Source of the DNA: Candidatus Altiarchaeales archaeon IMC4
GTDB lineage: Archaea > Altiarchaeota > Altiarchaeia > IMC4
Direction: 5' to 3'
Length of the DNA: 34,802 nt
NCBI GenBank assembly: GCA_001742785.1
Contig: MCBF01000001.1
Location: 147,335 to 182,136 of the forward strand
Shown here: piece after piece, positions 1 through 34,802 of the stretch
Position numbering within the stretch: position 1 is the stretch's first letter
Layout of the letters: every line of letters starts with the position of its first letter
Made by a program: the position numbers and the translations under genes
Notes under the pieces: generated by a model
Told to the model about the DNA's origin: nothing
Database searches by the model: none
What the model saw: only the letters and a program-made list of their open reading frames with translations

Positions 1-1357
1 AACATATCTTGAACTTGTAGAAAGTTATCGAGAGAATGGAAAAGTCAAGCACATATTCAAGAAGTATCTCGGAAAAGATATCAATGGAAAACCCATAAGA
101 CGGGTAAAGACAAGCGACATAGGCGTGGAATCAGTAAAGAGATACGGAGACGTCCTATGCGTGGATAAAATAGCACAAGACCTTGGCTTGCACGAATTCC
201 TTGACAAGAACGTCCTGTTGTTGGCATATTCTCACGTTCTGGACGATGTCAGTATGAACAATATGAAGGAGTGGGTGGAGCAGACAGAAATCCCGGAAAT
301 CCTTGAACTGGATACTATCTCAACAAAGAAACTCTATGAGGCATTGGAGAACTTAGATGAAGTAGATTTCGCGCCTCTTGAAGAACGCATATACAAGAAA
401 TTTTCCAAACACGATAAAGGCAAAACAACGGTTGTTGTGGACGTCACGGACACCTATTTCGAGGGTAAGAGGGGCTCTTCATCGAAGAAAAGAAGAGGAA
501 AGGACGGGAAATACAGAAATCTCCTGCAGATATGTCTGGCTGTGACCTTGAAGCATGGCTTTCCGGTCATGCACAGGACATATGGCGGCAACGTGTCGGG
601 TATAAGAATCTTCCAAGACATGACGACAGAGTTAATATCAAGGGGCTTTGATTCGATAATAGTTGACCGAGGGGTGCGCAGCACGGAGAATATAGAAATG
701 ATGCAGGAACTTGAAATGAAGGGCATAATGGGGGTAAAGAAAATACAGAGCATCAAGGAAGGGTTTCTCGATACCCTTGTGGGGGGAGAGATATACTGCA
801 AGGACACACGCATTGTCCTGAAAAACACCACGGTTCATGCAAAAGAATTTGATTACATGGACGGCAAGCTAATCGTGGTTTACAACCCTACACTTGAGGT
901 TCAGCAAAGGGAAAACCATTATGCAAAAGGTGGAGATGATGAAGGGGCGAAATACATCGGTTACTCTCTGATATACCACAACACAGGCATGGATGTGGCC
1001 GAGGTAGTGAGACAATACTTTGAAAAAGACATTGTGGAGCGTGCATTCAAACAGATAAAGGGTGCATTATCCTTGAGACCGATTAGGATGTGGCTGAAAA
1101 GCCATGTGAACGGGCATGTAAGAGTATGTTACCTGTCATATGCCGTGCTCAGCATGCTTGCGTATCAGATCGGGGATATTGAGTTAAGCCCGCAAGATGC
1201 ACTGAAGAAACTCAAGACGAGTTATAGGGTTCATCTTAAAGACAACGAGGGCGACTTTTCATGGTCGAGGGTGGTGAATCTTGAGAAGATTCAAGACGAT
1301 ATTCTCGAAAAGGTTGGTGTAGTGGGGGAAAAAGTAGGGAAAAGTTTGTTATTGTAA
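1..1357 (+). mobile_element. Right-hand part of an IS4-superfamily (IS1634-like) insertion sequence. The left end lies outside the window and the right terminus is not mapped.
   Basis: Contains a DDE transposase ORF that runs open to the window edge. No terminal inverted repeat can be defined because the other end is missing. Confidence 0.55.
2..1357 (+). CDS. DDE transposase, IS4 superfamily / IS1634-like (5' partial)
   Basis: The frame of the 125..1357 ORF stays open back to nt 2 (TYLELVESYRENGKVKHIFKKYLGK..., a typical IS1634 N-terminal motif). Also present: VVVDVTDTYFEG (first D), IIVDRG (second D), and YFEKDIVERAFKQIK, which fits the Y(2)R/K(3)E(6)K signature. Confidence 0.75.
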   Translation, partial: TYLELVESYRENGKVKHIFKKYLGKDINGKPIRRVKTSDIGVESVKRYGDVLCVDKIAQDLGLHEFLDKNVLLLAYSHVLDDVSMNNMKEWVEQTEIPEILELDTISTKKLYEALENLDEVDFAPLEERIYKKFSKHDKGKTTVVVDVTDTYFEGKRGSSSKKRRGKDGKYRNLLQICLAVTLKHGFPVMHRTYGGNVSGIRIFQDMTTELISRGFDSIIVDRGVRSTENIEMMQELEMKGIMGVKKIQSIKEGFLDTLVGGEIYCKDTRIVLKNTTVHAKEFDYMDGKLIVVYNPTLEVQQRENHYAKGGDDEGAKYIGYSLIYHNTGMDVAEVVRQYFEKDIVERAFKQIKGALSLRPIRMWLKSHVNGHVRVCYLSYAVLSMLAYQIGDIELSPQDALKKLKTSYRVHLKDNEGDFSWSRVVNLEKIQDDILEKVGVVGEKVGKSLLL

Positions 1358-1517
1358 AAAGCGACCACCAATTCATCCTTAAGCCCGTAAATGACATCGG
1401 GAAAAACCTTGTTGAAGATATAGATTTCGCGCAGAAGACAATGGCGGCGCTTGACAGATATAACAAGGGGGGTTTTAAGCAGATGGAAGGGGGTGAATTT
1501 TTGGCCAAACTTAAGAG

Positions 1518-1766
1518 ATGGTAACCGTATCCTTCGAGCCCCGTTTCGAGATGGCCGTTCGCAGGATACGCGACCTAGTTTTAAAAGAACGGGTTAAAAA
1601 ACAAATCGCCAAAATCATCGAACGACCCGAATGCGGAAAGCCGATGCGCTACACTAGAAAAGACAGCGGGAAGGTGCGCATACCGCCTTTCGGGCTGTCG
1701 TACATGTATCTGGAAAAGGAAGACAAAATAATCCTCCTTGACTTTTATCACAAGGACGAACAGTAA
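1518..1766 (+). CDS. relE: RelE/ParE-family type II toxin (mRNA interferase-like)
   Basis: 82 aa, a typical small-toxin pattern (...GKPMRYTRKDSGKVRIPPFGLSYMYLEKEDKIILLDFYHKDE). The ATG overlaps the stop of an upstream short reading frame (ATGGTAA), as in TA pairs. Confidence 0.6.
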   Translation: MVTVSFEPRFEMAVRRIRDLVLKERVKKQIAKIIERPECGKPMRYTRKDSGKVRIPPFGLSYMYLEKEDKIILLDFYHKDEQ

Positions 1767-4007
1767 TCACTCCTTCTCATATTCGCTCCCTAGAACCCTC
1801 CGTATTTCCTGTGCCTTCTTGTCGCCTATGCCCTCGATTTTCTTCAACTGCTTTTCGGACGCCCTCATAACCTTTTCGACCGTCTTGAATTTCTCCAGAA
1901 GCCGCCTTGCAAGGACCGCCGAAACGTTCGGCAGGGACTCGACGACGTAGCGCTGCATCTCGTTGAGTGTCTGGGGCTTTCTCTCGCCGCGAAGCGGAAC
2001 GTATCGCTCATCATCCTCCTGCTCGCGCTTTGCTATCGTGTAAAGGATTTCCGCGGTGTCCTCCTCGTTTTTGCTTGGTATCACCGAGATTCCAAAGCCC
2101 ACCGAAAGCGCTGCCAGCGCGCCGCGGATTGCATTCGGGTGGATGTTCCGAAGTGCATAAATGTCCTCGGTTCCCTCAAGGATAAGGATCGGTATCCTGA
2201 AGTTGCGCATCATCTCGACCGCCTGCGCGTTCAGGCGCTTGTCGATTATGGACTGGATGAAATCCTCCTTTGTTTTCCTTTCGACGCCCACGCGGTCGCT
2301 GAGTATGAAATCCCCGACCGGCAGCTGCCTTATCTCTATGTTTGCTTTCTCTTTCAGAATGCGCGCCACGCTTGACGTTCGCTCGCGGGTGTCGACGTAT
2401 ATCTTTATTCCGGGTTCCTCGCCAGCCACAGCGTATTCCATCAGGCTTTTCTGCCCAGCCAAAACGATGCCTACGACATCGCCACTCCCGTGCGAAACCG
2501 TTTCCTTGACCCCCTTGAACCCGCTTTTCATTTTTTCGACCTCCGAGTGCATCCTGCGCTCCTTGTGGAAGCCCGCCCAGTAGTAGGCCTCGTCGCGGGT
2601 GTTCTTTGCCATCAGCATCACGACCTTCCCTGCGGCGCTTCTTCCGGTCCTGCCGCGGCGCTGTATCGAGCGTATCTCGGACGGAATCGGCTCGTAGAAC
2701 ACCACAAGGTCGACCGCCGGTATGTCAAGCCCTTCTTCCGCGACGCTTGTTGCAACCAGCGCAGTGAAGCGCCCCTTCCTGAAATCCTCAAGCGCCGCAA
2801 CCTGCTGTTTCTGGGTCATGCCATTTTTTCCGTCCTTGGTTGCCTGCCCGACAAAGTCGCGCGCGGAAATCTTGTTGTCCGAGAGTTTCTCGACGATTTT
2901 GTCAACGGAGTCGCGGTACTGCGTGAATATTATCACCTTCTTGTCGGCGTAGTTCTTAACGATTTTGACCAATTCGTCAAACTTCGGGTGCTCGACCCCC
3001 AACTCCCTCAAACCCCTTGCAAGCGATATCGCCTTGTTTATCCGATCGTCCGCCAGAAGGAACTTCACCGCCTTCGAGTGCTGCTTTGAAAGCCGCCCGA
3101 GGTAGCTGTCAAGGGATGCCATGCCCTGGGTTTCGGCAAGCTCTATCGCGTGCTGCACCTTTATGGCGGATGCCGCAATCGATGCCTGCGCGAACGATTC
3201 CTTACCCGATGTTATTTCCTTTCTAATCTGCGACTGCGCCTCAAGGAGCATCCGCTTGTTCACGCCCTTGACCTGGGCGGACTTTATGTAGCCGTATCCC
3301 TTAAGCTCGTTCAGATCGTCCTTCAGCACCGATTCCAGAAGCTCCTTCACCTTTACGAATTCCTGCGGAAGCTCGACCTTCACCCAGTCAATCCTCACGT
3401 CCTGCACGTAGTCCCTGACGTCTGCGTCGGATTCGGTCTTCACCTCGACGTTTTCTATGAACAGGTTATTGCAGACCTCTTTTATCTTTTCGCCGTCGGC
3501 ACCGGGGGACGCGGTCAGGCCGAGAACAAGCGGGTTTTTCGCGCGCTTTGCGTATTCGCGGGCGATGTAAACATATGAATAATCCCCTGTCGCGCGGTGC
3601 GCCTCGTCGAAAACCAAAAGCGAGACATCTGATATGTCAAGCCCGCGCAACATGTCGTTCTCTATCGTCTGGGGGGTGGCGAACAAGAGCTTGTTCTGCT
3701 GCCACAGTTCGGAGCGTTTTTCGGGGTTCTCGGCCCCGGTCAGAACGGCCTGCCCCTCGACGGCGAGGAGTTCGGAAAACGTCCGCTGGTGCTGGACTGC
3801 AAGCGGCTTCGTCGGGGCCAGAAACAGGATGCGGGATTCCGGGAACTCGCTAAGCCGATGGACTGCCACCATCGCCGCTATCATCGTTTTGCCAAGCCCT
3901 GTTGGTAAAACAACGAGGGTGTTTTTTCCAATCGCCTGAGAGATGATCGACTCCTGATAGCGGCGAAGTTCTATCCCTTTTTTTACAAGCGGGTGTGTAA
4001 GTTCCAT
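1767..4007 (-). CDS. hef: Hef: helicase-associated endonuclease for fork-structured DNA (SF2 helicase plus ERCC4/XPF nuclease plus HhH2)
   Basis: 746 aa. Motifs: PTGLGKT (Walker A), VFDEAHRA (DEAH box), a helicase C domain (QRRGRTGR), an ERCC4 motif (VGDFILSDRVGVERKTKEDF), and a C-terminal helix-hairpin-helix (IEGIGDKKAQEI). Confidence 0.9.
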   Translation of the reverse strand: MELTHPLVKKGIELRRYQESIISQAIGKNTLVVLPTGLGKTMIAAMVAVHRLSEFPESRILFLAPTKPLAVQHQRTFSELLAVEGQAVLTGAENPEKRSELWQQNKLLFATPQTIENDMLRGLDISDVSLLVFDEAHRATGDYSYVYIAREYAKRAKNPLVLGLTASPGADGEKIKEVCNNLFIENVEVKTESDADVRDYVQDVRIDWVKVELPQEFVKVKELLESVLKDDLNELKGYGYIKSAQVKGVNKRMLLEAQSQIRKEITSGKESFAQASIAASAIKVQHAIELAETQGMASLDSYLGRLSKQHSKAVKFLLADDRINKAISLARGLRELGVEHPKFDELVKIVKNYADKKVIIFTQYRDSVDKIVEKLSDNKISARDFVGQATKDGKNGMTQKQQVAALEDFRKGRFTALVATSVAEEGLDIPAVDLVVFYEPIPSEIRSIQRRGRTGRSAAGKVVMLMAKNTRDEAYYWAGFHKERRMHSEVEKMKSGFKGVKETVSHGSGDVVGIVLAGQKSLMEYAVAGEEPGIKIYVDTRERTSSVARILKEKANIEIRQLPVGDFILSDRVGVERKTKEDFIQSIIDKRLNAQAVEMMRNFRIPILILEGTEDIYALRNIHPNAIRGALAALSVGFGISVIPSKNEEDTAEILYTIAKREQEDDERYVPLRGERKPQTLNEMQRYVVESLPNVSAVLARRLLEKFKTVEKVMRASEKQLKKIEGIGDKKAQEIRRVLGSEYEKE

Positions 4008-4015
4008 TTCGGGGG

Positions 4016-4687
4016 TTAGTTGATGTTCACTTTTTCAAAACTTCCGTCGGGGGCGTTTATTATTATCGCCCTGCCCTCGGACAGTTTCCCGATGTTTACG
4101 ATTTTCGTCTCCCCTATTTCATCGGTTGCCCCGCCGCACTCGTGAACGTGCGAAGACACGCAAAGGGTAGGTTTGTACTCCTCGATTATCCTGCGCAGGG
4201 ACGTGCTTCCGACGTGAGTCCCGAAGTTGGTCTTGTCGCATTTTGTGCCGTAAGGCGGGACATGGCAGATCATAATCGCACCCTTTCCTGCGGTTTCCAT
4301 CAACTGCCGCAGATTCTTGTAGATCTCCTCCTCGGAAAACACGATGGGAGAATTGAACGGCGTCGGGCTGCTTCCACCGAATCCTGCAAAATCCATGCCG
4401 CCGAGATTCATCACCTTCCTGTGCAGGTTCATCCCGGATTCATCAAGGAACTCTACAAGGTTTCTGCAGTCGCAGTTGCCGGGGATTGCAAGCACGTGGC
4501 CTAAGACTTCAAGCATCTCCTTCGCCTGCACGAGCCTTTCGCCGTCGCCGATGCCGTAAACGCAGAAATCCCCTGCGACGATTATCCTGCCGATTTTGTT
4601 CTCTTGCGCGAACCTCGCCGCATTTTTTGCCGCTGCGGCATCCCCGTGGATATCGGCTATGCACAGGATTTTCAATGATTGTTCCAT
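4016..4687 (-). CDS. Calcineurin-like metallophosphoesterase
   Basis: 223 aa with DIHGD, GDF, GNCD, HVPP and SHVHE motifs. Its stop lies 8 nt upstream of the hef start, so the two are probably co-transcribed. Confidence 0.8.
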   Translation of the reverse strand: MEQSLKILCIADIHGDAAAAKNAARFAQENKIGRIIVAGDFCVYGIGDGERLVQAKEMLEVLGHVLAIPGNCDCRNLVEFLDESGMNLHRKVMNLGGMDFAGFGGSSPTPFNSPIVFSEEEIYKNLRQLMETAGKGAIMICHVPPYGTKCDKTNFGTHVGSTSLRRIIEEYKPTLCVSSHVHECGGATDEIGETKIVNIGKLSEGRAIIINAPDGSFEKVNIN

Positions 4688-4710
4688 CCTAAGTTATCAT
4701 AATTTTATCC

Positions 4711-4727
4711 GTATTTATAAAATATAT
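4711..4727 (-). promoter_or_regulatory. Candidate TATA box for the metallophosphoesterase-hef operon
   Basis: The minus strand reads ATATATTTTATAAATAC, about 25-40 nt upstream of ATG 4687. Confidence 0.35.
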
Positions 4728-4772
4728 GGTTTTTATGCGAAAGCGAACTTGCGTTGGAACGTTTTTGTCGTC

Positions 4773-4904
4773 GGCACCTGCCCAGAATTTGACAAAAAGG
4801 CAAATTCCTTTTCTTTTTCATCACACGCGTTTGCGAATTTTCGCAAACGGTGTCCCGAAACACTCTGTGTTTCGCGGAACATTTTTCTTTCCTAAAGAAA
4901 AAGG
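4773..4904 (-). repeat. Hairpin-rich palindromic element, copy A (minus orientation)
   Basis: Read on the minus strand: GGAAAGAAAAA..[GAAACAC aga GTGTTTC] GGGACACC [GTTTGCGA aaat TCGCAAAC] GCGTGTGA TG AAAAAGAAAAGG. On the plus strand there is also the hairpin TTTTTCTTT-cct-AAAGAAAAA (4882-4902) and an extra hairpin GAATTTG...CAAATTC (4785-4807) next to GGCACC. Confidence 0.7.
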
Positions 4905-4906
4905 TT

Positions 4907-4918
4907 GATTTATAAATA
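4907..4918 (+). promoter_or_regulatory. Candidate TATA box for the rpoH operon
   Basis: GATTTATAAATA lies about 45-55 nt upstream of the rpoH start. A second TATA-like CTATAAATC is at 4932-4940. Confidence 0.35.
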
Positions 4919-4962
4919 ACTTAGACCTAATCTATAAATCTTCTTTTTTCTGAAGTATACAT

Positions 4963-5202
4963 TTGGAGGCCAAATTGTTAGACAACATACTTATCCCCAA
5001 GCACGAAAAGTTGAGCGCCAAGGAAACGGAGGCAGTGTTAAAAAAGTATAAGATAACGACTGTAGAACTGCCGAAGATACTGAAAACCGACCCGGCTCTC
5101 TCTGAGATGAAGGTGAATGCAGGGGATGTCATAAAGATAACCCGCAAAAGCCAGACCGCCGGAGAATCTTTCTATTTTAGGGTTGTGATAGAGGGCAAAT
5201 AA
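4963..5202 (+). CDS. rpoH: DNA-directed RNA polymerase subunit H (Rpo5)
   Basis: LIPKHEKLSAKE...ITRKSQTAGESFYFRVV is typical RpoH. There is no ATG. The start is TTG at 4963 or, more likely, TTG at 4975, which is preceded by GGAGG (4965-4969). The stop overlaps the rpoB'' ATG (TAATG). Confidence 0.85.
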   Translation: MEAKLLDNILIPKHEKLSAKETEAVLKKYKITTVELPKILKTDPALSEMKVNAGDVIKITRKSQTAGESFYFRVVIEGK

Positions 5203-6653
5203 TGGTAAAAGTAAACGAATTCATGACGGGGGAGGATTTAATAAAATTCCAGATCGACTCTTTCAACTGGCTCATAGAGAAGGGCCTGCAGGAAGTGATA
5301 GACGAGCGCGGCCCGATGGAAATAGAGATCGAGGGCTATTCGATTGGGCTCGGGAAGATAACTGTGGGAACCCCCCAGGTCATCGAATCCGGGCAGTCGC
5401 CTGAAAGCAGGCTTCCTTTTGAGTGCCGGCTGAGGAACCTAACGTACTCAGCCCCTTTGGTTCTTGAGTTCATAGAGGAAAGCGGTGGCAAGAAGGAGGT
5501 CGTCCCGGTAGAAATAGGGCATATGCCGGTAATGCTCAGGTCAAAAGGATGCCTTCTCCATGGTTTAAGCGACAGCGAACTGATAGGGGCCAATGAAGAC
5601 CCCATGGACCTGGGAGGGTATTTCATAATAAACGGTGCCGAGAGGATACTCATACTCGTCGAGGACCTGGCGCCGAACCGTATCGTAACGACAAGCGAGG
5701 TCGTAACCGATAAGCAGGTAACGACCGCGAAGGTCTTCTCGATAAGACAGGGCTTCCGCTCAAGAGTCACCGTCGAAAAACGCGAGGGTGCAAGTGGAGA
5801 AACCCTGTTCGTTACGTTCCCCGGGATACCCGTGCGGATGCCCATCGTAGTCCTGATGAAGGCGCTTGGCCTTCAAAACGATGAGATAATCGGCTTGTTT
5901 GACGACAAAACGAAACTGGAGCTATACCTCAACATGGAGCCCGTTCAGGACATGACCTGCGAGGAGGCCTTTGAGTACCTTGGCCGCCGGGCGGGGGTGG
6001 GGCACGCGAAACAGTACCAGGCAACCCGTGCGAACCAGGTCGTGAACAACTTCCTTTTGCCGCATATCGGAAACAACGAAGAGTCAAGAAGGGCAAAGGC
6101 AGTATATCTCGGGATAATGGCAAAAAAGGCGATAGAGCTTGACAGCAAGACGAGGCAGCCGGACGACAAGGACCACTATTCGAACAAAAGGCTTCGCCTT
6201 GCCGGCGACCTTATGCAGGAGCTGTTCCGTGTCAGTTTCAACAAGATAACAAGGGACATAAAATACCAGCTTGAAAAGCAGCACGCAAGGCACAGGACCG
6301 TAAACATAAGAACCGCCGTGCGAAGCAACAATCTAAGCGAAAGCATTGATTATGCGCTTGCCACGGGCAACTGGACCGGCGGCAGAAGCGGGGTAAGTCA
6401 GGTGCTTGACCGCATGAATTACTTATCTTCGATTGCGCACAAGAGAAGGGTCTCGTCGCTTTTGAGCAGGAGCCACCCGCACTTCGAGGCGCGTGATTTG
6501 CATTCAACACAATGGGGTAGGTTGTGCCCGAACGAAACCCCTGAGGGGCAAAACTGCGGGCTTGTGAAAAATCTGGCGATTGGTGCGGTAATATCCCCCG
6601 GCGAAACGGAGGATGCAGTTGAAAAACAGCTCACGGCTCTGGGGGTAAAATAA
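5202..6653 (+). CDS. rpoB2: DNA-directed RNA polymerase subunit B'' (N-terminal part of split Rpo2)
   Basis: 483 aa with an N-terminal [16 protein letters not shown] motif. Ends with ...[18 protein letters not shown], as expected for the B''/B' split point. Confidence 0.93.
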
Positions 6654-6654
6654 A

Positions 6655-8460
6655 ATGGCAGGCGTATATCTTAACGGAAGGTTCATGGGGCGGCACGAAA
6701 AACCGGATGCTTTAGTGGAGGCGCTGAGGGAGTCCAGAAGAAAAGGGGCTATGCCCAGGAACACATCGATAAGCTACAGGGAGGAAAACAACGAGGTCCA
6801 GATATACACCGACCGCGGCAGGGTTTTGAGGCCCCTTATCATAGTCAAAAACGGGAAGCCCCTTCTCACAAAGGAGCATAAGGAACTCATCAAAAACGAG
6901 AAGATGTCATGGAACGATGCCGTTGGGAAGGGCCTTGTCGAGTATATAGACGCGGAGGAGGAGGAGAACGCCTATGTCGCAATATACGAGGGCGACCTCA
7001 CCAAGGAGCACACCCACCTCGAGGTTCATCCTGCGCTGATACTCAGCATAGCAAGCGGTTTCGCGCCGTACCCGGAACACAACTCGTCCCCGAGGATTAC
7101 GATGGCTGCCGCAATGGCAAAACAAAGCATCGGCCTTTATGCGTCAAACCACTATTCAAGATTCGATTCGCGTTCCGACATCCTGATTTACCCGCAGAGC
7201 CCGCTTGTGAGGACCGACATAACCGAATGCATAGATTACAACAGAAGGCCAGCGGGGCAGAACTTCGTAGTCTCCATCATGTCTTTTGAGGGCTACAACA
7301 TGGAGGATGCCGTTATCCTGAACAAGAGTTCCGTTGAGCGCGGGCTTGGGCGTTCGATGTTCTACCGGACATATACGACGGAAGAGCGCGGCTATCCGAG
7401 CGGACAGTACGACAAATTCGAGATACCCAAAGAGGGTGTCGAGGGCACCCAACCCGAGGAAACATATTCAAAGCTCGACGAGGACGGGTTTATATTACCC
7501 GAGACCGACGTAAGTTCGGGGGATGTCCTTGTGGGGAAAACATCCCCCCCGAGATTCCTCGAGGAGATAGGACCTTACGGCATAGTAGAGGAGCAAAGGA
7601 GGGAAACCTCGACTACGATGAGGCACATGGAACACGGGGTAGTTGACCGCGTCGTCCTCACGGAAACCCTTGAGAAGAATAAGCTCGCAAAAATAAGGGT
7701 GCGAACCCATAGGATTCCGGAACCCGGTGACAAGTTCGCATCAAGGCACGGGCAGAAGGGTGTCGTCGGCATGCTCGTCCCCCATGAGGACATGCCGTTC
7801 ACAAAGGAAGGCATAGTCCCCGACCTGATAATAAACCCGCACGCGATCCCGTCAAGAATGACCATAGGGCACCTCCTTGAGATGGTCGGCGGGAAGGTGG
7901 CTTCCCTTGAGATAGGCAAGGTAAATTCGACCGCATTCGTAAATGACCACGAGGACTACCTCAGGCCGCTTTTGGAAAAGAACGGGTTCAAGAGCACCGG
8001 CAAAGAGGTCATGTACAACGGTGCCACCGGCGGGAAGTTCGAGGCCGAGATTTTCATAGGGGTAATCTACTACCAGAGGCTGCACCACATGGTGGCAAAC
8101 AAACTGCATGCCCGCGCAAGAGGACCGGTACAGATGCTGACAAGACAGCCTACTGAAGGGCGCGCAAGGGAGGGAGGGCTTCGTTTCGGTGAGATGGAGC
8201 GCGACTGCCTGATTGCGCACGGGGCTTCCATGATGCTGAAGGACCGCATGCTTGACGAATCGGATAGGGTTGTTGTCCCGGTTTGTGAAAAGTGCGGCCT
8301 GATAGGTGTGAGGGACTTCGAAAGGAGGTCTGTGCGCTGCCCGCTGTGCGGGGATTCGAACATAGAATACGTAGAGATAGCGTATGCATTCAAATTATTG
8401 CTGGATGAATTAAAGGGGATGTGCATACACCCGAAGCTGAGGCTGGGGGAGAGGGCTTAA
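6655..8460 (+). CDS. rpoB1: DNA-directed RNA polymerase subunit B' (C-terminal part of split Rpo2)
   Basis: 601 aa. Motifs: [32 protein letters not shown], and a C-terminal Zn ribbon (CEKCG...CPLCG). The ATG is 1 nt after the rpoB'' stop. Confidence 0.95.
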
Positions 8461-8466
8461 GAATAG

Positions 8467-8589
8467 CCCTTTCTTTTTAAGAAAAAGAGAGGGTTATACT
8501 CGAAATTGCTGTGCAATTTCGGTACACCAAAACACTTTGTGTTTTGCGTGTCATCCCAAAGAAAAACAGGGCGGGTTGCGAAGCAACCC
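8467..8589 (+). repeat. Hairpin-rich palindromic element, copy B
   Basis: CCCTTTCTTTTT-aag-AAAAAGAGAGGG (8467-8493). HP1 GAAATTGC-tgt-GCAATTTC (8502-8520). GGTACACC. HP2 AAAACAC-ttt-GTGTTTT (8529-8545). GCGTGTCA TCCC AAAGAAAAA. HP3 GGGTTGC-gaa-GCAACCC (8573-8589). Confidence 0.8.
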
Positions 8590-8628
8590 ACCCGAATAAT
8601 ACGACAAACAAAATTCAAATACAAAAAG

Positions 8629-11600
8629 ATGGCGATAGTAAGGAAAAAGGTCAGGGAGATTGAATTTGCTCTGTTTTCACCAAAGCAGATAAGGGCATTG
8701 TCTGCGGGAAAAATATTCACGCCGGACACTTATGACGATGACGGCTACCCGATAGAGGGCGGCCTTATGGACCCGCATCTCGGGGTAATCGACCCGGGGA
8801 TAAGGTGCCGCACCTGCGGGGGGAGGCTCGGGGAATGCATGGGGCACTTCGGCCACATCGAGCTTACGCGGCCGGTTGTGCACGTCGGCTACGCAAAGGA
8901 GATATACAGCCTCCTGCGTGCAACCTGCAAGGGCTGCGGAAGGCTTCTTGTAACGGAAGATACGCTGCAGGGCTATGACGCGGCGAACCTGAACTCCGAA
9001 AAGTTTAACGAAATACTGGAGAAGGCCGAGAAGGTTTCGGATTCTTCGGGCAGGTGCCCTCACTGCGGGCAGCAGCAGCAGAAAATAAAGTTCGTCAGGC
9101 CGTATTCTTATCACGAGGGGGACGACACGCTTCTTGTGACCGACATACTGGAGCGCTTTGAAAAGATAAGCGAAGAAGACCTGATGTACGTCGGTTTCAA
9201 CACGAGGCCAGAGTGGATGATCATGAGCGCGATACCGGTCCTTCCGATAGTTACAAGGCCGTCGATAACCCTTGAGTCAAGCGACAGGAGCGAGGACGAC
9301 CTCACTCACAAACTCGTCGATATACTCAGGATAAACCAGCGCCTTGAGGAGAACATAAACTCCGGCGCGCCGCAGTTGATAATAGAGGACCTTTGGGACC
9401 TCCTTCAGTATCACGTTGCCACCTACTTTGACAACGGCATAACCGGCATCCCACCCGCAAGGCACCGCTCGGGCAGGCCGCTTAAGACCATAGCGCAAAG
9501 GCTTAAAGGCAAAGAGGGCAGGTTCAGGAACAACCTTTCAGGAAAGCGTGTTAACTTCTCGGCAAGAACTGTCATAAGCCCGGACCCGAACATAAGCATA
9601 AACGAGGTCGGGGTCCCGGAGGTCATAGCCGTCGAGCTCACCGTCCCGGAAGAGGCAAACAAGGATAACATAGATTCCCTGAAAGGGATGGTAAAAAACG
9701 GGCCCGGTAAGTTCCCGGGCGCACACAGCGTCATAAAAGAGGGCAAGCGGCGCAGGATCCTGGAGGAAACGAAGGACGAGGTCGCAGAAACCCTTGCAGT
9801 AGGGGACGTCGTCGAGCGCCACCTTTGCGACGGCGACATTGTCATATTCAACAGGCAGCCATCCTTGCACAGGATGTCGATGATGTGCCACACCGTAAGG
9901 GTTCTGCCGTATTCCACATTCAGGTTGAACACCGCAGTCTGCGCCCCGTATAACGCGGACTTCGACGGCGATGAGATGAACCTGCACGTCCCGCAGTCCG
10001 AGGAAGCCAAGGCCGAGGCGGAAATACTGATGAAGGTGCAGGAGAACATAATCTCCCCGCGGTTCGGTGAGCCCGTGATGGGCGGCCGCCACGACCACGT
10101 AACAGGGATGTACCTTCTTACCAAAGACGGCAGGATTTTAAGCCGCAGGGAAGCGCTCCAGCTGACCAGGAACATCGTGAACCTGCCGAAAAAGGACACG
10201 TACACCGGGAGGGATATATTTAGTGCGCTTCTGCCGAATGACCTGACTATGTCCTTTGAAGGAAAGATGGGCCCGGTGGTTATAGAAAAAGGGCAGGTCA
10301 AGTCCGGCGTTATAGCTGCAAAGGGCATGGCAGGAGAACTACTGAACGAGATATTCCTCAAGTACGGCTCGGACGCGGCAAGGCAGTACATCGACAAATC
10401 CACACGTCTTGCGATAAACTCATTCATGAAGTACGGTTTCTCAACCGGAATAGACGAAAACGACCTGAAAAAAGACGGAATAAAGGAGATCACGGATGTC
10501 CTTGATGCCGCGGAGAAGGAGGTCGACAAGCTGGTCGAACAGCACCACAAGAAAACCATGAAGGTCGTCCCCGGGAAAACATTGGACGAAAGCCTTGAGG
10601 ATTACGCCCTTATGACGCTTGGAAAAGCGAGAATGGACTCCGGAAAGATAGCCGCACGGCGCATCGGCGAGAACAGCGCGGTGATAATGGCAAAAGCGGG
10701 GGCCCGCGGAAGCCTTCTGAACCTTACCCAAATGGTCGGGTCGATCGGGCAGCAGGCGGTCAGGGGCAAGCGTATAAAGCGCGGCTACCACAACAGGACG
10801 CTGTCAAGTTTCAAGAAACACGATGTGAGCGCAAGGGCAAACGGTTTCGTCAGGTCAAGTTTCAAGAAGGGGCAGACCCCGCAGGAATACTTCTTCCACG
10901 CGATGGGCGGGAGGGAAAGCCTTGTGGATACTGCGATAAGGACGGGGCGCAGCGGTTATATGCAAAGGAGGCTCATAAACGCACTTCAGGACCTTAAGGT
11001 ATACCCCGACGAAACGGTTCGCGGGGACGGGAAGATATTGGTGCAATTCAGGTACGGGGAGGACGGAATAGACCCTGCGAAGACCGGATATATCAAAGGC
11101 GGCAGGAAGGATTACGAGAAGGCTAGGGTTGTCCCCGGAGAGGCCGTCGGAACCGTTGCTGCGCAGTCAATAGGTGAACCCGGGACACAGATGACCTTGA
11201 GGACGTTCCACTACGCGGGTGTCGTCGAGTTGAGCGTTCCGCTGGGTCTGCCGCGGCTTATAGAGATAATAGATGCCAAGCGCTCGCCGAGCAACCCGAT
11301 GATGACCATATACCTCGACAAGGAGCACATGCACGATGAAAAGAAGGCTTCCGAGCTTGCAGAAAAACTCGATGAGAAGTTCATGGAGGATGTCTGCGAA
11401 AGCACCGTCGACGCGAACAAAAAAGAGATCATAATAAAAACAAAGGACAAGGCGGCGCAGGAGGCCCTGAAGGAAATCTCCGAGGCAAGGGCGGCCAACA
11501 CGTTCGTCGTATCGGGGGAGTCGCTTCCTGAAATCAAAAGGACGCTTGGAAAGCTTATGAAGAAGAAGGTGTCCGGCGTAAAGGACATAAAAAGGACGTT

Positions 11601-12078
11601 CGTAAGGGAGCTTAACGGGGAGACCGTAATCTACACTGAGGGCTCAAACCTGAAGGCAGTATTAAAGATTAAGGGCGTTGATACCGTGCGGACGACGACA
11701 AATGACCTCTACCAGATATATGAAACGCTCGGCATAGAGGCGGTAAGAAGCGCCGTCATAAACGAGGCATCGAAGGTCCTCAAGGAAGAAAGGCTGGATG
11801 TTGACATAAGGCACATGATGCTTGTCGCAGACCAAATGACGGTTACCGGGGAGCTTCAGGCGGTCGGAAGGCACGGAATAAGCGGCTCGAAGGAGTCGAT
11901 GCTTGCAAGGGCCGCTTTCGAGGAAACCGAAAAGCACATACTCAATGCCGCTGTTACCGGAGAGGTGGACATGCTCGACGGCGTTGCAGAGAACATAATC
12001 ATAGGGCAGTCTGTCCCCGTAGGGACGGGCACCATTGACCTAGGGGTAAAACCCGGCATTATCGGCAAGGGAAAGTAA
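8629..12078 (+). CDS. rpoA: DNA-directed RNA polymerase largest subunit, with A' and A'' (Rpo1N plus Rpo1C) fused in one ORF
   Basis: Start chosen at MAIVRKKVREIEF, because the longer 8506 ORF begins inside a repeat element. The A' part has CRTCGGRLGECMGHFGH and YNADFDGDEMNLH. The A'' part (VVPGEAVGTVAAQSIGEPGTQMTLRTFHYAG...LGLPRLIEIIDAKR) follows in the same frame with no stop. Confidence 0.9.
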   Translation: MAIVRKKVREIEFALFSPKQIRALSAGKIFTPDTYDDDGYPIEGGLMDPHLGVIDPGIRCRTCGGRLGECMGHFGHIELTRPVVHVGYAKEIYSLLRATCKGCGRLLVTEDTLQGYDAANLNSEKFNEILEKAEKVSDSSGRCPHCGQQQQKIKFVRPYSYHEGDDTLLVTDILERFEKISEEDLMYVGFNTRPEWMIMSAIPVLPIVTRPSITLESSDRSEDDLTHKLVDILRINQRLEENINSGAPQLIIEDLWDLLQYHVATYFDNGITGIPPARHRSGRPLKTIAQRLKGKEGRFRNNLSGKRVNFSARTVISPDPNISINEVGVPEVIAVELTVPEEANKDNIDSLKGMVKNGPGKFPGAHSVIKEGKRRRILEETKDEVAETLAVGDVVERHLCDGDIVIFNRQPSLHRMSMMCHTVRVLPYSTFRLNTAVCAPYNADFDGDEMNLHVPQSEEAKAEAEILMKVQENIISPRFGEPVMGGRHDHVTGMYLLTKDGRILSRREALQLTRNIVNLPKKDTYTGRDIFSALLPNDLTMSFEGKMGPVVIEKGQVKSGVIAAKGMAGELLNEIFLKYGSDAARQYIDKSTRLAINSFMKYGFSTGIDENDLKKDGIKEITDVLDAAEKEVDKLVEQHHKKTMKVVPGKTLDESLEDYALMTLGKARMDSGKIAARRIGENSAVIMAKAGARGSLLNLTQMVGSIGQQAVRGKRIKRGYHNRTLSSFKKHDVSARANGFVRSSFKKGQTPQEYFFHAMGGRESLVDTAIRTGRSGYMQRRLINALQDLKVYPDETVRGDGKILVQFRYGEDGIDPAKTGYIKGGRKDYEKARVVPGEAVGTVAAQSIGEPGTQMTLRTFHYAGVVELSVPLGLPRLIEIIDAKRSPSNPMMTIYLDKEHMHDEKKASELAEKLDEKFMEDVCESTVDANKKEIIIKTKDKAAQEALKEISEARAANTFVVSGESLPEIKRTLGKLMKKKVSGVKDIKRTFVRELNGETVIYTEGSNLKAVLKIKGVDTVRTTTNDLYQIYETLGIEAVRSAVINEASKVLKEERLDVDIRHMMLVADQMTVTGELQAVGRHGISGSKESMLARAAFEETEKHILNAAVTGEVDMLDGVAENIIIGQSVPVGTGTIDLGVKPGIIGKGK

Positions 12079-12090
12079 CCGACTTAAAAA

Positions 12091-12393
12091 ATGAAAACAC
12101 TCAAAAGGGAATTAGCGAACGCACAGAAGAGCGGAAACGTGGTAACCGGTTCGAAAAATACGATATTATCTTTATTAACGGGAAATCCCAAGTTGATAAT
12201 ATTGAGTAACAATTGCAAGGTTGTTATAAAAGAAACAATCACCTATTACTCGAGGTTATCTGGCACTCATTGCCACGTGATTGAAGGCGACAGCATAGAA
12301 CTTGGTTCTGCTTGCGGCAAACCGTTTCCGGTGTCTGCCATTGCAGTCATGGACGAGGGCGAGTCAAATATCCTTGACTTTGCCAAAGGGTGA
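12091..12393 (+). CDS. rpl30e: 50S ribosomal protein L30e
   Basis: 100 aa (...GSKNTILSLLTGNPKLIILSNNC...IELGSACGKPFPVSAIAV). It sits in the canonical position between rpoA and nusA. Confidence 0.9.
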   Translation: MKTLKRELANAQKSGNVVTGSKNTILSLLTGNPKLIILSNNCKVVIKETITYYSRLSGTHCHVIEGDSIELGSACGKPFPVSAIAVMDEGESNILDFAKG

Positions 12394-12427
12394 ATTCGCG
12401 GTGGACGGGATAAGGATCGGCGCGAAC

Positions 12428-12490
12428 GAGACAAGAAATTTGCGGGGCAAATTTGTGTCGCGTATGAGGTATCAGATACCTCATACCGCG
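12428..12490 (-). repeat. Probable degenerate copy F of the same element (minus orientation), overlapping the nusA start
   Basis: Minus strand: [ATGAGGTAT ctg ATACCTCAT] ACGCGACAC [AAATTTG ccccg CAAATTT] CTTGTCTC. Compare the consensus HP1-GGGACACC-HP2-GCTTGTC. Confidence 0.45.
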
Positions 12491-12883
12491 ATAAAGCATA
12501 TCACACTGTTCGAGTCCATAACCGGTGCGATGGCGCGCGATTGTGTCGAGGATAACGAATCGGTCGCCTTTGTTGTCGAGCCCGGGGACATGGGGCTTGC
12601 GATAGGCAAGGGCGGTTCAAACATCCAGAGGGCGCAGCGGTCACTTGGCAGGGGGGTGTGGGTGATCGAGCATTCGAAAAATCAGGCGGATTTCGTAAGG
12701 AACATCTTCGGGCCCGCTAGGGTAAAGAACATAAAGGCTATGGATGATAAGACAGTGGTCGTCGAAATCAAACGTGGCGAACGAAGAGGAATGTTTGGCA
12801 GGAATCCAAAAAGGATTGCAATCGCAAAAAGCCTTGTAAAGAGGCACCATGGGGTCGAGGATATAATAATAAAAACGATATAA
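12464..12883 (+). CDS. nusA: Archaeal NusA-like transcription termination/antitermination protein (two KH domains)
   Basis: [27 protein letters not shown]...[19 protein letters not shown]. The ORF-track start at 12302 would overlap L30e by 92 nt. ATG 12464 gives the usual length of about 140 aa. Alternative starts GTG 12401, TTG 12440 and GTG 12455 cannot be excluded. Confidence 0.8.
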
Positions 12884-12905
12884 CTTAAACTCATCAAACT
12901 CAAAA

Positions 12906-13334
12906 ATGGCAAGGGGAGAATTTTCGGGCAAAAAGCTTGAGGACCACCGGCATCAGGCAAGGTGGAAGAAAAGCGACTACTGCAGGAGGGTGCTTGGGCT
13001 GAAGCAAAAGCACGACCCGTTAGAGGGGGCTCCGCAGGCAAGGGCCATTGTGCTTGAGAAGGTCGGCATAGAGGCGAAGCAGCCGAATTCCGCGATAAGA
13101 AAGTGCGTAAAGGTTCAGCTCATGAAGAACGGCAGGCAGGCGACCGCTTTCTGTCCGGGCAATCACGCAATCACTTTCATAGAGGAGCACGACGAGGTAG
13201 TTATAGAGGGCATCGGCGGCCGAAAGGGGCGGTCGATGGGGGACCTTTCTGGCATAAGATACAAAGTAATAATGGTAAATGGCATCTCGCTGAACGAACT
13301 GTGGCACGGACGGAAGGAGAGGGCACAGAGATAA
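12906..13334 (+). CDS. rps12: 30S ribosomal protein S12 (uS12)
   Basis: 142 aa with [28 protein letters not shown]. Confidence 0.95.
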
Positions 13335-13335
13335 A

Positions 13336-13722
13336 ATGACTGACATAATAAACGACACGATTGTGAACCTGAAAAACCATGAGCGCAAGGGGAAATCGCA
13401 GTGCACGATTAAGCCGGTTTCCAAGCTGCTGATTGAGGTTTTAGGGGTATTCCAAAAAGAGGGCTACATCGGCCAGTTTGAGGTGTCTGAGGACAAAACC
13501 GGAGGCAGCGTGCGTGTTAATCTTGTAAAGAGGATAAACGAGTGCGGCATCATCAAGCCGCGCTACTCTGTAAGCCACACTGAATTCGACACCTTGGAGA
13601 AGAGATTCCTGCCGGCGAAGGATTTCGGGACGATCGTTGTAACGACGCCCAAAGGGGTTATGAGCCACAAGGACGCAAAAAAGAAGAACCTCGGCGGCAA
13701 GTTAATAGCATACGTTTACTGA
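13336..13722 (+). CDS. rps8: 30S ribosomal protein S8 (uS8)
   Basis: 128 aa with a C-terminal ...KKKNLGGKLIAYVY. The ATG is 1 nt after the S12 stop. Confidence 0.92.
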   Translation: MTDIINDTIVNLKNHERKGKSQCTIKPVSKLLIEVLGVFQKEGYIGQFEVSEDKTGGSVRVNLVKRINECGIIKPRYSVSHTEFDTLEKRFLPAKDFGTIVVTTPKGVMSHKDAKKKNLGGKLIAYVY

Positions 13723-13724
13723 AC

Positions 13725-14255
13725 ATGGACGCTTCACTTGACATTCCGGAGGGCATCGGCGTTGAAGTCGATAAAAATCTGGTGAAGGTAAAGGGCCCGA
13801 AGGGCGAAGTGGAAAGACGCTTCGGTGCAAATGTAAAAATATCGAAAAAGGACAATGAGATAATCTTGTCCGTCGGATCAAGCAAGCGAAAGGAAGCCGC
13901 GTGCCTTGGTTCGGTGGCCGCCCACATAAAAAACATGATGGGGGGCGTGGCTCGTGGCGTAAATTACAAATTAAAAATATTATACTCGCACTTCCCGATG
14001 ACTGTTAAGGTCCATGGAGATGAGGTCCTGATAGACAACTTCTTGGGGGAAAAATACCCGCGGAAGTCAAGGATACTGCCCGGCGTTAAGGTCGGGATAA
14101 AGGGGCAGGACATCACGGTTGACGGAATAGACAAGGAGGCCGTCGCGCAGACCGCCGCAAACATAGAGTACGCGACAAAGATAAGGGGCCGCGACCCGCG
14201 CGTGTTCCAGGACGGGATATACCTGACCGAAAAAGACGGCAAGCATTTGAAATAA
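13725..14255 (+). CDS. rpl6: 50S ribosomal protein L6 (uL6)
   Basis: 176 aa (...VKVKGPKGEVERRF...LKILYSHFPMTVKV...IRGRDPRVFQDGIY). Confidence 0.92.
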   Translation: MDASLDIPEGIGVEVDKNLVKVKGPKGEVERRFGANVKISKKDNEIILSVGSSKRKEAACLGSVAAHIKNMMGGVARGVNYKLKILYSHFPMTVKVHGDEVLIDNFLGEKYPRKSRILPGVKVGIKGQDITVDGIDKEAVAQTAANIEYATKIRGRDPRVFQDGIYLTEKDGKHLK

Positions 14256-14268
14256 TTTCAAATATAGC

Positions 14269-15492
14269 ATGGCTAAATCAAAATCAGACAAGGTTATGGA
14301 AAAGAAGGGGGTCCTGACTGCCAAGAGGGCGAAGGCCGCCGAGGATTCCAAAAAGAAAGGTATCGGGGTGAAAGAGGAAGCCGCCCATGAGGAACCCTCC
14401 GAAGAAAAAGTAAAACCGATAACCGAAAAGAAAAAGGCCAAAAAAACTTCCGAGGAAGCCGCAAAGGCACCAAAGCCCGTGGAAGCCCCTGAAGAAAAGG
14501 TCGTTGAAAGGATAATAAAAACAAGAAAGGAAAAGCCCGTCGAGAAGATAAAATTCTTCGGTGTAAAGAGGAAACTGTCGCAGGGCATTGCCCGCGTTTT
14601 CAAGATCGCGAAGGTTGCAAAGAAAAAGAAGCCGAAGTTCAACCGGCAGGAGCTCCACAGGTACAAGAAGCTCAAGGATGTGTGGAGGACGCCGAGGGGC
14701 ATCGACAGCAAGCTTGCGCGGGACAAGCGCGGCAAGGGCGCAAGGCCTAAAATCGGGTATAAAAACCCGCCGGCGGTCTCGGGGCTTGACCCGTCAGGAT
14801 TTCTGCCAATAACCATAAATAACGTTAAAGAGTTGGCAAAGGTCGACAAATCCGTCAATGCGATAGTAATAGCGGGCAGTGTCGGCAGGAAAAAGCGAAA
14901 CGACATCATAAAGGCCGCAAACGAGAAAAAGATCATCATACTTAACCCCAGAAAGGGCGAGCTTCCCGGGCAGGGCGCAAAAAGGGTGCTGATGGTCATT
15001 GCGCCGAAAAACTTCAGGGACGAGGAGTTGATAACCCCGAAAGAGGTGTTCGAATCCGCGGGTTTTAACGTCATGATAGCAGGGGTCTCAAAAACCAAGG
15101 CGGTCGGTGCGGGCAGCACTGCCGTTATACCGGATGTTGCGATAAAGGATGCAAAAGCCGAGGATTACGATGCTGTCGTTTTTATCGGAGGCCCGGGTGC
15201 AAAGGAGCACCTGTGGGACAACAAGGATGCACATGCCCTTGCAAAGGGCGGCGCAAAGGCAAAGGCGCTTGGCTCGATATGCCTCGCGGGCGTTGTGCTT
15301 GCCAGAAGCGGCGTGCTGAAAGGCAGGGAAGCGACGGTGTTCGAATCGGAGGAAACAATAAAGGAGTTTGAGTCGGCCGGGGCAGAGTACGTCAAAAAGC
15401 CGGTGGTCGTTTCGGGTAACATCATAACCGCAAACGGGCCTGAAGCGGCAAAGGCGTTCGGGGCAAAAATCGTCGATATCGTGAACAAATAA
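14269..15492 (+). CDS. rpl32e: Ribosomal protein L32e with a K/E/A-rich N-terminal extension, fused in frame to a C-terminal DJ-1/PfpI-family domain
   Basis: 407-aa uninterrupted ORF. The L32e core is KKKKPKFNRQELHRYKKLKDVWRTPRGIDSKLARDKRGKGARPKIGYKNP...GRKKRNDIIKAANEKKIIILNP. From about nt 14980 it reads KRVLMVIAPKNFRDEEL...DAVVFIGGPGA...LGSICLAGVVLARSGVLKGREAT...VVVSGNIITANGPEAA. This aligns by eye to PH1704/PfpI-like proteins, with the nucleophile-elbow Cys at 15280-15282. Confidence 0.8.
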   Translation: MAKSKSDKVMEKKGVLTAKRAKAAEDSKKKGIGVKEEAAHEEPSEEKVKPITEKKKAKKTSEEAAKAPKPVEAPEEKVVERIIKTRKEKPVEKIKFFGVKRKLSQGIARVFKIAKVAKKKKPKFNRQELHRYKKLKDVWRTPRGIDSKLARDKRGKGARPKIGYKNPPAVSGLDPSGFLPITINNVKELAKVDKSVNAIVIAGSVGRKKRNDIIKAANEKKIIILNPRKGELPGQGAKRVLMVIAPKNFRDEELITPKEVFESAGFNVMIAGVSKTKAVGAGSTAVIPDVAIKDAKAEDYDAVVFIGGPGAKEHLWDNKDAHALAKGGAKAKALGSICLAGVVLARSGVLKGREATVFESEETIKEFESAGAEYVKKPVVVSGNIITANGPEAAKAFGAKIVDIVNK

Positions 15493-15493
15493 A

Positions 15494-15931
15494 ATGAACC
15501 TCAGAAACCAAAGAAGGATGGCTGCCAAGGTATTGAATGTCGGGGAGAATAAGGTAAAGATCAGCCCTGATTCCCTTGATGAGGTTTCGCAGGCGATAAC
15601 CCGCGACGACATAAGGCACTTCATAAACAACGGTATAATCACTGCAGCCCCTGAAAAGGGTAACAGCAAGGCAAGGCACGCACTTTACGCTGAACAAAAA
15701 AAGAAGGGCAGGCACCGCGGACACGGAAGCCGCACCGGCTCGAAAAAGGCAAGGACCCAGGGGAAGCGCTCATGGATCCAGAAGGTAAGGGCGCTCAGGG
15801 ACGAACTCAAAAACATGAAGAACTCCAAGACATTGGGGAAGATTTCATATCGCAAGCTTTACAGGCAGGTCGCAGGCAACATGTTCCACTCCAGAAGGCA
15901 CCTGCGCGAACATATAGAGAGGCAAAAATAG
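15494..15931 (+). CDS. rpl19e: 50S ribosomal protein L19e
   Basis: 145 aa (MNLRNQRRMAAKVLNVGENKVKI...GRHRGHGSRTGSKKAR). Confidence 0.93.
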   Translation: MNLRNQRRMAAKVLNVGENKVKISPDSLDEVSQAITRDDIRHFINNGIITAAPEKGNSKARHALYAEQKKKGRHRGHGSRTGSKKARTQGKRSWIQKVRALRDELKNMKNSKTLGKISYRKLYRQVAGNMFHSRRHLREHIERQK

Positions 15932-15957
15932 GGACATCAAGATTCAATAGAATGCTC

Positions 15958-16027
15958 GAAATTGCAGAGCAATTTCGGCACACCGAATCACAAAGTGATT
16001 CGCGTGTCTCGTGGCTTTGAGAGTCAC
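15958..16027 (+). repeat. Hairpin-rich palindromic element, copy C
   Basis: HP1 GAAATTGC-aga-GCAATTTC (15958-15976). GGCACACC. HP2 GAATCAC-aaa-GTGATTC (15985-16001). GCGTGTC. HP3 GTGGCT-ttgag-AGTCAC (16011-16027). Confidence 0.8.
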
Positions 16028-16036
16028 AATTTCAAA

Positions 16037-16582
16037 ATGGCAACCGGCGCTACATACGTGGTCCAGTACAGGCGGAAAAGAAGTCAGGAAACGGATTACA
16101 GAGACAGGCTTGACCTTCTTAAATCCGGAAAGCCAAGGCTGGTTATAAGGCCGTCAAACAAGCACATAGTCGTTCAGGTCATTGGTTACAAGCCGAACGG
16201 CGACATGGTGCTCGCGTCTGCAAAATCGTCAGACCTCGTCGGGTTCGGATGGAAATACGCAAAATCGAATATACCTGCCGCGTACCTCACGGGGCTCTTG
16301 TGCGGAAAGCGCGCAACCGATGCGAAGGTGAAGGACGCTGTCATGGACATAGGGCTTTGCCGCTCGGTAAAGGGGTCAAGAATATACGCCGCGCTGAAGG
16401 GCGTGGTTGATTCGGGGCTTGAGGTTGCGCACGACGAGAAGATATTCCCGGACGAGTCCAGGATATCCGGGCAGCACACAAAGGCGGCAAAAGAGATGTC
16501 TGCAAACGCAAAGGGGGTCGCTGATGCGATAAAAAATAAAGTAGCGCCCAAAACAATAAAAGAGGTAAAACCCAAAAAATAA
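16037..16582 (+). CDS. rpl18: 50S ribosomal protein L18 (uL18 / L5e)
   Basis: MATGATYVVQYRRKRSQETDYRDRLDLLKSGKPRLVIRPSNKHIVVQV... The ORF-track start at 15962 lies inside a repeat element, so ATG 16037 is preferred. Confidence 0.9.
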   Translation: MATGATYVVQYRRKRSQETDYRDRLDLLKSGKPRLVIRPSNKHIVVQVIGYKPNGDMVLASAKSSDLVGFGWKYAKSNIPAAYLTGLLCGKRATDAKVKDAVMDIGLCRSVKGSRIYAALKGVVDSGLEVAHDEKIFPDESRISGQHTKAAKEMSANAKGVADAIKNKVAPKTIKEVKPKK

Positions 16583-16583
16583 A

Positions 16584-17351
16584 ATGGCATTCAAAGGTGG
16601 AAAAAGAAGGGCCCAAAGGGAGATGACGTCCGATGAACTGGCGGCTTCCTATGAGCAGATGATCGATACGTGGGTTCCAAAGACTGCGTTGGGTACCATG
16701 GTAAAAAAGAAAGAAATAACGAGCATGGGTGCCGTGATGGCATCGGGCATTCCTATCAAAGAGGCCGAGATAGTCGAAATGCTGCTTCCAAACATGAGTG
16801 AGGAAGTAATCAACGTCGGCAGGGTCCAGCGGACAACCGACTCGGGCCGAAGGATGCGCTTTCGCGTTACCGCCGCAACAGGCAATAATAACGGATATAT
16901 CGGGATCGGAATCGCAAAGGGTAAGGAGGTCGGCCCCACCATAAGGACTGCAATTAAAAGGGCTAAGATGAATATAAAGGAGATAAAGCGCGGCTGCGGA
17001 AGCTGGGAATGCGGCTGCGGAAACCCGCACACCGTCCCGTTCGACGTGGAAGGGGATTGCGGAAGCGTGAGGGTCAAGCTGTCTCCTGCCCCGAGGGGTG
17101 TCGGCCTTATCGGCAGCGAAACCGCAAAGAAGGTGCTGACCCTGGCCGGGGTAAGCGATGCGTGGGTAAAATCAAGCGGCCGCGCAAGAACAACGCTGAA
17201 TTATGCTTATGCGGTGCTTGATGCGCTGGTTAACACGAATTACATGAAACTTAATGAAACTGACAATAAAAACCTGAGCATCGTCCGCGGTGCCACATCC
17301 AAGAAAGAACTGAAAGCAGAAGATGATACAAAAGAACAAACCGCAGGGTAA
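16584..17351 (+). CDS. rps5: 30S ribosomal protein S5 (uS5), with a short acidic/lysine-rich C-terminal tail
   Basis: 255 aa (...VQRTTDSGRRMRFRVTAATGNNNGYIGIGIAKGKEV...APRGVGLIGSETAKKVLTLAGVSD). Confidence 0.92.
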   Translation: MAFKGGKRRAQREMTSDELAASYEQMIDTWVPKTALGTMVKKKEITSMGAVMASGIPIKEAEIVEMLLPNMSEEVINVGRVQRTTDSGRRMRFRVTAATGNNNGYIGIGIAKGKEVGPTIRTAIKRAKMNIKEIKRGCGSWECGCGNPHTVPFDVEGDCGSVRVKLSPAPRGVGLIGSETAKKVLTLAGVSDAWVKSSGRARTTLNYAYAVLDALVNTNYMKLNETDNKNLSIVRGATSKKELKAEDDTKEQTAG

Positions 17352-18003
17352 ACCGGAAAAGGTTTCGGAAAAGATTCTGACGAAAGCCGGGCCGAAAGCG
17401 GCGAGCGCGCCAAAAAAAGCAGTTGTTGCGGTTGCGCCCAAAGTAGAGTCTGTTGCAAAGGTTTCGAGGCAGAATGCGGACAAGCAAAATCGCACAGCGA
17501 TTTTGGTGTCCAAAAACTCAAAGAGTTTTGCGGACAAGCGAATCGCAATAATCCGCGTCAGGGGCAGCGTCCATCTTAGAAGCGGTATAGCCGACGCCAT
17601 GAAAATGCTGAACCTGAACCGCGTCAACCACTGCGTCGTGGTGGACAACCGCCCGCAGTACATGGGTATGATAAACAAGGCCAAGGACTACATAACCTTC
17701 GGCGAGATAAACGAGGAAACCGTGGCATCGCTTATTGCAAAGCGCGGCAGGCTCCCTGGAAACGTAAGGCTCGATGACGCTTACGTGAAAAATGCCACCG
17801 GCAAAGACATCGCAGGTTTTGCAGGCGCGTTCATGAAATTCGAAAAAGAGCTGAAAGACATCCCGGACATAAGCCCTGTTTTCCGCCTCAGGCCGCCGAA
17901 AAAGGGCCACGCAAGGGGCGGCATCAAGAAGCCGTGCTCTGTCGGTGGCGCTCTTGGGAACCGAAAAGAGAAGATAAACGACCTTCTGGCAAAGATGATA
18001 TAA
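17323..18003 (+). CDS. rpl30: 50S ribosomal protein L30 (uL30 / L7e-like), with an N-terminal K/A/P-rich extension of about 70 aa
   Basis: The conserved core starts at IAIIRVRGSVHLRSGIADAMKMLNLNRVNHCVVVDNRPQYMGMINKAKDYITFGE. The only ATG is 17323, which overlaps S5 by 29 nt. Starting at the alternative GTG 17506 would remove the extension. Confidence 0.85.
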   Translation: MIQKNKPQGKPEKVSEKILTKAGPKAASAPKKAVVAVAPKVESVAKVSRQNADKQNRTAILVSKNSKSFADKRIAIIRVRGSVHLRSGIADAMKMLNLNRVNHCVVVDNRPQYMGMINKAKDYITFGEINEETVASLIAKRGRLPGNVRLDDAYVKNATGKDIAGFAGAFMKFEKELKDIPDISPVFRLRPPKKGHARGGIKKPCSVGGALGNRKEKINDLLAKMI

Positions 18004-18032
18004 CCGCGGGGTATCCTGCACATTGTTTTTAT

Positions 18033-18079
18033 TTCTAAACAACCCCTGCCCTGCTGATGCTTACCGTTTCTATGGTAAA
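18033..18079. repeat. 47-bp direct repeat, copy 1: a relic duplicate of the 3' end of the Ca/Na antiporter gene. Copy 2 is 18159-18205.
   Basis: TTCTAAACAACCCCTGCCCTGCTGATGCTTACCGTTTCTATGGTAAA versus TTCTAAACAACCCCTACCCTGCCGATGCTTACCGTTTCTATGGTAAA, which is 45/47 identical. The two copies bracket element E. Confidence 0.9.
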
Positions 18080-18084
18080 TAACC

Positions 18085-18161
18085 TTTTTCTTTAGAAAAG
18101 AAAAATGTTAATGAAAAAGAAAAGGAATTCACCGAATTTCCGCAGAAATTCGCGTGAATTC
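18085..18161 (+). repeat. Hairpin-rich palindromic element, copy E (short form without HP1)
   Basis: TTTTTCTTT-aga-AAAGAAAAA (18085-18105). AAAAAGAAAAGG. Outer stem GAATTCAC (18125-18132) / GTGAATTC (18154-18161), enclosing C-[GAATTTC cgca GAAATTC]-GC. Confidence 0.7.
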
Positions 18162-19150
18162 TAAACAACCCCTACCCTGCCGATGCTTACCGTTTCTATG
18201 GTAAACATTACCAGTATGAAGAGGGTATAGAGCATTATCAGCCCGATTCCCTCCCGCCACGTCAGGCCTTCTTCCGAGCCAAGGAACGTCAGGAATATGA
18301 AGCCTGCCGTAAGCATGAAAAAGGCGCTGGTTATAAAAAGCAGGAACGAGCCCCCTGATAATTCAATCGGCGCGATTAATGCGCTTACCCCCAAAACAAC
18401 GGTGGAATTCGCAACAAGGGTGCCCAAGGTATCCCCGATTGCCATGTCCCCCCTGCCCATAAAAGCCGCCCTGACTCCGAATGTGAGCTCCGGCAGGGTG
18501 GTGCCGAACGATATGAGGAAAAGGGAGATAAGTATCAGCGGCAGCCCGATTTCTGTCGAGAACTCCTTTGCGAACCGTATGATAAAATCCGCGCTCACGA
18601 AAAGGATTGCAAGGCTCGCCAGAAGGGCAAGCACGCTCCACAATAACTGGCCCACCGACACCCCGTCCCGCCCGCCGTTTTCGTTAACCTTGCTGATCTT
18701 GCGGTCTTTCGTGATTAACCACATCGAATACCATAAAAACACCGCCAGAAGTACAATGCCGTCGATGCGCTCAAGTTTGCCGTTGAGCATTAATATTATC
18801 GGAACGGCCATTATCGCAAAGATGTGCATCGTATCCCTCATGTTTATGTTGCTTCCCGCGCCGACGCGCCTTGCAAGGAGGGCGACGATCCCCATGATCA
18901 TCGTGGCGTTTGCGACGTTTGACCCGATTACGTTGCCGATTACAATCTCTGGCGTCTTCTCTATAGCCGATGCTATGCCTATAGAAAGCTCGGGGATGGA
19001 CGTTGCAAACGCTATCAGGACAAACGATATGGCAAATCCGCTCATGTTGAAAAATATAGCAATGCGGCCAATGGACTTTACCATGACGTCCGCGCTTTTT
19101 ACCAGTACCGCGCACGAAACAAGCAGAAAAAACAGGTTTTCCAGCATCAT
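18161..19150 (-). CDS. Ca2+/Na+ antiporter (YrbG / CaCA family)
   Basis: Two alpha-repeats, GNVIGSNVANA and GDTLGTLVANSTVVLG, and multiple TM helices. Start placed at MMLENLFF, where its ATG overlaps the pyrB stop (TGATG). The ORF-track start at 19177 would overlap pyrB by 28 nt. Confidence 0.85.
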   Translation of the reverse strand: MMLENLFFLLVSCAVLVKSADVMVKSIGRIAIFFNMSGFAISFVLIAFATSIPELSIGIASAIEKTPEIVIGNVIGSNVANATMIMGIVALLARRVGAGSNINMRDTMHIFAIMAVPIILMLNGKLERIDGIVLLAVFLWYSMWLITKDRKISKVNENGGRDGVSVGQLLWSVLALLASLAILFVSADFIIRFAKEFSTEIGLPLILISLFLISFGTTLPELTFGVRAAFMGRGDMAIGDTLGTLVANSTVVLGVSALIAPIELSGGSFLLFITSAFFMLTAGFIFLTFLGSEEGLTWREGIGLIMLYTLFILVMFTIETVSIGRVGVV

Positions 19151-20073
19151 CAGAAATCCACCCCGGAAACAAGGCATAGCACCGCCATCCTTACCGGGAC
19201 GCCGTTTCTTGCCTGCTGGAAGTACTTTGCGTTTTTGGTTTCGTCAACCTCGTGCTTTATCTCGGTGACCCGCGGAAGGGCGTGCATTATTATCGCATTT
19301 TCCTTCATCATATCTGCGACGCCCAGGTCAACGACGTAGCAGTCCTTGACCTTTTCGTATTCCTGTGGGTCCGGGAAGCGCTCCCTTTGTATGCGCTGGA
19401 CATAGACTATGTCGCACCCCTGCACGTTAAGGTCTTCGCGTTCTTCGAATTTTATCTTCGATTTTTTGAGTTCCTTTGTCATATAGGCAGGTATCTTCAG
19501 GTTTTGCGGCGATATGAAGCGAAGTTCGACGTCGTACATCTTCAGGGCATCCACTAGCGAATGAATGGTCCTTCCGTACTTCAAATCCCCGACCATACAT
19601 ATATTCATACCGTCGATTTTTCCGAACTGTTTTTTTATAGTGTACAGGTCAAGAAGCGTCTGGGTCGGGTGCTGGTTCGCGCCGTCTCCGCCGTTTATTA
19701 CGGGCACGTCAACATTCTCCGACGCAAGCCTTGATGACCCCTCCACAGGGTGGCGCATCACGATCATATCCGCATACCCTGCCGCCATACGCACTGTGTC
19801 GAGCATGGTCTCGCCCTTTTCGATCGAGGTGTCAGAAACCCCGCTGAACCCGATGACCCGCCCGCCAAGGCGCAGCATCGCCGCCTCGAAAGACATTTTC
19901 GTGCGGGTCGACGGCTCGAAGAACAAGGTCGCAAGAATCTTGTCGCTCATTAGTTTTGTTGATTTGCCGGATGCGAGAAGCCCCTCCATGCGCGCGGATT
20001 TTTCGAGAACAAAATCTATTTCAGCCCTTGAGAAGTCCTTAATCGAGATGATGTGTTTTTTTGACCACTGCAT
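19150..20073 (-). CDS. pyrB: Aspartate carbamoyltransferase catalytic subunit
   Basis: Motifs: EPSTRTKMSFE, HPTQTLLDL, MHALPRV. Start moved to MQWSKKHIISIKDFSRAEI (ATG 20073), because a TATA-like box (20093-20102, minus strand) lies inside the longer ORF. Confidence 0.9.
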   Translation of the reverse strand: MQWSKKHIISIKDFSRAEIDFVLEKSARMEGLLASGKSTKLMSDKILATLFFEPSTRTKMSFEAAMLRLGGRVIGFSGVSDTSIEKGETMLDTVRMAAGYADMIVMRHPVEGSSRLASENVDVPVINGGDGANQHPTQTLLDLYTIKKQFGKIDGMNICMVGDLKYGRTIHSLVDALKMYDVELRFISPQNLKIPAYMTKELKKSKIKFEEREDLNVQGCDIVYVQRIQRERFPDPQEYEKVKDCYVVDLGVADMMKENAIIMHALPRVTEIKHEVDETKNAKYFQQARNGVPVRMAVLCLVSGVDF

Positions 20074-20092
20074 TTTTAAGATATATGCGTTG

Positions 20093-20102
20093 AAATATAA
20101 AT
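20093..20102 (-). promoter_or_regulatory. Candidate TATA box for pyrB
   Basis: The minus strand reads ATTTATATTT, about 20-25 nt upstream of ATG 20073. Confidence 0.3.
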
Positions 20103-20142
20103 CCAATTGTGGTTGTTTTTATATATGAAATTCTAATAAACC

Positions 20143-20166
20143 ATAGTTATCAAAAATGATAACTAT
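20143..20166. promoter_or_regulatory. Perfect 10-bp inverted repeat, a candidate AbiEi operator
   Basis: ATAGTTATCA-aaaa-TGATAACTAT. It lies between a TATA-like box (TTTTTATATAT, 20116-20126) and the abiEi ATG (20173). Confidence 0.45.
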
Positions 20167-20172
20167 TGCATC

Positions 20173-20886
20173 ATGAAAAAAATAGCCTTGGTGAGGGAAC
20201 TTGAAAAGTATCCTGTGTTTACCCTCGCTACCTTGCGGAGGATAATAAAAAAAGACAGGAATTACGCCAAACTGGTTATCCACAGGTTGAAGGACGAAGG
20301 GCTTGTTTTAAAAATAGAGAGAAACAGATATACCGTCCATAAGGACCCGATACTCGTGGCTTCCAACATAGTATGGCCATCATACCTGTCGTTCTGGACC
20401 GCGCTTAGATATCATAGTCTGACAGAGCAACTGCCTCAAAACATTTTTGTCATAACGCCGAGGACAAGAAAAAACAGGGATGTCGAATTCATGGGCACGA
20501 AGATATCCTTCGTAAAGGTCGGTCCGAAGTACTTTTTCGGGTTCGCGAAAGAACCGTGCCGCAACTTCACTATTTTGGTTGCACGCCCCGAAAAGGCATT
20601 GGTCGATTCGGCCCTCTTCAGGAAAATATCGTTTTCTGAGATATCAGAAATAGTAAGGGAAAACCTTGATAGAATCAGCCCTGAACTCATAGTGCAGTAC
20701 TGCCTGAAAACCAAAAACAACGCGCTGATAAAGAGGTTCGGGTTTTTGCTCGAGGCCCTCGGAGCAGATTTTCCTGAAAAGGCAGATATAAATCCGAATT
20801 ACATACCATTGGATTACGCCATGCCAAAGGAGGGAAAGAAAAACAAAAAATGGAGGATTATTGAAAACATCGAAATTGCAAAGTAA
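20173..20886 (+). CDS. abiEi: AbiEi-like antitoxin / transcriptional regulator (COG5340-type wHTH)
   Basis: 237 aa with an N-terminal winged-helix pattern (VFTLATLRRIIKKDRNYAKLVIHRLKDEGLVLKIERNRYTV). It lies 2 nt upstream of an AbiEii-type gene. Confidence 0.7.
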   Translation: MKKIALVRELEKYPVFTLATLRRIIKKDRNYAKLVIHRLKDEGLVLKIERNRYTVHKDPILVASNIVWPSYLSFWTALRYHSLTEQLPQNIFVITPRTRKNRDVEFMGTKISFVKVGPKYFFGFAKEPCRNFTILVARPEKALVDSALFRKISFSEISEIVRENLDRISPELIVQYCLKTKNNALIKRFGFLLEALGADFPEKADINPNYIPLDYAMPKEGKKNKKWRIIENIEIAK

Positions 20887-20888
20887 AA

Positions 20889-21647
20889 ATGTTGAACTAC
20901 GATGAACTTGCAGATGCTGCAAGAATGAAGCGGCTGTCATTGGTGAACGCCGAAAAAGACTACCTTCAGGACGTAGTGCTTTTGAGCATTTATTCCCATG
21001 TCGGGGATGAACTTGTATTCAAGGGCGGTACGTGCCTTTACAAGGTGTTCGGGCTGAACAGGTTCTCCGAGGATTTGGACTTCACACTTGCAGGAAAGGT
21101 CGGTGTGGATGATCTGGCAGATAAGATCGTACGCGACATCGGCCTCCTCAACATGAAAGGGGCGGTAAAGGAAACAAAAAAGTACGCAAACGAGATAAAC
21201 GTGAGGATGATTTTTAACGGGCCCCTTTACAATGGCGGTAGGGAAACCCAATGCTTCATCCCCCTTAACATAAGTCTCAGGGAGAAGCCGGTCTATGGTG
21301 CGAAAAGGGAAACCATAAAGTCAATGTACACGGAGATACCTGATTTCGATGTGTTTGCTATGCACGAGGAAGAGATATTAGCAGAAAAGGTGAGGGCGGT
21401 CATGACGCGAAACAAGCCGCGGGACGTCTATGATTTGTGGTTTTTGTTAAAGCGCGGCATGACCATTAACCGGGAGGCGGTAAACAGGAAACTTAAGCCG
21501 TACGACCTTGCCTTTGACACCGAAAAACTGCTTTTGGAAATCAAAAGGAAAAGGCAGTTGTGGAATATGGATCTGAGAAATCTGGTAATCGGAAAACTTC
21601 CGGATTTCGACGAGGTGGTGGAGCAGATTGAGGGAGGATTATACTGA
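20889..21647 (+). CDS. abiEii: AbiEii/AbiGii-family nucleotidyltransferase toxin (DUF1814)
   Basis: 252 aa with the diagnostic FKGGTCLYKVFGLNRFSEDLDFT motif. Confidence 0.8.
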   Translation: MLNYDELADAARMKRLSLVNAEKDYLQDVVLLSIYSHVGDELVFKGGTCLYKVFGLNRFSEDLDFTLAGKVGVDDLADKIVRDIGLLNMKGAVKETKKYANEINVRMIFNGPLYNGGRETQCFIPLNISLREKPVYGAKRETIKSMYTEIPDFDVFAMHEEEILAEKVRAVMTRNKPRDVYDLWFLLKRGMTINREAVNRKLKPYDLAFDTEKLLLEIKRKRQLWNMDLRNLVIGKLPDFDEVVEQIEGGLY

Positions 21648-21692
21648 TGCCGGAGGTAACTTTTATGTCAAACCGAACAATATCTTCATGTA

Positions 21693-22877
21693 ATGAAAAT
21701 CGTGCTTGCATATTCGGGCGGTCTTGACACCAGCGTTGCGATAAAGTGGCTCAAGGAAAAATATAATTCCGAGGTCGTAACCCTGACGCTTGAGGTCGGG
21801 CAGGGTGAGAAAGACCTGAAGGCGATAGAGGAAAAGGCAAAGAAAATCGGCGCGGTAAAGACCTACAGCATCGACGCCAGAGAGGAGTTCGTCGAGGACT
21901 ACGTTTTTCCAGCGATAAAGGCGAACGCCCTGTACGAAGGCAAGTATCCGGTAAGCACTGCCATCGCCCGGCCTTTGATCGCCAAGTGGATGGTTGCTAT
22001 CGCGGAAAAAGAGGGGGCCGATGCGGTAGCGCACGGCTCGACCGGCAAGGGCAACGACCAGGTTCGCTTTGACGTTTCGGTCATGGCGCTGAACCCCCTC
22101 CTTAAGATTGTCGCCCCGATGCGGGAGTGGAAACTGACACGCGACGACTCCATCGAGTACGCGAAAAAGCACGGCATCCCGGTCCCTGCGACCAAAAAAT
22201 CCCCTTACAGCACCGACGAGAATTTGTGGGGCAGAAGCTGCGAGGCGGGAATCCTCGAGAATCCGATGAACGAACCGAAGGAGGAAGCGTACGGCTGGAC
22301 GACCGCGCCCGAGGCCGCGCCGGACAAAGCGCAGTACGTAACAATCGACTTTGAAAAGGGGGTTCCGGTAAAACTGGACGGCAAGAAGATGGGCGGCGTC
22401 GAGTTAATAACGAGGCTTAATAAAATCGGGGGAACGCACGGCATCGGACGCATAGACATGATCGAGGACCGCCTCGTGGGTATAAAAAGCCGCGAGGTTT
22501 ACGAGTGCCCGGCGGCAGATATTCTTCTTACCGCGCACAAGGAGCTCGAGCGGCTTGTCCTGACGCGCGAGGAGAACCTTTTCAAGGAGATGATCGATGC
22601 AAAATGGGCGCAGATGGCGTACTTCGGGCTTTGGTACGAGCCGTTGAAAAAAGACCTTGATGCCTTCATAGAAAAGACGCAGGAAGTGGTAACCGGAACG
22701 GTAAAGATAAAGCTCTACAAGGGGAAGGCTGCGGTAGCCGGGCGCTCATCACCCAAATCCCTTTACGACGAAGGCCTTGCGACGTACAACAAGTCTGACA
22801 AGTTCGACCACCGGCAGGCCGAGGGGTTCATAAAAATCTGGGGCTTGCCGAGCATGATTGCCGGGAAGAGGAAATAG
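21693..22877 (+). CDS. argG: Argininosuccinate synthase
   Basis: 394 aa. Motifs: MKIVLAYSGGLDTSV (PP-loop), AHGSTGKGNDQVRF, GRIDMIEDRLVGIKSREVYE. Confidence 0.95.
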   Translation: MKIVLAYSGGLDTSVAIKWLKEKYNSEVVTLTLEVGQGEKDLKAIEEKAKKIGAVKTYSIDAREEFVEDYVFPAIKANALYEGKYPVSTAIARPLIAKWMVAIAEKEGADAVAHGSTGKGNDQVRFDVSVMALNPLLKIVAPMREWKLTRDDSIEYAKKHGIPVPATKKSPYSTDENLWGRSCEAGILENPMNEPKEEAYGWTTAPEAAPDKAQYVTIDFEKGVPVKLDGKKMGGVELITRLNKIGGTHGIGRIDMIEDRLVGIKSREVYECPAADILLTAHKELERLVLTREENLFKEMIDAKWAQMAYFGLWYEPLKKDLDAFIEKTQEVVTGTVKIKLYKGKAAVAGRSSPKSLYDEGLATYNKSDKFDHRQAEGFIKIWGLPSMIAGKRK

Positions 22878-24089
22878 CTACTGCCTTTTTATCAACACCC
22901 TCAGCAGCAGGGGGGTTATTATCGTCGTGACGATCGAAAGCAGGACAAATGCTGAAAAGACCGCCTCGTCGTATATCCCGAGCGTCAAGCCCATCGCCGC
23001 GATTATCAGCGCAAGTTCGTTTCTCGGAATGCACGCCGCTGCGATTATCAGCGACTCCCGGTTGCCGAACCTTGATATCTTCCCGCCTATAAAACCGCCG
23101 GTTATCTGGAATGCCAACAGCGCAAATATCAGCGCGGCTGCAAAAAGCCCGACGGATGCCAGCGACCCGAAATCAAACATCAGTCCTATATACAAAAAGA
23201 AGAACGGCACGAAGAACCCGTACGATATCCCCCGCACCCTGTGGACAACCGCGTCGGATTTTATCCTCGGAACCATTGCGATAGAGGCGCCGAAGATGAA
23301 CGCGCCGATGATCGTGCTCAAGCCGAATATGCTCGACAGGTACGCAAACGTGAAAAGAACGCCCACTATCGTCGCGAATACCGCCTCCTCGACTATCATC
23401 TTGTCCAGAACCCTTGCAAGCCGCGGGAATATGAATTTTCCACAGAGGTATATGATGAGGCAGAAAGCCGCGAGCTTCAGGATTGTCGCCGCCATCTCGG
23501 AATAAGAAACCGCCCCATGTGAGATTATCCCGTAGATTGCGGCGAAGAATGCCAGGCTCAGGAAGCTGTCAGCGACGGAGGTTGCCATAACAGCCGACCC
23601 GGCGGCGGTGGCTATGTACTTCATGTCCATGAGGGCCCTTGCGCTTACCCCGATGCTCGTTGCCGCCAGGGCGGTTCCTATTATGAGGGAGCCCTTTATT
23701 GCATTTTCCGGAAAGAGCTCGGGAGAGAAGATGTAGCCGACGATAAACCCGCCGGCAAACGGGAACGCCGCACCAAGGAGGGTTATCGGCAGCGCCCGCT
23801 TAAGGTTCGACATTATCTTGCCCATGTCCACCTTTTCAAAACCTATGGAAAACAAGAGGAATATCGCGCCGATTTCGGCAAGTATCTTGATTACGCTTTG
23901 GATCGACATGGTCTCGTCGGCTGAAGAAAGCACCACTACCCCAAGCACCGGCCCGATGAGAACCCCCAGGAGTATCTCGCCGAATATCGACGGCATCTGG
24001 ATCCTCTCGAACAATTCCCCGAGAAGTTTCACAAGAATCAGTATAAGCCCGATCTCAAGTATCAGCAGGTATATTGTTTCCGTATTCAT
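22878..24089 (-). CDS. Cation:proton antiporter (CPA / Na_H_Exchanger family)
   Basis: 403 aa polytopic membrane protein (LGELFERIQMPSIFGEILLGVLIGP). Its stop codon abuts the argG stop codon with no spacer. Confidence 0.85.
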   Translation of the reverse strand: MNTETIYLLILEIGLILILVKLLGELFERIQMPSIFGEILLGVLIGPVLGVVVLSSADETMSIQSVIKILAEIGAIFLLFSIGFEKVDMGKIMSNLKRALPITLLGAAFPFAGGFIVGYIFSPELFPENAIKGSLIIGTALAATSIGVSARALMDMKYIATAAGSAVMATSVADSFLSLAFFAAIYGIISHGAVSYSEMAATILKLAAFCLIIYLCGKFIFPRLARVLDKMIVEEAVFATIVGVLFTFAYLSSIFGLSTIIGAFIFGASIAMVPRIKSDAVVHRVRGISYGFFVPFFFLYIGLMFDFGSLASVGLFAAALIFALLAFQITGGFIGGKISRFGNRESLIIAAACIPRNELALIIAAMGLTLGIYDEAVFSAFVLLSIVTTIITPLLLRVLIKRQ

Positions 24090-24090
24090 T

Positions 24091-24585
24091 CTACTGGTGC
24101 GTCTTGTCCTGTCTTAAAATCCTCAGGATTTCTTTGATTATGTCCTTTTTCCCGACAATGCCGACAATGCGGCCATTTTCCACTATCGGGATGGTCTGTA
24201 TGTTGTTCTCGAACATCAGGTGCGCGGCCTCCTCTATCGTGTCCTCCGGGGATAGGGTTATCGCATTGTTCGAGCGTATCGCCCTTATCGTGGACTGGCC
24301 TATGAACGAACTGCATTCTACGAGTTTTGCGCCGTAACACCCGTGAAAAAGCATCAGTTTCAAGAGGTCGCTCCATGTCACTATTCCGACTATCTTGTCC
24401 TTGTTGTCAACCACCGGAAACCCCTTGTACGCATATTTTTCAAGCATGTCGGCAAAGTCCAAAAAGTTGGTTTCGTCGGTAACGCAAACCACTTCCTTGC
24501 TCATCATATCGCCGACCTTGCGCTTGCACATATCCGCAAACTTTTCGCTTGCTGCCTCAAGACATTTTTCTTCACCTTCGGCCAT
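24091..24585 (-). CDS. CBS-domain pair protein, probably a regulator co-transcribed with the antiporter
   Basis: 164 aa with two CBS repeats (...VVCVTDETNFLDFADML...GFPVVDNKDKIVGIVTWSDL / ...ITLSPEDTIEEAAHLMFENNIQTIPIVENGRIVGIVGKKDI). Its stop is 1 nt from the antiporter ATG. Confidence 0.85.
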   Translation of the reverse strand: MAEGEEKCLEAASEKFADMCKRKVGDMMSKEVVCVTDETNFLDFADMLEKYAYKGFPVVDNKDKIVGIVTWSDLLKLMLFHGCYGAKLVECSSFIGQSTIRAIRSNNAITLSPEDTIEEAAHLMFENNIQTIPIVENGRIVGIVGKKDIIKEILRILRQDKTHQ

Positions 24586-24600
24586 TTTAATCCTACGTAA

Positions 24601-24612
24601 TTAAATATATAT
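24601..24612 (+). promoter_or_regulatory. Candidate TATA box for glyS, in a divergent region shared with the CBS-antiporter operon
   Basis: TTAAATATATAT ends 23 nt before ATG 24636. This spacing is compatible with a leaderless or near-leaderless mRNA. Confidence 0.35.
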
Positions 24613-24635
24613 TGGTTTAAAGGGACTAATACAAA

Positions 24636-26084
24636 ATGCAGGACAAAAATACGGACAATATTTTAGACATATCAAAGCGGCGAGGCATCGTTTACCCGTC
24701 GTTTGAAATATACGGGGGAGTTTCTGGGTTTTACGACTACGGCCCGATCGGGACAAGAATCAAGAAGAACGTCGATGACCTGATACGCGAGTACTACGTG
24801 ATCGGCGAGGGCTGTGTCGAGGTCGAGTGCCCGACGGTTTCCCCCGAGCAGGTCTGGGTTGCATCAGGCCACGTGAAGAACTTCTCGGACATGACGACCG
24901 AGTGCCTGAAGTGCGGGCAGCCGTACCGCGCGGACCACCTTATCGAGGAGGACCTTAAGATTTCCTGCGACGGCATGAAGATACCCGAACTTCAGAAACT
25001 CATCGACGACAACAACATCGCCTGCCCGAAGTGCAGGGGGAAACTCGACAAACTCTACGACTACAACCTGATGTTCGCAACCTCGGTCGGCGCGGGAAAG
25101 GGAGCGATGACCGCCTACCTTAGGCCCGAAACCGCCCAGACCACATACTTAGCGTTCAACCGCCTTTGGGAGATAACAAGGCGCAAGATTCCATTTGGGG
25201 TTTTGCAGATTGGAAAATCCTTCAGGAACGAAATCTCGCCAAGGCAGGGGATGCTTCGCCTTCGCGAATTCAGCCAGGCGGAGGTGCAGTTCTTCGCCGA
25301 GCCGGAAAACAAAACGATGGAGAATTTTGGCGATGTGGCAGGCATTTCGGTAAGGATACTTTCAAAGGACGAGAAGGAAATTTCAACAACGATCGGCGCG
25401 GCGTTCGAAGACAAAATCATAAAAATCCAGATGATCGCCTACTTCCTGGGCAGGTCGGTACAGCTCTTCGGAGACATGGGCATAAACACGGAAAAACTGC
25501 GCCTCAGGCAGCACAAGGACGACGAGCGCGCGTTCTATTCCTCTGAAACTTGGGACATCGAGTTCATGAGCGGCGCCTTCGGGCGGATCGAGATAGTCGG
25601 CATTTCGGACAGGGGGGATTACGACCTTTCGGCGCACCAGAAACTGAGCAAGCAGAGCATGGAGGTGAATATCGAGGGTAGGAAGTTCATCCCTCACGTC
25701 GTCGAGGTCGCGTACGGAATAGACCGCCCGATATACTGCGTGCTGGAATCCTGCCTGCGGGAAGACGAACGCGGGGCGTACTTCGCGTTCCCGACAAGGG
25801 TGGCACCGTACAAGGCCGCGGTATTCCCGCTTGTCAAAAAGGACGGGCTTGACGAAAGGGCACTGGAGGTTTTCCGCCTTTTGAGAAAAAGCGGGGTGTA
25901 CGCGATATTCGACCGCTCGGGAAGCATCGGCAAGAGGTACGCAAGGGCCGACGAGGTCGGGATCCCGTACTGCCTGACGGTGGACTATGACACACTAACC
26001 GATGGCACCGTTACGGTAAGAAGCCGGGATTCGAAGGAGCAAAAGAGGGTTAAGATCGAGGAGATTGTGAGGCAGCTGGACTAA
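24636..26084 (+). CDS. glyS: Glycine--tRNA ligase (archaeal/eukaryotic alpha2 type)
   Basis: 482 aa. Motifs: RRGIVYPSFEIYGGVSGFYDYGPIG, FRNEISPRQG (motif 2), AYGIDRP (motif 3), and a C-terminal anticodon-binding domain. Confidence 0.92.
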   Translation: MQDKNTDNILDISKRRGIVYPSFEIYGGVSGFYDYGPIGTRIKKNVDDLIREYYVIGEGCVEVECPTVSPEQVWVASGHVKNFSDMTTECLKCGQPYRADHLIEEDLKISCDGMKIPELQKLIDDNNIACPKCRGKLDKLYDYNLMFATSVGAGKGAMTAYLRPETAQTTYLAFNRLWEITRRKIPFGVLQIGKSFRNEISPRQGMLRLREFSQAEVQFFAEPENKTMENFGDVAGISVRILSKDEKEISTTIGAAFEDKIIKIQMIAYFLGRSVQLFGDMGINTEKLRLRQHKDDERAFYSSETWDIEFMSGAFGRIEIVGISDRGDYDLSAHQKLSKQSMEVNIEGRKFIPHVVEVAYGIDRPIYCVLESCLREDERGAYFAFPTRVAPYKAAVFPLVKKDGLDERALEVFRLLRKSGVYAIFDRSGSIGKRYARADEVGIPYCLTVDYDTLTDGTVTVRSRDSKEQKRVKIEEIVRQLD

Positions 26085-26153
26085 AAATTGAAAACTCAAA
26101 ACATATTTATACCCAAAAACTAAAGATTTTTAGACTAAAAAAAATTAGTTAAT

Positions 26154-27323
26154 ATGGCATTCACATTGAAACCGGCGCAGGGGGATGATTTTGTAGACAG
26201 GGAACAGGTCATCGCGGAGATGGTGAACACCCTATCGGACAAGGAATCCCGTGTTGGTTTTGCTTTGTATGGAAAAAGACGCGTTGGTAAGACGTCAATA
26301 CTAAAAGAGACAAAAAGACTGCTTAAGGATAGAGAGGATATCGTTGTGATTTACTTCTCACTTTTTGAACTTGCGCCAAAAACAGTACCCAATTTCGTTA
26401 GAAAATTCTCAAGCGAGGTGCTTGAGGCATACAAACAGAGATTGTCGCTGAAATACAGAACGAAGGACTTGATGATGGCGCCCCTTGCAATTATCAGAAA
26501 GCATATCGGGGAGATGAATATCGGCGTGAAAGTCGGGGAGGATATAGAATTTTTACTTACGTTTAATGAAGATGAAACGAAGGACTATGGAGAACTTATA
26601 AAAAGGGCGTTTGACCTCCCGGAAAAACTTGCCGGCGAGACAAAAACGAAATGCGTCCTCTTGATAGACGAATTTCCGCTCATTATAGATCTGAAAAACG
26701 GCTCAAGAATCGGCGAGGACATTATCGGGGTTATAAGAACCGTTCACGAGGAACAAAAAAATACCGCCATGTGCATCTGCGGTTCCATAAGAAAGACCAT
26801 GGAAACGGTCGTTTTATCCTCCGCATCTCCGTTTTACAGGCAGTTCATATCAAGAGAGATAAGCCCGTTTGAGAAGGAATATGTCGGAAAGCTGTTGAAG
26901 AAAAATATAAAGAAAGAAGTCATGGACGGGGGTGTTGACAGGATGTATTCAACCACGGAGGGCTTCCCGTTTTATGTTCAACTGCTTGGCAAAAAATTGG
27001 AGTTCGTCAACAAGGATGTGATTGGGCCGGATGACATAGAGTCTGTGGTTCGCAATACTCTGGAGGAAGAGGGGGACCTCATATTTATGGAGGAATTTAA
27101 TGCCCTTTCTCCGAATGAACAAAAGATTATTATCTCGATGGCGCATGACAAGCATTCTCCGAAGGATATTTCCGCCGCATCCAAAATCGGAATATCGACT
27201 ACATCGACCTATTTGTTATCACTTCAGGAGAAAGGGGCAATCTCAAAAGATGCGCAGGGGATATATAGTATCGACGACCCGATGTTTCGAAAATGGGTGT
27301 GTATGAAATATGATGTGGGGTGA
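26154..27323 (+). CDS. Arch_ATPase-type P-loop NTPase with a C-terminal wHTH (PF01637/DUF234-like)
   Basis: 389 aa. Motifs: FVDREQVIAEM..., Walker A GKRRVGKTS, Walker B VLLIDEF, and a C-terminal LSPNEQKIIISMA...ISTTSTYLLSLQEKGAI. It is visibly more AT-rich than its neighbours. Confidence 0.7.
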   Translation: MAFTLKPAQGDDFVDREQVIAEMVNTLSDKESRVGFALYGKRRVGKTSILKETKRLLKDREDIVVIYFSLFELAPKTVPNFVRKFSSEVLEAYKQRLSLKYRTKDLMMAPLAIIRKHIGEMNIGVKVGEDIEFLLTFNEDETKDYGELIKRAFDLPEKLAGETKTKCVLLIDEFPLIIDLKNGSRIGEDIIGVIRTVHEEQKNTAMCICGSIRKTMETVVLSSASPFYRQFISREISPFEKEYVGKLLKKNIKKEVMDGGVDRMYSTTEGFPFYVQLLGKKLEFVNKDVIGPDDIESVVRNTLEEEGDLIFMEEFNALSPNEQKIIISMAHDKHSPKDISAASKIGISTTSTYLLSLQEKGAISKDAQGIYSIDDPMFRKWVCMKYDVG

Positions 27324-27336
27324 AAACGTAAAAAAA

Positions 27337-28164
27337 ATGATGCCGAAAAAACTACTTGAAAAAAGGCTTGTCGAGATGATCGAGGAGGACGTGCAAAGCT
27401 ACGACCTGACGTCGGCTTTCATGCCGCAGAAAAGGGTCGCCGCGGTGATAAAGACAAACGAGGACTGCATAGTTTCTGGGATCTATGAGGTTTCGATACT
27501 TTTCGGGATGTTCGGGATAGATGTCGTTGAGTCGAAGAAAGACGGAGATTTCGTGAAAAGGGGGGGCACCATATTCCGGATTTCCGGAAACAGCAGGGAG
27601 ATGCTTACCGCCGAGCGGACCGCGCTTAACATATTGTCCCGGATGAGCGGCAAAAGCACGCAGATAAAGGGGCTGATTGACCGGGCGAAGGCTGCAAACC
27701 CCAGGATAAAGGTGGCTTCAAGCCGCAAGACGACCCCCCTCTTTCGGTACTTTGAAAAGATGGGCGTCAGCGTCGGCGGCGGGGATACGCACCGGATGAG
27801 CCTCAACGACTGCATAATGCTAAAGGACAACCACCTGAAGGTCTTCGGGGACATCGAAAAGGCTATAAAGGCGGCGAAGGAAAACGCAAGTTTCGCCCAC
27901 AAGATAGAGGTGGAGGTCGAGAACAAAAAGGACGCGATAAAGGCGGCGCGCCTCGGCGTTGACATAATCATGTTCGACAACATGCCCCCGGAAGAGATAA
28001 AAACGGCGATAAAGGAGCTTGGTGCTTTGAGAAAGAACGTGATACTCGAGGCCTCCGGTGGGATAACGCTTGATAATATTGCCGACTACGCAAAGACCGG
28101 CGTTGACGTTGTTTCGGTCGGAAAACTCAACAACATAACCGATATGAGCCTCAGCATCACCTGA
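27337..28164 (+). CDS. nadC: Nicotinate-nucleotide (quinolinate) pyrophosphorylase
   Basis: AERTALNILSRMSG, SSRKTTPLFR, GGGDTHRMSLND. Start is ATG 27337. ATG 27310 is also possible but would overlap the upstream gene by 14 nt. Confidence 0.88.
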   Translation: MMPKKLLEKRLVEMIEEDVQSYDLTSAFMPQKRVAAVIKTNEDCIVSGIYEVSILFGMFGIDVVESKKDGDFVKRGGTIFRISGNSREMLTAERTALNILSRMSGKSTQIKGLIDRAKAANPRIKVASSRKTTPLFRYFEKMGVSVGGGDTHRMSLNDCIMLKDNHLKVFGDIEKAIKAAKENASFAHKIEVEVENKKDAIKAARLGVDIIMFDNMPPEEIKTAIKELGALRKNVILEASGGITLDNIADYAKTGVDVVSVGKLNNITDMSLSIT

Positions 28165-28166
28165 AA

Positions 28167-28679
28167 ATGCAATACGTAAAAATTCCAAACGAGCGCATAG
28201 CAGTGCTTGTGGGGAAGAACGGCGCAACCAAGGAGAGTATAGAGAAAAAGACGAATACGAAGATATCGGTAACGGACACCTCGGTTTCGGTTGTGGGCGC
28301 GGCGATAGACGAGTGGGTCGCGAAGGATGTCGTTTTGGCGATAGGCCGCGGCTTCAGCCCGGAAAACGCGCTGCGCCTTCTGAAGGAAAACAACACCATC
28401 GAGATTCTGCGGATCGGCGACATTGCAAGGTCCAAAAATGACCTGGACAGGTTAAAGGGCCGGATAATCGGCGAGGGCGGCAAGACAAGAAAGACCATCG
28501 AGGAAATGACCGGCTGCTCTGTTTCTGTCTACGGGAAAACCGCCGCCATAATCGGCCTCGCAGACGATGTCTACACCGCGAAGGAGGCTATAGTGAAGCT
28601 CCTTGACGGTGCGCAGCATACCTCGGTCTACAAGTTCCTGGAAAAGAAGAGGGTGGAAGGAAAGCCCATGATTTTATAA
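28167..28679 (+). CDS. KH-domain RNA-binding protein (archaeal Dim2/Pno1-like)
   Basis: 170 aa with two KH-like segments (IAVLVGKNGATKESIEKKT / RIIGEGGKTRKTIEEMTG). Confidence 0.8.
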   Translation: MQYVKIPNERIAVLVGKNGATKESIEKKTNTKISVTDTSVSVVGAAIDEWVAKDVVLAIGRGFSPENALRLLKENNTIEILRIGDIARSKNDLDRLKGRIIGEGGKTRKTIEEMTGCSVSVYGKTAAIIGLADDVYTAKEAIVKLLDGAQHTSVYKFLEKKRVEGKPMIL

Positions 28680-28683
28680 ATAG

Positions 28684-28843
28684 CCCTTTTCTTTCCCGCG
28701 TAATTGCGGCGGCAATTACGGGGCACCATAATCGTGTTCGATTATGCGTGTCCAAAAGAAAAGTGCTATCCTCGTGAATCGGAGATTCACGGGACACCAT
28801 TTTCGATAAAATCGAAAATGCTTGTCATCCCAAAAGAAAAGGG
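28684..28843 (+). repeat. Hairpin-rich palindromic element, tandem double copy D1+D2 bounded by 11-bp inverted termini
   Basis: Termini: CCCTTTTCTTT (28684-28694) / AAAGAAAAGGG (28833-28843). D1: [CGTAATTGC ggcg GCAATTACG] GGGCACC [ATAATCG tgtt CGATTAT] GCGTGTCC AAAAGAAAAG. D2: [CGTGAATC gga GATTCACG] GGACACC [ATTTTCGAT aaa ATCGAAAAT] GCTTGTCA TCCC AAAAGAAAAGGG. Confidence 0.8.
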
Positions 28844-28871
28844 ATGTGCCTTATAAGACAACAAAAATAAG

Positions 28872-29081
28872 ATGTGCCTTGCGATACCCGGAAAAATTCT
28901 TGAGGCGGATGGCCCGGAGGGCATCGTCGATTTCGGCGGGACCAAACGAAAAGTCAGGCTTGACTTAGTTGATGCGGGGGTCGGCGATTACGTCATAGTA
29001 CACGTCGGCTACGCGATAGAGATTATGGATGAAAAAGAGGCAAAAGAGACGCTAAAATACTGGAGTGAACACCTTCTGTAA
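28872..29081 (+). CDS. hypC: Hydrogenase maturation chaperone HypC/HupF
   Basis: 69 aa with the invariant N-terminal MCLAIPGKI. Confidence 0.92.
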   Translation: MCLAIPGKILEADGPEGIVDFGGTKRKVRLDLVDAGVGDYVIVHVGYAIEIMDEKEAKETLKYWSEHLL

Positions 29082-29082
29082 A

Positions 29083-30141
29083 ATGAATTTCAGGGATAAA
29101 AAATTAGCGGACGCGGCAGGCAAAAAGATAGCAAAACTTGCAGGCAAAAAGAAAATCAGGCTGATGCACGTCTGCGGCACGCACGAGGACACGATAACGA
29201 AATTCGGGATACGGGGGCTATTGCCTGAAAACCTCGAAGTGCTGTCCGGCCCAGGATGTCCGGTCTGCGTAACGCCTGCAAAGGAGATAGACGAGGCGAT
29301 AAAATTAGCCGAAGGCAACGTGATCACGACGTTCGGGGACATGCTCAAGGTCCCGGGAAGCCGCGGCTGCCTCAGTGATGCAAAGGCCGACGGATGCGAC
29401 GTCAGGGTGGTTTATTCGATATCGGATTCTCTGAAGATGGCGAGGTCATCAAAGGGCGAGGTAACCCACATAGGCATCGGTTTTGAGACGACCGCGCCGA
29501 CTACCGCCGCGGCGCTCTTGCAGGGGCCGCCAGAAAACTTCTCCGTACTTTCATGCCACAGACTAGTTCCTCCGGCACTCGAAGCGCTCCTGTCATCGGG
29601 CGAGGTAAAAATAGGCGGTTTCATACAGCCGGGCCACGTCTCAACCATAATTGGGGCAAAGGTATATGAGCCTGTAAGCGAAAAATTCAAAATCCCGCAG
29701 GTGATAGCGGGCTTTGAACCTCTGGATGTTCTGTTCGGGATAATAACGCTCCTGGAAATGTTGGATAAAGGAGAATGTGGCGTGAAGAATGAGTATTCCA
29801 GAGTAGTCCACTACGAGGGAAACAAAAAGGCTCAGGCCGCAATGGGCGAATGTTTCGACATAGTGGACACAAAGTGGCGTGGGTTCCCCAAGATACCGAA
29901 ATCCGGGCTTGAATTGAACGAAAAATTCGAGGGATTCGACGCCAGAAAAAAGTTCAACCTCAAGGTAAAAGACTCCGCTGACATGCCCGCAGGGTGCAGG
30001 TGCGCGGATGTCCTCAAGGGCTTGATTTACCCGAACGAATGCCCGCTTTTCGGGAAAATTTGCAAGCCTGACGAGCCGGTCGGGCCCTGCATGGTCTCTG
30101 CCGAGGGCAGCTGTGCGATATGGTACAAGTATAAGAGATAA
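29083..30141 (+). CDS. hypD: Hydrogenase maturation protein HypD
   Basis: Motifs: CGTHED, GPGCPVCV, GFETTAP, and a C-terminal cysteine cluster. Start set to MNFRDKK, 1 nt after the hypC stop. Confidence 0.92.
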   Translation: MNFRDKKLADAAGKKIAKLAGKKKIRLMHVCGTHEDTITKFGIRGLLPENLEVLSGPGCPVCVTPAKEIDEAIKLAEGNVITTFGDMLKVPGSRGCLSDAKADGCDVRVVYSISDSLKMARSSKGEVTHIGIGFETTAPTTAAALLQGPPENFSVLSCHRLVPPALEALLSSGEVKIGGFIQPGHVSTIIGAKVYEPVSEKFKIPQVIAGFEPLDVLFGIITLLEMLDKGECGVKNEYSRVVHYEGNKKAQAAMGECFDIVDTKWRGFPKIPKSGLELNEKFEGFDARKKFNLKVKDSADMPAGCRCADVLKGLIYPNECPLFGKICKPDEPVGPCMVSAEGSCAIWYKYKR

Positions 30142-30167
30142 AAAATAGAATATGTCTTAAACAAAAA

Positions 30168-30611
30168 ATGGCGACTTTAAAATCTGTTGATACTGAAGAT
30201 TTGCAACTGGTGCTTGAGATTTGTATGATAATTCCTCAATCCCCTGAACCTTGGGTAGAATACAAGATAGAATACCATACTGGCACATTTAACATAAAAT
30301 TATGGAGGGATAATTTACCTCAAGACCGATGTTCTGGTTTCAAAAAACTTTTGGATGGAATAAACAGCATAATCAAAGGGCAAAAGGATTCTATAGAATA
30401 CGAAGCAATAGAGCCGGATTATGAAATAAAAATAGTGTTCAATAAACCAACAGAAGCCAATCCAGAGGGGTACTATTTAGTTACCCTTTGGAGGGATTTG
30501 GGGAATCTTGAGGAGGGGGTGTATGGGCTTGATGCCCTTGGATTGCGACTTGTAACCGATAAGAAGAATCTCATAAAATTTTATACTCAATTGAAAAAAG
30601 AATTAGATTAA
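30168..30611 (+). CDS. Hypothetical protein (AT-rich orphan ORF inside the hyp cluster)
   Basis: 147-aa ORF with no motif I recognise. It has clean coding periodicity, but its composition is much more AT-rich than the flanking hypD and hypA (22 G+C in its first 60 nt). Confidence 0.55.
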   Translation: MATLKSVDTEDLQLVLEICMIIPQSPEPWVEYKIEYHTGTFNIKLWRDNLPQDRCSGFKKLLDGINSIIKGQKDSIEYEAIEPDYEIKIVFNKPTEANPEGYYLVTLWRDLGNLEEGVYGLDALGLRLVTDKKNLIKFYTQLKKELD

Positions 30612-30661
30612 TGAGGAGCAGATTTCCTCCGCGTCTCTGCGGTGAACAATTACAATGTAAG

Positions 30662-31018
30662 ATGCACGAACTTTCAATCGCCCAAAGCGTAGTGGAAAAT
30701 GCGATAGATGCGGCGGAAAAAAGCGGGGCGAAAAAGATAAAATCGATAGAGCTGGAAATCGGCCTGATGATGATGGTGAACCCCGAGCAGTTGAGGTTCG
30801 CGATGGAGATAGTCTCAAAGGGCACGATTGCAGATGGCGCGAAACTAAAGATAATCAAAAAGAAGGTCAAGGCAAGGTGCAAAAACGGACATGTTTCAAC
30901 GATCGGCGGGGACTTCTTGCACCTGATGTCATCGCTTTCATGTACCAAGTGCCAAAGCCGCGACCTTGAGATTCTTGAGGGCAGGGGCATAATATTAAAA
31001 AAGATAGAGGCAGATTGA
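30662..31018 (+). CDS. hypA: Hydrogenase nickel-incorporation protein HypA
   Basis: Starts with the canonical MHELSIA. The second Zn half-site, CTKC, is present. The first half-site reads C-K-N-G-H instead of CxxC. Confidence 0.88.
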   Translation: MHELSIAQSVVENAIDAAEKSGAKKIKSIELEIGLMMMVNPEQLRFAMEIVSKGTIADGAKLKIIKKKVKARCKNGHVSTIGGDFLHLMSSLSCTKCQSRDLEILEGRGIILKKIEAD

Positions 31019-31019
31019 C

Positions 31020-31667
31020 ATGCACATAATCAACGTAAACCGCGACATAATCGGGATAAACAGGAAGATTGCCGAGCGCAACCGGAAGTTCCTTGACGAG
31101 CGGGGGATAAGGGCGGTGAACATAATGGGCGCAATCGGCTCCGGGAAAACCATTATGATAGAGGAGCTTGCCGAGAAACTGAAGGATGTCCGGATGGCGG
31201 CAATCGCAGGCGACGTCATCTCGGATGCGGACGCACGGCGGATAAAGAAGGCAGGCATTGAAACCATCGGCGTGAACACCGGGACCGAGTGCCACCTCGA
31301 CGCCCACCTGATCGACCACGCGTTCGGAAAGCTGAACCTCGGCGGCGTTGAGCTGCTCCTGATAGAGAACGTCGGAAACCTCGTTTGCCCGACGGACTTC
31401 GACTTAGGCGAGCACAGGAAAATCGTCATAGTAAGCGTAACCGAGGGCGACGACACCGTTGAAAAGCACCCGGCGATATTCGTGTACTGCGACCTTTGCA
31501 TCATAAACAAGGTCGACATCGCGGACGCTGTCGGCGCGGACGTTGAGAAGATGGTGGCCGACGCCAGAAGGATAAACCCGCGCCTTCGGATAATCAAAAC
31601 GAGCATGAAAACCGGGGATGGCCTTGACGAGTTGGTAAAATGGTTCAAAGAACTGGCAAAAGGATAA
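31020..31667 (+). CDS. hypB: Hydrogenase maturation GTPase HypB
   Basis: 215 aa with GAIGSGKT (P-loop), ENVGNLVCP and INKVD. Confidence 0.93.
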   Translation: MHIINVNRDIIGINRKIAERNRKFLDERGIRAVNIMGAIGSGKTIMIEELAEKLKDVRMAAIAGDVISDADARRIKKAGIETIGVNTGTECHLDAHLIDHAFGKLNLGGVELLLIENVGNLVCPTDFDLGEHRKIVIVSVTEGDDTVEKHPAIFVYCDLCIINKVDIADAVGADVEKMVADARRINPRLRIIKTSMKTGDGLDELVKWFKELAKG

Positions 31668-32659
31668 AACTATCCGACGGCGGCGGCGGGCAGGCCATGC
31701 AGAGGCTGCTTTCTGAGTCCGTAATAGGGAACCTGAAGAACGTAAAGACAAAGGGCGGGATCGGGCTTGAGGCGATGGACGATGCCGCGGTGATAAAAGT
31801 AGGGGGCGAAAATCTGGTTTTCACTACGGACTCCTATGTCGTTGAGCCGGTCTTTTTCAAGGGAGGAGATATAGGAAAACTTGCGATTTGCGGCACGATA
31901 AACGACCTTGCGGTGATGGGCGCAAAACCGATAGCGATATCGTGCGCGCTCATAATATCCGAGGGCTTCCCTATCAAAGACATCGAGAGGATAATGAAGT
32001 CGATGAACAGGGTTTCACAGGAGCTTGACATCCCCATCGTAACCGGCGACACGAAGGTCGTGGGGGCCGCCACGGGCATCTACATAAACACTACGGGCAT
32101 CGGGATCGCGGAAACTGTGATCCGGGACTCGGGGCTTCAAGTTGGCGACAAAATCATCGTGAGCGGCACCTTAGGAGACCATGGCATGGCGATACTCTCG
32201 CAAAGGGAGGGCATCGAATTCGAAACCGAACTGAAATCCGACTGCGCGGCAGTTTACCCGATGATCAAAGAACTCCTGGATGCCGGCATCGTAATCCACG
32301 CCGCAAAGGACCCGACGCGCGGCGGGTTCGCGAACGCGGTAAACGAGATGGCCGAAAAGTCGGGGGTCTGCGTTGAAATCGATGAGGACAAAATCCCGAT
32401 AAACCCTGCGGTGAAGTCATCGTCCGAGATGCTGGGCATCGACCCCCTGGAGGTGGCGAACGAAGGGAAAGTCGTTCTGGGAATCCCGGAAAAACAGGCA
32501 AAAAAGGCGCTTGGGATAATCAGGATGAATGAAATCGGAAAGCACGCAGAGATAGTCGGGAGGGTAGTCGTGGGCGACAGGGTTATAATGAATACGGTCA
32601 TCGGCGGAAGGCGGATCCTGGAAAAACCGATGGGTGACCCCGTGCCGAGGGTGTGCTGA
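31640..32659 (+). CDS. hypE: Hydrogenase maturation protein HypE
   Basis: 339 aa with an AIR-synthase-like fold pattern and the terminal PRVC motif (C-terminal Cys). ATG 31640 is the only in-frame start and overlaps hypB by 28 nt. Confidence 0.92.
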   Translation: MVQRTGKRIKLSDGGGGQAMQRLLSESVIGNLKNVKTKGGIGLEAMDDAAVIKVGGENLVFTTDSYVVEPVFFKGGDIGKLAICGTINDLAVMGAKPIAISCALIISEGFPIKDIERIMKSMNRVSQELDIPIVTGDTKVVGAATGIYINTTGIGIAETVIRDSGLQVGDKIIVSGTLGDHGMAILSQREGIEFETELKSDCAAVYPMIKELLDAGIVIHAAKDPTRGGFANAVNEMAEKSGVCVEIDEDKIPINPAVKSSSEMLGIDPLEVANEGKVVLGIPEKQAKKALGIIRMNEIGKHAEIVGRVVVGDRVIMNTVIGGRRILEKPMGDPVPRVC

Positions 32660-32705
32660 GGGCGCTATATTCTAGTTAGAATAAGGTTATGAACCCAATT
32701 AGACA

Positions 32706-33869
32706 ATGAAACTCAGGCAGAAAATCGAGGATTTCCGGGTTGAGGAGGTGGGCACATTCGGCCTTCAGGATACCGGCAAATATAAACTTTATCTGCTTGA
32801 AAAGCGGGGGCTGGAATCCTTTGCGCTTTTATCCTACCTCTCAAAGGAGAACAGGATACCAAGAAATAGTTTCGGGTTTGCCGGCCTGAAGGATAAGTAC
32901 GCGGTAACAAGGCAGTACCTGACCGTCCCTTCGCAGTACGAGATCAAAACCTTAAACGAGAGGAATTTTAATATAACCCTTCTGGGGTTTGTCAAAAGCG
33001 CCGTTAAAATCGGTGATTCTGCCGGCAACAGATTCGAGATAACCGCAAGGGACATAAAAGGGGAGGATCTGCAAGAGATAGACGAGAGGGCATCATCCCT
33101 CAAAACCGTGGGTGTTCCGAATTATTTCGATTCGCAGAGATTCGGAAGCGTAGTTAAAAACAAATTCATCGCAAGATCGATTGTAAAAAAAGACTACGAA
33201 GAAGCGGTCAGGTTGTTCCTCACAGGTTACGCAAGACGTGAAAAGGCGGGCATAAAACATGAAAAAATACATATATCGAAGAACTGGGATAACGTCTCGA
33301 ATTTAAACATAAAAAACCTCCTTTTTGCGAGGATAATCGATGAATACAAGAAAACAGGCAGCTGGCTTTGTGCGTACAAAAGAATACCCTGCAACCTGAG
33401 GGAGATGTTCGCTCTCGCATACCAGAGCTATTTATGGAATGAATGCGTAAAGCTGGTTTTAAAATGCGCGCTCAATGAGAAAAAAATTTACGGCGTAGAA
33501 TACAATCTGGGGGAGCTGTTATTTTATAACGACATCGGCCCGGACGAACTGAAAAAAATTCCAGAAACATTCAAAACTATATGCCTCGGGGTTAAGCCAT
33601 CTGAATTCGAAGAAAAGATAATAAACGAAGTGCTGTCAAGGGAGGGAGTCACGATCGACGATTTTGACATTAAAAAAGAAACCGAAATGTTTTTCGGGGT
33701 GTATGAAAGGAACACAATCGTAACCCCTGCCGACTTTAAAATATCCCCTCCGGAGGTTGACGAATTGAATGATAATGGAAAAAACAAAAGATTTAAACTG
33801 GCCGTTAATTTCACGCTGCCCAAGGGATGCTATGCGACGGTTGTCACAAAAAGGATATTTAACAACTGA
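32706..33869 (+). CDS. truD: tRNA pseudouridine synthase TruD/Pus7 family
   Basis: 387 aa. Motifs: EDFRVEE, GLKDKYAVTRQ (catalytic Asp), NYFDSQRFG. Confidence 0.88.
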   Translation: MKLRQKIEDFRVEEVGTFGLQDTGKYKLYLLEKRGLESFALLSYLSKENRIPRNSFGFAGLKDKYAVTRQYLTVPSQYEIKTLNERNFNITLLGFVKSAVKIGDSAGNRFEITARDIKGEDLQEIDERASSLKTVGVPNYFDSQRFGSVVKNKFIARSIVKKDYEEAVRLFLTGYARREKAGIKHEKIHISKNWDNVSNLNIKNLLFARIIDEYKKTGSWLCAYKRIPCNLREMFALAYQSYLWNECVKLVLKCALNEKKIYGVEYNLGELLFYNDIGPDELKKIPETFKTICLGVKPSEFEEKIINEVLSREGVTIDDFDIKKETEMFFGVYERNTIVTPADFKISPPEVDELNDNGKNKRFKLAVNFTLPKGCYATVVTKRIFNN

Positions 33870-33890
33870 TCTTTGTTAAACTATCTGTTT

Positions 33891-34697
33891 CTAAGGCAGT
33901 TCTCCTTCTGCCATGCCTTTCACAAGGTCTGTTTTTGTCAGAATGCCCGCCACAAGCGACGTCCCGCTGACGACCGGAAGCCCGGATATTTTGCGGTCAA
34001 GCATTATTTTAACTGCATCCGAGACGGTATCGTCCTTTGTGATTGTCGCAGGCCCCCTTGTCATGAAGTCGTCGACCTTAAGCCTGTGGATGTCGGCGTG
34101 CTTGTACTTGTCAAGCGCCCTCCTGAATTCACGAAGCCCCGATGCTATGTCCTTTTCGGAAAGAATGCCTTTTAACACGTCGTCATCAACCACGAGAAGC
34201 AGGTTAACGCCTGCATCGATCATGGCTTTCCTTGCGTGGACTATGGTTGTCCCCGGAGGCAGTTCGAGGGGTTTTTTGCGGTAAAAATCCCCGATTTTCT
34301 TTTTTGAATTCACAAGCTCCTTGATTAAGTCGGTTTTTGTAACGATGCCCGTTATCTTACCGTCCTCTACTATGGGAAGCGCCGATACACTATCCTCGAT
34401 CATCATCTTGGCCGCGTCAATTATCCCCGTATCGGGCGATATTGTTTTAAGGTCCATGATTACCGATGACGAGACGTGGAAATGGGTCTCGCGCATTTTA
34501 TTCTCGGTTGCAAGGTCGTGAGCATCCGCAAGTTTTCTTGCGATGTCCCGCCCGGTCACGATTCCTATAATTTCGTCATTCTCTCTCACGAGCAGATGCG
34601 ATATGTGCCTTTTTTCCATTATGTCCATCGCCTCTACAAGACTCTGGTGCTTGTTTATCGAGGCAATGTCCGTTGTCGCCTTAATTTTGTTTTTCAT
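33891..34697 (-). CDS. Protein with four tandem CBS domains
   Basis: 268 aa with four repeats of the CBS pattern (e.g. HLLVRENDEIIGIVTGRDI, ALPIVEDGKITGIVTKTDL, LLLVVDDDVLKGILSEKDI, GLPVVSGTSLVAGILTKTDL). Confidence 0.85.
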   Translation of the reverse strand: MKNKIKATTDIASINKHQSLVEAMDIMEKRHISHLLVRENDEIIGIVTGRDIARKLADAHDLATENKMRETHFHVSSSVIMDLKTISPDTGIIDAAKMMIEDSVSALPIVEDGKITGIVTKTDLIKELVNSKKKIGDFYRKKPLELPPGTTIVHARKAMIDAGVNLLLVVDDDVLKGILSEKDIASGLREFRRALDKYKHADIHRLKVDDFMTRGPATITKDDTVSDAVKIMLDRKISGLPVVSGTSLVAGILTKTDLVKGMAEGELP

Positions 34698-34802
34698 TTT
34701 CCTGTAGTGGCTTCTTTTTTATATTATGGTCTTATGAAATGTAGTTTAATGAATATATTTATAGTATGTGATTTTTATTCTGGAACTTTTAATTGATTAC
34801 AT

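What the first reader, a model, noticed from the sequence alone, without database searches (positions are those of the whole stretch)
8461..8628. Family of hairpin-rich palindromic elements with conserved linkers and covarying stems (exemplar: rpoB'/rpoA spacer)
Six intergenic loci (seven units) share one architecture: purine/pyrimidine box (AAAGAAAAAG / CTTTTTCTTT, often a local hairpin), hairpin HP1, GGNCACC, hairpin HP2, GCGTGTC, purine box.

The loci are 4773-4904 (minus), 8467-8589, 12428-12490 (minus, degenerate), 15958-16027, 18085-18161 and 28684-28843 (two tandem units).

The linkers are nearly invariant, but each stem has a different sequence while staying perfectly complementary.
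- HP2 stems: AAAACAC/GTGTTTT, GAATCAC/GTGATTC, ATAATCG/CGATTAT, ATTTTCGAT/ATCGAAAAT, GTTTGCGA/TCGCAAAC, GAATTTC/GAAATTC.
- HP1 stems: GAAATTGC/GCAATTTC (twice), CGTAATTGC/GCAATTACG, CGTGAATC/GATTCACG, GAAACAC/GTGTTTC.
- The CAC...GTG of the linkers can itself pair around HP2, extending to 8 bp (GAATTCAC/GTGAATTC) in copy E.

Compensatory variation of this kind indicates selection on structure rather than sequence. I do not recognise the element as any described archaeal RNA or MITE family.

The 168-nt gap it creates between rpoB' and rpoA is unusual, because these genes are normally adjacent or overlapping. Possible roles are a REP/MITE-like mobile DNA element, an RNA processing or stability element, or an oligo-T-based attenuator. 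The sequence alone does not decide between these.
Basis: seen in the sequence. Interest (0 to 1): 0.8.

Follow-up and report, generated by a model that had tools for sequence, protein, structure and literature searches.

The report
Hairpin-pair selfish repeats in Altiarchaeum
The rpoB'/rpoA spacer holds one copy of an abundant family of tiny double-hairpin DNA repeats in the subsurface archaeon Candidatus Altiarchaeum, which fill gene spacers and have also inserted in frame into at least three conserved genes, much like the palindromic elements of Rickettsia.

Summary
The window comes from Ca. Altiarchaeum (NCBI name 'Altiarchaeales archaeon IMC4').

It holds 7 loci of a repeat whose core (52-60 nt) is two perfect hairpins. 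Each hairpin is a 3-bp basal helix, a 1-nt bulge, a C-G pair and a 7-10-bp variable stem.

- **Covariation:** 13 of 14 stem positions covary and there is no G-U pair.
- **More copies:** a second, independent 15.8-kb region of the same genome holds 5 more loci.
- **Specificity:** 1.43 Mb from 83 loci of other archaea holds none, and Rfam has no match.

Locus 12431-12490 is not intergenic: it is an in-frame 20-aa insertion in the NusA-like gene. A missed unit (17476-17529) is an in-frame 18-aa insertion in L30, and it is absent in two strains of the same population. A third in-frame insert sits in ScpB.

Relatives keep the same operon with a 1-10-nt rpoB'/rpoA junction, so their sites are empty.

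Best reading: non-autonomous selfish palindromic DNA of the REP/MITE/RPE kind. The mobilising enzyme is unknown. A published census already ranks this genome as the most MITE-dense archaeon, but I found no description of the elements. I rate it a new variant of a known kind.

The parts
4773..4904 (-). Unit U1, in the divergent promoter region upstream of rpoH. It has a T/A-box hairpin (4882-4902), a core HP1-GGACACC-HP2-GCGTGTG (4822-4874) and an A-box (4807-4820).
   Evidence: R2 scores 42.7 bits on the minus strand.
8463..8568 (+). Unit U2 in the rpoB'/rpoA spacer (the exemplar). It has the T/A-box hairpin HP0 (8463-8497, starting ATAGCCCTTT 2 nt after the rpoB' stop), a core (8501-8552) and an A-box (8556-8567).
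   Evidence: R2 scores 42.4 bits. Relatives have 1-10 nt at this junction.
8569..8593 (+). A GC-rich hairpin (GGGCGGGTTGC-gaa-GCAACCCaCCC) in the same spacer. It is not a family member.
12431..12490 (-). Unit U8, a degenerate core of 60 nt. It is an in-frame 20-aa insertion ([20 protein letters not shown]) in the NusA-like KH gene 12401-12883.
   Evidence: Protein alignment A6 with three Altiarchaeota orthologues. The DNA fold has z = -7.5. R1 scores only 12.9 bits and R2 gives no hit.
15957..16008 (+). Unit U3, a core only, in the L19e/L18 spacer.
   Evidence: R2 scores 43.5 bits. The two genes overlap or lie 3 nt apart in relatives.
17476..17529 (-). Unit U4, a core of 54 nt. It is an in-frame 18-aa insertion in the N-terminal extension of L30 (ORF 17323-18003). 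It is absent in strains L001 and L003, and L002 has Ns at this site.
   Evidence: R2 scores 39.0 bits on the minus strand.
18080..18161 (+). Partial, rearranged unit U5. It has a T/A-box hairpin (18085-18105), an A-box (18110-18125) and one long HP2-type hairpin (18124-18161). It is bracketed by 47-nt direct repeats at 18033-18079 and 18159-18205.
   Evidence: (family D3; z = -6.7). R1 scores 14.3 bits for the HP2 half.
28680..28769 (+). Unit U6, a complete element closed by a 15-nt terminal inverted repeat (ATAGCcCTTTTCTTT / AAAGAAAAGtGCTAT). Its core is 28699-28752. It starts directly after the stop codon of the KH-domain gene.
   Evidence: R2 scores 42.0 bits.
28771..28846 (+). Unit U7, in tandem with U6. 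Its core is 28773-28826 and it has an A-box. The stretch 28792-28843 is identical over 52 nt to a copy at L102 ~9100-9150.
   Evidence: R2 scores 44.2 bits.

Best explanation
This is a high-copy family of short, non-coding, non-autonomous palindromic DNA repeats. It is selfish or mobile DNA of the REP/BIME, MITE and RPE kind, specific to this Ca. Altiarchaeum lineage.

Anatomy (shown):
- The unit that is copied is a 52-60-nt core of two directly abutting hairpins.
- Each hairpin has a 3-bp basal helix, one bulged nucleotide, a C-G pair and a 7-10-bp stem whose sequence differs from copy to copy.
- The bulge lies on the 5' side in HP1 and on the 3' side in HP2. The core therefore looks like two copies of one bulged hairpin in inverted orientation.
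- Intergenic copies are often framed by a pyrimidine box and a purine box (CCCTTTTCTTT / AAAGAAAAGGG) that act as terminal inverted repeats or fold on their own. Units combine into mosaics.

Mechanism (inferred, not shown):
- The hairpins extrude from single-stranded or supercoiled DNA.
- A structure-specific enzyme supplied in trans recognises them through shape, bulge and basal helix. Its identity is unknown.
- The enzyme copies or moves the core to new sites.

What survives:
- copies in spacers, often right behind stop codons, where the T-rich boxes could also serve as archaeal terminators;
- inside genes, only copies that are a multiple of 3 nt and free of stop codons. All three seen are read antisense, in the frame that translates the central linker as V-S-[R/K].

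Why the stems stay perfectly Watson-Crick (inferred): only foldable copies propagate, or one arm is corrected against the other within the strand, or both.
For: - **Multi-copy and genome-wide.** There are 7 loci in the window and 5 more in an independent 15.8-kb region of the same organism, reached through its SecY. That is about 12 loci in 50.6 kb. A census reports 146 MITEs/Mb for Ca. A. hamiconexum, the highest among archaea (PMC11602168).
- **Lineage-specific.** R2 scores 35.7-47.8 bits on 11 cores. These were the training units, so the scores follow by construction. The best score in 1.43 Mb from 83 loci of other archaea, including 9 Altiarchaeota, is 22.8 bits.
- **Empty sites.** Relatives share the order rpoH-B''-B'-A-L30e-NusA-S12-S8-L6-L32e-L19e-L18-S5-L30 with compact junctions.
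- **In-frame insertions in conserved genes.** NusA gains 20 aa, L30 gains 18 aa and ScpB gains 19 aa and has a split Pfam match. The inserts are 60, 54 and 57 nt. All share one orientation and frame (FVSR, LVSK, RVSR).
- **Polymorphism.** U4 is absent in L001 and L003, which are otherwise about 99.7% identical to the window.
- **Assembly breaks.** Contigs L087 and L088 begin exactly at the GGACACC of U7. The following 52 nt recur verbatim in L102.
- **Both orientations occur**, including antisense to host genes.
- **DNA-like pairing.** No wobble pair occurs in 154 cells. Of 37 double changes, 23 are transversion-type (my count). Both strands fold equally well. Bacterial REPs, which are thought to act as RNA, show frequent G-T pairing (PMC3733652).
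- **No known RNA family** matches.
Against: - No consistent target-site duplication was found.
- No transposase could be tied to the elements.
- The IS4-like DDE transposase at the window start shows no matching ends in the part that is visible.
- The single presence/absence case lies in a 115-nt tract with 10 extra substitutions. It may be an allele imported by recombination rather than a recent jump.
- All other copies are identical among the sampled strains, so current activity is not shown.
- The genome-wide copy number is extrapolated, not counted.
- Placement just after stop codons, together with the oligo-T boxes, is also what a selected terminator or stability element would show.
- The normalised alignment used for covariation was built from stems I picked as complementary. 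The percentage paired is therefore partly circular; the double-sided changes are not.
Confidence: 0.75

Rival explanations
1. The units are cis-acting RNA elements selected for function: 3'-end stabilisers, processing sites, or oligo-T terminators or attenuators within operons. Compensatory evolution would then maintain the hairpins at the RNA level.
For: - U2 and U6 start 0-2 nt after stop codons with a T-rich tract.
- Five of the window units are co-oriented with the + strand operons.
- The predicted RNA folds are very stable, with z from -7.7 to -8.7.
- Covariation is strong.
- Bacterial REPs and MITEs are often co-opted in this way (PMC3733652).
Against: - Three copies sit inside coding sequences of conserved genes, antisense to the mRNA.
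- U1 lies upstream of promoters, and another copy lies between divergent genes in L102.
- No G-U pair occurs in 154 cells, and the double changes are rich in transversions.
- Relatives with the same operon do without the elements.
- One copy is dispensable in sister strains.
- This reading is compatible with secondary co-option of some copies, but not as the origin of the family.
Confidence: 0.12
2. The hairpins are not transposed. They are generated and expanded in place by template switching or slippage at quasi-palindromes. Arrays would grow locally, and the arms would be complementary because one arm is copied from the other.
For: - All pairs are Watson-Crick, and many changes are transversion-type.
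- Mosaic arrays share hairpins between neighbouring units at L102 6903-7008 and 5303-5429.
- U4 is flanked by a 10-nt direct repeat, GCTTGTCCGC.
- A 47-nt duplication surrounds U5.
Against: - The same basal-helix, bulge and linker signature, and even an identical 52-nt segment, occur at unlinked loci. This requires copying between sites.
- The stems of the coding inserts show no relation to their flanking target sequence.
Confidence: 0.07
3. The units are binding or loading sites on DNA for a host protein, for example a nucleoid, SMC/ScpB or replication factor. They would be kept for chromosome organisation, as was proposed for some bacterial REP/BIME elements.
For: - Density is high and fairly even.
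- The basal helix and bulge are conserved while the stem varies. That pattern suits protein recognition of shape.
- Copies lie next to the scpB and smc genes in L102. This may be coincidence.
Against: - Nothing links the units to any protein.
- Other Altiarchaeota lack them.
- Insertions inside essential coding sequences are hard to explain by such a role.
Confidence: 0.04

Closest known systems
Rickettsia palindromic elements (RPE)
   Same: - Short palindromic repeats found in spacers and, in frame, inside unrelated housekeeping genes, where they add a peptide.
- Each element is read in a preferred frame.
- No associated transposase is known (review PMC10969869).
   Different: - RPEs are about 100-150 bp and bacterial (Rickettsia), and form sequence-defined families.
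- Here the coding inserts are 54-60 nt, the host is an archaeon, and the stems differ in nearly every copy.
- No sequence relation is expected, and none was tested.
REP / BIME / REPIN elements of bacteria (mobilised by RAYT tyrosine transposases)
   Same: - 20-40-nt hairpins with a bulge or mismatch, in very high copy.
- Mostly located after genes.
- Paired in inverted orientation and combined into mosaics.
- Occasionally intragenic (PMC3733652; PMC3116915).
   Different: - REPs carry a GTAG or CGTC tag and have conserved stem sequences within a family, with frequent G-T pairs.
- These units have no such tag, have hypervariable stems and have no wobble pairs.
- No RAYT gene could be looked for in this genome.
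- I found no archaeal REP family in the papers searched.
MITEs of archaea (Sulfolobus, Halobacterium, Haloquadratum; MITE-Tracker census)
   Same: - Small, non-coding and multi-copy.
- Composite copies have 11-15-nt terminal inverted repeats (U6; the U6-U7 pair).
- The census ranks Ca. A. hamiconexum highest among archaea, at 146 MITEs/Mb (PMC11602168).
   Different: - Classical MITEs are IS deletion derivatives with a TIR and a fixed target duplication.
- The core units here, including all coding inserts, have no TIR and no clear duplication.
- No parent IS was seen.
Hairpin ends of IS200/IS605 elements and integron attC sites (single-strand DNA substrates recognised by shape and extrahelical bases)
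   Same: - The structure is conserved, with bulged bases and short conserved flanks, while the stem sequence is free to vary.
- There are no TIRs.
- This is a resemblance recalled from my own knowledge. It is a lead, not a test.
   Different: - There is no GTTRRRY/RYYYAAC box and no cassette context, so this is not attC.
- No tnpA or tnpB lies nearby.
- Target specificity is not established.
Pneumococcal BOX and Neisseria Correia elements
   Same: A modular build (here box, hairpin modules, box) with variable numbers of internal modules, placed in spacers of operons.
   Different: The sequences and hosts are unrelated. BOX modules are conserved in sequence.

Membership tests
MITE (classical, IS-derived) | Terminal inverted repeats | tested here: inconclusive
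   Composite intergenic copies have them: 15 nt in U6, and 11 nt across U6-U7. Core-only copies (U3, U4, U8, the ScpB insert) have none.
MITE (classical, IS-derived) | Target-site duplication of fixed length | tested here: not met
   No common duplication flanks the three coding inserts. The 10-nt repeat at U4 overlaps the element's own 3' motif. The 47-nt repeat at U5 is unique to that locus.
MITE (classical, IS-derived) | Parent IS with the same ends in the genome | tested here: inconclusive
   The only IS in view is DDE_Tnp_1 at window 1-1357. It runs off the window, and its visible end shows no similarity. The rest of the genome could not be reached.
REP / REPIN (RAYT-associated) | GTAG or CGTC tetranucleotide tag at the foot of the hairpin | tested here: not met
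   The feet are NNN-(T/G)-CG...CG-NNN and CAC-C...G-C-GTG. There is no GTAG or CGTC tag.
REP / REPIN (RAYT-associated) | High copy number, mainly extragenic, with paired inverted units | tested here: met
   There are about 12 loci in 50.6 kb. Nine are extragenic and three intragenic. The two hairpins of a core have mirrored bulges.
REP / REPIN (RAYT-associated) | A RAYT (HUH Y1) gene flanked by units | not testable with these tools
   Only about 50 kb of the genome was accessible, and none lies in it.
RPE-type intragenic palindromic elements | In-frame, stop-free insertion in conserved protein genes, inferred from shorter orthologues | tested here: met
   NusA (A6), L30 (A7 and the strain comparison) and ScpB (A11).
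RPE-type intragenic palindromic elements | Membership of the Rickettsia RPE sequence families | not tested
   No RPE sequences were at hand. The host, the size (54-60 against about 100-150 nt) and the composition make membership implausible.
Any Rfam RNA family | Score at or above the family gathering threshold | tested here: not met
   No hit reached gathering. The best sub-threshold hits were L20_leader (25.2 against 58.7 bits) and mir-9428. L102 likewise gave nothing.
Integron attC | R''/R' boxes (RYYYAAC...GTTRRRY) around one long imperfect hairpin, in a cassette array | tested here: not met
   The sequences read lack these boxes. The neighbours are core housekeeping genes.
Archaeal bulge-helix-bulge intron | Two 3-nt bulges separated by a 4-bp helix formed by the exon-intron junctions | tested here: not met
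   The junction sequences of the NusA and ScpB inserts cannot pair in this way. The inserts are multiples of 3 nt and stop-free, as expected if they are translated.

The most novel reading that the evidence does not exclude
These units may be the first archaeal counterpart of structure-recognised single-strand DNA elements (REP/RAYT-, IS200/IS605- or attC-like logic), with an as yet unknown mobilising enzyme. Recognition would depend only on a bulged basal helix, which would leave the upper stem free to drift or be rewritten. At roughly 200 copies per Mb, and with about one copy in four inside genes, the family would have remodelled many core proteins of Ca. Altiarchaeum. It would then be an archaeal parallel to Rickettsia on a larger scale.
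Probability: 0.25. Interest if true: 0.8.

Novelty: new variant of a known kind. Interest (0 to 1): 0.58.

Why it matters
Small palindromic repeats are well studied in bacteria but hardly at all in archaea. In-frame colonisation of essential genes is textbook only for Rickettsia.

Here an uncultivated archaeon that dominates some subsurface ecosystems shows a dense family that does both:
- it splits tight, ancient operon junctions such as rpoB'/rpoA and L19e/L18;
- it adds 18-20-residue peptides to NusA, L30 and ScpB.

The family matters in several ways:
- It is a natural system for asking how hairpin DNA is mobilised in archaea.
- It lets one ask how proteins tolerate such inserts.
- It bears on whether oligo-T-bearing repeats rewire archaeal transcription units.
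- In practice, it explains contig breaks and gene-start miscalls in Altiarchaeum assemblies.
- It offers strain markers for population studies.

Tried and rejected
- **Rfam.** Gathering and E-value modes on the window and on L102 gave nothing relevant.
- **Metagenome scans.** Two exact-pattern scans of JGI metagenome contigs were run. The U2/U3 HP1 28-mer gave 0 hits. The 3'-end motif gave 7 stretches, none a family member. The organism seems absent from that collection.
- **Viral scans.** Two scans of viral contigs gave only chance matches.
- **Walking the genome through the IS transposase.** Its NCBI protein (P0121) is single-copy and not in the contig index.
- **Family outside this species.** It is biased to their stems and scores both strands. 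It picked out double hairpins in Altiarchaeota L006 (in that organism's own 226-nt rpoB'/rpoA spacer) and in L007. The linker-aware model R2 does not recover them. The RpoB' tree puts L006 beside L007, whose junction is empty. I therefore treat them as independent or only distantly related, not as proof of the family outside this species.
- **Stems copied from the target.** I rejected the idea that the variable stems are copied from the insertion target. The flanks of the coding inserts show no relation to the arms.
- **BHB intron, attC and CRISPR readings.** All rejected; see the membership tests.
- **Structure of NusA.** A single-sequence AlphaFold model gave mean pLDDT 54, with residues 1-64 below 50. 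It is uninformative about the insert.
- **Bacterial-type scan.** The promoter and terminator scan gave no enrichment, and it is not suited to archaea.
- **Region upstream of the HNH ORF in L102.** It is not significantly structured (z = -1.8) and holds no tRNA.

Full report
**Source and setting**

The window matches metagenome contigs JAEMOI/JAEMOK/JAEMOL at about 99.4-99.9% identity, and Logan and ENA assemblies of ERR628383 likewise. These accessions are assemblies of Ca. Altiarchaeum-dominated subsurface sites (PMC8324899). NCBI names the identical RpoB' 'Candidatus Altiarchaeales archaeon IMC4'. From my own knowledge this is the Mühlbacher Schwefelquelle population of Ca. Altiarchaeum hamiconexum. 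The next closest RpoB' in 5.8 billion proteins is only 74% identical.

The genes around the finding are rpoH, rpoB'', rpoB', rpoA (one ORF of 1149 aa), L30e, a NusA-like KH protein, S12, S8, L6, L32e, L19e, L18, S5 and L30. Three other Altiarchaeota keep the same order, and their junctions are a few nucleotides long or overlap.

Yes.
- A loose linker pattern is enriched: 8 hits against 1.84 expected, with no shuffle of 100 reaching 8.
- Perfect hairpins are four times more frequent than in shuffles (27 against 6.3 +/- 2.3), and 19 of them lie in the element loci.
- Directly adjacent hairpin pairs occur 9 times in the window and at most 3 times in any of 83 loci from other archaea.
- The spacer folds far better than shuffles on either strand: RNA + strand z = -7.7, DNA - strand z = -7.9.
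- The tandem U6/U7 gives z = -8.7, and the single cores give z from -4.7 to -7.5.

**Refined anatomy**

Reading all cores in register shows that the 'invariant linkers' are parts of the hairpins.
- HP1 is NNN-(T or G bulge)-C-G-[stem]-loop-[stem]-C-G-N'N'N'.
- HP2 is CAC-C-[stem]-loop-[stem]-G-(C bulge)-GTG.
- 'GGNCACC' is therefore the 3' strand of HP1's basal helix, then the 5' strand of HP2's basal helix, then the closing C.
- Its variable bases covary with the 5' flank of HP1: TCC/GGA, TAC/GTA, TGC/GCA, CCC/GGG, CGC/GCG. This holds in 10 of 12 units.
- The bulge is 5' in HP1 and 3' in HP2, so a core looks like two bulged hairpins in inverted orientation.

Intergenic copies add a pyrimidine box and a purine box. 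In U6 the boxes close the whole element as a 15-nt terminal inverted repeat. In U1, U2, U5 and L102 ~8996-9021 they fold on themselves. Units combine into mosaics: the tandem U6-U7, a head-to-head pair sharing a central hairpin at L102 6903-7008, and five hairpins at L102 5303-5429.

**Covariation**

MAFFT could not align stems of different lengths. I therefore normalised each unit to the basal 7 bp of each arm plus 3 loop bases, and dropped one extra A from the linker of two units.

On 11 units, 98.7% of 154 cells pair, 13 of 14 pairs change on both sides, 37 cells are double changes and none is one-sided. The shuffled and slid controls are far lower (six window units alone).

By my count on that table, 23 of the 37 double changes are transversion-type (A-U to U-A, C-G to G-C and similar). 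Such changes cannot pass through a wobble intermediate. The percentage paired is partly circular, because I chose the stems as complementary. The diversity of pair types and the absence of G-U are not circular.

**Models and distribution**

- R1, built from U2 and U3, found all units but scored both strands.
- R2, built from the 11 normalised units, resolves orientation. Canonical cores score 35.7-47.8 bits and the opposite strand scores at most 16.2 bits. These hits are the training units, so they match by construction.
- Over 1,429,153 nt from 83 loci of other archaea, including nine Altiarchaeota loci, the best R2 score is 22.8 bits.
- Rfam has nothing.

**More copies elsewhere in the genome**

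I found this organism's SecY (P0286), which in this organism is not linked to the L30 operon. I then fetched its contigs (L102-L105).

This independent 15.8-kb region holds five more loci:
- a half unit after SecY;
- a five-hairpin array;
- a core inside scpB;
- a four-hairpin mosaic that fills the spacer upstream of scpB;
- a box-framed four-hairpin element between ftsZ and smc.

The last 52 nt of that final element are identical to window 28792-28843. Contigs L087 and L088 begin exactly at that point. The repeat therefore breaks assemblies.

Together this makes about 12 loci in 50.6 kb. This is in line with a published MITE-Tracker census, which gives Ca. A. hamiconexum the highest MITE density among 8220 archaeal genomes, 146 per Mb, but does not describe the elements (PMC11602168). 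Its supplements were not available.

**Coding insertions**

- **NusA-like gene (12401-12883).** It aligns with three Altiarchaeota orthologues except for 20 extra residues between the conserved M-x-x-IRLGAE[DE] and IKxIxLFES. The extra 60 nt are unit U8.
- **L30.** The ORF carries an N-terminal extension. The empty allele has no alternative ATG, GTG or TTG start between the extension and the conserved core. Unit U4 is an 18-codon insert there.
- **ScpB (in L102).** It has 19 extra residues between conserved blocks and a split Pfam match.

The inserts are 60, 54 and 57 nt and free of stop codons. All are antisense to the canonical element orientation. All are read in the frame that turns the central linker into V-S-[R/K]: FVSR, LVSK, RVSR. 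The naive chance of two further inserts sharing the first one's strand and frame is about 0.03. It is less striking if only some frames are open, and this frame is open in most units.

**Polymorphism**

U4 is missing in L001 and L003, which are otherwise about 99.7% identical to the window. L002 has Ns across the site. The indel sits in a 115-nt tract (17421-17535) with 10 further substitutions. The two alleles may therefore have been exchanged by recombination with a diverged lineage, rather than differing by a fresh jump. All other units are identical among the strains, apart from one loop substitution in U8 in L003.

**Empty sites and the rpoB'/rpoA gap**

Seven Altiarchaeota relatives have 1-10 nt between rpoB' and rpoA. 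Across 67 archaeal loci the median is about 20 nt, and 4 are at least 121 nt.

One of those four, L006, has its own hairpin-rich 226-nt spacer. It groups with L007, whose junction is empty, and R2 does not recognise its hairpins. I read this as an independent fill of a permissive site.

**What it is**

The combination of features matches selfish palindromic repeats of the REP/BIME, MITE and RPE kinds:
- high copy number and lineage specificity;
- both orientations;
- spacers and in-frame coding sites;
- a presence/absence allele;
- exact repeats at unlinked loci;
- mosaic build;
- no RNA-family match.

It differs from each of these kinds. It lacks the GTAG/CGTC tag, the conserved stems and the G-T pairs of REPs (PMC3733652). 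Its cores lack the TIR and target duplication of MITEs. Its coding inserts are less than half the size of RPEs, and its host is an archaeon.

A conserved bulged foot with a free upper stem is the logic of single-strand DNA substrates such as IS200/IS605 ends or attC sites. That comparison comes from my own knowledge and is only a lead. The mobilising enzyme is unknown. The one nearby candidate is a 76-aa HNH_3 ORF in a gene-free island flanked by units, which is a single association.

Some copies may have been co-opted. The T-rich boxes directly behind stop codons are plausible archaeal terminators, and purine boxes lie just upstream of TATA-like sequences at rpoH and hypC. This is inference only.

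**Verdict**

I rate it a new variant of a known kind, of moderate to good interest.

Noticed in passing
window 18033-18079 and 18159-18205: A 47-nt direct repeat (96% identical here, 100% in strain L003) duplicates the 3' end of the Na/Ca-exchanger gene. It brackets the 79 nt that hold unit U5. This is also the point where the L30-L15-SecY linkage conserved in relatives is broken in this organism. The origin of so long a duplication is unexplained.
   Followed up: partly
window 8629-12078: rpoA is a single ORF of 1149 aa carrying all five Rpb1 domains. The same holds in relative L090 (1153 aa). Relatives L091 and L092 have the usual split A'/A'' genes (824+358 and 842+356 aa).
   Followed up: no
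window 14269-15492: Ribosomal protein L32e is fused to a DJ-1/PfpI domain (407 aa). In three Altiarchaeota relatives it is 215-234 aa.
   Followed up: no
window 16584-17351 and 17323-17535: Relative to its relatives, S5 has a C-terminal extension of about 36 aa, and L30 has a K/A/P-rich N-terminal extension of about 50 aa. The two ORFs overlap by 29 nt. Whether these extensions derive from decayed repeat units was not tested.
   Followed up: partly
window 1-1357: An IS4-like DDE_Tnp_1 transposase ORF runs off the window start. Contig L001 starts at window position 1292, inside its 3' end. The NCBI copy (MSIBF_00725) appears to be single-copy. No link to the hairpin units was found.
   Followed up: partly
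L102 4433-5437 (ORF 4787-5017): A 1-kb island without called genes lies after SecY. It holds an uncalled 76-aa HNH_3 endonuclease ORF (E = 3.7e-9) and is flanked by hairpin units. Two assemblies (L104 and L105) end 159 nt after SecY. It may be a separate mobile element or a candidate mobilising enzyme.
   Followed up: partly
L102 9031-9201: The called SMC ORF starts inside a repeat element, and its SMC_N domain begins only at residue 58. Gene starts next to these repeats are therefore likely to be miscalled in the annotations.
   Followed up: partly
L006 4579-4806 and L007 5955-6002: Two other Altiarchaeota MAGs carry their own perfect double hairpins: L006 in its own rpoB'/rpoA spacer, and L007 in a divergent intergenic region. 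Their stems are similar but their linkers differ. They may be distant cousins of the family or independent inventions.
   Followed up: partly
window 8569-8593: A GC-rich 11-bp hairpin, unlike the A/T-rich family stems, lies between unit U2 and the rpoA start. On the minus strand it is followed by a T run.
   Followed up: no
window 20889-21647 and 1518-1766: There is an AbiEii-type toxin gene with an upstream ORF of unknown family (20173-20886). A small ParE-like toxin ORF lies among the housekeeping genes.
   Followed up: no

Follow-up and report, generated by a model that had tools for sequence, protein, structure and literature searches.

The window, i.e., the whole stretch of 34,802 nucleotides that we analysed, carries an RNA polymerase operon in the order rpoH-rpoB-rpoA-rpl30e-nusA-rps12. 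The first gene is rpoH (Rpo5, 79 aa; 4963..5202, + strand), which was taken from the ORF list and whose family was recognised by eye through its conserved C-terminal motif. Its position upstream of rpoB is the canonical order of the rpoH-rpoB-rpoA cluster. It is followed by rpoB'' (Rpo2N, 483 aa; 5202..6653, +), with Pfam Rpb2 domains 1 to 3 and a PRK09606 match of 609.9 bits (profile 8-489 of 496), and by rpoB' (Rpo2C, 601 aa; 6655..8460, +), with Rpb2 domains 4 to 7 and a TIGR03670 match of 964.9 bits (profile 1-598 of 599). An earlier note, made from the sequence of this DNA, had described rpoB as split into B'' and B' in euryarchaeal style, and this holds: the two adjacent genes lie one base apart, with termini that fit the B'' and B' models. 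Downstream of rpoA, the ORF list gives a ribosomal protein L30e gene (12091..12393, +), then nusA and rps12; the corresponding part of a near-identical public contig contains PF01248, KH_2, and Ribosom_S12_S23 by Pfam.

The rpoA gene (Rpo1; 8629..12078, +) is a single ORF of 1149 codons recognised by both Pfam and NCBIfam models, and it is the only rpoA locus in the genome. Its stop-to-stop frame (8506..12078, +) translates to 1190 aa without a stop or frameshift. The ATG at 8629, which gives the 1149-aa protein, is backed by homologs and by the public gene call. The TTG at 8506, the earliest start in the frame, was dropped in its favour, as the alignment with homologs begins at residue 3 of the ATG form. 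This confirmed that A' and A'' are encoded as one continuous ORF of 1149 aa, as first proposed, and the residues quoted in that proposal (...VQFRYGEDGIDPAKTGYIKGGRKDYEKA running into RVVPGEAVGTVAAQSIGEPGTQ...) were found at 11041-11160. Rpb1 domains 1 to 5 (PF04997, PF00623, PF04983, PF05000, and PF04998) occur in order, all far over the cut-off. In the numbering of the 1190-aa frame, which runs 41 ahead of that of the 1149-aa protein, the NCBIfam A' model PRK08566 matches with profile positions 4-863 of 883 at residues 44-861, and the A'' model TIGR02389 matches with positions 32-365 of 367 at residues 866-1180. From these limits, about 20 residues of the A' tail and about 31 residues of the A'' head are absent. 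Alignment to Thermococcus kodakarensis Rpo1N and Rpo1C put the missing residues at 23 and 50, in line with the earlier claim that the A' tail and an A'' N-terminal segment of about 50 aa were gone.

The catalytic loop, bridge helix, and trigger loop are intact by translation and alignment. The catalytic NADFDGD loop (residues 442-448; 9952..9972, +), identified in the translation, is invariant from N442 to D448 across 68 aligned fused RpoA sequences. The bridge helix region (residues 758-786, AMGGRESLVDTAIRTGRSGYMQRRLINAL; 10900..10986, +) aligns with yeast Rpb1 814-876 and T. kodakarensis Rpo1N 818-883. The N-terminal block of the trigger loop (residues 844-864, AAQSIGEPGTQMTLRTFHYAG; 11158..11220, +) aligns with yeast Rpb1 1054-1132 and from residue 51 of T. 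kodakarensis Rpo1C. This block usually sits near the A'' start.

Between the two halves lies a seam of 19 aa (AKTGYIKGGRKDYEKARVV, residues 817-835, anchored by P816 and P836; 11077..11133, +), which we placed from the junction alignments and the model limits. In 1149-aa numbering, the A' model stops at residue 820 and the A'' model starts at residue 825. In place of the seam, split genes have an A' tail, a stop codon, a start codon, and the A'' N-terminal helix. No inverted repeat was found in 10950-11250, and we therefore rejected an origin of the seam from a hairpin-element family. An AlphaFold2 model of the 1149-aa protein, built from a 68-row alignment, was too poor to be used for the seam (mean pLDDT 60.9, pTM 0.34, residues 803-874 below 50).

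The same gene is present in a public assembly from nearly the same strain (GCA_017973795.1, contig JAEMOL010000306.1), with 6 nucleotide differences in 3450, an identical seam, and a protein of the same length that is identical at 1146 of 1149 residues. Another 12 species-level genomes from this order carry a fused gene as well. Pairs of fused genes gave dN/dS values of 0.04-0.09; by this measure, the fused genes are under strong purifying selection.

We compared the locus with known systems. The canonical split Rpo1N/Rpo1C (T. kodakarensis 4QIW/6KF3, Pyrococcus furiosus 8CRO, and Saccharolobus 2WAQ/2PMZ) has the same domains, catalytic loop, bridge helix, trigger loop, and operon context, and the seam flanks align with it at E values of 1e-25 to 1e-36. 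However, the canonical layout is two genes with an A' tail and an A'' head, whereas here there is one gene, and 6 unaligned residues stand in place of the T. kodakarensis Rpo1N tail (884-906, 23 residues) and the first 50 residues of Rpo1C. The eukaryotic Rpb1 is a single chain, as here, and its bridge-helix and trigger-loop blocks align, but the window protein has about 12 residues instead of Rpb1 877-1053 and lacks the CTD. We take Rpb1 877-1053 to be the foot in the nomenclature of Cramer 2001. On these alignments, the seam takes the place of the segment that in archaea corresponds, in small form, to the Rpb1 foot.

Published tables restrict unsplit RpoA to Thaumarchaeota, Aigarchaeota, and Korarchaeota, in each case together with unsplit RpoB (Nunoura 2011 Table 1, PMC3082918). 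To these, Da Cunha et al. 2017 (PMC5484517) add Pacearchaeota alone, as a secondary (derived) fusion. The A-type unsplit RpoA of Thaumarchaeota, Aigarchaeota, Korarchaeota, and Bathyarchaeia is a single ORF like that of the window but is longer (about 1270-1285 aa versus 1149). Its seam, between YGEDG.DP and PGEAVG, is about 83 aa (82-85 in 53 Bathyarchaeia-type sequences), in contrast to 19 aa here and 14-23 aa among the fused genes of the order. It also goes with an unsplit rpoB, while rpoB in the window is split. The A-type protein is about 50% identical to ours, whose nearest relatives are split Altiarchaeota genes, and in our trees the fused RpoA of the window nests among these. On these grounds, we rejected a Thaumarchaeota-like gene, or common descent with the A-type of TACK archaea. 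The statement in the earlier note that unsplit forms are known mainly from Thaumarchaeota-like lineages thus agrees with the published tables (with Aigarchaeota and Korarchaeota added), but the gene in the window is not Thaumarchaeota-like. Closer in form are the Pacearchaeota fusion (Da Cunha et al. 2017, text and S29 Fig) and fused genes from Woesearchaeota-labelled (PIN77526.1) and Nanohaloarchaeota-labelled (RLG14493.1) MAGs, which match a 160-residue seam query in one unbroken stretch over its full length and come from the few short-seam clusters that were named. Like ours, these are single genes with a very short seam; they belong to different phyla and are presumed to have arisen independently. 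Unlike in the Pacearchaeota type, the fusion here is polymorphic within one order, which also contains an intermediate (G038, below) and genomes with a single in-frame stop. In the literature searched, we found no mention of fused rpoA in Altiarchaeota; Bird et al. 2016 reported other split genes in Altiarchaeales (pheT and Dph2), not RNA polymerase.

The nearest named homologs of the fused RpoA are from Candidatus Altiarchaeota/Altiarchaeales MAGs, several of them identical to genes of relatives, and the host is a subsurface altiarchaeote. Within its order, rpoA is fused in 13/49 genomes; in the sister orders, it is split in 12/12. All four combinations of split and fused A and B occur within the order, and rpoB, too, has switched its state there. 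Fused A with split B, called unusual in the earlier note, is unusual against the published tables but is not unique, being shared by four separate lineages of the order (G000, G002, G003, and G013).

In split relatives, the distance from the A' stop to the A'' start is mostly -4 to +8 nt, and in three split genomes A' and A'' are in the same frame with a single stop between them. Split forms of families f5, f6, and f7 have a homologous A'' head (ELPxxIxxRLxxLxxKEKxxFLxxYxKA). That of family f8 is low-complexity and unlike it, and in the sister-order family f9, inspection by eye shows no more than a looser LPPxLxDxL motif. Among fused lineages, the seam varies in length and sequence, and each lineage has its own; compared with split relatives, about 25-40 residues between the bridge helix and the trigger loop are gone (about 70 compared with Thermococcus). 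One event can be read directly. G022 (split) and G038 (fused, with the full A'' head kept) are sisters in the tree. The difference between them is a single deletion of 20 nt that covers the stop and start codons and takes out three codons plus TAATAATGA.

We then counted fusion origins on trees, all of which rest on the RNA polymerase subunits themselves, with long outgroup branches and a poorly resolved base of the order. The concatenated RpoB and RpoA tree, built without the seam columns, required 7 state changes (bootstrap range, 6-7), at least 5 of which were forced by strongly supported branches. A single clade of all short-seam forms was rejected by the AU test (delta lnL 358, p 1.4e-5), as were the clades {G000, G010, g15, g5} (p 0.0064) and {G003, G002, G013} (p 1.5e-4), groups that were chosen after the tree was seen. 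RpoA alone likewise gave 7 changes and rejected a single origin (p 2e-55), and this agreement with the concatenate excludes the spread of one fused allele by transfer. A further fusion, P0017, lies inside the genus-level clade that holds G038. By these trees, fusion happened independently at least five times in the order, probably seven or eight times; an event that was supposed to be rare is not rare here. The fused lineages tend toward long, early branches, and this placement could in part reflect long-branch attraction to the outgroup.

We consider it very likely that the rpoA of the window is a lineage-specific secondary fusion of adjacent rpoA1 (A', Rpo1N) and rpoA2 (A'', Rpo1C) genes. 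In the ancestor of the order, two genes would have been packed tightly together, their translation probably coupled. A small deletion over the A' stop and A'' start codons would have removed the gene boundary and joined them in frame, which would account for one gene instead of two. This deletion, or later trimming, would also have cost A' its C-terminal tail and the N-terminal helix of A'' about 30 residues, leaving the 19-residue seam as the link between the bridge-helix and trigger-loop modules. The product would be a single-chain largest subunit, presumably expressed as one polypeptide and working like bacterial beta' or eukaryotic Rpb1 without a counterpart of the foot. We infer the direction, from split to fused, from the split state of the sister orders, the homology of the A'' heads, and the agreement of the trees. 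The foot-counterpart segment may serve mainly to hold two separate chains together and would be dispensable once these are covalently linked.

In the opposite direction, a short unsplit gene, like that for bacterial beta', could be primitive in Altiarchaeota or in a wider DPANN-like group, and split genes with a head and tail module could have arisen later, several times. The fused lineages do branch early in their clades, and short-seam fused genes do occur in the MAGs labelled Woesearchaeota and Nanohaloarchaeota. However, every sister-order genome is split, and homology of the A'' heads extends over the families of split forms (in f9, with a looser similar motif, by eye), so repeated fission would have had to recreate the same segment each time. 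Moreover, G022/G038, the sole polarised recent event, runs from split to fused. We find this history very unlikely.

A single ancient fusion, inherited vertically or transferred among Altiarchaeota, might instead stand behind all of the fused genomes. The poorly resolved base of the order leaves some room for it, and G000, G010, g15, and g5 have similar seam end points (GY[IL]K ... [DN]Y.KA.VV). But monophyly was rejected on the concatenate, on RpoA alone, and for both subgroups, G038 is visibly a separate and recent event, and P0017 adds another within the same genus-level clade. In addition, the homologous A'' head is still present in split genomes nested between the fused ones, and a re-split could not have brought it back. 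One fusion for all is thus highly improbable. The same can be said of a continuous ORF that still yields two polypeptides, whether translation also starts internally or a protease cuts at the seam, with the enzyme remaining A' plus A''. G038 does retain the old A'' ATG in frame, but the seam in the window contains no ATG, GTG, or TTG codon, the first Met past it lies inside the trigger loop (GTQM), and two chains stripped of head and tail would lack the segment by which they usually make contact. Hardly credible at all is an assembly or sequencing artefact in which a missing base or collapsed region merged two real genes, for although the genome is a metagenome-type single contig, about 25-40 residues that split relatives possess are missing and the remainder is perfectly in frame and conserved, the seam recurs in an independent assembly, dN/dS is low, and fusion is found in the 12 other species-level genomes and in several clusters of metagenome sequences with as many as 23 members.

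Secondary fusion with a short seam was already known; repeated fusion in one order, together with a variable rpoB, is the interesting part of the present case. The RpoA state has been treated as a rare, almost irreversible character for polarising deep archaeal phylogeny. Da Cunha et al. 2017 (PMC5484517) argued that the split or unsplit state of the large subunits is such a rare change, of use in rooting or grouping Archaea. A single order that has at least five independent fusions, the G022/G038 pair, and an equally variable rpoB shows that this state changes easily. On balance, we favour the idea that the A'/A'' and B''/B' boundaries are hot spots at which fusion recurs in Altiarchaeota and, probably, across archaea with small genomes. 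If so, the split or unsplit state would be highly homoplastic and of no use as a rare change by which Archaea are rooted or grouped. The convergent loss, again and again, of the A' tail and A'' head would then imply that the archaeal foot remnant is only a non-covalent clasp between two chains, dispensable for transcription after their joining. The fused lineages may be viewed as a natural deletion experiment, in which a segment between the bridge helix and trigger loop appears to have been lost without harm, which hints at the purpose of the segment. The same natural loss hints at a design for a minimal single-chain archaeal RNA polymerase for biochemistry. In public annotation, the fused genes are named just subunit A', a label that can mislead marker-gene pipelines expecting separate rpoA1 and rpoA2.

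The archaeal transcription operon in the window starts with rpoH (4963..5202, plus strand), followed on the same strand by rpoB'' (5202..6653; 483 aa) and rpoB' (6655..8460; 601 aa), and it continues 3' of rpoA with rpl30e, nusA, and rps12. The long rpoA frame (8506..12078, plus strand) is a single open frame with no stops or frameshifts. We took the gene as 8629..12078 because homolog alignments begin at residue 3 of the ATG 8629 form and the public gene call likewise spans 1149 residues. Its product carries Rpb1 domains 1 to 5 in order (Pfam). The NCBIfam models for A' (PRK08566, profile positions 4-863 of 883) and A'' (TIGR02389, positions 32-365 of 367) both matched, with a gap of four residues between them, and the two rpoB genes matched the B'' and B' models end to end. 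Thus, the earlier note, which described A' and A'' as one continuous ORF of 1149 aa next to an rpoB split into B'' and B', was exact in all particulars of the locus. The spacer between rpoB' and rpoA (8461-8628, 168 nt) is unusually long for such an operon. Further downstream (12906-13722), rps8 directly follows rps12 in place of rps7-fusA-tuf-rps10, as it does at locus L072 (5778-6450); since an independent assembly, GCA_017973795.1, has the same order, this is not an assembly join.

The fused gene of the window is real. The 27-kb contig of GCA_017973795.1 encodes a protein identical at 1146 of 1149 residues, and neither the seam nor the order of the genes is altered. At the DNA level there are 6 differences over 3450 positions, indicating a very close strain. 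A search of the window's genome (a 1.39-Mb single contig, about 90% complete) found no other rpoA pieces. The closest named proteins come from MAGs labelled Candidatus Altiarchaeota or Altiarchaeales, several of them identical to rpoA products of the relatives that we compared. A continuous rpoA of 1139-1227 aa occurs in 12 further species-level genomes of the order and in several metagenome clusters of up to 23 member sequences each. In three fused pairs, and in a pair of one fused and one split genome (G038 and G022), dN/dS was 0.04-0.09, indicating strong purifying selection. Taken together, the independent assembly, the single rpoA locus, the other continuous genes, and the purifying selection exclude an artefact.

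We surveyed 61 species representatives of the phylum. Among the 49 from the window's order, rpoA was fused in 13, split or stopping after A' in 35, and without a match in 1; in two sister-order families (f8 and f9), it was split in 12/12 genomes. The fused genes were found in families f1 (G000), f3 (G002, G007), f4 (G003), f7 (G013), and f5 (G010, G016, G032, G004, G008, G036, G040, G038). The rpoB gene was unsplit in f5 and the sister-order families f8 and f9 and split, at ...FGVK*/M..VYLNGR, in G000, f3, f4, and most of f7. Two genomes with split sisters, G006 and G009, again had an unsplit gene, with the new linkers EIRFGRESKDAATG and DAGGTG. Counting genomes with both states readable, all four combinations were represented: fused rpoA with split rpoB in 4 (G000, G002, G003, and G013), fused with unsplit in 6, split with unsplit in 11, and both split in 10.

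For a maximum likelihood tree, we concatenated RpoB'', RpoB', A', and A'' and omitted the seam columns. On this tree, which rests on the RNAP subunits themselves and has long sister-order branches and a poorly resolved base of the order, 7 changes between the fused and split states were required (bootstrap 5-95% range, 6-7), at least 5 of them forced by strongly supported branches. In AU tests on the concatenate, with groups chosen after tree inspection, we rejected a single clade of all short-seam fused rows (delta lnL 358, p 1.4e-5), of G000, G010, and genera g15 and g5 (p 0.0064), and of G003, G002, and G013 (p 1.5e-4), i.e., all groupings that lowered the change count. Spread of one fused allele by gene transfer is ruled out, since RpoA alone also gave 7 changes and rejected the single short-seam clade (p 2e-55). 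The outcome was similar when metagenome proteins were added (at least 6 forced changes); here, P0017 is a second, short-seam fusion in the genus-level clade already containing G038. We conclude that rpoA was fused at least five times independently within the order.

The split relatives of f5, f6, and f7 share an A'' head (M..ELPxxIxxRLxxLxxKEKxxFLxxYxKAxVxPGEAVG), while that of f9 has a looser LPPxLxDxL motif, judged by eye, and that of f8 is low-complexity and unlike it. Because a re-split could not recreate the shared head, we infer that the split state is probably ancestral and fusion derived. Between the anchors ...YGEDGIDP and PGEAVG..., the seams are distinct in each fused lineage: AKTGYIKGGRKDYEKARVV in G000, MKKEYLKEGDYEKAKIV in g15, MKKGYYEEAATKENFERAKVV in g5, SKKGYLKYKEENYIKKALVV in G010, MKKNYQTTDEEGALVD in G003, MKKGYEDPKKSAVV in G002, and MRKEFLKVKGAKQKATVD in G013. 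G038 represents an early stage of fusion, with the entire A'' head and even the original start Met retained. Its split sister G022 lies at a branch length of 0.027, and the two differ by one 20-nt deletion in G038, which took out the three final codons of A' together with the stops TAA TAA TGA and brought the A'' ATG into frame. Among split relatives, the distance from the A' stop to the A'' start is -46 to +52 nt, mostly -4 to +8, and such closely spaced genes would be favourable raw material for fusion. In G018 (L027), G052 (L071), and G041 (L053), the two genes share a frame 1-8 codons apart, including a single stop, and are one point mutation short of fusion. In the window, a secondary fusion by deletion would have joined rpoA1 and rpoA2; no hairpin repeat was found in its rpoA seam.

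Compared to split Altiarchaeota, about 25-40 residues have no counterpart in the window's rpoA, and a 19-aa seam (11077..11133) stands in their place. Residues 884-906 of Thermococcus kodakarensis Rpo1N and 1-50 of Rpo1C likewise have no counterpart, with 6 unaligned residues instead, and about 12 residues replace residues 877-1053 of yeast Rpb1, which we take to be the foot in the nomenclature of Cramer 2001. Since the same head and tail were lost repeatedly and independently, after or with fusion, the main role of this segment may be to keep the two chains in contact, which would make it superfluous once they are covalently joined. AlphaFold2 modelling of the isolated subunit gave a structure of too low confidence for use (pLDDT 60.9, seam below 50). 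The window's gene is not a TACK-type unsplit rpoA, because fused Altiarchaeota genes have 14-23 residues between the anchors, whereas unsplit Bathyarchaeia-type genes have 82-85; the G038-type seam has 42.

RpoA has been described as fused in Thaumarchaeota, Korarchaeota, and Caldiarchaeum, accompanied in the same table by fused RpoB, and as split in Crenarchaeota and Euryarchaeota (Nunoura et al. 2011, PMC3082918). The A versus A'A'' state has served as an argument for a root of Archaea (Da Cunha et al. 2017, PMC5484517). Our literature search found no mention of fused rpoA in Altiarchaeota. The window's rpoA arose by deletion as a secondary fusion, a type of event already known but, in our literature search, not described for this lineage, and it is only moderately surprising. 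What is noteworthy is its setting: rpoA was fused five or more times independently within a single order, intermediates can be seen, the foot remnant was lost convergently, and rpoB is unstable in parallel. In combination, these observations undercut rpoA/rpoB architectures as rare genomic changes. Within Altiarchaeota, the results favour a fusion hot spot at the A'/A'' boundary and argue against an unsplit ancestral state. Searching the 160-residue seam region against 1.84 billion representative proteins, with one continuous match taken as a short seam, we found further clusters with such matches; two of these carry the names Candidatus Woesearchaeota (PIN77526.1) and Candidatus Nanohaloarchaeota (RLG14493.1).

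The protein P0019 (1679 aa) has intein domains (PF14528, PF14890) inside a fused Altiarchaeota-type rpoA, and the N-terminal rpoA piece on G007:C37, within a 1079-aa open frame, may have the same insert. G036, besides its normal fused copy, has a second rpoA on C13 (51-53% identical, with in-frame stops) that could come from a contaminating contig or represent a pseudogene. In G026 (L048), the A' gene is broken by a change of frame between query residues 702 and 752, possibly a frameshift, assembly error, or insert.

What the first reader, a model, noticed from the sequence alone, without database searches (positions are those of the whole stretch)
14269..15492. Ribosomal protein L32e fused in frame to a DJ-1/PfpI-family domain within the ribosomal-protein operon
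The ORF has three parts: a K/E/A-rich N-terminal region of about 110 aa, a complete L32e core, and a full DJ-1/PfpI-like domain joined through the linker ...IIILNPRKGELPGQGAK-RVLMVIAP...

The DJ-1 domain keeps the nucleophile-elbow Cys (SICLAG, codon 15280-15282) and the upstream acidic residue (NFRDEEL). The residue after the Cys is Leu rather than the His of PfpI proteases, so it is DJ-1/YajL-like, which suggests a deglycase, chaperone or redox-sensor type.

The L6-L32e-L19e order is among the most conserved in archaea. I know of no described ribosomal protein carrying a DJ-1 domain. It could tether a repair or redox-sensing activity to the large subunit. Alternatively the domain may be translated separately from the internal GTG/ATG near 14986-14994.
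Basis: partly seen in the sequence, partly recalled or inferred. Interest (0 to 1): 0.7.

Follow-up and report, generated by a model that had tools for sequence, protein, structure and literature searches.

The report
Ribosomal protein eL32 carrying DJ-1 domain
In a subgroup of uncultivated subsurface archaea (Altiarchaeota, clade Alti-2), the gene for large-subunit ribosomal protein eL32 has permanently absorbed a DJ-1/PfpI-type reactive-cysteine domain, which probably places that domain on the ribosome surface; public annotation has missed this by calling only half of the gene.

Summary
ORF 14269-15492 (+) encodes 407 aa in three parts:
- a disordered K/E-rich N-terminus;
- a complete eL32 (Pfam E=2e-31; above the NCBIfam equivalog cut-off);
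- a complete DJ-1/PfpI domain (E=4e-36; AF2 pLDDT 93-98; TM 0.9 to PfpI-class structures).
It lies between L6 and L19e.

It is not an artefact. The identical gene occurs in six contigs from independent assemblies. About six diverged Altiarchaeota lineages (47-70% identity, GC 37-50%) carry the same architecture. Their linkers differ in length but always keep the frame.

Unfused relatives end at ...ILNPRKGE[L/I/V/T]-stop, so the fusion arose by loss of that stop.

The DJ-1 domain keeps the Cys (C338) and the Glu (E253, equivalent to DJ-1 Glu18). It lacks both His residues used by PfpI/YhbO and by DJ-1. Its free relatives are mostly exported or membrane-anchored.

GenBank annotates only the last 166 aa, as 'hypothetical protein', in two genomes. 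I found no literature description.

Best reading: a ribosome-tethered reactive-cysteine module on the solvent side of the 50S subunit. Its biochemical role is inferred, not shown. It is a new domain architecture of known parts, of moderate to high interest.

The parts
14269..15492 (+). Complete eL32::DJ-1/PfpI fusion gene (407 codons plus TAA stop)
   Evidence: ORF list and sequence. Both Pfam domains lie in one frame. The identical gene is present in 4 retrieved independent assemblies.
14269..14568 (+). K/E/A-rich, predicted disordered N-terminal extension (aa 1 to about 100). This is a lineage trait of Altiarchaeota eL32, not specific to the fusion.
   Evidence: AF2 pLDDT is 40-50 over aa 1-80. 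Unfused Altiarchaeota eL32 proteins of 213-267 aa carry similar extensions.
14572..14958 (+). eL32 (L32e) ribosomal protein domain, aa 102-230
   Evidence: NCBIfam PRK08562 covers aa 102-229 at 135.1 bits, above the cut-off of 120. Pfam PF01655 covers aa 121-226. PDB eL32 chains match aa 108-230.
14947..14964 (+). PRKGEL (aa 227-232): the ancestral C-terminus of Altiarchaeota eL32. In unfused relatives a stop codon follows directly.
   Evidence: Seven GTDB Altiarchaeota loci end ...ILNPRKGE[L/I/V/T]* with L19e next; one (L037) has a 4-residue tail. ILNPRKGE is invariant in all fusions.
14965..14982 (+). Linker (aa 233-238, PGQGAK). It varies in length and sequence between lineages (6-15 aa) and always keeps the frame.
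   Evidence: Junction DNA of the window, L001, L081, L082/L083 and L084. Alignment A1. AF2 pLDDT dips to about 70 in the 231-240 block.
14980..15489 (+). DJ-1/PfpI-superfamily domain, aa 238-407 (minimal PfpI-like fold, no C-terminal DJ-1 helix)
   Evidence: Pfam PF01965 covers aa 238-403 at E=4e-36. AF2 pLDDT is 93-98. Foldseek target-normalised TM is 0.90-0.93 to 4hcj, SAV1875, PH1704 and Ton1285.
14992..14994 (+). Internal ATG (Met242), used as the start codon by the GenBank 166-aa 'hypothetical protein' calls. It lies within strand beta-1 of the domain.
   Evidence: P0216 (ODS43058.1) and P0219 (ODS36397.1) start at MVIAP/MIIAP. AF2 places a strand at aa 239-243. This Met is never N-terminal in 112 occurrences among relatives.
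15025..15027 (+). Glu253, the conserved acidic residue equivalent to human DJ-1 Glu18 and SAV1875 Glu17
   Evidence: Pairwise alignments. Invariant in the fusions.
15280..15282 (+). Cys338, the nucleophile-elbow cysteine (equivalent to DJ-1 Cys106 and SAV1875 Cys105). It is followed by Leu339 instead of the His of PfpI/YhbO.
   Evidence: Alignments. I337, C338 and L339 are invariant in the fusions.
15340..15342 (+). Phe358, at the position of human DJ-1 His126; invariant Phe in the fusions
   Evidence: BLASTP alignment to human DJ-1. Alignment A1.
13725..14255 (+). Upstream neighbour: ribosomal protein uL6
   Evidence: Pfam PF00347, E=1.5e-32.
15494..15931 (+). Downstream neighbour: ribosomal protein eL19. 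Its ATG lies 1 nt after the fusion's stop; some gene callers start it at 15518.
   Evidence: Pfam PF01280 and PF25476. Gene calls in L161-L164.

Best explanation
This is a genuine, evolutionarily maintained gene fusion found in part of the Alti-2 clade of Altiarchaeota. The window matches Ca. Altiarchaeales archaeon IMC4 from a sulfidic groundwater spring.

How it arose. A DJ-1/PfpI-superfamily gene came to lie directly behind the eL32 gene. It belongs to a subfamily whose free members normally carry a signal peptide or membrane anchor. It lost its leader, the eL32 stop codon after ...PRKGE(L/I) was lost, and the two now form one reading frame.

What it most likely produces. The operon-encoded eL32 of these organisms is made as one polypeptide: a disordered K/E-rich N-terminus, the eL32 rRNA-binding domain, a 6-15 aa flexible linker, and a folded DJ-1 domain. 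eL32 lies in the solvent-exposed equatorial belt of the large subunit. The most likely outcome is therefore one DJ-1 domain displayed per 50S subunit.

What the domain most likely does. It keeps the reactive Cys338 and the Glu253 that tunes it in DJ-1 proteins. It lacks the His residues of PfpI/YhbO (next to the Cys) and of DJ-1 (His126). I therefore infer Cys/Glu-based chemistry at the ribosome surface, rather than PfpI-type proteolysis or YhbO-type glyoxalase activity. The candidates are scavenging or repair of reactive carbonyl (glyoxal, methylglyoxal) adducts, or a redox-sensitive or sacrificial thiol.

Shown: the ORF, both domains, the conservation, the origin by stop-codon loss, and the intact Cys/Glu. 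Inferred: translation as one chain, incorporation into ribosomes with the domain attached, and the chemistry.
For: 1. Both domains are complete and significant in one frame.
2. The identical gene occurs on 6 contigs from independent assemblies, in the same operon context. These are three NCBI MAG assemblies and an ENA groundwater metagenome of PRJEB6121.
3. The same architecture occurs in other lineages: P0001-P0005 and P0007, L001 (WOR_SM1_SCG), L081-L084 and L165-L167. Pairwise identity is 47-70% in the DJ-1 part and GC runs from 37 to 50%.
4. The fusion survives operon rearrangements. The operon is intact in the window, L084 and L167. An extra ORF sits between L6 and the fusion in L082. The operon is broken right after the fusion in L001 and L081.
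5. Unfused Altiarchaeota eL32 ends at ILNPRKGE[L/I/V/T]-stop directly before L19e. In the fusions this motif is invariant and is followed by linkers of 6, 12, 12 and 15 aa. The frame is preserved and the other two frames contain stops.
6. Residues upstream of the internal Met (K[KR][IV]L, strand beta-1) are conserved as in free homologues, and that Met is never a start in 112 occurrences among relatives. Coding constraint therefore runs across the junction.
7. The DJ-1 domain is as conserved as the eL32 domain: 51% against 59% identity between the window and L001. E253, C338 and the GGPG motif are invariant.
8. The AF2 model has pLDDT 93-98 for the domain, with TM 0.90-0.93 to PfpI-class structures.
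9. GC3 of the DJ-1 half equals that of neighbouring ribosomal genes, so the fusion is old and not a recent insertion.
10. eL32 is on the solvent-exposed equatorial belt of the large subunit (PMC5961077). Haloarchaeal eL32 already tolerates an extra HhH domain: P0062 and P0068 carry HhH-type Pfam domains plus PF01655, and NCBIfam has a 238-position eL32 model, PRK12766.
11. IMC4_SM1 and WOR_SM1_SCG, both fusion carriers, are each other's closest relatives in protein trees (PMC4975002).
Against: - There is no protein-level evidence. Nobody has shown the 407-aa chain or extra density on a ribosome.
- GenBank annotators called the DJ-1 part as a separate 166-aa protein.
- The operon's genes lack Shine-Dalgarno motifs, so internal initiation cannot be excluded from sequence.
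- The exposure of the eL32 C-terminus in the archaeal 50S was not checked on coordinates.
- DJ-1/PfpI proteins normally work as dimers or hexamers, and in the PfpI class the active site is completed by a neighbouring subunit. A single tethered copy may therefore be inactive, or may need to pair.
- The His next to the Cys, shown to be essential for PfpI methylglyoxalase activity (PMC11987610), is absent, and so is the DJ-1 His126 equivalent. Glyoxalase activity is therefore uncertain.
- The closest solved structure (4hcj) even lacks the Cys, which shows that this branch includes non-catalytic members.
- A single origin is not demonstrated. Fused DJ-1 domains are monophyletic with one distance method, but not with another (15% bootstrap). 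The ribosomal-protein tree leaves the window's position unresolved.
Confidence: 0.6

Rival explanations
1. Co-expression vehicle or polyprotein. The fusion serves only to make the DJ-1 domain at ribosomal-protein levels. The domain is then released, either by proteolytic cleavage in the linker or by internal initiation at Met242, and acts as a free cytoplasmic protein while a normal-sized eL32 enters the ribosome. This would be analogous to the eukaryotic ubiquitin-eL40 and ubiquitin-eS31 fusions, which are cleaved.
For: GenBank gene calls start at the internal Met in two genomes. That Met is conserved in all fusions. The linker is short, variable and of lower model confidence, so it would be accessible to proteases. 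DJ-1/PfpI proteins normally act as soluble oligomers (PMC11987610).
Against: No cleavage motif is conserved in the linker: the sequences and lengths differ completely between lineages. The Met is part of strand beta-1, is equally conserved in free homologues, and is never the start there. The residues before it are under the same constraint. Starting at Met242 would remove conserved beta-1 residues. Internal initiation would not relieve eL32 of the domain, because there is no stop. If separate products were selected for, regaining the ancestral stop would need a single mutation, yet none of about six lineages has done so.
Confidence: 0.2
2. The DJ-1 domain is a non-enzymatic structural or oligomerisation module. 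Through the usual DJ-1/PfpI homodimer interface it pairs two 50S subunits or ribosomes (a hibernation-like or storage state), or recruits a partner. Alternatively it acts in cis as a solubility or assembly chaperone for the very basic eL32.
For: DJ-1/PfpI family members are obligate dimers or hexamers (PMC11987610). Both catalytic His residues are missing. The closest solved relative, 4hcj, has lost the Cys altogether, so non-catalytic roles exist in this branch. Free relatives occur as tandem arrays of 2, 3 and 4 domains, which suggests that domain-domain association matters.
Against: Cys338 and Glu253 are invariant across fusions that share only about 50% identity. A purely structural role would not require that. 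There are no data on oligomerisation.
Confidence: 0.15
3. Artefact. The continuous frame results from an assembly or sequencing error, such as a lost stop codon or a frameshift, or from a chimeric contig. In reality there are two genes.
For: Public annotation lists only a 166-aa product. MAG and single-cell assemblies can contain errors.
Against: The gene sequence is identical in 4 retrieved independent assemblies (6 contigs on record). The same fusion is present in at least 10 further contigs from NCBI, JGI, ENA and Logan, at 47-70% identity and with in-frame linkers of different lengths. One 12-member 90% cluster contains many full-length 430-468-aa versions.
Confidence: 0.02

Closest known systems
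Archaeal ribosomal protein eL32 (L32e; Pfam PF01655, NCBIfam PRK08562), including the haloarchaeal long form with an N-terminal HhH domain (PRK12766; H. marismortui L32e, 240 aa)
   Same: It has a complete eL32 domain above the equivalog cut-off. It sits in the canonical operon position between uL6 and eL19. Its C-terminal motif ILNPRKGE is shared with unfused Altiarchaeota eL32. The haloarchaeal form shows that eL32 can carry an additional domain.
   Different: The extra domain is at the C-terminus rather than the N-terminus. It is an enzyme-type DJ-1/PfpI fold rather than a nucleic-acid-binding HhH domain. At 407 aa the protein is about three times the length of typical archaeal eL32 (125-130 aa).
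PfpI/YhbO-class DJ-1 superfamily proteins (P. horikoshii PH1704, S. aureus SAV1875, E. coli YhbO, P. aeruginosa PfpI)
   Same: It shares the same minimal fold of about 170 aa without the DJ-1 C-terminal helix (TM 0.90-0.93). It has the nucleophile-elbow Cys and the upstream Glu (SAV1875 Glu17 and Cys105). TIGR01382 is the best-scoring subfamily HMM.
   Different: The His next to the Cys is Leu here (C338-L339); that His is essential for P. aeruginosa PfpI methylglyoxalase activity (PMC11987610). The TIGR01382 score is 116, below the cut-off of 139. The domain is tethered as a single copy to a ribosomal protein rather than being a free dimer or hexamer.
Human DJ-1 / E. coli YajL (DJ-1 proper)
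   Same: The Glu18 and Cys106 equivalents are conserved (E253, C338), and the residue after the Cys is not His. From my own knowledge, not checked here: E. coli YajL has been linked to ribosome integrity and translational accuracy, and DJ-1 was first described as an 'RNA-binding protein regulatory subunit' (a name still attached to PDB 1p5f and 1j42).
   Different: Identity is only 28% and TM 0.80. The C-terminal dimerisation helix is absent. The His126 position holds Phe358. The TIGR01383 score of 71 is below its cut-off of 131, and the YajL model scores 19 against 252.
Unnamed exported/anchored DJ-1 subfamily (motifs K-K-[IV]-L-M-V-I-A-x-x-x-F-R-D-E-E and IC[ILA]AP), found in CPR bacteria, Nitrospinota, DPANN and other archaea
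   Same: These are the closest sequence relatives of the fused domain (45-55% identity) and share the same motifs.
   Different: Free members carry an N-terminal signal peptide, lipobox or membrane anchor. They also occur as tandem arrays of 2 to 4 domains, or fused to cyclophilin or nitroreductase domains. In the window the leader is replaced by eL32, which moves the domain to the cytoplasmic ribosome.
Eukaryotic ubiquitin-ribosomal protein fusions (Ub-eL40, Ub-eS31)
   Same: A non-ribosomal globular domain is encoded in frame with a ribosomal protein and conserved across lineages. (Analogy from established knowledge.)
   Different: There the extra domain is N-terminal and is cleaved off at a conserved Gly-Gly site. 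Here it is C-terminal, and no conserved cleavage site exists in the variable linker.

Membership tests
Ribosomal protein eL32 (L32e) | Match to the family HMM above the curated threshold | tested here: met
   PF01655 scores 108.8 bits against a cut-off of 25. NCBIfam equivalog PRK08562 scores 135.1 bits against 120. PDB eL32 chains match at E about 1e-25.
Ribosomal protein eL32 (L32e) | Canonical operon position between uL6 and eL19 | tested here: met
   The order is uL6 (13725-14255), the fusion, then eL19 (15494-15931), uL18, uS5 and uL30.
Ribosomal protein eL32 (L32e) | It is the only eL32 of the genome and is physically part of the 50S subunit | not testable with these tools
   Only one eL32 locus from WOR_SM1_SCG was returned by the genome scan. 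That genome is an incomplete single-cell assembly, and the scan was pattern-limited. There are no ribosome or proteome data.
DJ-1/PfpI superfamily (PF01965) | Match to the family HMM above threshold over the full domain | tested here: met
   124.7 bits against 26.6, covering model positions 1-164 of 165.
DJ-1/PfpI superfamily (PF01965) | Flavodoxin-like alpha/beta fold with a nucleophile elbow | tested here: met
   AF2 pLDDT is 93-98. Foldseek gives E of 1e-15 to 1e-18 and TM 0.90-0.93 to 4hcj, 4y0n, 1g2i and 3l18.
DJ-1/PfpI superfamily (PF01965) | Conserved reactive Cys at the elbow and conserved Glu (DJ-1 Glu18 / SAV1875 Glu17) | tested here: met
   C338 and E253 align to these residues and are invariant in seven fusions.
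PfpI/YhbO subfamily (TIGR01382; deglycase/protease) | Subfamily HMM above cut-off | tested here: not met
   116.4 bits against a cut-off of 139.05. The deglyc_PfpI equivalog scores 67.8 against 330.
PfpI/YhbO subfamily (TIGR01382; deglycase/protease) | Cys-His dyad (His immediately after the nucleophile) | tested here: not met
   The sequence is C338-L339. Relatives have ICLAP, ICIAP or ICLSP, never C-H. This His is essential in P. aeruginosa PfpI (PMC11987610).
DJ-1 proper / glyoxalase III (TIGR01383) and YajL (PRK11574) | Equivalog HMM above cut-off | tested here: not met
   TIGR01383 scores 71.3 against 131.25. YajL scores 18.7 against 252.
DJ-1 proper / glyoxalase III (TIGR01383) and YajL (PRK11574) | His126 equivalent and C-terminal dimerisation helix | tested here: not met
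   F358 aligns with His126. The domain ends where the human DJ-1 helix of about 15 residues begins. TM to human DJ-1 is only 0.80.
DJ-1/PfpI superfamily | Enzymatic activity (glyoxalase, deglycase, protease) or Cys oxidation to sulfinate | not testable with these tools
   This requires biochemistry on the recombinant domain.

The most novel reading that the evidence does not exclude
The ribosome of these Alti-2 archaea is natively equipped with a covalently attached DJ-1-type reactive-cysteine module that acts on the ribosome itself or on its products. It could remove or intercept glyoxal or methylglyoxal adducts on rRNA, ribosomal proteins or nascent chains. It could also switch ribosome behaviour, for example by pairing or hibernation through DJ-1-type dimerisation, in response to oxidation of Cys338. 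That would be a natural experiment linking the DJ-1 superfamily directly to the translation machinery, a link long suspected but disputed for human DJ-1 and E. coli YajL.
Probability: 0.25. Interest if true: 0.8.

Novelty: new variant of a known kind. Interest (0 to 1): 0.6.

Why it matters
Ribosomal proteins rarely acquire enzyme-type domains. When they do, the addition marks a function that selection wanted physically on the ribosome.

Here a DJ-1/PfpI reactive-cysteine domain has been kept fused to eL32 through deep divergence (47-70% identity), large GC shifts and operon break-ups. The linkage itself is therefore very probably selected.

The cellular roles of the DJ-1 superfamily (glyoxalase, disputed protein and nucleic-acid deglycase, redox sensor, chaperone, RNA binding) are still argued over. 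A lineage in which the domain is hard-wired to the large subunit offers a direct, testable case for a translation-associated role.

There is also a practical annotation point. In GenBank the gene is represented only by a 166-aa 'hypothetical protein' in both IMC4 and WOR_SM1_SCG. Marker-gene pipelines may therefore score eL32 as missing or aberrant in these genomes.

It further shows a normally exported or membrane-anchored DJ-1 subfamily being re-targeted to the cytoplasm by replacement of its leader.

Tried and rejected
- Rfam and tRNA scans of the window found nothing, so no RNA element is involved.
- One script failed on a file-name assumption.
- An NJ tree of the eL32 domain alone (about 137 aa) was unresolved and did not group the fusions. 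I do not treat this as evidence for multiple origins.
- The Biopython bootstrap timed out. A fast re-implementation with Kimura distances gave only 75/500 support for monophyly of the fused DJ-1 domains. A single origin is therefore left as plausible, not shown.
- A concatenated S8+L6+L32+L19e+L18+S5 NJ tree grouped L001+L084 (98%) and then L082 (65%), but it left the window unplaced.
- Looking for a Shine-Dalgarno motif before the internal ATG was uninformative, because the bona fide genes of this operon lack such motifs as well.
- P0069 and P0070 scored above the true fusions in the profile search and were suspected to be larger fusions. They are exported tandem arrays of 4 and 3 DJ-1 domains with no eL32.
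- L007, the closest free homologue, matches from residue 231, so I checked it as a possible pre-fusion state. It is an unrelated locus encoding a lipoprotein-type DJ-1.
- Recent horizontal acquisition of the DJ-1 half was rejected. Its GC and GC3 equal those of neighbouring ribosomal genes.
- Three literature searches for any description of an eL32/L32e fusion with DJ-1 or PfpI returned nothing. The paper describing IMC4 and WOR_SM1_SCG does not mention it.
Full report
**1. Observation**

The window contains one uninterrupted ORF on the + strand at 14269-15492 (407 aa).
- Pfam finds Ribosomal_L32e at aa 121-226 (E=2.2e-31). It finds a full-length DJ-1_PfpI domain at aa 238-403 (E=4.1e-36). Both are far above their gathering thresholds.
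- The NCBIfam eL32 equivalog PRK08562 scores 135.1 bits, above its cut-off of 120.
- PDB sequence searches hit archaeal eL32 chains over aa 108-230 and DJ-1/PfpI proteins over aa 238-406.
- The neighbours, confirmed by Pfam, run in this order: L30e, NusA-KH, uS12, uS8, uL6, the fusion, eL19, uL18, uS5, uL30.

**2. Not an artefact**

An exact-sequence look-up finds the same 407-aa protein on six contigs. Four were retrieved: three NCBI MAG assemblies (GCA_017973795.1, GCA_017973895.1, GCA_017973835.1) and an ENA assembly of the PRJEB6121 groundwater metagenome. In all four the gene DNA is identical to the window and the operon context is the same, while the flanks differ.

The 90% cluster of this protein contains GenBank ODS43058.1 from Ca. 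Altiarchaeales archaeon IMC4. This identifies the organism as the Alti-2 member from the Muehlbacher Schwefelquelle sulfidic spring.

**3. Conservation**

The two-domain architecture recurs in several places:
- proteins P0001-P0005 and P0007, from Logan, JGI and ENA;
- one GTDB species genome, Ca. Altiarchaeales archaeon WOR_SM1_SCG (L001);
- JGI metagenome contigs L081-L084.

Together with the window these make about six lineages. They share 47-70% identity in the DJ-1 part and their GC content runs from 37 to 50%.

The context differs between lineages:
- The operon is intact in the window, L084 and L167.
- An extra 143-aa ORF sits between uL6 and the fusion in L082.
- The operon ends right after the fusion in L001 and L081.

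A profile search of 1.84 billion cluster representatives finds only two representatives spanning both domains, P0001 and P0005. The architecture is therefore rare and, as far as sampled, confined to Altiarchaeota.

**4. Origin**

Seven unfused Altiarchaeota eL32 genes end at ...ILNPRKGE[L/I/V/T] followed by a stop, with eL19 immediately after. One of them has a 4-residue tail. They carry the same kind of K/E-rich N-terminal extension, 213-267 aa in total. The extension is therefore a lineage trait.

In all fusions ILNPRKGE is invariant. It is followed by a linker of 6, 12, 12 or 15 residues that differs in sequence but always preserves the frame, and the other two frames contain stops.

The fused domain's closest free relatives come from Nitrospinota, CPR bacteria, DPANN and other archaea, at 45-55% identity. 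Nearly all carry an N-terminal signal peptide, lipobox or membrane anchor. Some are tandem arrays of 2 to 4 domains, and others are fused to cyclophilin or nitroreductase. In the fusion, eL32 takes the place of that leader.

GC3 of the DJ-1 half (0.64) matches the neighbouring ribosomal genes (0.59-0.70), so the event is old.

Whether it happened once is unresolved:
- Fused DJ-1 domains form one clade with BLOSUM distances. With Kimura distances they do not, at 15% bootstrap.
- A concatenated ribosomal-protein tree joins L001+L084 (98%) and then L082 (65%), but does not place the window.
- Bird et al. 2016 found that IMC4_SM1 and WOR_SM1_SCG are each other's closest relatives in protein trees (PMC4975002). 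That fits a single origin.

**5. One polypeptide or two?**

GenBank annotates only the last 166 aa, starting at Met242, as a 'hypothetical protein' in both IMC4 (ODS43058.1) and WOR_SM1_SCG (ODS36397.1). Three points count against this as the main product:
- Met242 lies inside strand beta-1 (AF2 strand 239-243).
- In 112 occurrences of the LM[VI]IA motif among relatives, this Met is never at the N-terminus. It is preceded by the conserved K[KR][IV]L, which is also conserved in the fusions.
- Without a stop codon, eL32 necessarily carries the domain. The single mutation that would restore the ancestral stop has not been fixed in any lineage.

The operon's genes lack Shine-Dalgarno motifs, so additional internal initiation cannot be excluded from sequence.

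**6. The DJ-1 domain**

The AF2 model was built from a 49-sequence alignment. Confidence by region:

| Region | pLDDT |
|---|---|
| DJ-1 domain, aa 240-407 | 93-98 |
| Globular half of eL32 | 78-96 |
| Linker block, aa 231-240 | about 70 |
| N-terminus | <50 |

Foldseek places the domain closest to the minimal PfpI-class structures: 4hcj, SAV1875, PH1704 and Ton1285, at TM 0.90-0.93. Human DJ-1 scores TM 0.80.

Residue correspondence:

| Window residue | Equivalent | Status |
|---|---|---|
| E253 | DJ-1 Glu18 / SAV1875 Glu17 | conserved |
| C338 | DJ-1 Cys106 / SAV1875 Cys105 | conserved |
| L339 | PfpI/YhbO His next to the Cys | replaced by Leu |
| F358 | DJ-1 His126 | replaced by Phe |

The His next to the Cys is essential for P. 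aeruginosa PfpI methylglyoxalase activity (PMC11987610).

All subfamily HMMs score below their cut-offs: PfpI 116 against 139, DJ-1 glyoxalase III 71 against 131, YajL 19 against 252. The domain is thus a member of the superfamily but of none of the characterised subfamilies. It retains a Cys/Glu pair that stays invariant across about 50% divergence.

**7. Mechanism (inferred)**

eL32 belongs to the belt of proteins on the solvent-exposed equator of the large subunit (PMC5961077). Haloarchaeal eL32 already tolerates an additional domain.

The most economical reading is that each 50S subunit displays one DJ-1-type domain on a short flexible tether. This would provide Cys/Glu-based chemistry at the ribosome, either scavenging or repair of reactive carbonyls or a redox-sensitive thiol.

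The rivals are:
- release of the domain by cleavage or internal initiation;
- a non-catalytic pairing or chaperone role;
- an artefact, which is rejected.

No protein-level data exist, and I did not check exposure of the eL32 C-terminus on coordinates.

**8. Novelty and verdict**

Three full-text searches found no description of an eL32/L32e fusion with DJ-1 or PfpI. The genome paper for IMC4 and WOR_SM1_SCG does not mention it. Public annotation hides it.

It is a new domain architecture assembled from two well-known families, maintained by selection in a clade of uncultivated archaea: a new variant of a known kind. Interest is 0.6. The existence and conservation of the fusion are near certain. 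Ribosome display is likely. The chemistry is open.

Noticed in passing
window 8506-12078 (+), with 5202-6653 and 6655-8460: The RNA polymerase subunit A appears unsplit. One 1149-1190-aa ORF contains Rpb1 domains 1-5 (domain 5 is matched over 1-265 of 267) and is followed directly by L30e, with no separate rpoA''. Subunit B is split into two ORFs of 483 and 601 aa. Most archaea split A into A' and A''.
   Followed up: partly
window 12091-18003 (+); also L028, L037, L043, L045, L060, L066: There is an unusual merged operon order: L30e, NusA-KH, uS12, then directly uS8, uL6, eL32, eL19, uL18, uS5, uL30. No uS7/EF-2 block follows S12, and no S4e-L5-S14 block precedes S8. The S12-S8 junction is shared by several Altiarchaeota loci and may be a lineage marker.
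   Followed up: partly
window 17323-18003 (+), 16584-17351 (+); loci L037, L045, L066: Several ribosomal proteins of this lineage carry long K/E/A-rich low-complexity N-terminal extensions, not only eL32. Examples are uL30 (226 aa, with the Pfam domain only at aa 74-124), uS5, and uL6 in some relatives. Independent assemblies differ by indels around the uL30 start: gene calls of 134 aa in L161 against 208 aa in L162 and L163.
   Followed up: no
GenBank ODS43058.1 (IMC4) = window 14992-15492; ODS36397.1 (WOR_SM1_SCG) = L001, last 166 codons of ORF 5512-6918: Public records annotate only the C-terminal 166 aa, from the internal Met, as 'hypothetical protein'. The eL32 part upstream in the same frame is left out of that gene call, so eL32 may appear missing in marker-gene surveys of these genomes.
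   Followed up: yes
P0069 (739 aa), P0070 (554 aa), P0006/P0011/P0071 (about 375-398 aa); L007 5923-6531: The DJ-1 subfamily related to the fused domain is typically exported or membrane-anchored, with a signal peptide or lipobox. It also forms tandem arrays of 2, 3 or 4 DJ-1 domains, or fusions to cyclophilin (P0029, P0033) or nitroreductase (P0049, P0057-P0067). It appears to be an uncharacterised extracytoplasmic DJ-1 family.
   Followed up: partly
L001 7142-9935 compared with L081: In the WOR_SM1_SCG single-cell genome, about 3 kb is inserted between the fusion gene and purB. The insert encodes a CAP12/Pycsar-type TIR-domain effector (358 aa, PF10137, E=8e-37) and further small ORFs. It is absent from the otherwise collinear metagenome contig L081, so it looks like a variable defence islet.
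   Followed up: partly
L082 2976-3407: A 143-aa ORF with a lipoprotein-like signal (…LSGCIGG) and no Pfam match sits between uL6 and the eL32::DJ-1 gene in one fusion lineage. After eL19 the operon there continues with non-ribosomal genes.
   Followed up: no

Follow-up and report, generated by a model that had tools for sequence, protein, structure and literature searches.

The window analyzed, a 34,802-nt stretch of the genome of Candidatus Altiarchaeales archaeon IMC4, encodes components of the transcription and translation machinery in the order rpoB'', rpoB', fused rpoA, L30e, a NusA-like KH protein and S12, directly followed by S8, L6, an L32e::DJ-1 fusion, L19e, L18, S5 and L30, as assigned by Pfam. 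The junctions of the ribosomal-protein block are tight (S12/S8, L32e/L19e and L18/S5, 1 nt each; S8/L6, 2 nt; L6/L32e, 13 nt; S5/L30, overlapping), with the exception of L19e/L18, where 105 nt (15932–16036) separate the TAG stop codon of L19e (15929–15931) from the L18 start at 16037. The first-pass annotation had placed the stop, the start and the spacer at these positions, which the sequence and Pfam confirmed, and had put all other junctions of the block at 1–14 nt or overlapping, in agreement with the 1–13 nt or overlap measured from S12 to L30. L18 lies in the same frame as L19e, the spacer being 35 stop-free sense codons with a single TAG between the two genes; no function was assigned to this shared frame.

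The features of the spacer, its flanking genes and the other copies of the repeat found in the window are collected in Table 1.

Table 1. Positions in the window of the L19e/L18 spacer components, the flanking genes and further copies of the repeat family.
Feature	Position	Strand	Description or evidence
Family copy, divergent intergenic region upstream of the rpoB operon	4822..4880	-	R1 76.4 bits
Sister copy B, rpoB'/rpoA spacer	8495..8552	+	R1 28.7 bits
Ribosomal protein L19e gene	15494..15931	+	Pfam PF01280 and PF25476, translation
Linker-like GGGACATC (family consensus GGGACACC)	15931..15938	+	Sequence, minimum-free-energy fold
Decayed short hairpin ATTC/AATA/GAAT	15942..15953	+	RNA and DNA folds
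Complete repeat unit, copy C: T1, GGCACACC, T2, GCGTGTC	15951..16008	+	Covariance model R1
HP1 (T1)	15954..15979	+	9-bp stem CGAAATTGC/GCAATTTCG, loop AGA; GC/GC extension around a bulged U
Conserved linker GGCACACC (family consensus GG(N)ACACC)	15977..15984	+	
HP2 (T2)	15985..16001	+	7-bp stem GAATCAC/GTGATTC, loop AAA
Conserved linker GCGTGTC (family consensus GCKTGT(CC))	16002..16008	+	
HP3, T1-like hairpin GTGGCT(T)/(G)AGTCAC, compare CGTGAATC	16011..16027	+	
Unstructured A-rich tail AATTTCAAA	16028..16036	+	Directly 5' of the L18 ATG
Ribosomal protein L18 gene	16037..16582	+	Pfam PF17144 and PF00861, translation
Unit in frame in the rpl30 N-terminal tail	17474..17536 (54-nt indel about 17474-17528)	-	R1 32.7 bits
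Two tandem units between the KH-domain gene and hyp genes	28693..28826	+	R1 37.1 and 55 bits

The linker-like GGGACATC begins on the final base of the L19e stop codon and is followed by the decayed ATTC/GAAT hairpin, possibly the remnant of a T2-type hairpin belonging to a neighboring half unit. In the complete unit (copy C) the arms of HP1 occupy 15957–15965 and 15969–15977, and those of HP2 15985–15991 and 15995–16001, where a flanking C and G can give an eighth pair. HP3 consists of GTGGCT (16011–16016), TTGAG and AGTCAC (16022–16027), with one G-U pair, and probably represents the opening half of a further, truncated unit. HP1, GGCACACC, HP2, GCGTGTC and a third hairpin with a single G-U pair had all been described in the first-pass annotation, and every one of them was located in the spacer sequence.

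The RNA fold of region 15925–16045 had a free energy of -37.7 kcal/mol compared with -22.7 ± 2.9 for shuffled sequences (z = -5.19), and none of 200 shuffles was as stable; the DNA fold of the spacer region gave z = -4.55 relative to shuffles. The structure of the spacer is more than chance. In the RNA fold, GGGACAU paired with GUGUCUC (16004–16010), closing a multi-branch around three hairpins, with HP3 located after it. An Rfam search of the whole window at gathering thresholds gave no match in the spacer, and an E-value search (E ≤ 10) of the spacer gave two chance-level matches, neither resembling 5S rRNA or a leader. ARAGORN detected no tRNA in the spacer, and a tRNA-like element was rejected on the lack of a cloverleaf in that search. 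A promoter and terminator scan of the spacer, of a bacterial type with little relevance to archaea, was likewise negative.

The genes of the operon containing L19e and L18 have no Shine-Dalgarno sequence. Their starts fall into two classes, those coupled to the stop codon before them (TAAA-ATG) and those that follow an A-rich unstructured stretch, as at rpoA, S12 and L30e; the tail AATTTCAAA is similar to the A-rich, Shine-Dalgarno-less contexts upstream of these three genes. TTG-started N-terminal extensions encoding the related peptides MLCNFGTPKH (8506) and MQSNFGTPNH (15962), regarded in the first-pass annotation as spurious products of the ORF caller, are both present. For annotation purposes, neither the spacer nor the 'extensions' that begin with TTG belong to L18 or rpoA; both are repeat DNA.

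The alignment of L19e-L18 junctions from related genomes, proposed earlier as a check, was performed for 23 related archaeal junctions (sources: 20 genomes of the same order, two genome-collection matches and two metagenome contigs). The genes abutted or overlapped in these relatives, with gaps from -17 to +63 nt, mostly 1–4 nt, and typically with the sequence TAA-A-ATG. None of the 23 junctions had the hairpin architecture of copy C, and the single 63-nt spacer among them was an AT-rich direct repeat with no hairpins. The 105-nt spacer was found only in the same species (L003, L034). Contig JAEMOK010000138.1 (GCA_017973835.1), 99.7% identical to the window over 18 kb, carries a base-for-base identical L19e-L18 spacer. 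Copy C does not differ between the two assemblies covering it and is therefore fixed rather than polymorphic. Near-identical contigs were present in four NCBI assemblies and in ENA ERZ909603 (run ERR628383, PRJEB6121, 'groundwater metagenome'). L18 homologues at about 55% identity were named Candidatus Altiarchaeales or Altiarchaeota, and scans of metagenomes and genome collections for close L18 relatives gave only matches of 44–48% identity. Judged by this comparison, the L19e-L18 spacer is an insertion.

The spacer belongs to a repeat family whose unit of about 54–57 nt consists of a hairpin T1, the linker GG(N)ACACC, a hairpin T2 and the linker GCKTGT. The extended consensus reads (GRTGTCC), T1 (CGWRAAYN..., 8–10 bp), (N)GGACACC, T2 (RWWWSNN..., 6–10 bp), GCKTGT(CC). 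The linkers are conserved and mutually complementary, and GGACAC and GTGTCC 6-mers therefore alternate in arrays. The stems, by contrast, vary widely yet pair perfectly. This combination of conserved linkers with hypervariable, never-decayed stems argues either for strong selection for hairpin integrity during mobility or for templated self-correction of the palindromes. A CRISPR-like array was rejected on the alternating orientation of the conserved 6-mers and the palindromic nature of the 'spacers'. Copy C has the features of the family: its T1 (CGAAATTGC/AGA/GCAATTTCG), directly 5' of the linker, is of the commonest T1 class in the genome, and its perfect T2 lies flush between GGCACACC and GCGTGTC, as is usual in the family.

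The abundance of the family was assessed in several ways in the 1.39-Mb genome, the file of which is a scaffold with about 170 N gaps. A regex-plus-hairpin scan (NCACC, hairpin, GC[GTA]TG) returned 135 sites, of which about 125 were convincing units, on both strands. The pattern GGACACC-N14-28-GCKTGT occurred 74 times in the genome versus once for the reversed control, and 69 of the 74 intervals so defined contained a flush perfect stem of at least 6 bp, compared with 0.3% of shuffles. These intervals comprised 42 distinct stem sequences, with several pair types at each tabulated stem position. T1 and T2 types combine freely and arrays reach at least seven hairpins. No clear excess of GCKTGTCC was seen outside units in a search for solo linker footprints. 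A covariance model (R1), built from a gap-free seed of nine other units with copy C left out, matched copy C on the + strand with 34.6 bits (E = 5.8e-9), versus 10.6 bits on the - strand, and detected at least 137 copies in the genome at E ≤ 0.01 (150 of 503 candidates scored). Copies occur in both orientations, and those in intergenic regions between co-directional genes have no strand bias, which argues against a general RNA-level role.

In 60 other genomes of the phylum R1 gave 0–2 weak matches each, with one or two in three of the genomes. The linker pattern was found 0–4 times in 40 genomes of the same order, which is the control level, versus 74 times here, and a family-specific 25-base pattern had no match in 185,579 species genomes. 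On these counts the expansion appears restricted to this lineage. Two of the weak R1 matches in other genomes of the phylum resemble genuine single units. A census that does not describe the anatomy of the elements gives Candidatus Altiarchaeum hamiconexum 146 MITEs per Mb, the highest density reported for an archaeon (PMC11602168).

Units of the family are also present inside genes. Compared with the one intact gene, a degenerate IS200-type tnpA (genome positions 49980–50760) is interrupted at four places, by 110, 54, 54 (net) and 57 nt; the frame stays open across the last three insertions. The insertion boundaries are ...T|CC-T1...GCKTGT|... and three of the insertions lack a duplication longer than 1 nt. 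IS630-like genes also contain a unit. HMG-CoA reductase has about 19 extra residues compared with 6hr7 and SepRS 34 compared with 2du7, each corresponding to an in-frame unit, and further long ORFs are crossed by units in both orientations. The reading frames are open across the units in three conserved genes (HMG-CoA reductase, SepRS and rpl30), as seen at the sequence level. These insertions lengthen rpl30, HMG-CoA reductase, SepRS and other proteins by 18–34 residues. A BHB intron was considered and rejected on two grounds: the X/T2/X' helix has a 1x2 internal loop and no bulge-helix-bulge (two 3-nt bulges, 4 bp apart), and three of the four tnpA insertions as well as all verified genic copies are multiples of three, which fits read-through, unlike splicing.

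One presence/absence polymorphism was observed. The 54-nt unit in rpl30 is missing from JAEMOK010000138.1, so that L30 has 226 residues in the window and 208 in that contig; the difference indicates a recent gain or loss of the unit. The filled allele has the 10-nt direct repeat GCGGACAAGC, the complement of the family linker GCTTGTCCGC, on either side of the unit, while the empty allele has GCAGAGAAGC at the unit position. Because twelve differences are located within 115 nt around the indel, the two alleles are distinct haplotypes rather than a clean before/after pair. The differences between the two assemblies are patchy. The rpl30 case was the only presence/absence polymorphism found when about 60 kb, drawn from five further assemblies of the same species, was compared; the other indels were N runs or unrelated.

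No transposase tied to the family was found in the genome. One intact Y1_Tnp (IS200-type) gene is present at genome position 20.6 kb (20639–21050; 124 bits), with no family copy detected within about 5 kb of it by the regex-plus-hairpin scan; in the other Y1 fragments the repeats lie as interruptions within the sequence and not at its flanks. A search for TnpB in the genome was negative. An origin as a RAYT/REPtron was rejected, since only IS200-type Y1 genes occur, the repeats do not flank them and TnpB was not detected. IS200-, IS1634-, IS1595- and IS630-like gene families are present, and in the few IS loci looked at, no copy of the family was noticed.

Taken together, the L19e-L18 spacer is most probably a tolerated selfish-DNA insertion and not an element controlling L18. 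The first-pass annotation had offered two readings, an insertion or a deliberately placed RNA structure. The former is borne out by the tight junctions of the relatives and by membership in a repeat family; the latter is opposed by at least 137 copies lying on both strands, in arrays, in transposase pseudogenes and in frame in unrelated enzymes. The spacer would consist of one complete unit of a non-autonomous palindromic repeat with decayed half units on either side. Such units may spread as folded single-stranded DNA or recombine at GCKTGTCC-like cores, with an enzyme acting in trans, and would settle in spacers and, when the frame stays open, also inside genes. Since the spacer has no T-run terminator, the operon is presumably read through and L18 co-transcribed with L19e; copy C being in sense orientation within a read-through operon, the mRNA should carry three to four hairpins of about -38 kcal/mol. 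The ancestral stop/start coupling of L19e and L18 may have been replaced by independent initiation on an A-rich AAUUUCAAA-AUG, which would have moved L18 from the stop-coupled to the A-rich class of starts, with the context AATTTCAAA-ATG. If L18 yield or the stability of the mRNA is affected at all, this would then be a by-product and not a designed control. Considered alone, copy C is most likely ordinary tolerated selfish DNA.

The relations among the copies bear on the strongest competing explanation. Copies B (8496–8552) and C (15952–16008) are 57-nt units with 81% identity, in which the differences in HP2 are compensated; the HP1 stem is identical in the two, as the first-pass annotation had stated for the copy upstream of rpoA. 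Among about 120 units, the nearest relative of both is the unit between L14 and L24 (genome position 1,027,856), with 88% identity to copy C and 86% to copy B. The copies at rpoB'/rpoA, L19e/L18 and L14/L24 are mutual nearest neighbors; each is in sense orientation at a junction of an information-processing operon, and the three junctions are tight in relatives. This pattern would not be expected if insertion were purely random.

According to this competing explanation, a subfamily ATRC-TCGAAATTGC...GG-YACACC was co-opted in RNA polymerase and ribosomal-protein operons as a domesticated RNA module, which would stabilize the mRNA, provide a site for its processing or uncouple translation and so set the yield of L19e versus L18. 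Besides the grouping of the three copies, it is favored by their intact stems with compensated differences, the very stable RNA fold of copy C, its fixation in both covering assemblies and the finding that REP and MITE hairpins alter operon mRNA stability (PMC3733652; PMC10969869). However, the three copies differ in their loops and in most unpaired bases, the units next in similarity adjoin unrelated genes (a peptidase gene, aIF2-beta with a secreted-protein gene after it, and IS fragments), reverse-oriented and in-gene copies are present within the same operon, and no conservation was found outside the species. Moreover, B and C are only 7.4 kb apart, so local hopping or a shared source explains their likeness; the ribosomal-protein cluster has been rearranged, and the simplest account of the three copies is shared descent from one source copy together with local hopping. 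Co-option of this kind is therefore considered improbable, with some chance of being correct.

A broader proposal is about equally doubtful. It combines a new ultra-small archaeal mobile element, integrating by one period at GCKTGTCC-like cores via folded single strands, with a domesticated subfamily at rpoB'/rpoA, L19e/L18 and L14/L24. If it were true, units of two hairpins and about 54 nt would have built the alternating arrays and seeded in-frame peptide insertions in essential genes, and a domesticated RNA module would uncouple or tune neighboring cistrons.

An internal promoter or terminator supplied by the element, dividing the operon into two transcription units at L19e/L18, is very unlikely. 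The copies at rpoB'/rpoA, at L14/L24 and between the KH-domain and hyp genes do sit between T-rich CCCTTTTCTTTT motifs and TATA-like boxes, but copy C has neither a run of at least five T nor a TATA-like A/T-rich octamer at a useful distance from the L18 ATG, and the flanking T-run/A-run palindromes of the other sites are missing from it. Least credible is an autoregulatory leader, suggested in the first-pass annotation, in which the spacer RNA mimics an rRNA site and L18 (or another ribosomal protein) represses its own translation: the structured RNA, of which HP3 is the last hairpin, does stop 9 nt short of the L18 start, but the spacer is absent from all 23 related junctions, the same module recurs at least 137 times in unrelated contexts, HP1 and HP2 have interchangeable sequences within the family and in the Rfam search at E ≤ 10 neither 5S rRNA nor any other family resembled the spacer, so that by distribution L18 autoregulation is largely refuted.

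For the preferred reading, a tolerated selfish-DNA insertion, the closest analogues appear to be the Rickettsia palindromic elements (RPE) and the REP/REPIN repeats. RPEs are palindromic elements known to insert in frame (PMC10969869). Like the present family, they are short, palindromic and lineage-restricted and occupy both intergenic regions and, in frame, unrelated and even essential genes (PMC10969869). In both cases the insert adds a peptide segment, although here the frames are open and translation is predicted. RPEs, on the other hand, are bacterial families of about 100–150 bp with sequence conserved within a family, whereas the units described here have about 54 nt and an archaeal host, only their 7–8-nt linkers are conserved, the stems vary freely and long alternating arrays are formed. 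Host domain, unit size and consensus all differ, so the analogy is one of description; RPEs are probably unrelated in sequence to this family, which may be viewed as an archaeal counterpart of the RPE phenomenon. Palindromic repeats of Methanocaldococcus jannaschii, reportedly described by Suyama, Lathe and Bork in 2005, are said to provide an archaeal precedent for such repeats inside protein-coding genes.

With the RAYT-mobilized REP/REPIN/BIME repeats the family shares a high copy number of hairpins of about 20 nt in paired or alternating arrays (PMC3733652; PMC3116915). A further likeness is that both are probably handled as single-stranded hairpins; here, three insertions lack a target duplication longer than 1 nt. 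The family nevertheless departs from REP/RAYT elements in that no Y1 (RAYT) gene flanked by the repeats was found; GTAG itself is absent. Furthermore, in REPs the palindrome is conserved, whereas here the linkers are, and REPs are confined to extragenic DNA, unlike the in-frame copies in HMG-CoA reductase, SepRS and rpl30.

A superfamily of CGTC/TGTC-tagged REPs (Di Nocera et al. 2013) is characterized by 8–9-bp stems with A/T pairs near the base, 4–5-nt loops and a C/TGTC tag beside the stem; it has no dedicated transposase in that account and includes RPE-4 and RPE-6 (PMC3733652). Similarly, the stems of the present family have A/T at positions 2–4, and GTGTCC, with TGTC inside it, stands before T1. 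TGTC within GTGTCC lies beside T1 in many copies, and copy C has GCT there. These REPs are reported only in bacteria, and a two-hairpin unit with GGACACC has no described counterpart. MITEs of the Correia, ERIC and RUP type are also small, non-autonomous elements located between co-transcribed genes, where they can change mRNA stability or processing (PMC10969869). They possess, in contrast, terminal inverted repeats, target-site duplications and cognate DDE transposases, none of which is clear here. Three tnpA insertions have duplications of at most 1 nt; the rpl30 unit is flanked by a 10-nt direct repeat that equals the family's own linker. What distinguishes the family is its very small two-hairpin unit, the conserved linkers with hypervariable but intact stems and the archaeal host.

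An uncultivated subsurface archaeon with a small genome thus carries at least 137 palindromic 54-nt units, even in its most conserved operons. The splitting of a tightly coupled L19e/L18 pair by a stable structure may serve as a natural experiment on how archaea initiate translation internally without a Shine-Dalgarno sequence. The stems of the family are almost never decayed and pair differences between close copies are compensated, observations that are also compatible with selection at the RNA level.

Evidence for the recent gain or loss of a repeat unit came from rpl30. The region encoding the N-terminal tail of L30 contained a 54-nt repeat unit, in frame and minus-oriented, which was missing from GCA_017973835.1, a 99.7% identical assembly of the same species. 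The direct repeat GCGGACAAGC was found on both sides of the unit and L30 was 226 residues long in the window versus 208 in GCA_017973835.1. The 'low-complexity extension' of L30 is therefore repeat-encoded in part.

The L14/L24 junction was identified as a second ribosomal-protein junction with a repeat unit, and this unit was the closest relative of copy C, the unit in the L19e/L18 spacer. It was flanked by the CCCTTTTCTTTT and AAAAGAAAAGG motifs, whereas copy C lacked such embedding. At the sites tabulated below, repeat units following stop codons lay between the intergenic motif AATAGCCCTTTTCTTTT, which recurs, and its inverse form AAAAGAAAAGGG. These motifs may act as oligo-T terminators in both directions or may mark where a larger composite element ends.

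At window 15494-16582, L19e and L18 were encoded in the same reading frame with no stop codon in the 105-nt spacer, and the TAG at 15929-15931 was the sole separator of the two proteins. This arrangement is probably a coincidence.

Coordinates of the features described, with the units resembling the IMC4 repeat in other genomes.
Feature	Location	Strand	Remarks
Repeat unit in rpl30, N-terminal tail of L30	window 17474-17536	minus	presence/absence vs GCA_017973835.1
Unit at L14/L24 junction	genome C1:1027829-1027880	minus	88% identity to copy C
AATAGCCCTTTTCTTTT and inverse AAAAGAAAAGGG around repeat units	window 8464-8480 and 8556-8570; 28684-28694 and 28833-28843; genome ~1027900		
L32e::DJ-1/PfpI in-frame fusion	window 14269-15492		Pfam PF01655 and PF01965
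Fused rpoA	window 8629-12078		
S12 followed by S8	window 12906-13722		
Look-alike unit	L072 1501-1558 (G002 C57:3237-3294)		
Look-alike unit	L074 1494-1554 (G043 C20)		

Among about 10 copies of the IS200-type tnpA, only one was intact (genome 20639-21050), and other Y1_Tnp copies or fragments, e.g., genome C1:49980-50760, were riddled with repeat units. In one tnpA copy, the frame stayed open in three of four repeat insertions. An ORF of about 337 residues (genome C1:456396-457406) and its 11 paralogues formed the largest multi-copy family besides the giant repetitive proteins (14 members), with IS1634-like (eight copies, one at window 125-1357), IS1595-like (seven) and IS630-like (three) families also detected. 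At genome C1:995907, where two ORFs upstream of glmS overlap, IMC4 lacked a hairpin-free segment of 72 nt that three further assemblies of this species contained.

The L32e-DJ-1/PfpI fusion was a single 407-residue gene call in GCA_017973835.1 as well. RpoA was encoded by a single fused gene (1149 residues), whereas rpoB was split. S8 began 1 nt after S12, and two canonical operons are thus joined at S12/S8; S17-L14-L24-S4e was located elsewhere in the scaffold.

Two other genomes of the class carried a single look-alike unit each, with a layout exemplified by TCC-TCGGAAACC..GGTTTCCGG-GACAC-AGAAACGAC..GTCGTTTCT-CGTGT. Such units may be remnants of the element type to which the IMC4 repeat belongs, or may have arrived by transfer of it.

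Follow-up and report, generated by a model that had tools for sequence, protein, structure and literature searches.

Elements integrated at the 3' ends of tRNA or protein genes, between attL and attR, leave gene-less remnants such as cis-mobilizable elements, and their displaced att copies can differ synonymously, as is seen for phage 21 in icd. In classical MITEs the inverted ends match and the duplication is short and of fixed length (2-10 bp), and neither REPs nor IS200/IS605-derived elements make a target duplication. Insertion with long target duplication was reportedly described by Nobusato et al. in 2000. In bacteria it includes 46-47-bp repeats that overlap gene 3' ends, is known for kilobase-sized restriction-modification gene units, as shown by comparing filled with empty genomes, and is found mostly in naturally competent species (PMC2853133). 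The insertion sequences IS1634 and IS1549 make direct repeats of 8-514 bp; most members of the IS1634 family, which is common in Euryarchaeota, duplicate 5-6 bp (PMC2266710). No mechanism was proposed for the long, variable target duplications of either IS1634/IS1549 or the restriction-modification insertions (PMC2266710, PMC2853133). Two further precedents concern short repeats: the tRNA-linked repeats of E. coli, which are short units directly downstream of tRNA and rRNA genes (PMC8144298), and the MITEs of Ca. Altiarchaeum hamiconexum, whose conserved-MITE density is reported to be the highest among archaea (PMC11602168).

Here we describe a 79-bp insert bracketed by a 47-nt direct repeat of a gene end in Candidatus Altiarchaeales archaeon IMC4. 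The window (the whole stretch of DNA that was analysed, 34,802 nucleotides) has the following features at this locus, in window coordinates:

17323..18003, plus strand: ribosomal protein L30 gene (Pfam Ribosomal_L30), convergent with the antiporter gene
18004-18034: native 31-nt spacer, with a terminator-like stem (18006-18019) and T-run, for L30
18033..18079, minus strand: relic duplicate of the antiporter gene end (final 14 sense codons, TAG stop, 2 nt)
18080..18158, plus strand: 79-bp insert, a small hairpin unit in three parts; its minus strand has T-rich runs after the antiporter stop
18080..18110, plus strand: T-rich hairpin TAACCTTTTTCTTT / AAAGAAAAATGTTA, from inverted repeat and fold
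18111..18129, plus strand: purine-rich linker ATGAAAAAGAAAAGGAATT, from motif census
18125..18161, plus strand: GAATT hairpin GAATTCACCGAATTTCCGCAGAAATTCGCGTGAATTC, its final 3 nt inside the right-hand repeat
18159..18205, minus strand: functional repeat copy, the true antiporter 3' end, with the stop at 18161-18163
18161..19150, minus strand: gene for a Ca/Na antiporter (PF01699), called product 329 aa; the reading frame extends to 19177

An earlier note on this DNA had claimed a 47-bp duplication of the antiporter gene end, and we find the same: the copies at 18033-18079 and 18159-18205 are identical at 45/47 positions (mismatches at 18048/18174 and 18055/18181), with a start-to-start spacing of 126. 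We agree as well that 47 bp is far above ordinary transposase duplications. Searching for further copies of the 47-mer, a check proposed in that note, returned these two places only; there is no third copy in the 1.39-Mb genome, where the next best match is 14 nt. The flank-to-flank score is 42 for the antiporter pair, and scores of at least 25 were reached by 4 of 897 random position pairs of the same geometry. A genome-unique direct repeat of more than 30 bp bracketing an insert is what characterizes insertion with long target duplication, and it is what is found here.

The right-hand copy holds the last 14 sense codons of the antiporter gene, its stop codon (TAG, 18161-18163, minus strand) and 2 nt. 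In alignment, the encoded tail coincides with the C-termini of homologous proteins; the gene has thus been neither shortened nor lengthened. The relic lies downstream of the gene and is contiguous with the native spacer on the L30 side. Both differences between the copies are non-synonymous (G/S, V/A), as had been stated, but they had been placed in the wrong copy: the relic allele reads ..I S R A G V V*, which is the functional allele in strain GCA_017973835.1, and it is the functional copy of the window that differs.

The duplication is present with the same spacing in five independent assemblies, namely GCA_017973795.1, GCA_017973895.1 and GCA_017973835.1 (NCBI MAGs) and the Logan and ENA k127 MEGAHIT assemblies of run ERR628383. 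These are base-for-base alike over insert and relic, and the sole difference in the comparison is at the two gene-copy repeat positions of GCA_017973835.1, in which the repeat is 47/47, with no diverged extension at the antiporter locus. An assembly artefact, the outcome that the earlier note had named as fatal to its claim, would mean that an assembler collapsed or unrolled strain variants or a repeat. The genome is indeed a MAG whose scaffolds contain N-gaps, and gaps adjoin several other repeats, but no gap lies near the antiporter repeat, the agreement over insert and relic extends across different pipelines and samples, and one assembly was made at k = 127, longer than the 126-nt period; we regard this explanation as scarcely credible. 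The strain comparison proposed earlier gave neither an unduplicated version nor a larger element. The site is filled in 5/5 assemblies of the species and an empty site (target once, no insert) was not found in them; in the homologue search for one, the nearest antiporter relative was 45% identical. A second young locus, 933229, with a perfect 50-bp repeat, is likewise filled in every assembly. One contig loses synteny there inside the hairpin array, possibly through a repeat-induced misjoin. Strain differences over the 7-kb antiporter locus cluster in short tracts, some at 3-nt spacing, which accounts for two changes lying just 7 nt apart in the functional copy.

As also claimed before, the 79 bp between the repeats belong to a family of hairpin elements; two strong hairpins form when they are folded as DNA (-21.8 kcal/mol, z = -8.5). 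The T-rich hairpin starts with AACC; both of its strands are rich in T, and it adjoins the relic at the relic's gene-internal end. In the motif census, the linker was found in its own copy, at genome positions 152137, 590414, 590539, 701682, 808277, 944873 and 992931, and at others. The GAATT hairpin is followed by TTCTA in most copies of this genome, and this usual terminal pentamer of the element forms the first 5 nt of both 47-nt repeat copies; relic copies that begin with TTCTA occur at three loci (antiporter, 701 kb and 590 kb). All three parts of the insert recur in full at genome positions 590384-590454, 590509-590579 and 808259-808325, and units 80-91% identical to it were found in other families of the order Altiarchaeales. 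The 79 bp are a complete unit and not the leftover of a larger element, which speaks against the earlier suggestion of a subsequent loss of most of the integrated DNA. The insert contains no ORF and its neighbours are the L30 and antiporter genes, so there is no adjacent mobility gene. No Rfam family matched the insert, the best hit being at chance level (19 bits against a gathering score of 45, E = 0.63). Perfect hairpins of at least 8 bp number ~1,500 in the genome, against 125 in a shuffle. On the strand of the antiporter transcript, the insert likely supplies T-rich termination signals that the native spacer lacks.

The arrangement is found repeatedly, both in this genome and in other members of the order. 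Some 13 additional short inserts in the genome are bracketed by differing direct repeats of 18-93 bp, and flank-to-flank repeats scoring at least 16 were found at 25 of 427 hairpin clusters versus 9 of 897 random places. Flanking repeats are detectable at only ~5% of hairpin clusters, so either insertion can do without a long duplication or the majority of the copies are old. Flanked copies in other Altiarchaeales families have repeats of 47 bp (G018), 19 bp (G030) and 18 bp, the last at a tRNA 3' end (G026). The flanked inserts are 70-230-bp units, and the duplications nearly always include or abut the terminus of a gene or tRNA; the topology of the antiporter locus is also seen at two tRNA genes. 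In the flanked inserts that were oriented, the relic's gene-internal end lies opposite the insert end that bears the T-rich motif, 0-4 nt from it at most loci, and at several loci the repeat ends, on its outer side, 0-3 nt beyond the stop codon (2 at the antiporter, 3 at 701 kb, 1 at 992809). At one tRNA, a unit of the antiporter type occupies the orthologous place in two other families (L053, L059) with no relic, so the duplication may postdate residence. Long repeats are borne by at least two unrelated kinds of short insert, and a host process fits this better than a single transposase does.

Three copies in the 590-kb array encode the same 18 residues though 7-11/54 nt differ, and in the pair checked base by base 10/10 differences are synonymous; relics as randomly decayed copies were rejected for this array on that account. 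At 630810 and 1132953, homology extends beyond the perfect core, with mostly third-position differences. Simple duplication would need later allele replacement to yield the mostly synonymous differences at these three loci.

Taking these observations together, we consider the repeat to be probably the footprint of an insertion with long target duplication by a tiny, gene-less, non-autonomous hairpin element, which left the antiporter gene intact. Insert and duplication would come from one event, in which one joint appears to be directed by sequence and the other variable. Beforehand, the antiporter and L30 genes would have converged on the 31-nt spacer. The GAATT-hairpin end would have been placed 2 nt past the antiporter stop, at TAGAA, the terminal pentamer of the element itself, and the other end, with its AACC start, joined 45 nt inside the antiporter gene, such that the insert is now flanked on either side by the 47 nt that lie between the two joints. 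The antiporter would be kept whole by the copy continuous with it, and the outer copy would be a non-functional fossil gene end. The repeat would have been perfect originally, as it still is in one sister strain, and in the lineage of the window the functional copy later changed at two neighbouring sites, probably via a short recombination tract. Two routes fit: (a) a transposase could nick both target strands at positions separated by 18-98 nt, in the manner reported for IS1634 and IS1549; or (b) repair could copy the element from a template bearing it, stop at the hairpins and finish by homology-free end joining.

Candidate movers were sought in the genome. A transposase of the IS1634 family (NF033559, 166 bits; cut-off 100) occurs in six or more copies or fragments, every one of them interrupted by an N-gap or cut off, so that no complete copy is assembled. 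The insert is not recognizable as a MITE of this resident element, whose terminal inverted repeat, CCTAACTTTTCCCTACTTTTTCCCCCACTAC (CCTAACTTTTCCCTAC..), does not match the insert ends TAACCTTTTTCTTT and GAATTCTA: the former resembles it loosely (~11/15 by eye) and the latter not at all. Nor are the two insert ends, TAACCTTTTTCTTT.. and ..GAATTCTA, inverted repeats of each other. The genome also has one intact IS200/IS605 TnpA plus fragments. An element derived from it would be expected beside a fixed 4-5-nt target and without a target duplication; TTCTA comes after most copies of the insert family and most copies are without repeats, but the antiporter copy has its 47-nt repeat. Derivation from IS200/IS605 was rejected, as the IS hairpins (CTGCGGGCTTTAGCCCGCAG, CCGCCGACTTCAGTCGGCGG; target ..TCATTAC) are unrelated to those of the insert. 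A retroelement (SINE-like, target-primed) was rejected because no reverse transcriptase (PF00078) matched in the 90%-complete genome, where controls were positive, and CRISPR-like repeat duplication by Cas1 was rejected on account of the sizes of the inserts and of repeats that vary in length (18-93 bp). The integrase search proposed earlier gave just two tyrosine recombinase genes (PF00589), one at 909 kb, ~745 kb away, and one at 1,255 kb, ~1.09 Mb away, and none near the insert.

Repair or slippage tied to the palindromic element, the alternative raised in the earlier note, is a live rival to transposition. Repair-mediated import as the sole cause would start from an element that lay downstream of the stop in a different lineage or chromosome copy, where the gene end was single; a break inside an element-free gene would then be repaired by copying leftward through the gene end and the element, synthesis would halt at the hairpins, and joining without homology would make the repeat as long as the distance from break to element. 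Several observations point this way: the conserved residues and synonymous differences of the 590-kb copies, the extended homology with mostly third-position differences at 630810 and 1132953, the occurrence in the population of short stretches of diverged, imported sequence, the presence of repeats at a minority of element copies only, the unit without relic at the orthologous tRNA in other families, and the concentration of bacterial long target duplications in naturally competent species (PMC2853133). We nevertheless judge it rather unlikely as the whole explanation. The antiporter repeat is perfect in one strain, without diverged extension, and so requires no foreign template; import calls for coexisting element-bearing and element-free alleles, none of which was observed; the synonymous differences can also be explained by short-tract allele replacement after a simple duplication; and no instance of end joining at hairpins was directly seen. 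Slippage or template switching at a resident palindrome, with no mobility, would have a stalled fork re-copy the 47 nt. The strong hairpins of the insert and the excess of perfect hairpins over the shuffle (~1,500 against 125) are consistent with this, and the 5-nt TTCTA identity between element end and relic start at three loci is a possible microhomology for re-priming. We think it quite improbable, since slippage between two TTCTA sites would yield a tandem of gene end plus element, while the element is present once, and since it leaves unexplained both the fixed insert end that faces the relic's internal end at oriented loci and the flanked copies of the unit at unrelated sites in other genomes.

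Integration of a larger element at the gene 3' end by a tyrosine recombinase, followed by deletion of nearly all of it to leave 79 bp, is a very improbable origin, even though its topology fits (gene end duplicated and gene preserved), 47 bp is a size typical of archaeal att sites, tRNA-end duplications of like kind exist and two tyrosine recombinase genes are in the genome. Those genes are distant, a larger insert is seen in 0/5 assemblies, and the 79 bp make up a complete recurrent unit where this origin calls for a deletion remnant. The ~13 loci with unrelated 18-93-bp repeats would moreover need as many att specificities, and so cannot be explained by one integrase with one att site. Of the earlier attL/attR reading, the topology survives (insert behind a 3' end, gene whole, displaced copy, with two tRNA genes showing the same, the classic setting for integration); neither a recombinase in or beside the insert nor an att core common to all sites was seen.

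Insertion with long target duplication by a hairpin element, the reading we prefer, can be set against each of the known systems. The repeats here resemble those of the bacterial long-target-duplication inserts (46-47 to ~400 bp) in being long, variable and genome-unique and in often overlapping a gene or tRNA 3' end, with no transposase or integrase in the insert (PMC2853133). The present case differs in its host, an archaeon, and in its insert, a non-coding hairpin unit of 79 bp; it differs also in that one joint is fixed at the gene boundary and that no empty site was found (five assemblies). With IS1634 and IS1549 the locus shares long direct repeats of variable length, and a transposase of the family is present in this genome, but the insert has no transposase gene and its ends are only loosely like the IS terminal repeats. 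As with MITEs, REP/BIME, Correia and RPE elements, the insert is short, non-coding, hairpin-forming, modular, many-copy and mostly intergenic; unlike classical MITEs it has non-matching ends and a long duplication, and unlike REPs it has a duplication at all. Elements between attL and attR likewise have the gene end on both sides and the gene intact, but here there is no integrase nearby, no single att sequence and a range of 18-93-bp repeats at unrelated targets, and the insert is a complete 70-230-bp unit. The E. coli tRNA-linked repeats each end in an 18-19-bp copy of the 3' end of the upstream gene, which makes them comparable to the units here; they are bacterial, confined to stable-RNA operons, unrelated in sequence and in part expressed as small RNAs (PMC8144298), whereas the targets here are mostly ends of protein-coding genes.

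We put forward only tentatively, and as doubtful, the further proposal that Altiarchaeales harbour an undescribed mode of DNA insertion, in which a hairpin unit is inserted with one sequence-directed end at a gene or tRNA boundary and a free joint 18-98 nt inside the gene, and for which no DDE transposase with matching ends, integrase or reverse transcriptase accounts. If so, the boundary end would lie 0-3 nt downstream of the stop or ~5 nt upstream of the start, the gene end would always be rebuilt so that the gene survives, and the displaced copies would be dated fossil alleles in a population where alleles turn over through short-tract recombination.

A dozen very small insertions with a common geometry, each of which spares the gene, offer a compact system for the mechanism of long duplication, and the fixed joint at the boundary together with the variable gene-internal joint already limits the models. 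The unit, T-rich on both strands and located between convergent genes and behind tRNAs, may be a portable bidirectional terminator. Relic gene ends can mimic att sites, small ORFs and pseudogenes, and so matter for the annotation of archaeal MAGs. They are also fossils of earlier alleles, the antiporter relic being equal to a living allele of a sister strain, and could help to order events in uncultivated archaeal populations.

The Ca/Na antiporter gene and the ribosomal protein L30 gene converge on a spacer in which a second copy of the antiporter gene end is separated from the first by a 79-bp hairpin insert.

Features of the antiporter/L30 locus (window coordinates)
17323-18003, ribosomal protein L30 gene, convergent with the antiporter gene
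18033-18079, 47-nt direct repeat, displaced copy of the gene end (the relic)
18080-18158, 79-bp insert, made up of three parts
18080-18110, T-rich hairpin TAACCTTTTTCTTT/AAAGAAAAATGTTA, part 1 of the insert
18111-18129, purine-rich linker ATGAAAAAGAAAAGGAATT, part 2 of the insert
18125-18161, second hairpin GAATTCACCGAATTTC-CGCA-GAAATTCGCGTGAATTC, part 3 of the insert
18159-18205, 47-nt direct repeat, copy within the antiporter gene
18161-18163, minus strand, antiporter stop codon TAG
18161-19177, minus strand, Ca/Na antiporter ORF (PF01699), called product 329 aa from 19150

The two repeats start 126 nt apart and are 45/47 identical, which confirms the gene-end duplication described in the earlier note. 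The right-hand copy holds 14 sense codons, the stop and 2 further nt, and because of that stop codon it is the true 3' end of the antiporter gene; the other copy lies downstream of the gene, continuous with the native 31-nt spacer that runs to the L30 stop. The 15-residue protein tail (14 residues encoded within the repeat) aligns with homologous C-termini, which shows that truncation or extension has not affected the gene. The earlier note proposed searching for other copies, and the 47-mer has no further occurrence in the 1.39-Mb genome beyond these two. The flank-to-flank score of the pair is 42; scores of at least 25 arose in 4/897 random pairs of the same geometry.

Contigs of three NCBI MAGs encode the exact antiporter protein, as do the Logan and the ENA assembly of run ERR628383. 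The antiporter-L30 gap is 157 nt in all of these, the insert and relic are identical across all aligned assemblies, and one assembly was built with k = 127, exceeding the repeat period. The duplication is no assembly artefact. In GCA_017973835.1 the gene copy has the relic's two bases and the repeat is 47/47; the relic (..ISRAGVV, against ..IGRVGVV in the window's functional copy) therefore keeps what is, in a sister strain, the functional allele to this day. The copy that diverges at the two mismatches noted earlier is the window's functional one and not the relic. Strain differences over the 7-kb locus (0.1-0.65%) are tightly clustered, some 3 nt apart (window 22019-22031, 21863-21950, 20755-20835 and 20379-20505), a pattern characteristic of short recombination tracts from diverged alleles, and the repeat differences at 18174 and 18181 look like one further such cluster.

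After the second hairpin, TA completes the usual end of the element, TTCTA, and this pentamer coincides with the opening 5 nt of the repeat. Folded as single-stranded DNA, the unit reaches -21.8 kcal/mol versus -6.5 in shuffles (z = -8.5); an Rfam search with it matched no family. The three-part unit also occurs at genome 590384-590454 and 590509-590579 (mutually identical) and 808259-808325, and a composite with additional hairpins inserted lies at 701609-701785. Units of 80-91% identity are present in many families of Altiarchaeales, often immediately downstream of tRNA 3' ends and in two cases within apparent tRNA introns. Because such units recur in genome and order, the 79 bp are the entire element and no remnant; the att-site reading of the earlier note had the topology right but not the loss of a large element.

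The unit is this well conserved across families whose proteins diverge far more. It lies directly behind tRNA 3' ends at loci of several families (L048, L052, L053, L059 and L060) and in the IMC4 genome (G000:C1:808259-808342), and one of these tRNAs has it at an orthologous position. In two other families (L050, G003:C1:29300-30400; L057, G010:C15:3600-4700) it sits between the 5' and 3' halves of apparent tRNA genes and may be intron-borne. ARAGORN called only 18 tRNA genes in the 1.39-Mb IMC4 genome, where many are probably split, intron-bearing or element-interrupted. About 1,569 perfect hairpins of at least 8 bp were counted in the genome versus 125 in a shuffle, and conserved MITEs reportedly reach their highest archaeal density in Candidatus Altiarchaeum (PMC11602168).

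We searched the genome for direct repeats with a spacing of 30-700 nt and aligned flank against flank at all 483 hairpin clusters. Besides the antiporter insert, this found short inserts of 60-230 bp between 18-93-bp repeats, with less clear cases at 796183 and 1355419. Repeats scoring at least 16 were found at 25/427 hairpin clusters versus 9/897 random places, so the arrangement is enriched roughly six-fold, but it can be seen at only some 5% of clusters.

Flanked inserts (genome coordinates) and what their repeats contain or adjoin
Positions: 54208, 188591, 324946, 394502, 590330 (twice), 630810, 701590, 738545, 808118, 933229, 992809, 1052916, 1132953, 1231518
Stop codon: antiporter locus, 701 kb, 590 kb, 992809
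Stop at or just past the repeat edge: 324946, 738545, 394502
Start codon: 630810, 933229, 1132953, 188591
tRNA-Phe 5' end: 1231518
tRNA-like 3' end: 808118

Other families of the order also carry flanked units, with repeats of 47 bp (perfect; G018), 19 bp (G030) and 18 bp of a tRNA 3' end (G026). At G000:C1:1231518-1231673 a 92-bp insert with another type of hairpin (GTGCACGGAGCTAGCCGTGC) lies between two copies, 124 nt apart, of the first 27 nt of tRNA-Phe plus the 5 nt that precede them; it resembles the inserts at 796229-796288 and 325039-325107. In GCA_017973835.1 (L036, JAEMOK010002293.1, 1951-2400), a relic of an acetyl-CoA-synthetase-like 5' end and the start of a hairpin array are kept behind purE, and the contig then runs into different genes, a nucleotidyltransferase/HEPN pair: either a rearrangement broken inside the array or a repeat-induced misassembly.

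The repeats nearly always contain or adjoin a gene or tRNA terminus, and the gene-contiguous copy is intact while the other is a relic. In the oriented inserts the T-rich-motif end points to the relic's gene-internal end and the opposite end abuts the functional gene. The T-rich end begins 0-4 nt from the repeat at the antiporter locus, 701, 590, 630810, 738545, 394502, 1132953 and 933229, and further in at 992809. The outer repeat edge lies 0-3 nt beyond the stop at several loci (antiporter 2, 701 kb 3, 992809 1 nt) and about 5-6 nt ahead of the start codon at 630810 and 933229; at the three loci with this unit behind a gene 3' end it is TAGAA (gene sense), the element's terminal pentamer. 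This shared pattern of edges and orientation suggests that one joint is guided by sequence or boundary, whereas the position of the other varies.

At 590330-590633, which adjoins a scaffold gap, three copies of the final 18 codons of a minus-strand gene (..NYIGTAVEQVENVLRKIK*; adenylosuccinate-lyase-like, to judge from its tail) are separated by two identical 71-bp units. They encode the same peptide despite differences at 7-11/54 nt; all 10 differences counted in the outer pair are synonymous. At 630810 and 1132953 homology extends past the perfect core, with mostly third-position differences. Such divergence is not what random decay produces, and it means that the copies diverged while functional. 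Most cheaply explained, relics were frozen while the functional copy was repeatedly overwritten by short recombination tracts, a process seen in the strain differences of the 7-kb locus; repair-type import from a diverged template is an alternative.

The nearest described category is insertion with long target duplication, with unique repeats of 46-47 bp or longer, often overlapping gene 3' ends or tRNAs, and with neither a mobility gene nor a known mechanism; the published inserts, however, are restriction-modification genes in bacteria (PMC2853133). E. coli tRNA-linked repeats likewise finish with 18-19 bp copied from the end of the gene upstream (PMC8144298). A candidate agent is a transposase making widely staggered cuts. 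An IS1634-family transposase (NF033559, 166 bits) is present in several genome copies, and IS1634 and IS1549 produce 8-514-bp repeats where the family norm is 5-6 bp, with no model proposed (PMC2266710). However, the IS terminal repeat shows only a loose match to the element's AACC end and none to its other end, long repeats flank at least two unrelated types of insert, and the assembly has no complete IS1634-family copy. The window opens within one copy (1-1357, genome 147335-148691), its left part lost in a scaffold gap, and another lies past the window end (genome 182244-183168); IS-induced assembly breaks thus delimit the window.

Repair or template switching is another candidate. A break in the gene would be mended by copying from a template that carries the element; synthesis would stop early at the hairpins, and the end would then be joined. 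This route is consistent with flanked copies being a minority, with the synonymous divergence between copies and with the relic-free element found at an orthologous tRNA in other families (L053, L059), but it requires alleles that were not observed. Site-specific integration is improbable: the integrase search proposed earlier turned up only two tyrosine recombinases in the genome, both distant, and the repeats are unrelated among loci. Retrotransposition is not supported, as the 90% complete genome has no match to a reverse transcriptase (PF00078), nor is derivation from IS200/IS605, as the resident IS differs from the element in both hairpins and target. Two IS200/IS605 tnpA copies (G000:C1:1305388-1305767 and 1341154-1341713) are interrupted by hairpin-element sequence, one apparently in frame, and only one tnpA (about 20607-21000) looks intact.

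In our best reading for this Altiarchaeales archaeon, a complete 79-bp hairpin unit was inserted with duplication of a 47-nt target, spared the gene and became fixed in the species before the sampled strains diverged. The unit may give the antiporter transcript T-rich termination signals that are absent from the native spacer on that strand.

What the first reader, a model, noticed from the sequence alone, without database searches (positions are those of the whole stretch)
28680..28871. Tandem double unit of the element bounded by perfect 11-bp inverted termini, upstream of hypC
Directly after the stop of the KH-protein gene lie two complete HP1-linker-HP2-GCGTGTC units (28699-28763 and 28773-28843). 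The pair is enclosed by CCCTTTTCTTT (28684-28694) and its exact reverse complement AAAGAAAAGGG (28833-28843).

Terminal inverted repeats around internally structured units are MITE-like. The left flank (TAA-ATAGCCCTTTTCTTT) closely resembles the left flank of copy B (TAA-GAATAGCCCTTTCTTTTT). Both start right after a stop codon, which suggests either a shared insertion-site preference or a terminator-like role for the T-rich arm.
Basis: seen in the sequence. Interest (0 to 1): 0.6.

Follow-up and report, generated by a model that had tools for sequence, protein, structure and literature searches.

The report
Hairpin repeats nested in triplex-type cassette
The spacer between the KH-protein gene and hypC is not a small transposon with inverted ends: it is a conserved three-armed, triplex-type "gene-end" cassette, found across these subsurface archaea, into which two copies of a selfish double-hairpin repeat have been inserted.

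Summary
Two double-hairpin units and a perfect 11-nt inverted repeat (28684-28694 / 28833-28843) lie between the KH gene stop and hypC.

The 11-mers are not ends of a MITE. They are arm 1 (CCCTTTTCTTT) and arm 3 (AAAAGAAAAGG) of a separate cassette of about 75 nt: (stop)AAATAG-CCCTTTTCTTTT-cc-AAAAGAAAAGTGCTAT-CAT-CCCAAAAGAAAAGG-...TTATAAGACAA..ATG.

This cassette occurs without any hairpin unit at five or more loci of this genome. Its hairpin core is present in 47 of 49 genomes of the order, often 0-9 nt after tRNA genes, and in Iainarchaeum and Micrarchaeota MAGs.

Arm 2 is the Watson-Crick partner of arm 1. Arm 3 is always the mirror image of arm 2 (24/24 asymmetric copies, then about 14 of 15 more). 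That is the signature of an intrastrand triplex motif, as in bacterial PIT/TM_ECO elements, not of terminal inverted repeats.

In this locus two 56-nt hairpin-pair units sit in the arm1/arm2 loop (28695-28750) and in the arm2/arm3 linker (28770-28825). They belong to a family with at least 150 copies here and 0-9 in relatives. Filled/empty paralogue pairs show no fixed target duplication. An IS200-type TnpA exists, but nothing links it to the units.

Terminator and triplex functions are inferred, not shown.

The parts
28677..28683 (+). Stop codon TAA of the KH-domain gene (28677-28679), then ATAG, the conserved left edge of the cassette. At other loci the TAG of ATAG is itself the stop codon.
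28684..28694 (+). Arm 1 (T-arm, polypyrimidine CCCTTTTCTTT). Putative oligo-T termination signal of the KH gene, and Watson-Crick partner of arm 2.
28695..28750 (+). Hairpin-pair unit 1, a 56-nt insert in the arm1/arm2 loop: foot CCCG, HPa 28699-28720, spacer GGGCAC 28721-28726, HPb 28727-28746, CGTG.
   Evidence: (CM hit at genome 176030-176087, 61.4 bits)
28751..28769 (+). TCC (remnant of the original loop) followed by arm 2 (A1, AAAAGAAAAGTGCTAT). It pairs 14/15 with 28680-28694.
   Evidence: (I2)
28770..28825 (+). Hairpin-pair unit 2, a 56-nt insert in the arm2/arm3 linker (1-nt boundary ambiguity): CCT, HPa 28773-28791, GGACAC 28792-28797, HPb 28798-28820, CTTGT.
   Evidence: (CM hit at genome 176104-176161, 64.3 bits)
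28826..28843 (+). Linker remnant CATCCC, then arm 3 (A2, AAAAGAAAAGGG).
28851..28871 (+). TTATAAGACAA box plus CAAAAATAAG, the conserved right part of the cassette. In 7 of 9 TTATAAGACAA-bearing cassette copies scanned it ends 4-12 nt before the ATG of the downstream gene (here hypC, ATG at 28872).
28872..29081 (+). hypC (MCLAIPG...), the downstream gene.

Best explanation
The 192-nt KH-hypC spacer is a nested composite of two unrelated repeat families.

(1) The scaffold is a three-arm polypyrimidine/polypurine cassette: arm 1 CCCTTTTCTTT(T), arm 2 AAAAGAAAAGKGCTAT (Watson-Crick complement of arm 1), arm 3 CCCAAAAGAAAAGG (mirror image of arm 2), then a TTATAAGACAA box close to the next start codon. 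The cassette is old and widespread in Altiarchaeales and some DPANN-type archaea. There it typically starts a few nucleotides after the 3' end of tRNA genes. In this genome it also follows protein-gene stops.

I infer that arm 1 is the oligo-T termination signal of the upstream gene. I also infer that the three arms can fold into a hairpin plus third strand. That would be an intrastrand triplex: A.A-T/G.G-C on the coding strand, or T.A-T/C+.G-C on the other strand, acting as a gene-end insulator.

(2) Two 56-nt double-hairpin units have been inserted into the two single-stranded parts of that fold: the arm1/arm2 loop and the arm2/arm3 linker. All three arms are left intact. The units belong to a strand-symmetric DNA palindrome family with the anatomy [YCC-N-hairpin-GGR][CAC-hairpin-(C)GTG]. 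The family is hugely expanded in this genome. It behaves as selfish DNA, inserting into spacers, into other units and in frame into genes, without a fixed target duplication.

Shown: the anatomy, the nesting, the copy numbers, the mirror rule, the positions relative to genes, and the filled/empty pairs.

Inferred: termination, triplex formation and the mechanism of spread.
For: Empty cassettes with the same arms and linkers lie at genome 1137629+, 540203-, 1273729+ and 806860-, and at 675045- with a unit at a third site. Our locus differs from them only by two 56-nt blocks.

The minimum-free-energy fold pairs arm 1 with arm 2.

Units are an independent family:
- There are 281 arrays of two or more hairpins.
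- There are 959 perfect hairpins with stems of at least 8 bp, against about 120 expected.
- There are at least 150 covariance-model hits in this genome against 0-9 in 48 other genomes of the order.

Nesting is directly visible. Locus 1063074- is our unit 2 plus a further unit inside it. Locus 798023- is our unit 1 with a 104-nt insert. Loci a232, a86 and a124 show successive insertions into spacers.

In-frame 51-, 54-, 54- and 57-nt inserts occur in tnpA paralogues.

Stems are strand-symmetric: 2394 Watson-Crick pairs, 27 G.T and 25 A.C.

The cassette is ancient:
- The same sequence, including GTGCTATCATCCCAAAAGAAA, is found in another Altiarchaeota MAG, an Iainarchaeum MAG and Micrarchaeota MAGs.
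- The hairpin core is in 47 of 49 genomes of the order, 1-70 copies each, against 0-8 for the reversed control.

Mirror rule: arm 3 has arm 1's run pattern (x,y) while arm 2 has (y,x). This holds in 14/14 asymmetric cassettes here, 10/10 in the first set of other genomes, and about 14 of 15 in 25 further genomes. The last set includes two-C patterns such as (5,3,2)/(2,3,5)/(5,3,2).

Position:
- TTTTCTTT is about 18 times denser in the first 20 nt after co-directional stops than in coding sequence.
- 13 of 30 cassettes from other genomes start 0-9 nt after a co-directional tRNA gene.
- A cassette follows tRNA-Ser in this genome.

Ten of about 24 cassettes in this genome carry one or two units in the linker. 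The 40 cassettes detected at other-genome loci have short loops and linkers; that scan only accepted short ones.
Against: - Termination at arm 1 is therefore untested.
- Triplex formation is inferred from sequence symmetry only.
- The GC flanks of arm 3 (5' CCC, 3' GG) do not extend the triplets.
- With units inserted, the loop and linker are 59 and 69 nt. That is far longer than in described intrastrand triplex motifs.
- The (5,3)-type cassette at window 4806-4904 sits in a divergent promoter region with no upstream gene to terminate.
- TTATAAG lies only 13-21 nt before the ATG, too close for a canonical archaeal TATA box of a leaderless mRNA.
- No sister species exists in the databases, so an orthologous empty site could not be examined.
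- The same units recur in the same cassette sites at 3-6 loci. The composite may therefore have been copied as a block rather than assembled in place.
Confidence: 0.72

Rival explanations
1. One reading: one MITE-like non-autonomous transposon. Its 11-bp terminal inverted repeats are 28684-28694 and 28833-28843. It carries two structured units and is moved by a transposase that recognises the ends.
For: The perfect 11/11 inverted repeat. The arms recur at other copies. Composites of cassette plus the same unit recur at 3-6 loci, so the block may be copied as a whole. The literature reports a very high MITE density in Ca. Altiarchaeum hamiconexum (PMC11602168).
Against: The arms occur without units, and units occur without arms. 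Arm 3 mirrors arm 2 in every asymmetric copy, where a terminal inverted repeat would have to be the reverse complement of arm 1. The cassette is the normal tRNA trailer in related genomes. No fixed target duplication was found. No transposase gene was found bounded by these arms.
Confidence: 0.06
2. A structured cis-regulatory RNA, either a 3' UTR of the KH gene or a leader of hypC. Its hairpins act at the RNA level, for example in stability, processing or attenuation of the hyp operon.
For: Very stable predicted fold (z = -9.6 as RNA). Stems vary between copies while pairing is kept. The location is between two co-directional genes.
Against: No Rfam family matches. Units occur in both orientations, in divergent promoter regions, inside other units and in frame inside genes. 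G.T pairs are no more frequent than A.C (27 vs 25 among 2496 stem positions), as expected for double-strand palindromes rather than one transcribed strand. The covariation count is partly circular, because units were selected as hairpins.
Confidence: 0.08
3. The hairpin pairs are REP/BIME- or PATE-like elements mobilised by the genome's Y1 (HUH) transposase through single-stranded hairpin recognition. The cassette is merely a preferred target.
For: One intact and at least six decayed Y1_Tnp genes. The hairpin-plus-conserved-foot anatomy resembles REP. Insertion is often immediately 5' of TCC without duplication, and the foot is complementary to the internal spacer (TCC/GGA, CCC/GGG, AGC/GCT). 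This recalls guide-sequence pairing in IS608.
Against: The protein scores as IS200/IS605 TnpA (132 bits) and falls below the RAYT cut-off (40.9 < 80). Its own end hairpins, CTGCGGGC-ttta-GCCCGCAG and ACCGCCGAC-ttta-GTCGGCGGT, are GC-rich and unrelated to the units. The tnpA copies are victims of unit insertion. Junction overlaps vary from 0 to 8 nt.
Confidence: 0.14

Closest known systems
PIT elements / BoxC / TM_ECO intrastrand triplex motifs of enterobacteria and cyanobacteria (Holder et al. 2015, PMC4666352)
   Same: Three consecutive blocks on one strand: a pyrimidine block, a purine block complementary to it, then a second purine block. They are intergenic, multi-copy and conserved across genera, often with nearby sequence instability.
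   Different: The cassette here is A/T-rich (TTTTCTTTT) rather than G/C-rich, and archaeal. It is tied to gene ends: it follows tRNA 3' ends and stop codons, whereas PIT elements showed no terminator activity. In this locus the loop and linker are 59 and 69 nt because of inserted units. No biophysical proof is available.
Rickettsia palindromic elements (RPE)
   Same: Short, self-folding selfish repeats found in spacers and, in frame, inside protein genes. The mobilising enzyme is unknown.
   Different: The units are 51-57 nt with two independent hairpins and conserved 6-nt spacers. Stems are highly variable. Units chain and nest in one another. The host is archaeal. No sequence relationship is expected.
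REP/BIME and REPIN elements with RAYT transposases
   Same: Arrays of short hairpins in alternating context with conserved foot sequences. Hundreds of copies, mostly extragenic.
   Different: No RAYT is present: the Y1 protein is an IS200 TnpA by NCBIfam. Hairpin sequences are not conserved. Copies occur inside genes. The two hairpins of a unit are unrelated, not inverted copies of each other.
Archaeal factor-independent terminators (oligo-T tracts after genes and tRNAs; established knowledge)
   Same: A T4-C-T3/4 tract begins 1-10 nt after the stop codon or tRNA 3' end.
   Different: Ordinary terminators conserve composition only. Here about 50 nt, including two purine arms, is conserved across phyla.
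MITEs (TIR-bounded non-autonomous DDE elements)
   Same: Small, multi-copy, intergenic, with an inverted repeat at the borders of this particular copy.
   Different: The inverted repeat is not maintained in the family (mirror rule). There is no fixed target duplication and no cognate transposase.

Membership tests
MITE | Terminal inverted repeats that delimit the mobilised unit in all copies | tested here: not met
   The arms occur with nothing between them except a 2-4 nt loop. Arm 3 mirrors arm 2 rather than complementing arm 1 in 24/24 and then about 14/15 asymmetric copies.
MITE | Target-site duplication of fixed length | tested here: not met
   In 19 filled/empty paralogue pairs the junction overlap is 0 nt (5 pairs), 1 (4), 2 (2), 4 (6), 7 (1) or 8 (1). 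Both inserts in this locus have 0-1 nt.
MITE | Cognate autonomous IS sharing the ends | tested here: inconclusive
   Only an IS200-type element was found, and its ends are different. No systematic search for DDE transposases was made.
REP/BIME-RAYT | A RAYT-class Y1 transposase | tested here: not met
   NF033573 transpos_IS200 scores 132.4 bits (cut-off 55). NF047646 REP_Tyr_transpos scores 40.9 bits (cut-off 80). The gene is multi-copy and decaying.
IS200/IS605-derived PATE | Ends resemble the LE/RE hairpins of the resident IS | tested here: not met
   The IS hairpins are CTGCGGGC/GCCCGCAG and ACCGCCGAC/GTCGGCGGT, against AT-rich variable stems with GGACAC spacers in the units. No TnpB is present.
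IS200/IS605-derived PATE | Insertion next to a fixed tetra- or pentanucleotide without duplication | tested here: inconclusive
   Many inserts lie immediately 5' of TCC(N), but several do not (a70, a200, a213).
RPE-like selfish palindromes | Short palindromic repeats in spacers and in frame within protein genes | tested here: met
   Inserts of 51, 54, 54 and 57 nt in tnpA paralogues keep the frame. About 122 arrays are intergenic and about 110 lie inside crude ORFs.
Intrastrand triplex motif (PIT/TM class) | Block 2 is the Watson-Crick complement of block 1 | tested here: met
   28680-28694 pairs with 28755-28769 at 14/15. This holds family-wide.
Intrastrand triplex motif (PIT/TM class) | Block 3 is the mirror of block 2, giving A.A-T and G.G-C triplets in register | tested here: met
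   In this copy the core is symmetric: arm 1 is (4,3), arm 2 (4,4), arm 3 (4,4). The family shows triple covariation over the patterns (6,4), (5,3), (3,4), (4,5), (3,5), (4,3) and (5,3,2). One doubtful case: L133.
Intrastrand triplex motif (PIT/TM class) | Short loops (1-6 nt in the ITxF definition, PMC4666352) | tested here: not met
   Here the arm-to-arm distances are 59 and 69 nt because of the two inserts. Empty copies have loops of 2-9 nt and linkers of 8-13 nt.
Intrastrand triplex motif (PIT/TM class) | Physical formation of a triple helix | not testable with these tools
   Needs CD/UV melting, NMR or DMS/S1 probing.
Archaeal oligo-T terminator | T-rich tract directly downstream of the gene | tested here: met
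   TTTTCTTT starts 8 nt after the TAA. The motif occurs 19 times in the 21 nt after stops against 2 per 40 nt upstream. It follows tRNA 3' ends in 13 of 30 foreign loci.
Archaeal oligo-T terminator | RNA 3' ends map to the tract | not testable with these tools

The most novel reading that the evidence does not exclude
The three-arm cassette is a conserved, sequence-encoded DNA (or antisense-RNA) triple helix that Altiarchaeales and several DPANN lineages use as a factor-independent, bidirectional gene-end insulator after tRNA and protein genes. Its triple covariation (arm 1 / complement / mirror) would be the first comparative-genomic proof of a functional intrastrand triplex. The double-hairpin selfish repeats survive by landing precisely in its loop and linker, where a self-folding insert leaves the three arms free to assemble.
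Probability: 0.3. Interest if true: 0.8.

Novelty: new variant of a known kind. Interest (0 to 1): 0.6.

Why it matters
Intrastrand triplex motifs (PIT/BoxC/TM_ECO) have been known in bacteria for decades without a function. Here an A/T-rich archaeal counterpart shows coordinated changes in all three arms across dozens of genomes and several phyla. It also has a fixed position at tRNA and gene 3' ends. This makes the questions "do such triplexes form, and what are they for?" directly testable with a 50-nt oligonucleotide and a termination assay.

The locus also shows how a second, lineage-specific selfish repeat colonises the unpaired parts of a structured element. It explains why assemblies of this organism break in such spacers. 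It also corrects a tempting but wrong MITE annotation.

Tried and rejected
- An Rfam scan of the window at gathering thresholds gave 0 hits.
- Orthologous empty site. Genomes of the order share no synteny; the best KH protein is 63% identical. JGI metagenomes reach at most 56%. The 5.8-billion-protein search found nothing between 64 and 100% identity. Same-population assemblies carry the identical spacer or break inside it. Insertion polymorphism at this locus could therefore not be tested.
- TnpB/IS605 link: no PF07282 in the genome.
- TnpA link: the IS end hairpins are unrelated to the units.
- Fixed target duplication: rejected.
- The 'TTTGAAA..TTTCAAA-GCCA-TGA..TCA' pair first looked like an IS end. 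It is another hairpin-pair subfamily that also inserts in frame.
- TTATAAG as the hypC TATA box: the spacing to the ATG (13-21 nt) is too short for a canonical archaeal promoter. Left open.
- Arm 1/arm 3 alternative Watson-Crick pairing (a riboswitch-like switch): disfavoured, because in asymmetric copies arm 3 is not the best complement of arm 1.
- The covariation test on alignment A2 is partly circular, because units were chosen as perfect hairpins. I relied instead on the spacer-anchored count.

Full report
**1. Observation**

The sequence is as described. The KH-domain gene ends with TAA at 28677-28679. ATAG-CCCTTTTCTTT follows at 28680-28694. Two hairpin-pair units come next, and AAAGAAAAGGG lies at 28833-28843. 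The two 11-mers are perfectly complementary (I4).

The 11-mer with at most one mismatch is over-represented in the window: 11 copies against 2.2 expected, with 0 of 100 shuffles reaching 11. It is also over-represented in the genome: 183 copies against about 21 expected.

That pairing encloses unit 1 only. The minimum-free-energy folds use this pairing, not the 11-mer pairing (z = -10.9 and -9.6).

**2. Genome context**

The window is part of a 1.39-Mb single-scaffold archaeal genome. Identical proteins occur in groundwater assemblies. It is the only member of its family among the species representatives held.

**3. The hairpin-pair units are an independent, hugely expanded family**

- The genome has 959 perfect hairpins (stem at least 8 bp, loop 3-8 nt), against about 120 in Markov simulations.
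- It has 281 arrays of two or more adjacent hairpins.
- Adjacent hairpins are separated by a small set of spacers: GGACAC/GTGTCC, GGACAT, CTTGTCC, GGATAC and others.
- A covariance model built from 54 units finds at least 150 copies here (the scoring cap). It finds 0-9 in each of 48 other genomes of the order, and 12 of 49 have any. Related units in other genera have the same design.

The unit anatomy is [YCC-N-hairpin a-GGR][CAC-hairpin b-(C)GTG]. The three bases left of hairpin a covary with the spacer (TCC/GGA, CCC/GGG, AGC/GCT), and the spacer covaries with the right flank (GGACAC/CTTGT, GGATAC/CTTAT). Both hairpins therefore have extended feet that belong to the unit.

I also detected units from the spacers alone, which avoids selecting for hairpins. 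The stems then hold 2394 Watson-Crick pairs, 27 G.T, 25 A.C and 50 other combinations. This symmetry is expected of double-stranded palindromes, not of an RNA selected on one strand.

**4. The units behave as insertions**

Nineteen paralogous filled/empty pairs were found.

- Inserts are 47-56 nt, or about 104, 160 and 171 nt where units are nested inside the spacers of older units (a232, a86 and a124).
- Junction overlaps are 0 nt (5 pairs), 1 (4), 2 (2), 4 (6), 7 (1) and 8 (1). There is no fixed target duplication.
- Several inserts lie immediately 5' of TCC.
- Four inserts of 51, 54, 54 and 57 nt sit in frame in decayed copies of an IS200 transposase gene.

**5. The 11-nt 'termini' belong to a different element**

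Scanning for ATAGCCCTTTTCTTT shows a recurrent cassette:

(stop)AAATAG-CCCTTTTCTTTT-cc-AAAAGAAAAGTGCTAT-CAT-CCCAAAAGAAAAGG-ATATACN-TTATAAGACAATAAAAA-ATG

It occurs with no hairpin unit at genome 1137629+, 540203-, 1273729+ and 806860-.

Our locus is this cassette plus two 56-nt blocks:

- 28695-28750 lies between CCCTTTTCTTT and TCCAAAAG, that is, in the loop.
- 28770-28825 lies between GTGCTAT and CATCCC, that is, in the linker.

Other copies carry units at these sites or after arm 3 (675045-, 1027919-, 1063074-, 933449-).

Locus 1063074- has our unit 2 with an extra unit nested in it. Locus 798023- has our unit 1 split by a 104-nt insert. Ten of about 24 cassettes in this genome have one or two units in the linker.

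**6. The cassette is old and widespread**

An exact-pattern scan of 185,579 species genomes found the same sequence, including GTGCTATCATCCCAAAAGAAA, in another Altiarchaeota MAG (six loci), in an Iainarchaeum MAG (on a 347-kb contig) and in three Micrarchaeota MAGs.

The hairpin core TTTCTTT-N1-12-AAAGAAA is present in 47 of 49 genomes of the order. Counts are 1-70 per genome, against 0-8 for the reversed control.

**7. Mirror rule**

Write arm 1 as x T's, a C, then y T's. Arm 2 then has the pattern (y,x), as a Watson-Crick partner must. Arm 3 always has (x,y).

- 14/14 asymmetric cassettes in this genome obey.
- 10/10 in the first foreign loci obey.
- About 14 of 15 in 25 further genomes obey. 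These include two-C patterns such as arm 1 (5,3,2), arm 2 (2,3,5), arm 3 (5,3,2). One case, L133, is doubtful.

Arm 3 is therefore the mirror image of arm 2. A direct repeat or a terminal inverted repeat would give (y,x).

Mirror repeats of homopurine tracts are the defining feature of triplex-forming DNA. A block order of pyrimidine, purine, mirror-purine is that of the bacterial intrastrand triplex motifs PIT/BoxC/TM_ECO (PMC4666352).

On the coding strand the triplets would be T-A.A and C-G.G. On the other strand they would be T.A-T and C+.G-C.

The perfect arm 1/arm 3 inverted repeat in this locus exists only because the core TTTTCTTT is itself mirror-symmetric and arm 3 happens to be followed by GGG.

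After I had derived this, a look-up showed that other agents of this scan had described fold-back triplex hairpins next to tRNA exons in DPANN genomes. I treat that as agreement, not as evidence.

**8. Position and likely function**

Arm 1 begins within 17 nt of the stop of a co-directional upstream ORF. Sometimes the TAG of ATAG is the stop itself.

TTTTCTTT occurs 19 times in the first 21 nt after stops of ORFs of at least 120 aa, against 2 per 40 nt just upstream.

In other genomes, 13 of 30 cassettes start 0-9 nt after the 3' end of a co-directional tRNA gene. In this genome a variant follows tRNA-Ser.

Archaeal RNA polymerase terminates at oligo-T tracts (established knowledge). Arm 1 is therefore well placed to be the terminator of the KH gene.

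The right part of the cassette, TTATAAGACAA, ends 4-12 nt before the start codon in 7 of 9 TTATAAGACAA-bearing cassette copies scanned, including hypC. The cassette thus acts as, or has been co-opted as, a terminator-to-start-codon spacer. TTATAAG is too close to the ATG for a canonical TATA box, and I leave its role open.

One cassette in the window (4806-4904, minus strand) lies between divergent genes and cannot terminate an upstream gene.

**9. Transposase**

Pfam Y1_Tnp matches one intact gene (genome 20628-21107) and at least six decayed copies.

The protein is an IS200/IS605 TnpA (132 bits) and falls below the RAYT cut-off. No TnpB is present.

The element's own end hairpins are GC-rich and unlike the units. 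The decayed copies are themselves riddled with units. A hairpin-recognising HUH enzyme therefore exists, but nothing links it to the units.

**10. Verdict**

The MITE interpretation is not.

The region is a triplex-type gene-end cassette with two nested selfish hairpin pairs. The anatomy, nesting, distribution and mirror rule are shown. Termination, triplex formation and the mechanism of spread are inferred.

Limits:
- There is no sister species for an orthologous empty site.
- My gene calls are crude ORF calls.

A literature search found no description of these elements in Altiarchaeota, apart from a high automated MITE count in Ca. Altiarchaeum hamiconexum (PMC11602168).

Noticed in passing
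window 28843-28852 and 28871-28880: A 10-nt direct repeat GATGTGCCTT: the base before the hypC ATG plus its first 9 nt recur 28 nt upstream, just after arm 3. Canonical cassettes have ATATACCTT at that place (7/9 identical). Two A-to-G changes plus one extra base would create the repeat. Chance, gene conversion or an insertion footprint cannot be told apart.
   Followed up: partly
window 28851-28871, and genome 3655, 540145, 674935, 966310, 1137687, 525021, 492696: The box TTATAAGACAA(T/C)AAAA(A) ends 4-12 nt before the ATG of at least nine genes, in two spacing classes (4-6 and 10-12 nt). This is too close to be a standard archaeal TATA box for a leaderless mRNA.
   Followed up: partly
genome 20422-21144 (outside the window): An intact IS200-type element: LE hairpin CTGCGGGC-ttta-GCCCGCAG, a tnpA gene whose product scores as IS200/IS605 TnpA (HUH = HFH, catalytic Y present), and RE hairpin ACCGCCGAC-ttta-GTCGGCGGT. 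There are at least six decayed tnpA copies (for example 50063-50362, 1341159-1341565, 1261050-1261226). They carry in-frame hairpin-pair insertions.
   Followed up: yes
genome 48731, 210115, 1033238, 50534, 20512 and about 15 more: A second hairpin-pair subfamily, AT-TTTGAAAnnn..nnnTTTCAAA-GCCA-TGnnAnnn..nnnTnnCA-ATG. It also inserts as about 52-54 nt blocks, once in frame in tnpA.
   Followed up: partly
genome-wide: Unit lengths peak at 54 and 57 nt. 58 of 106 units are multiples of three, where one third is expected. This may reflect selection for frame-neutral insertion, or just the stem and loop sizes of the dominant subfamilies.
   Followed up: no
L030, L031, L032, L034, L035 (other assemblies of the same population): Four of five independent contigs end inside this spacer, at unit 1 or unit 2. 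The repeats fragment short-read assemblies of this organism.
   Followed up: yes
window 8463-8630, 4806-4904 (minus strand), 18083-18126: Three more cassettes in the window, of the asymmetric types (3,5) and (5,3). Two have a unit in the linker and one is empty. All obey the mirror rule. The 4806-4904 copy lies between divergent genes.
   Followed up: partly
genome 511907-512148: Two tandem (5,3)-type cassettes lie directly upstream of tRNA-Met, separated by tRNA-like sequence (GGTTCAAATCC... follows). This possibly relates to notes from other genomes that such cassettes flank tRNA exons.
   Followed up: no
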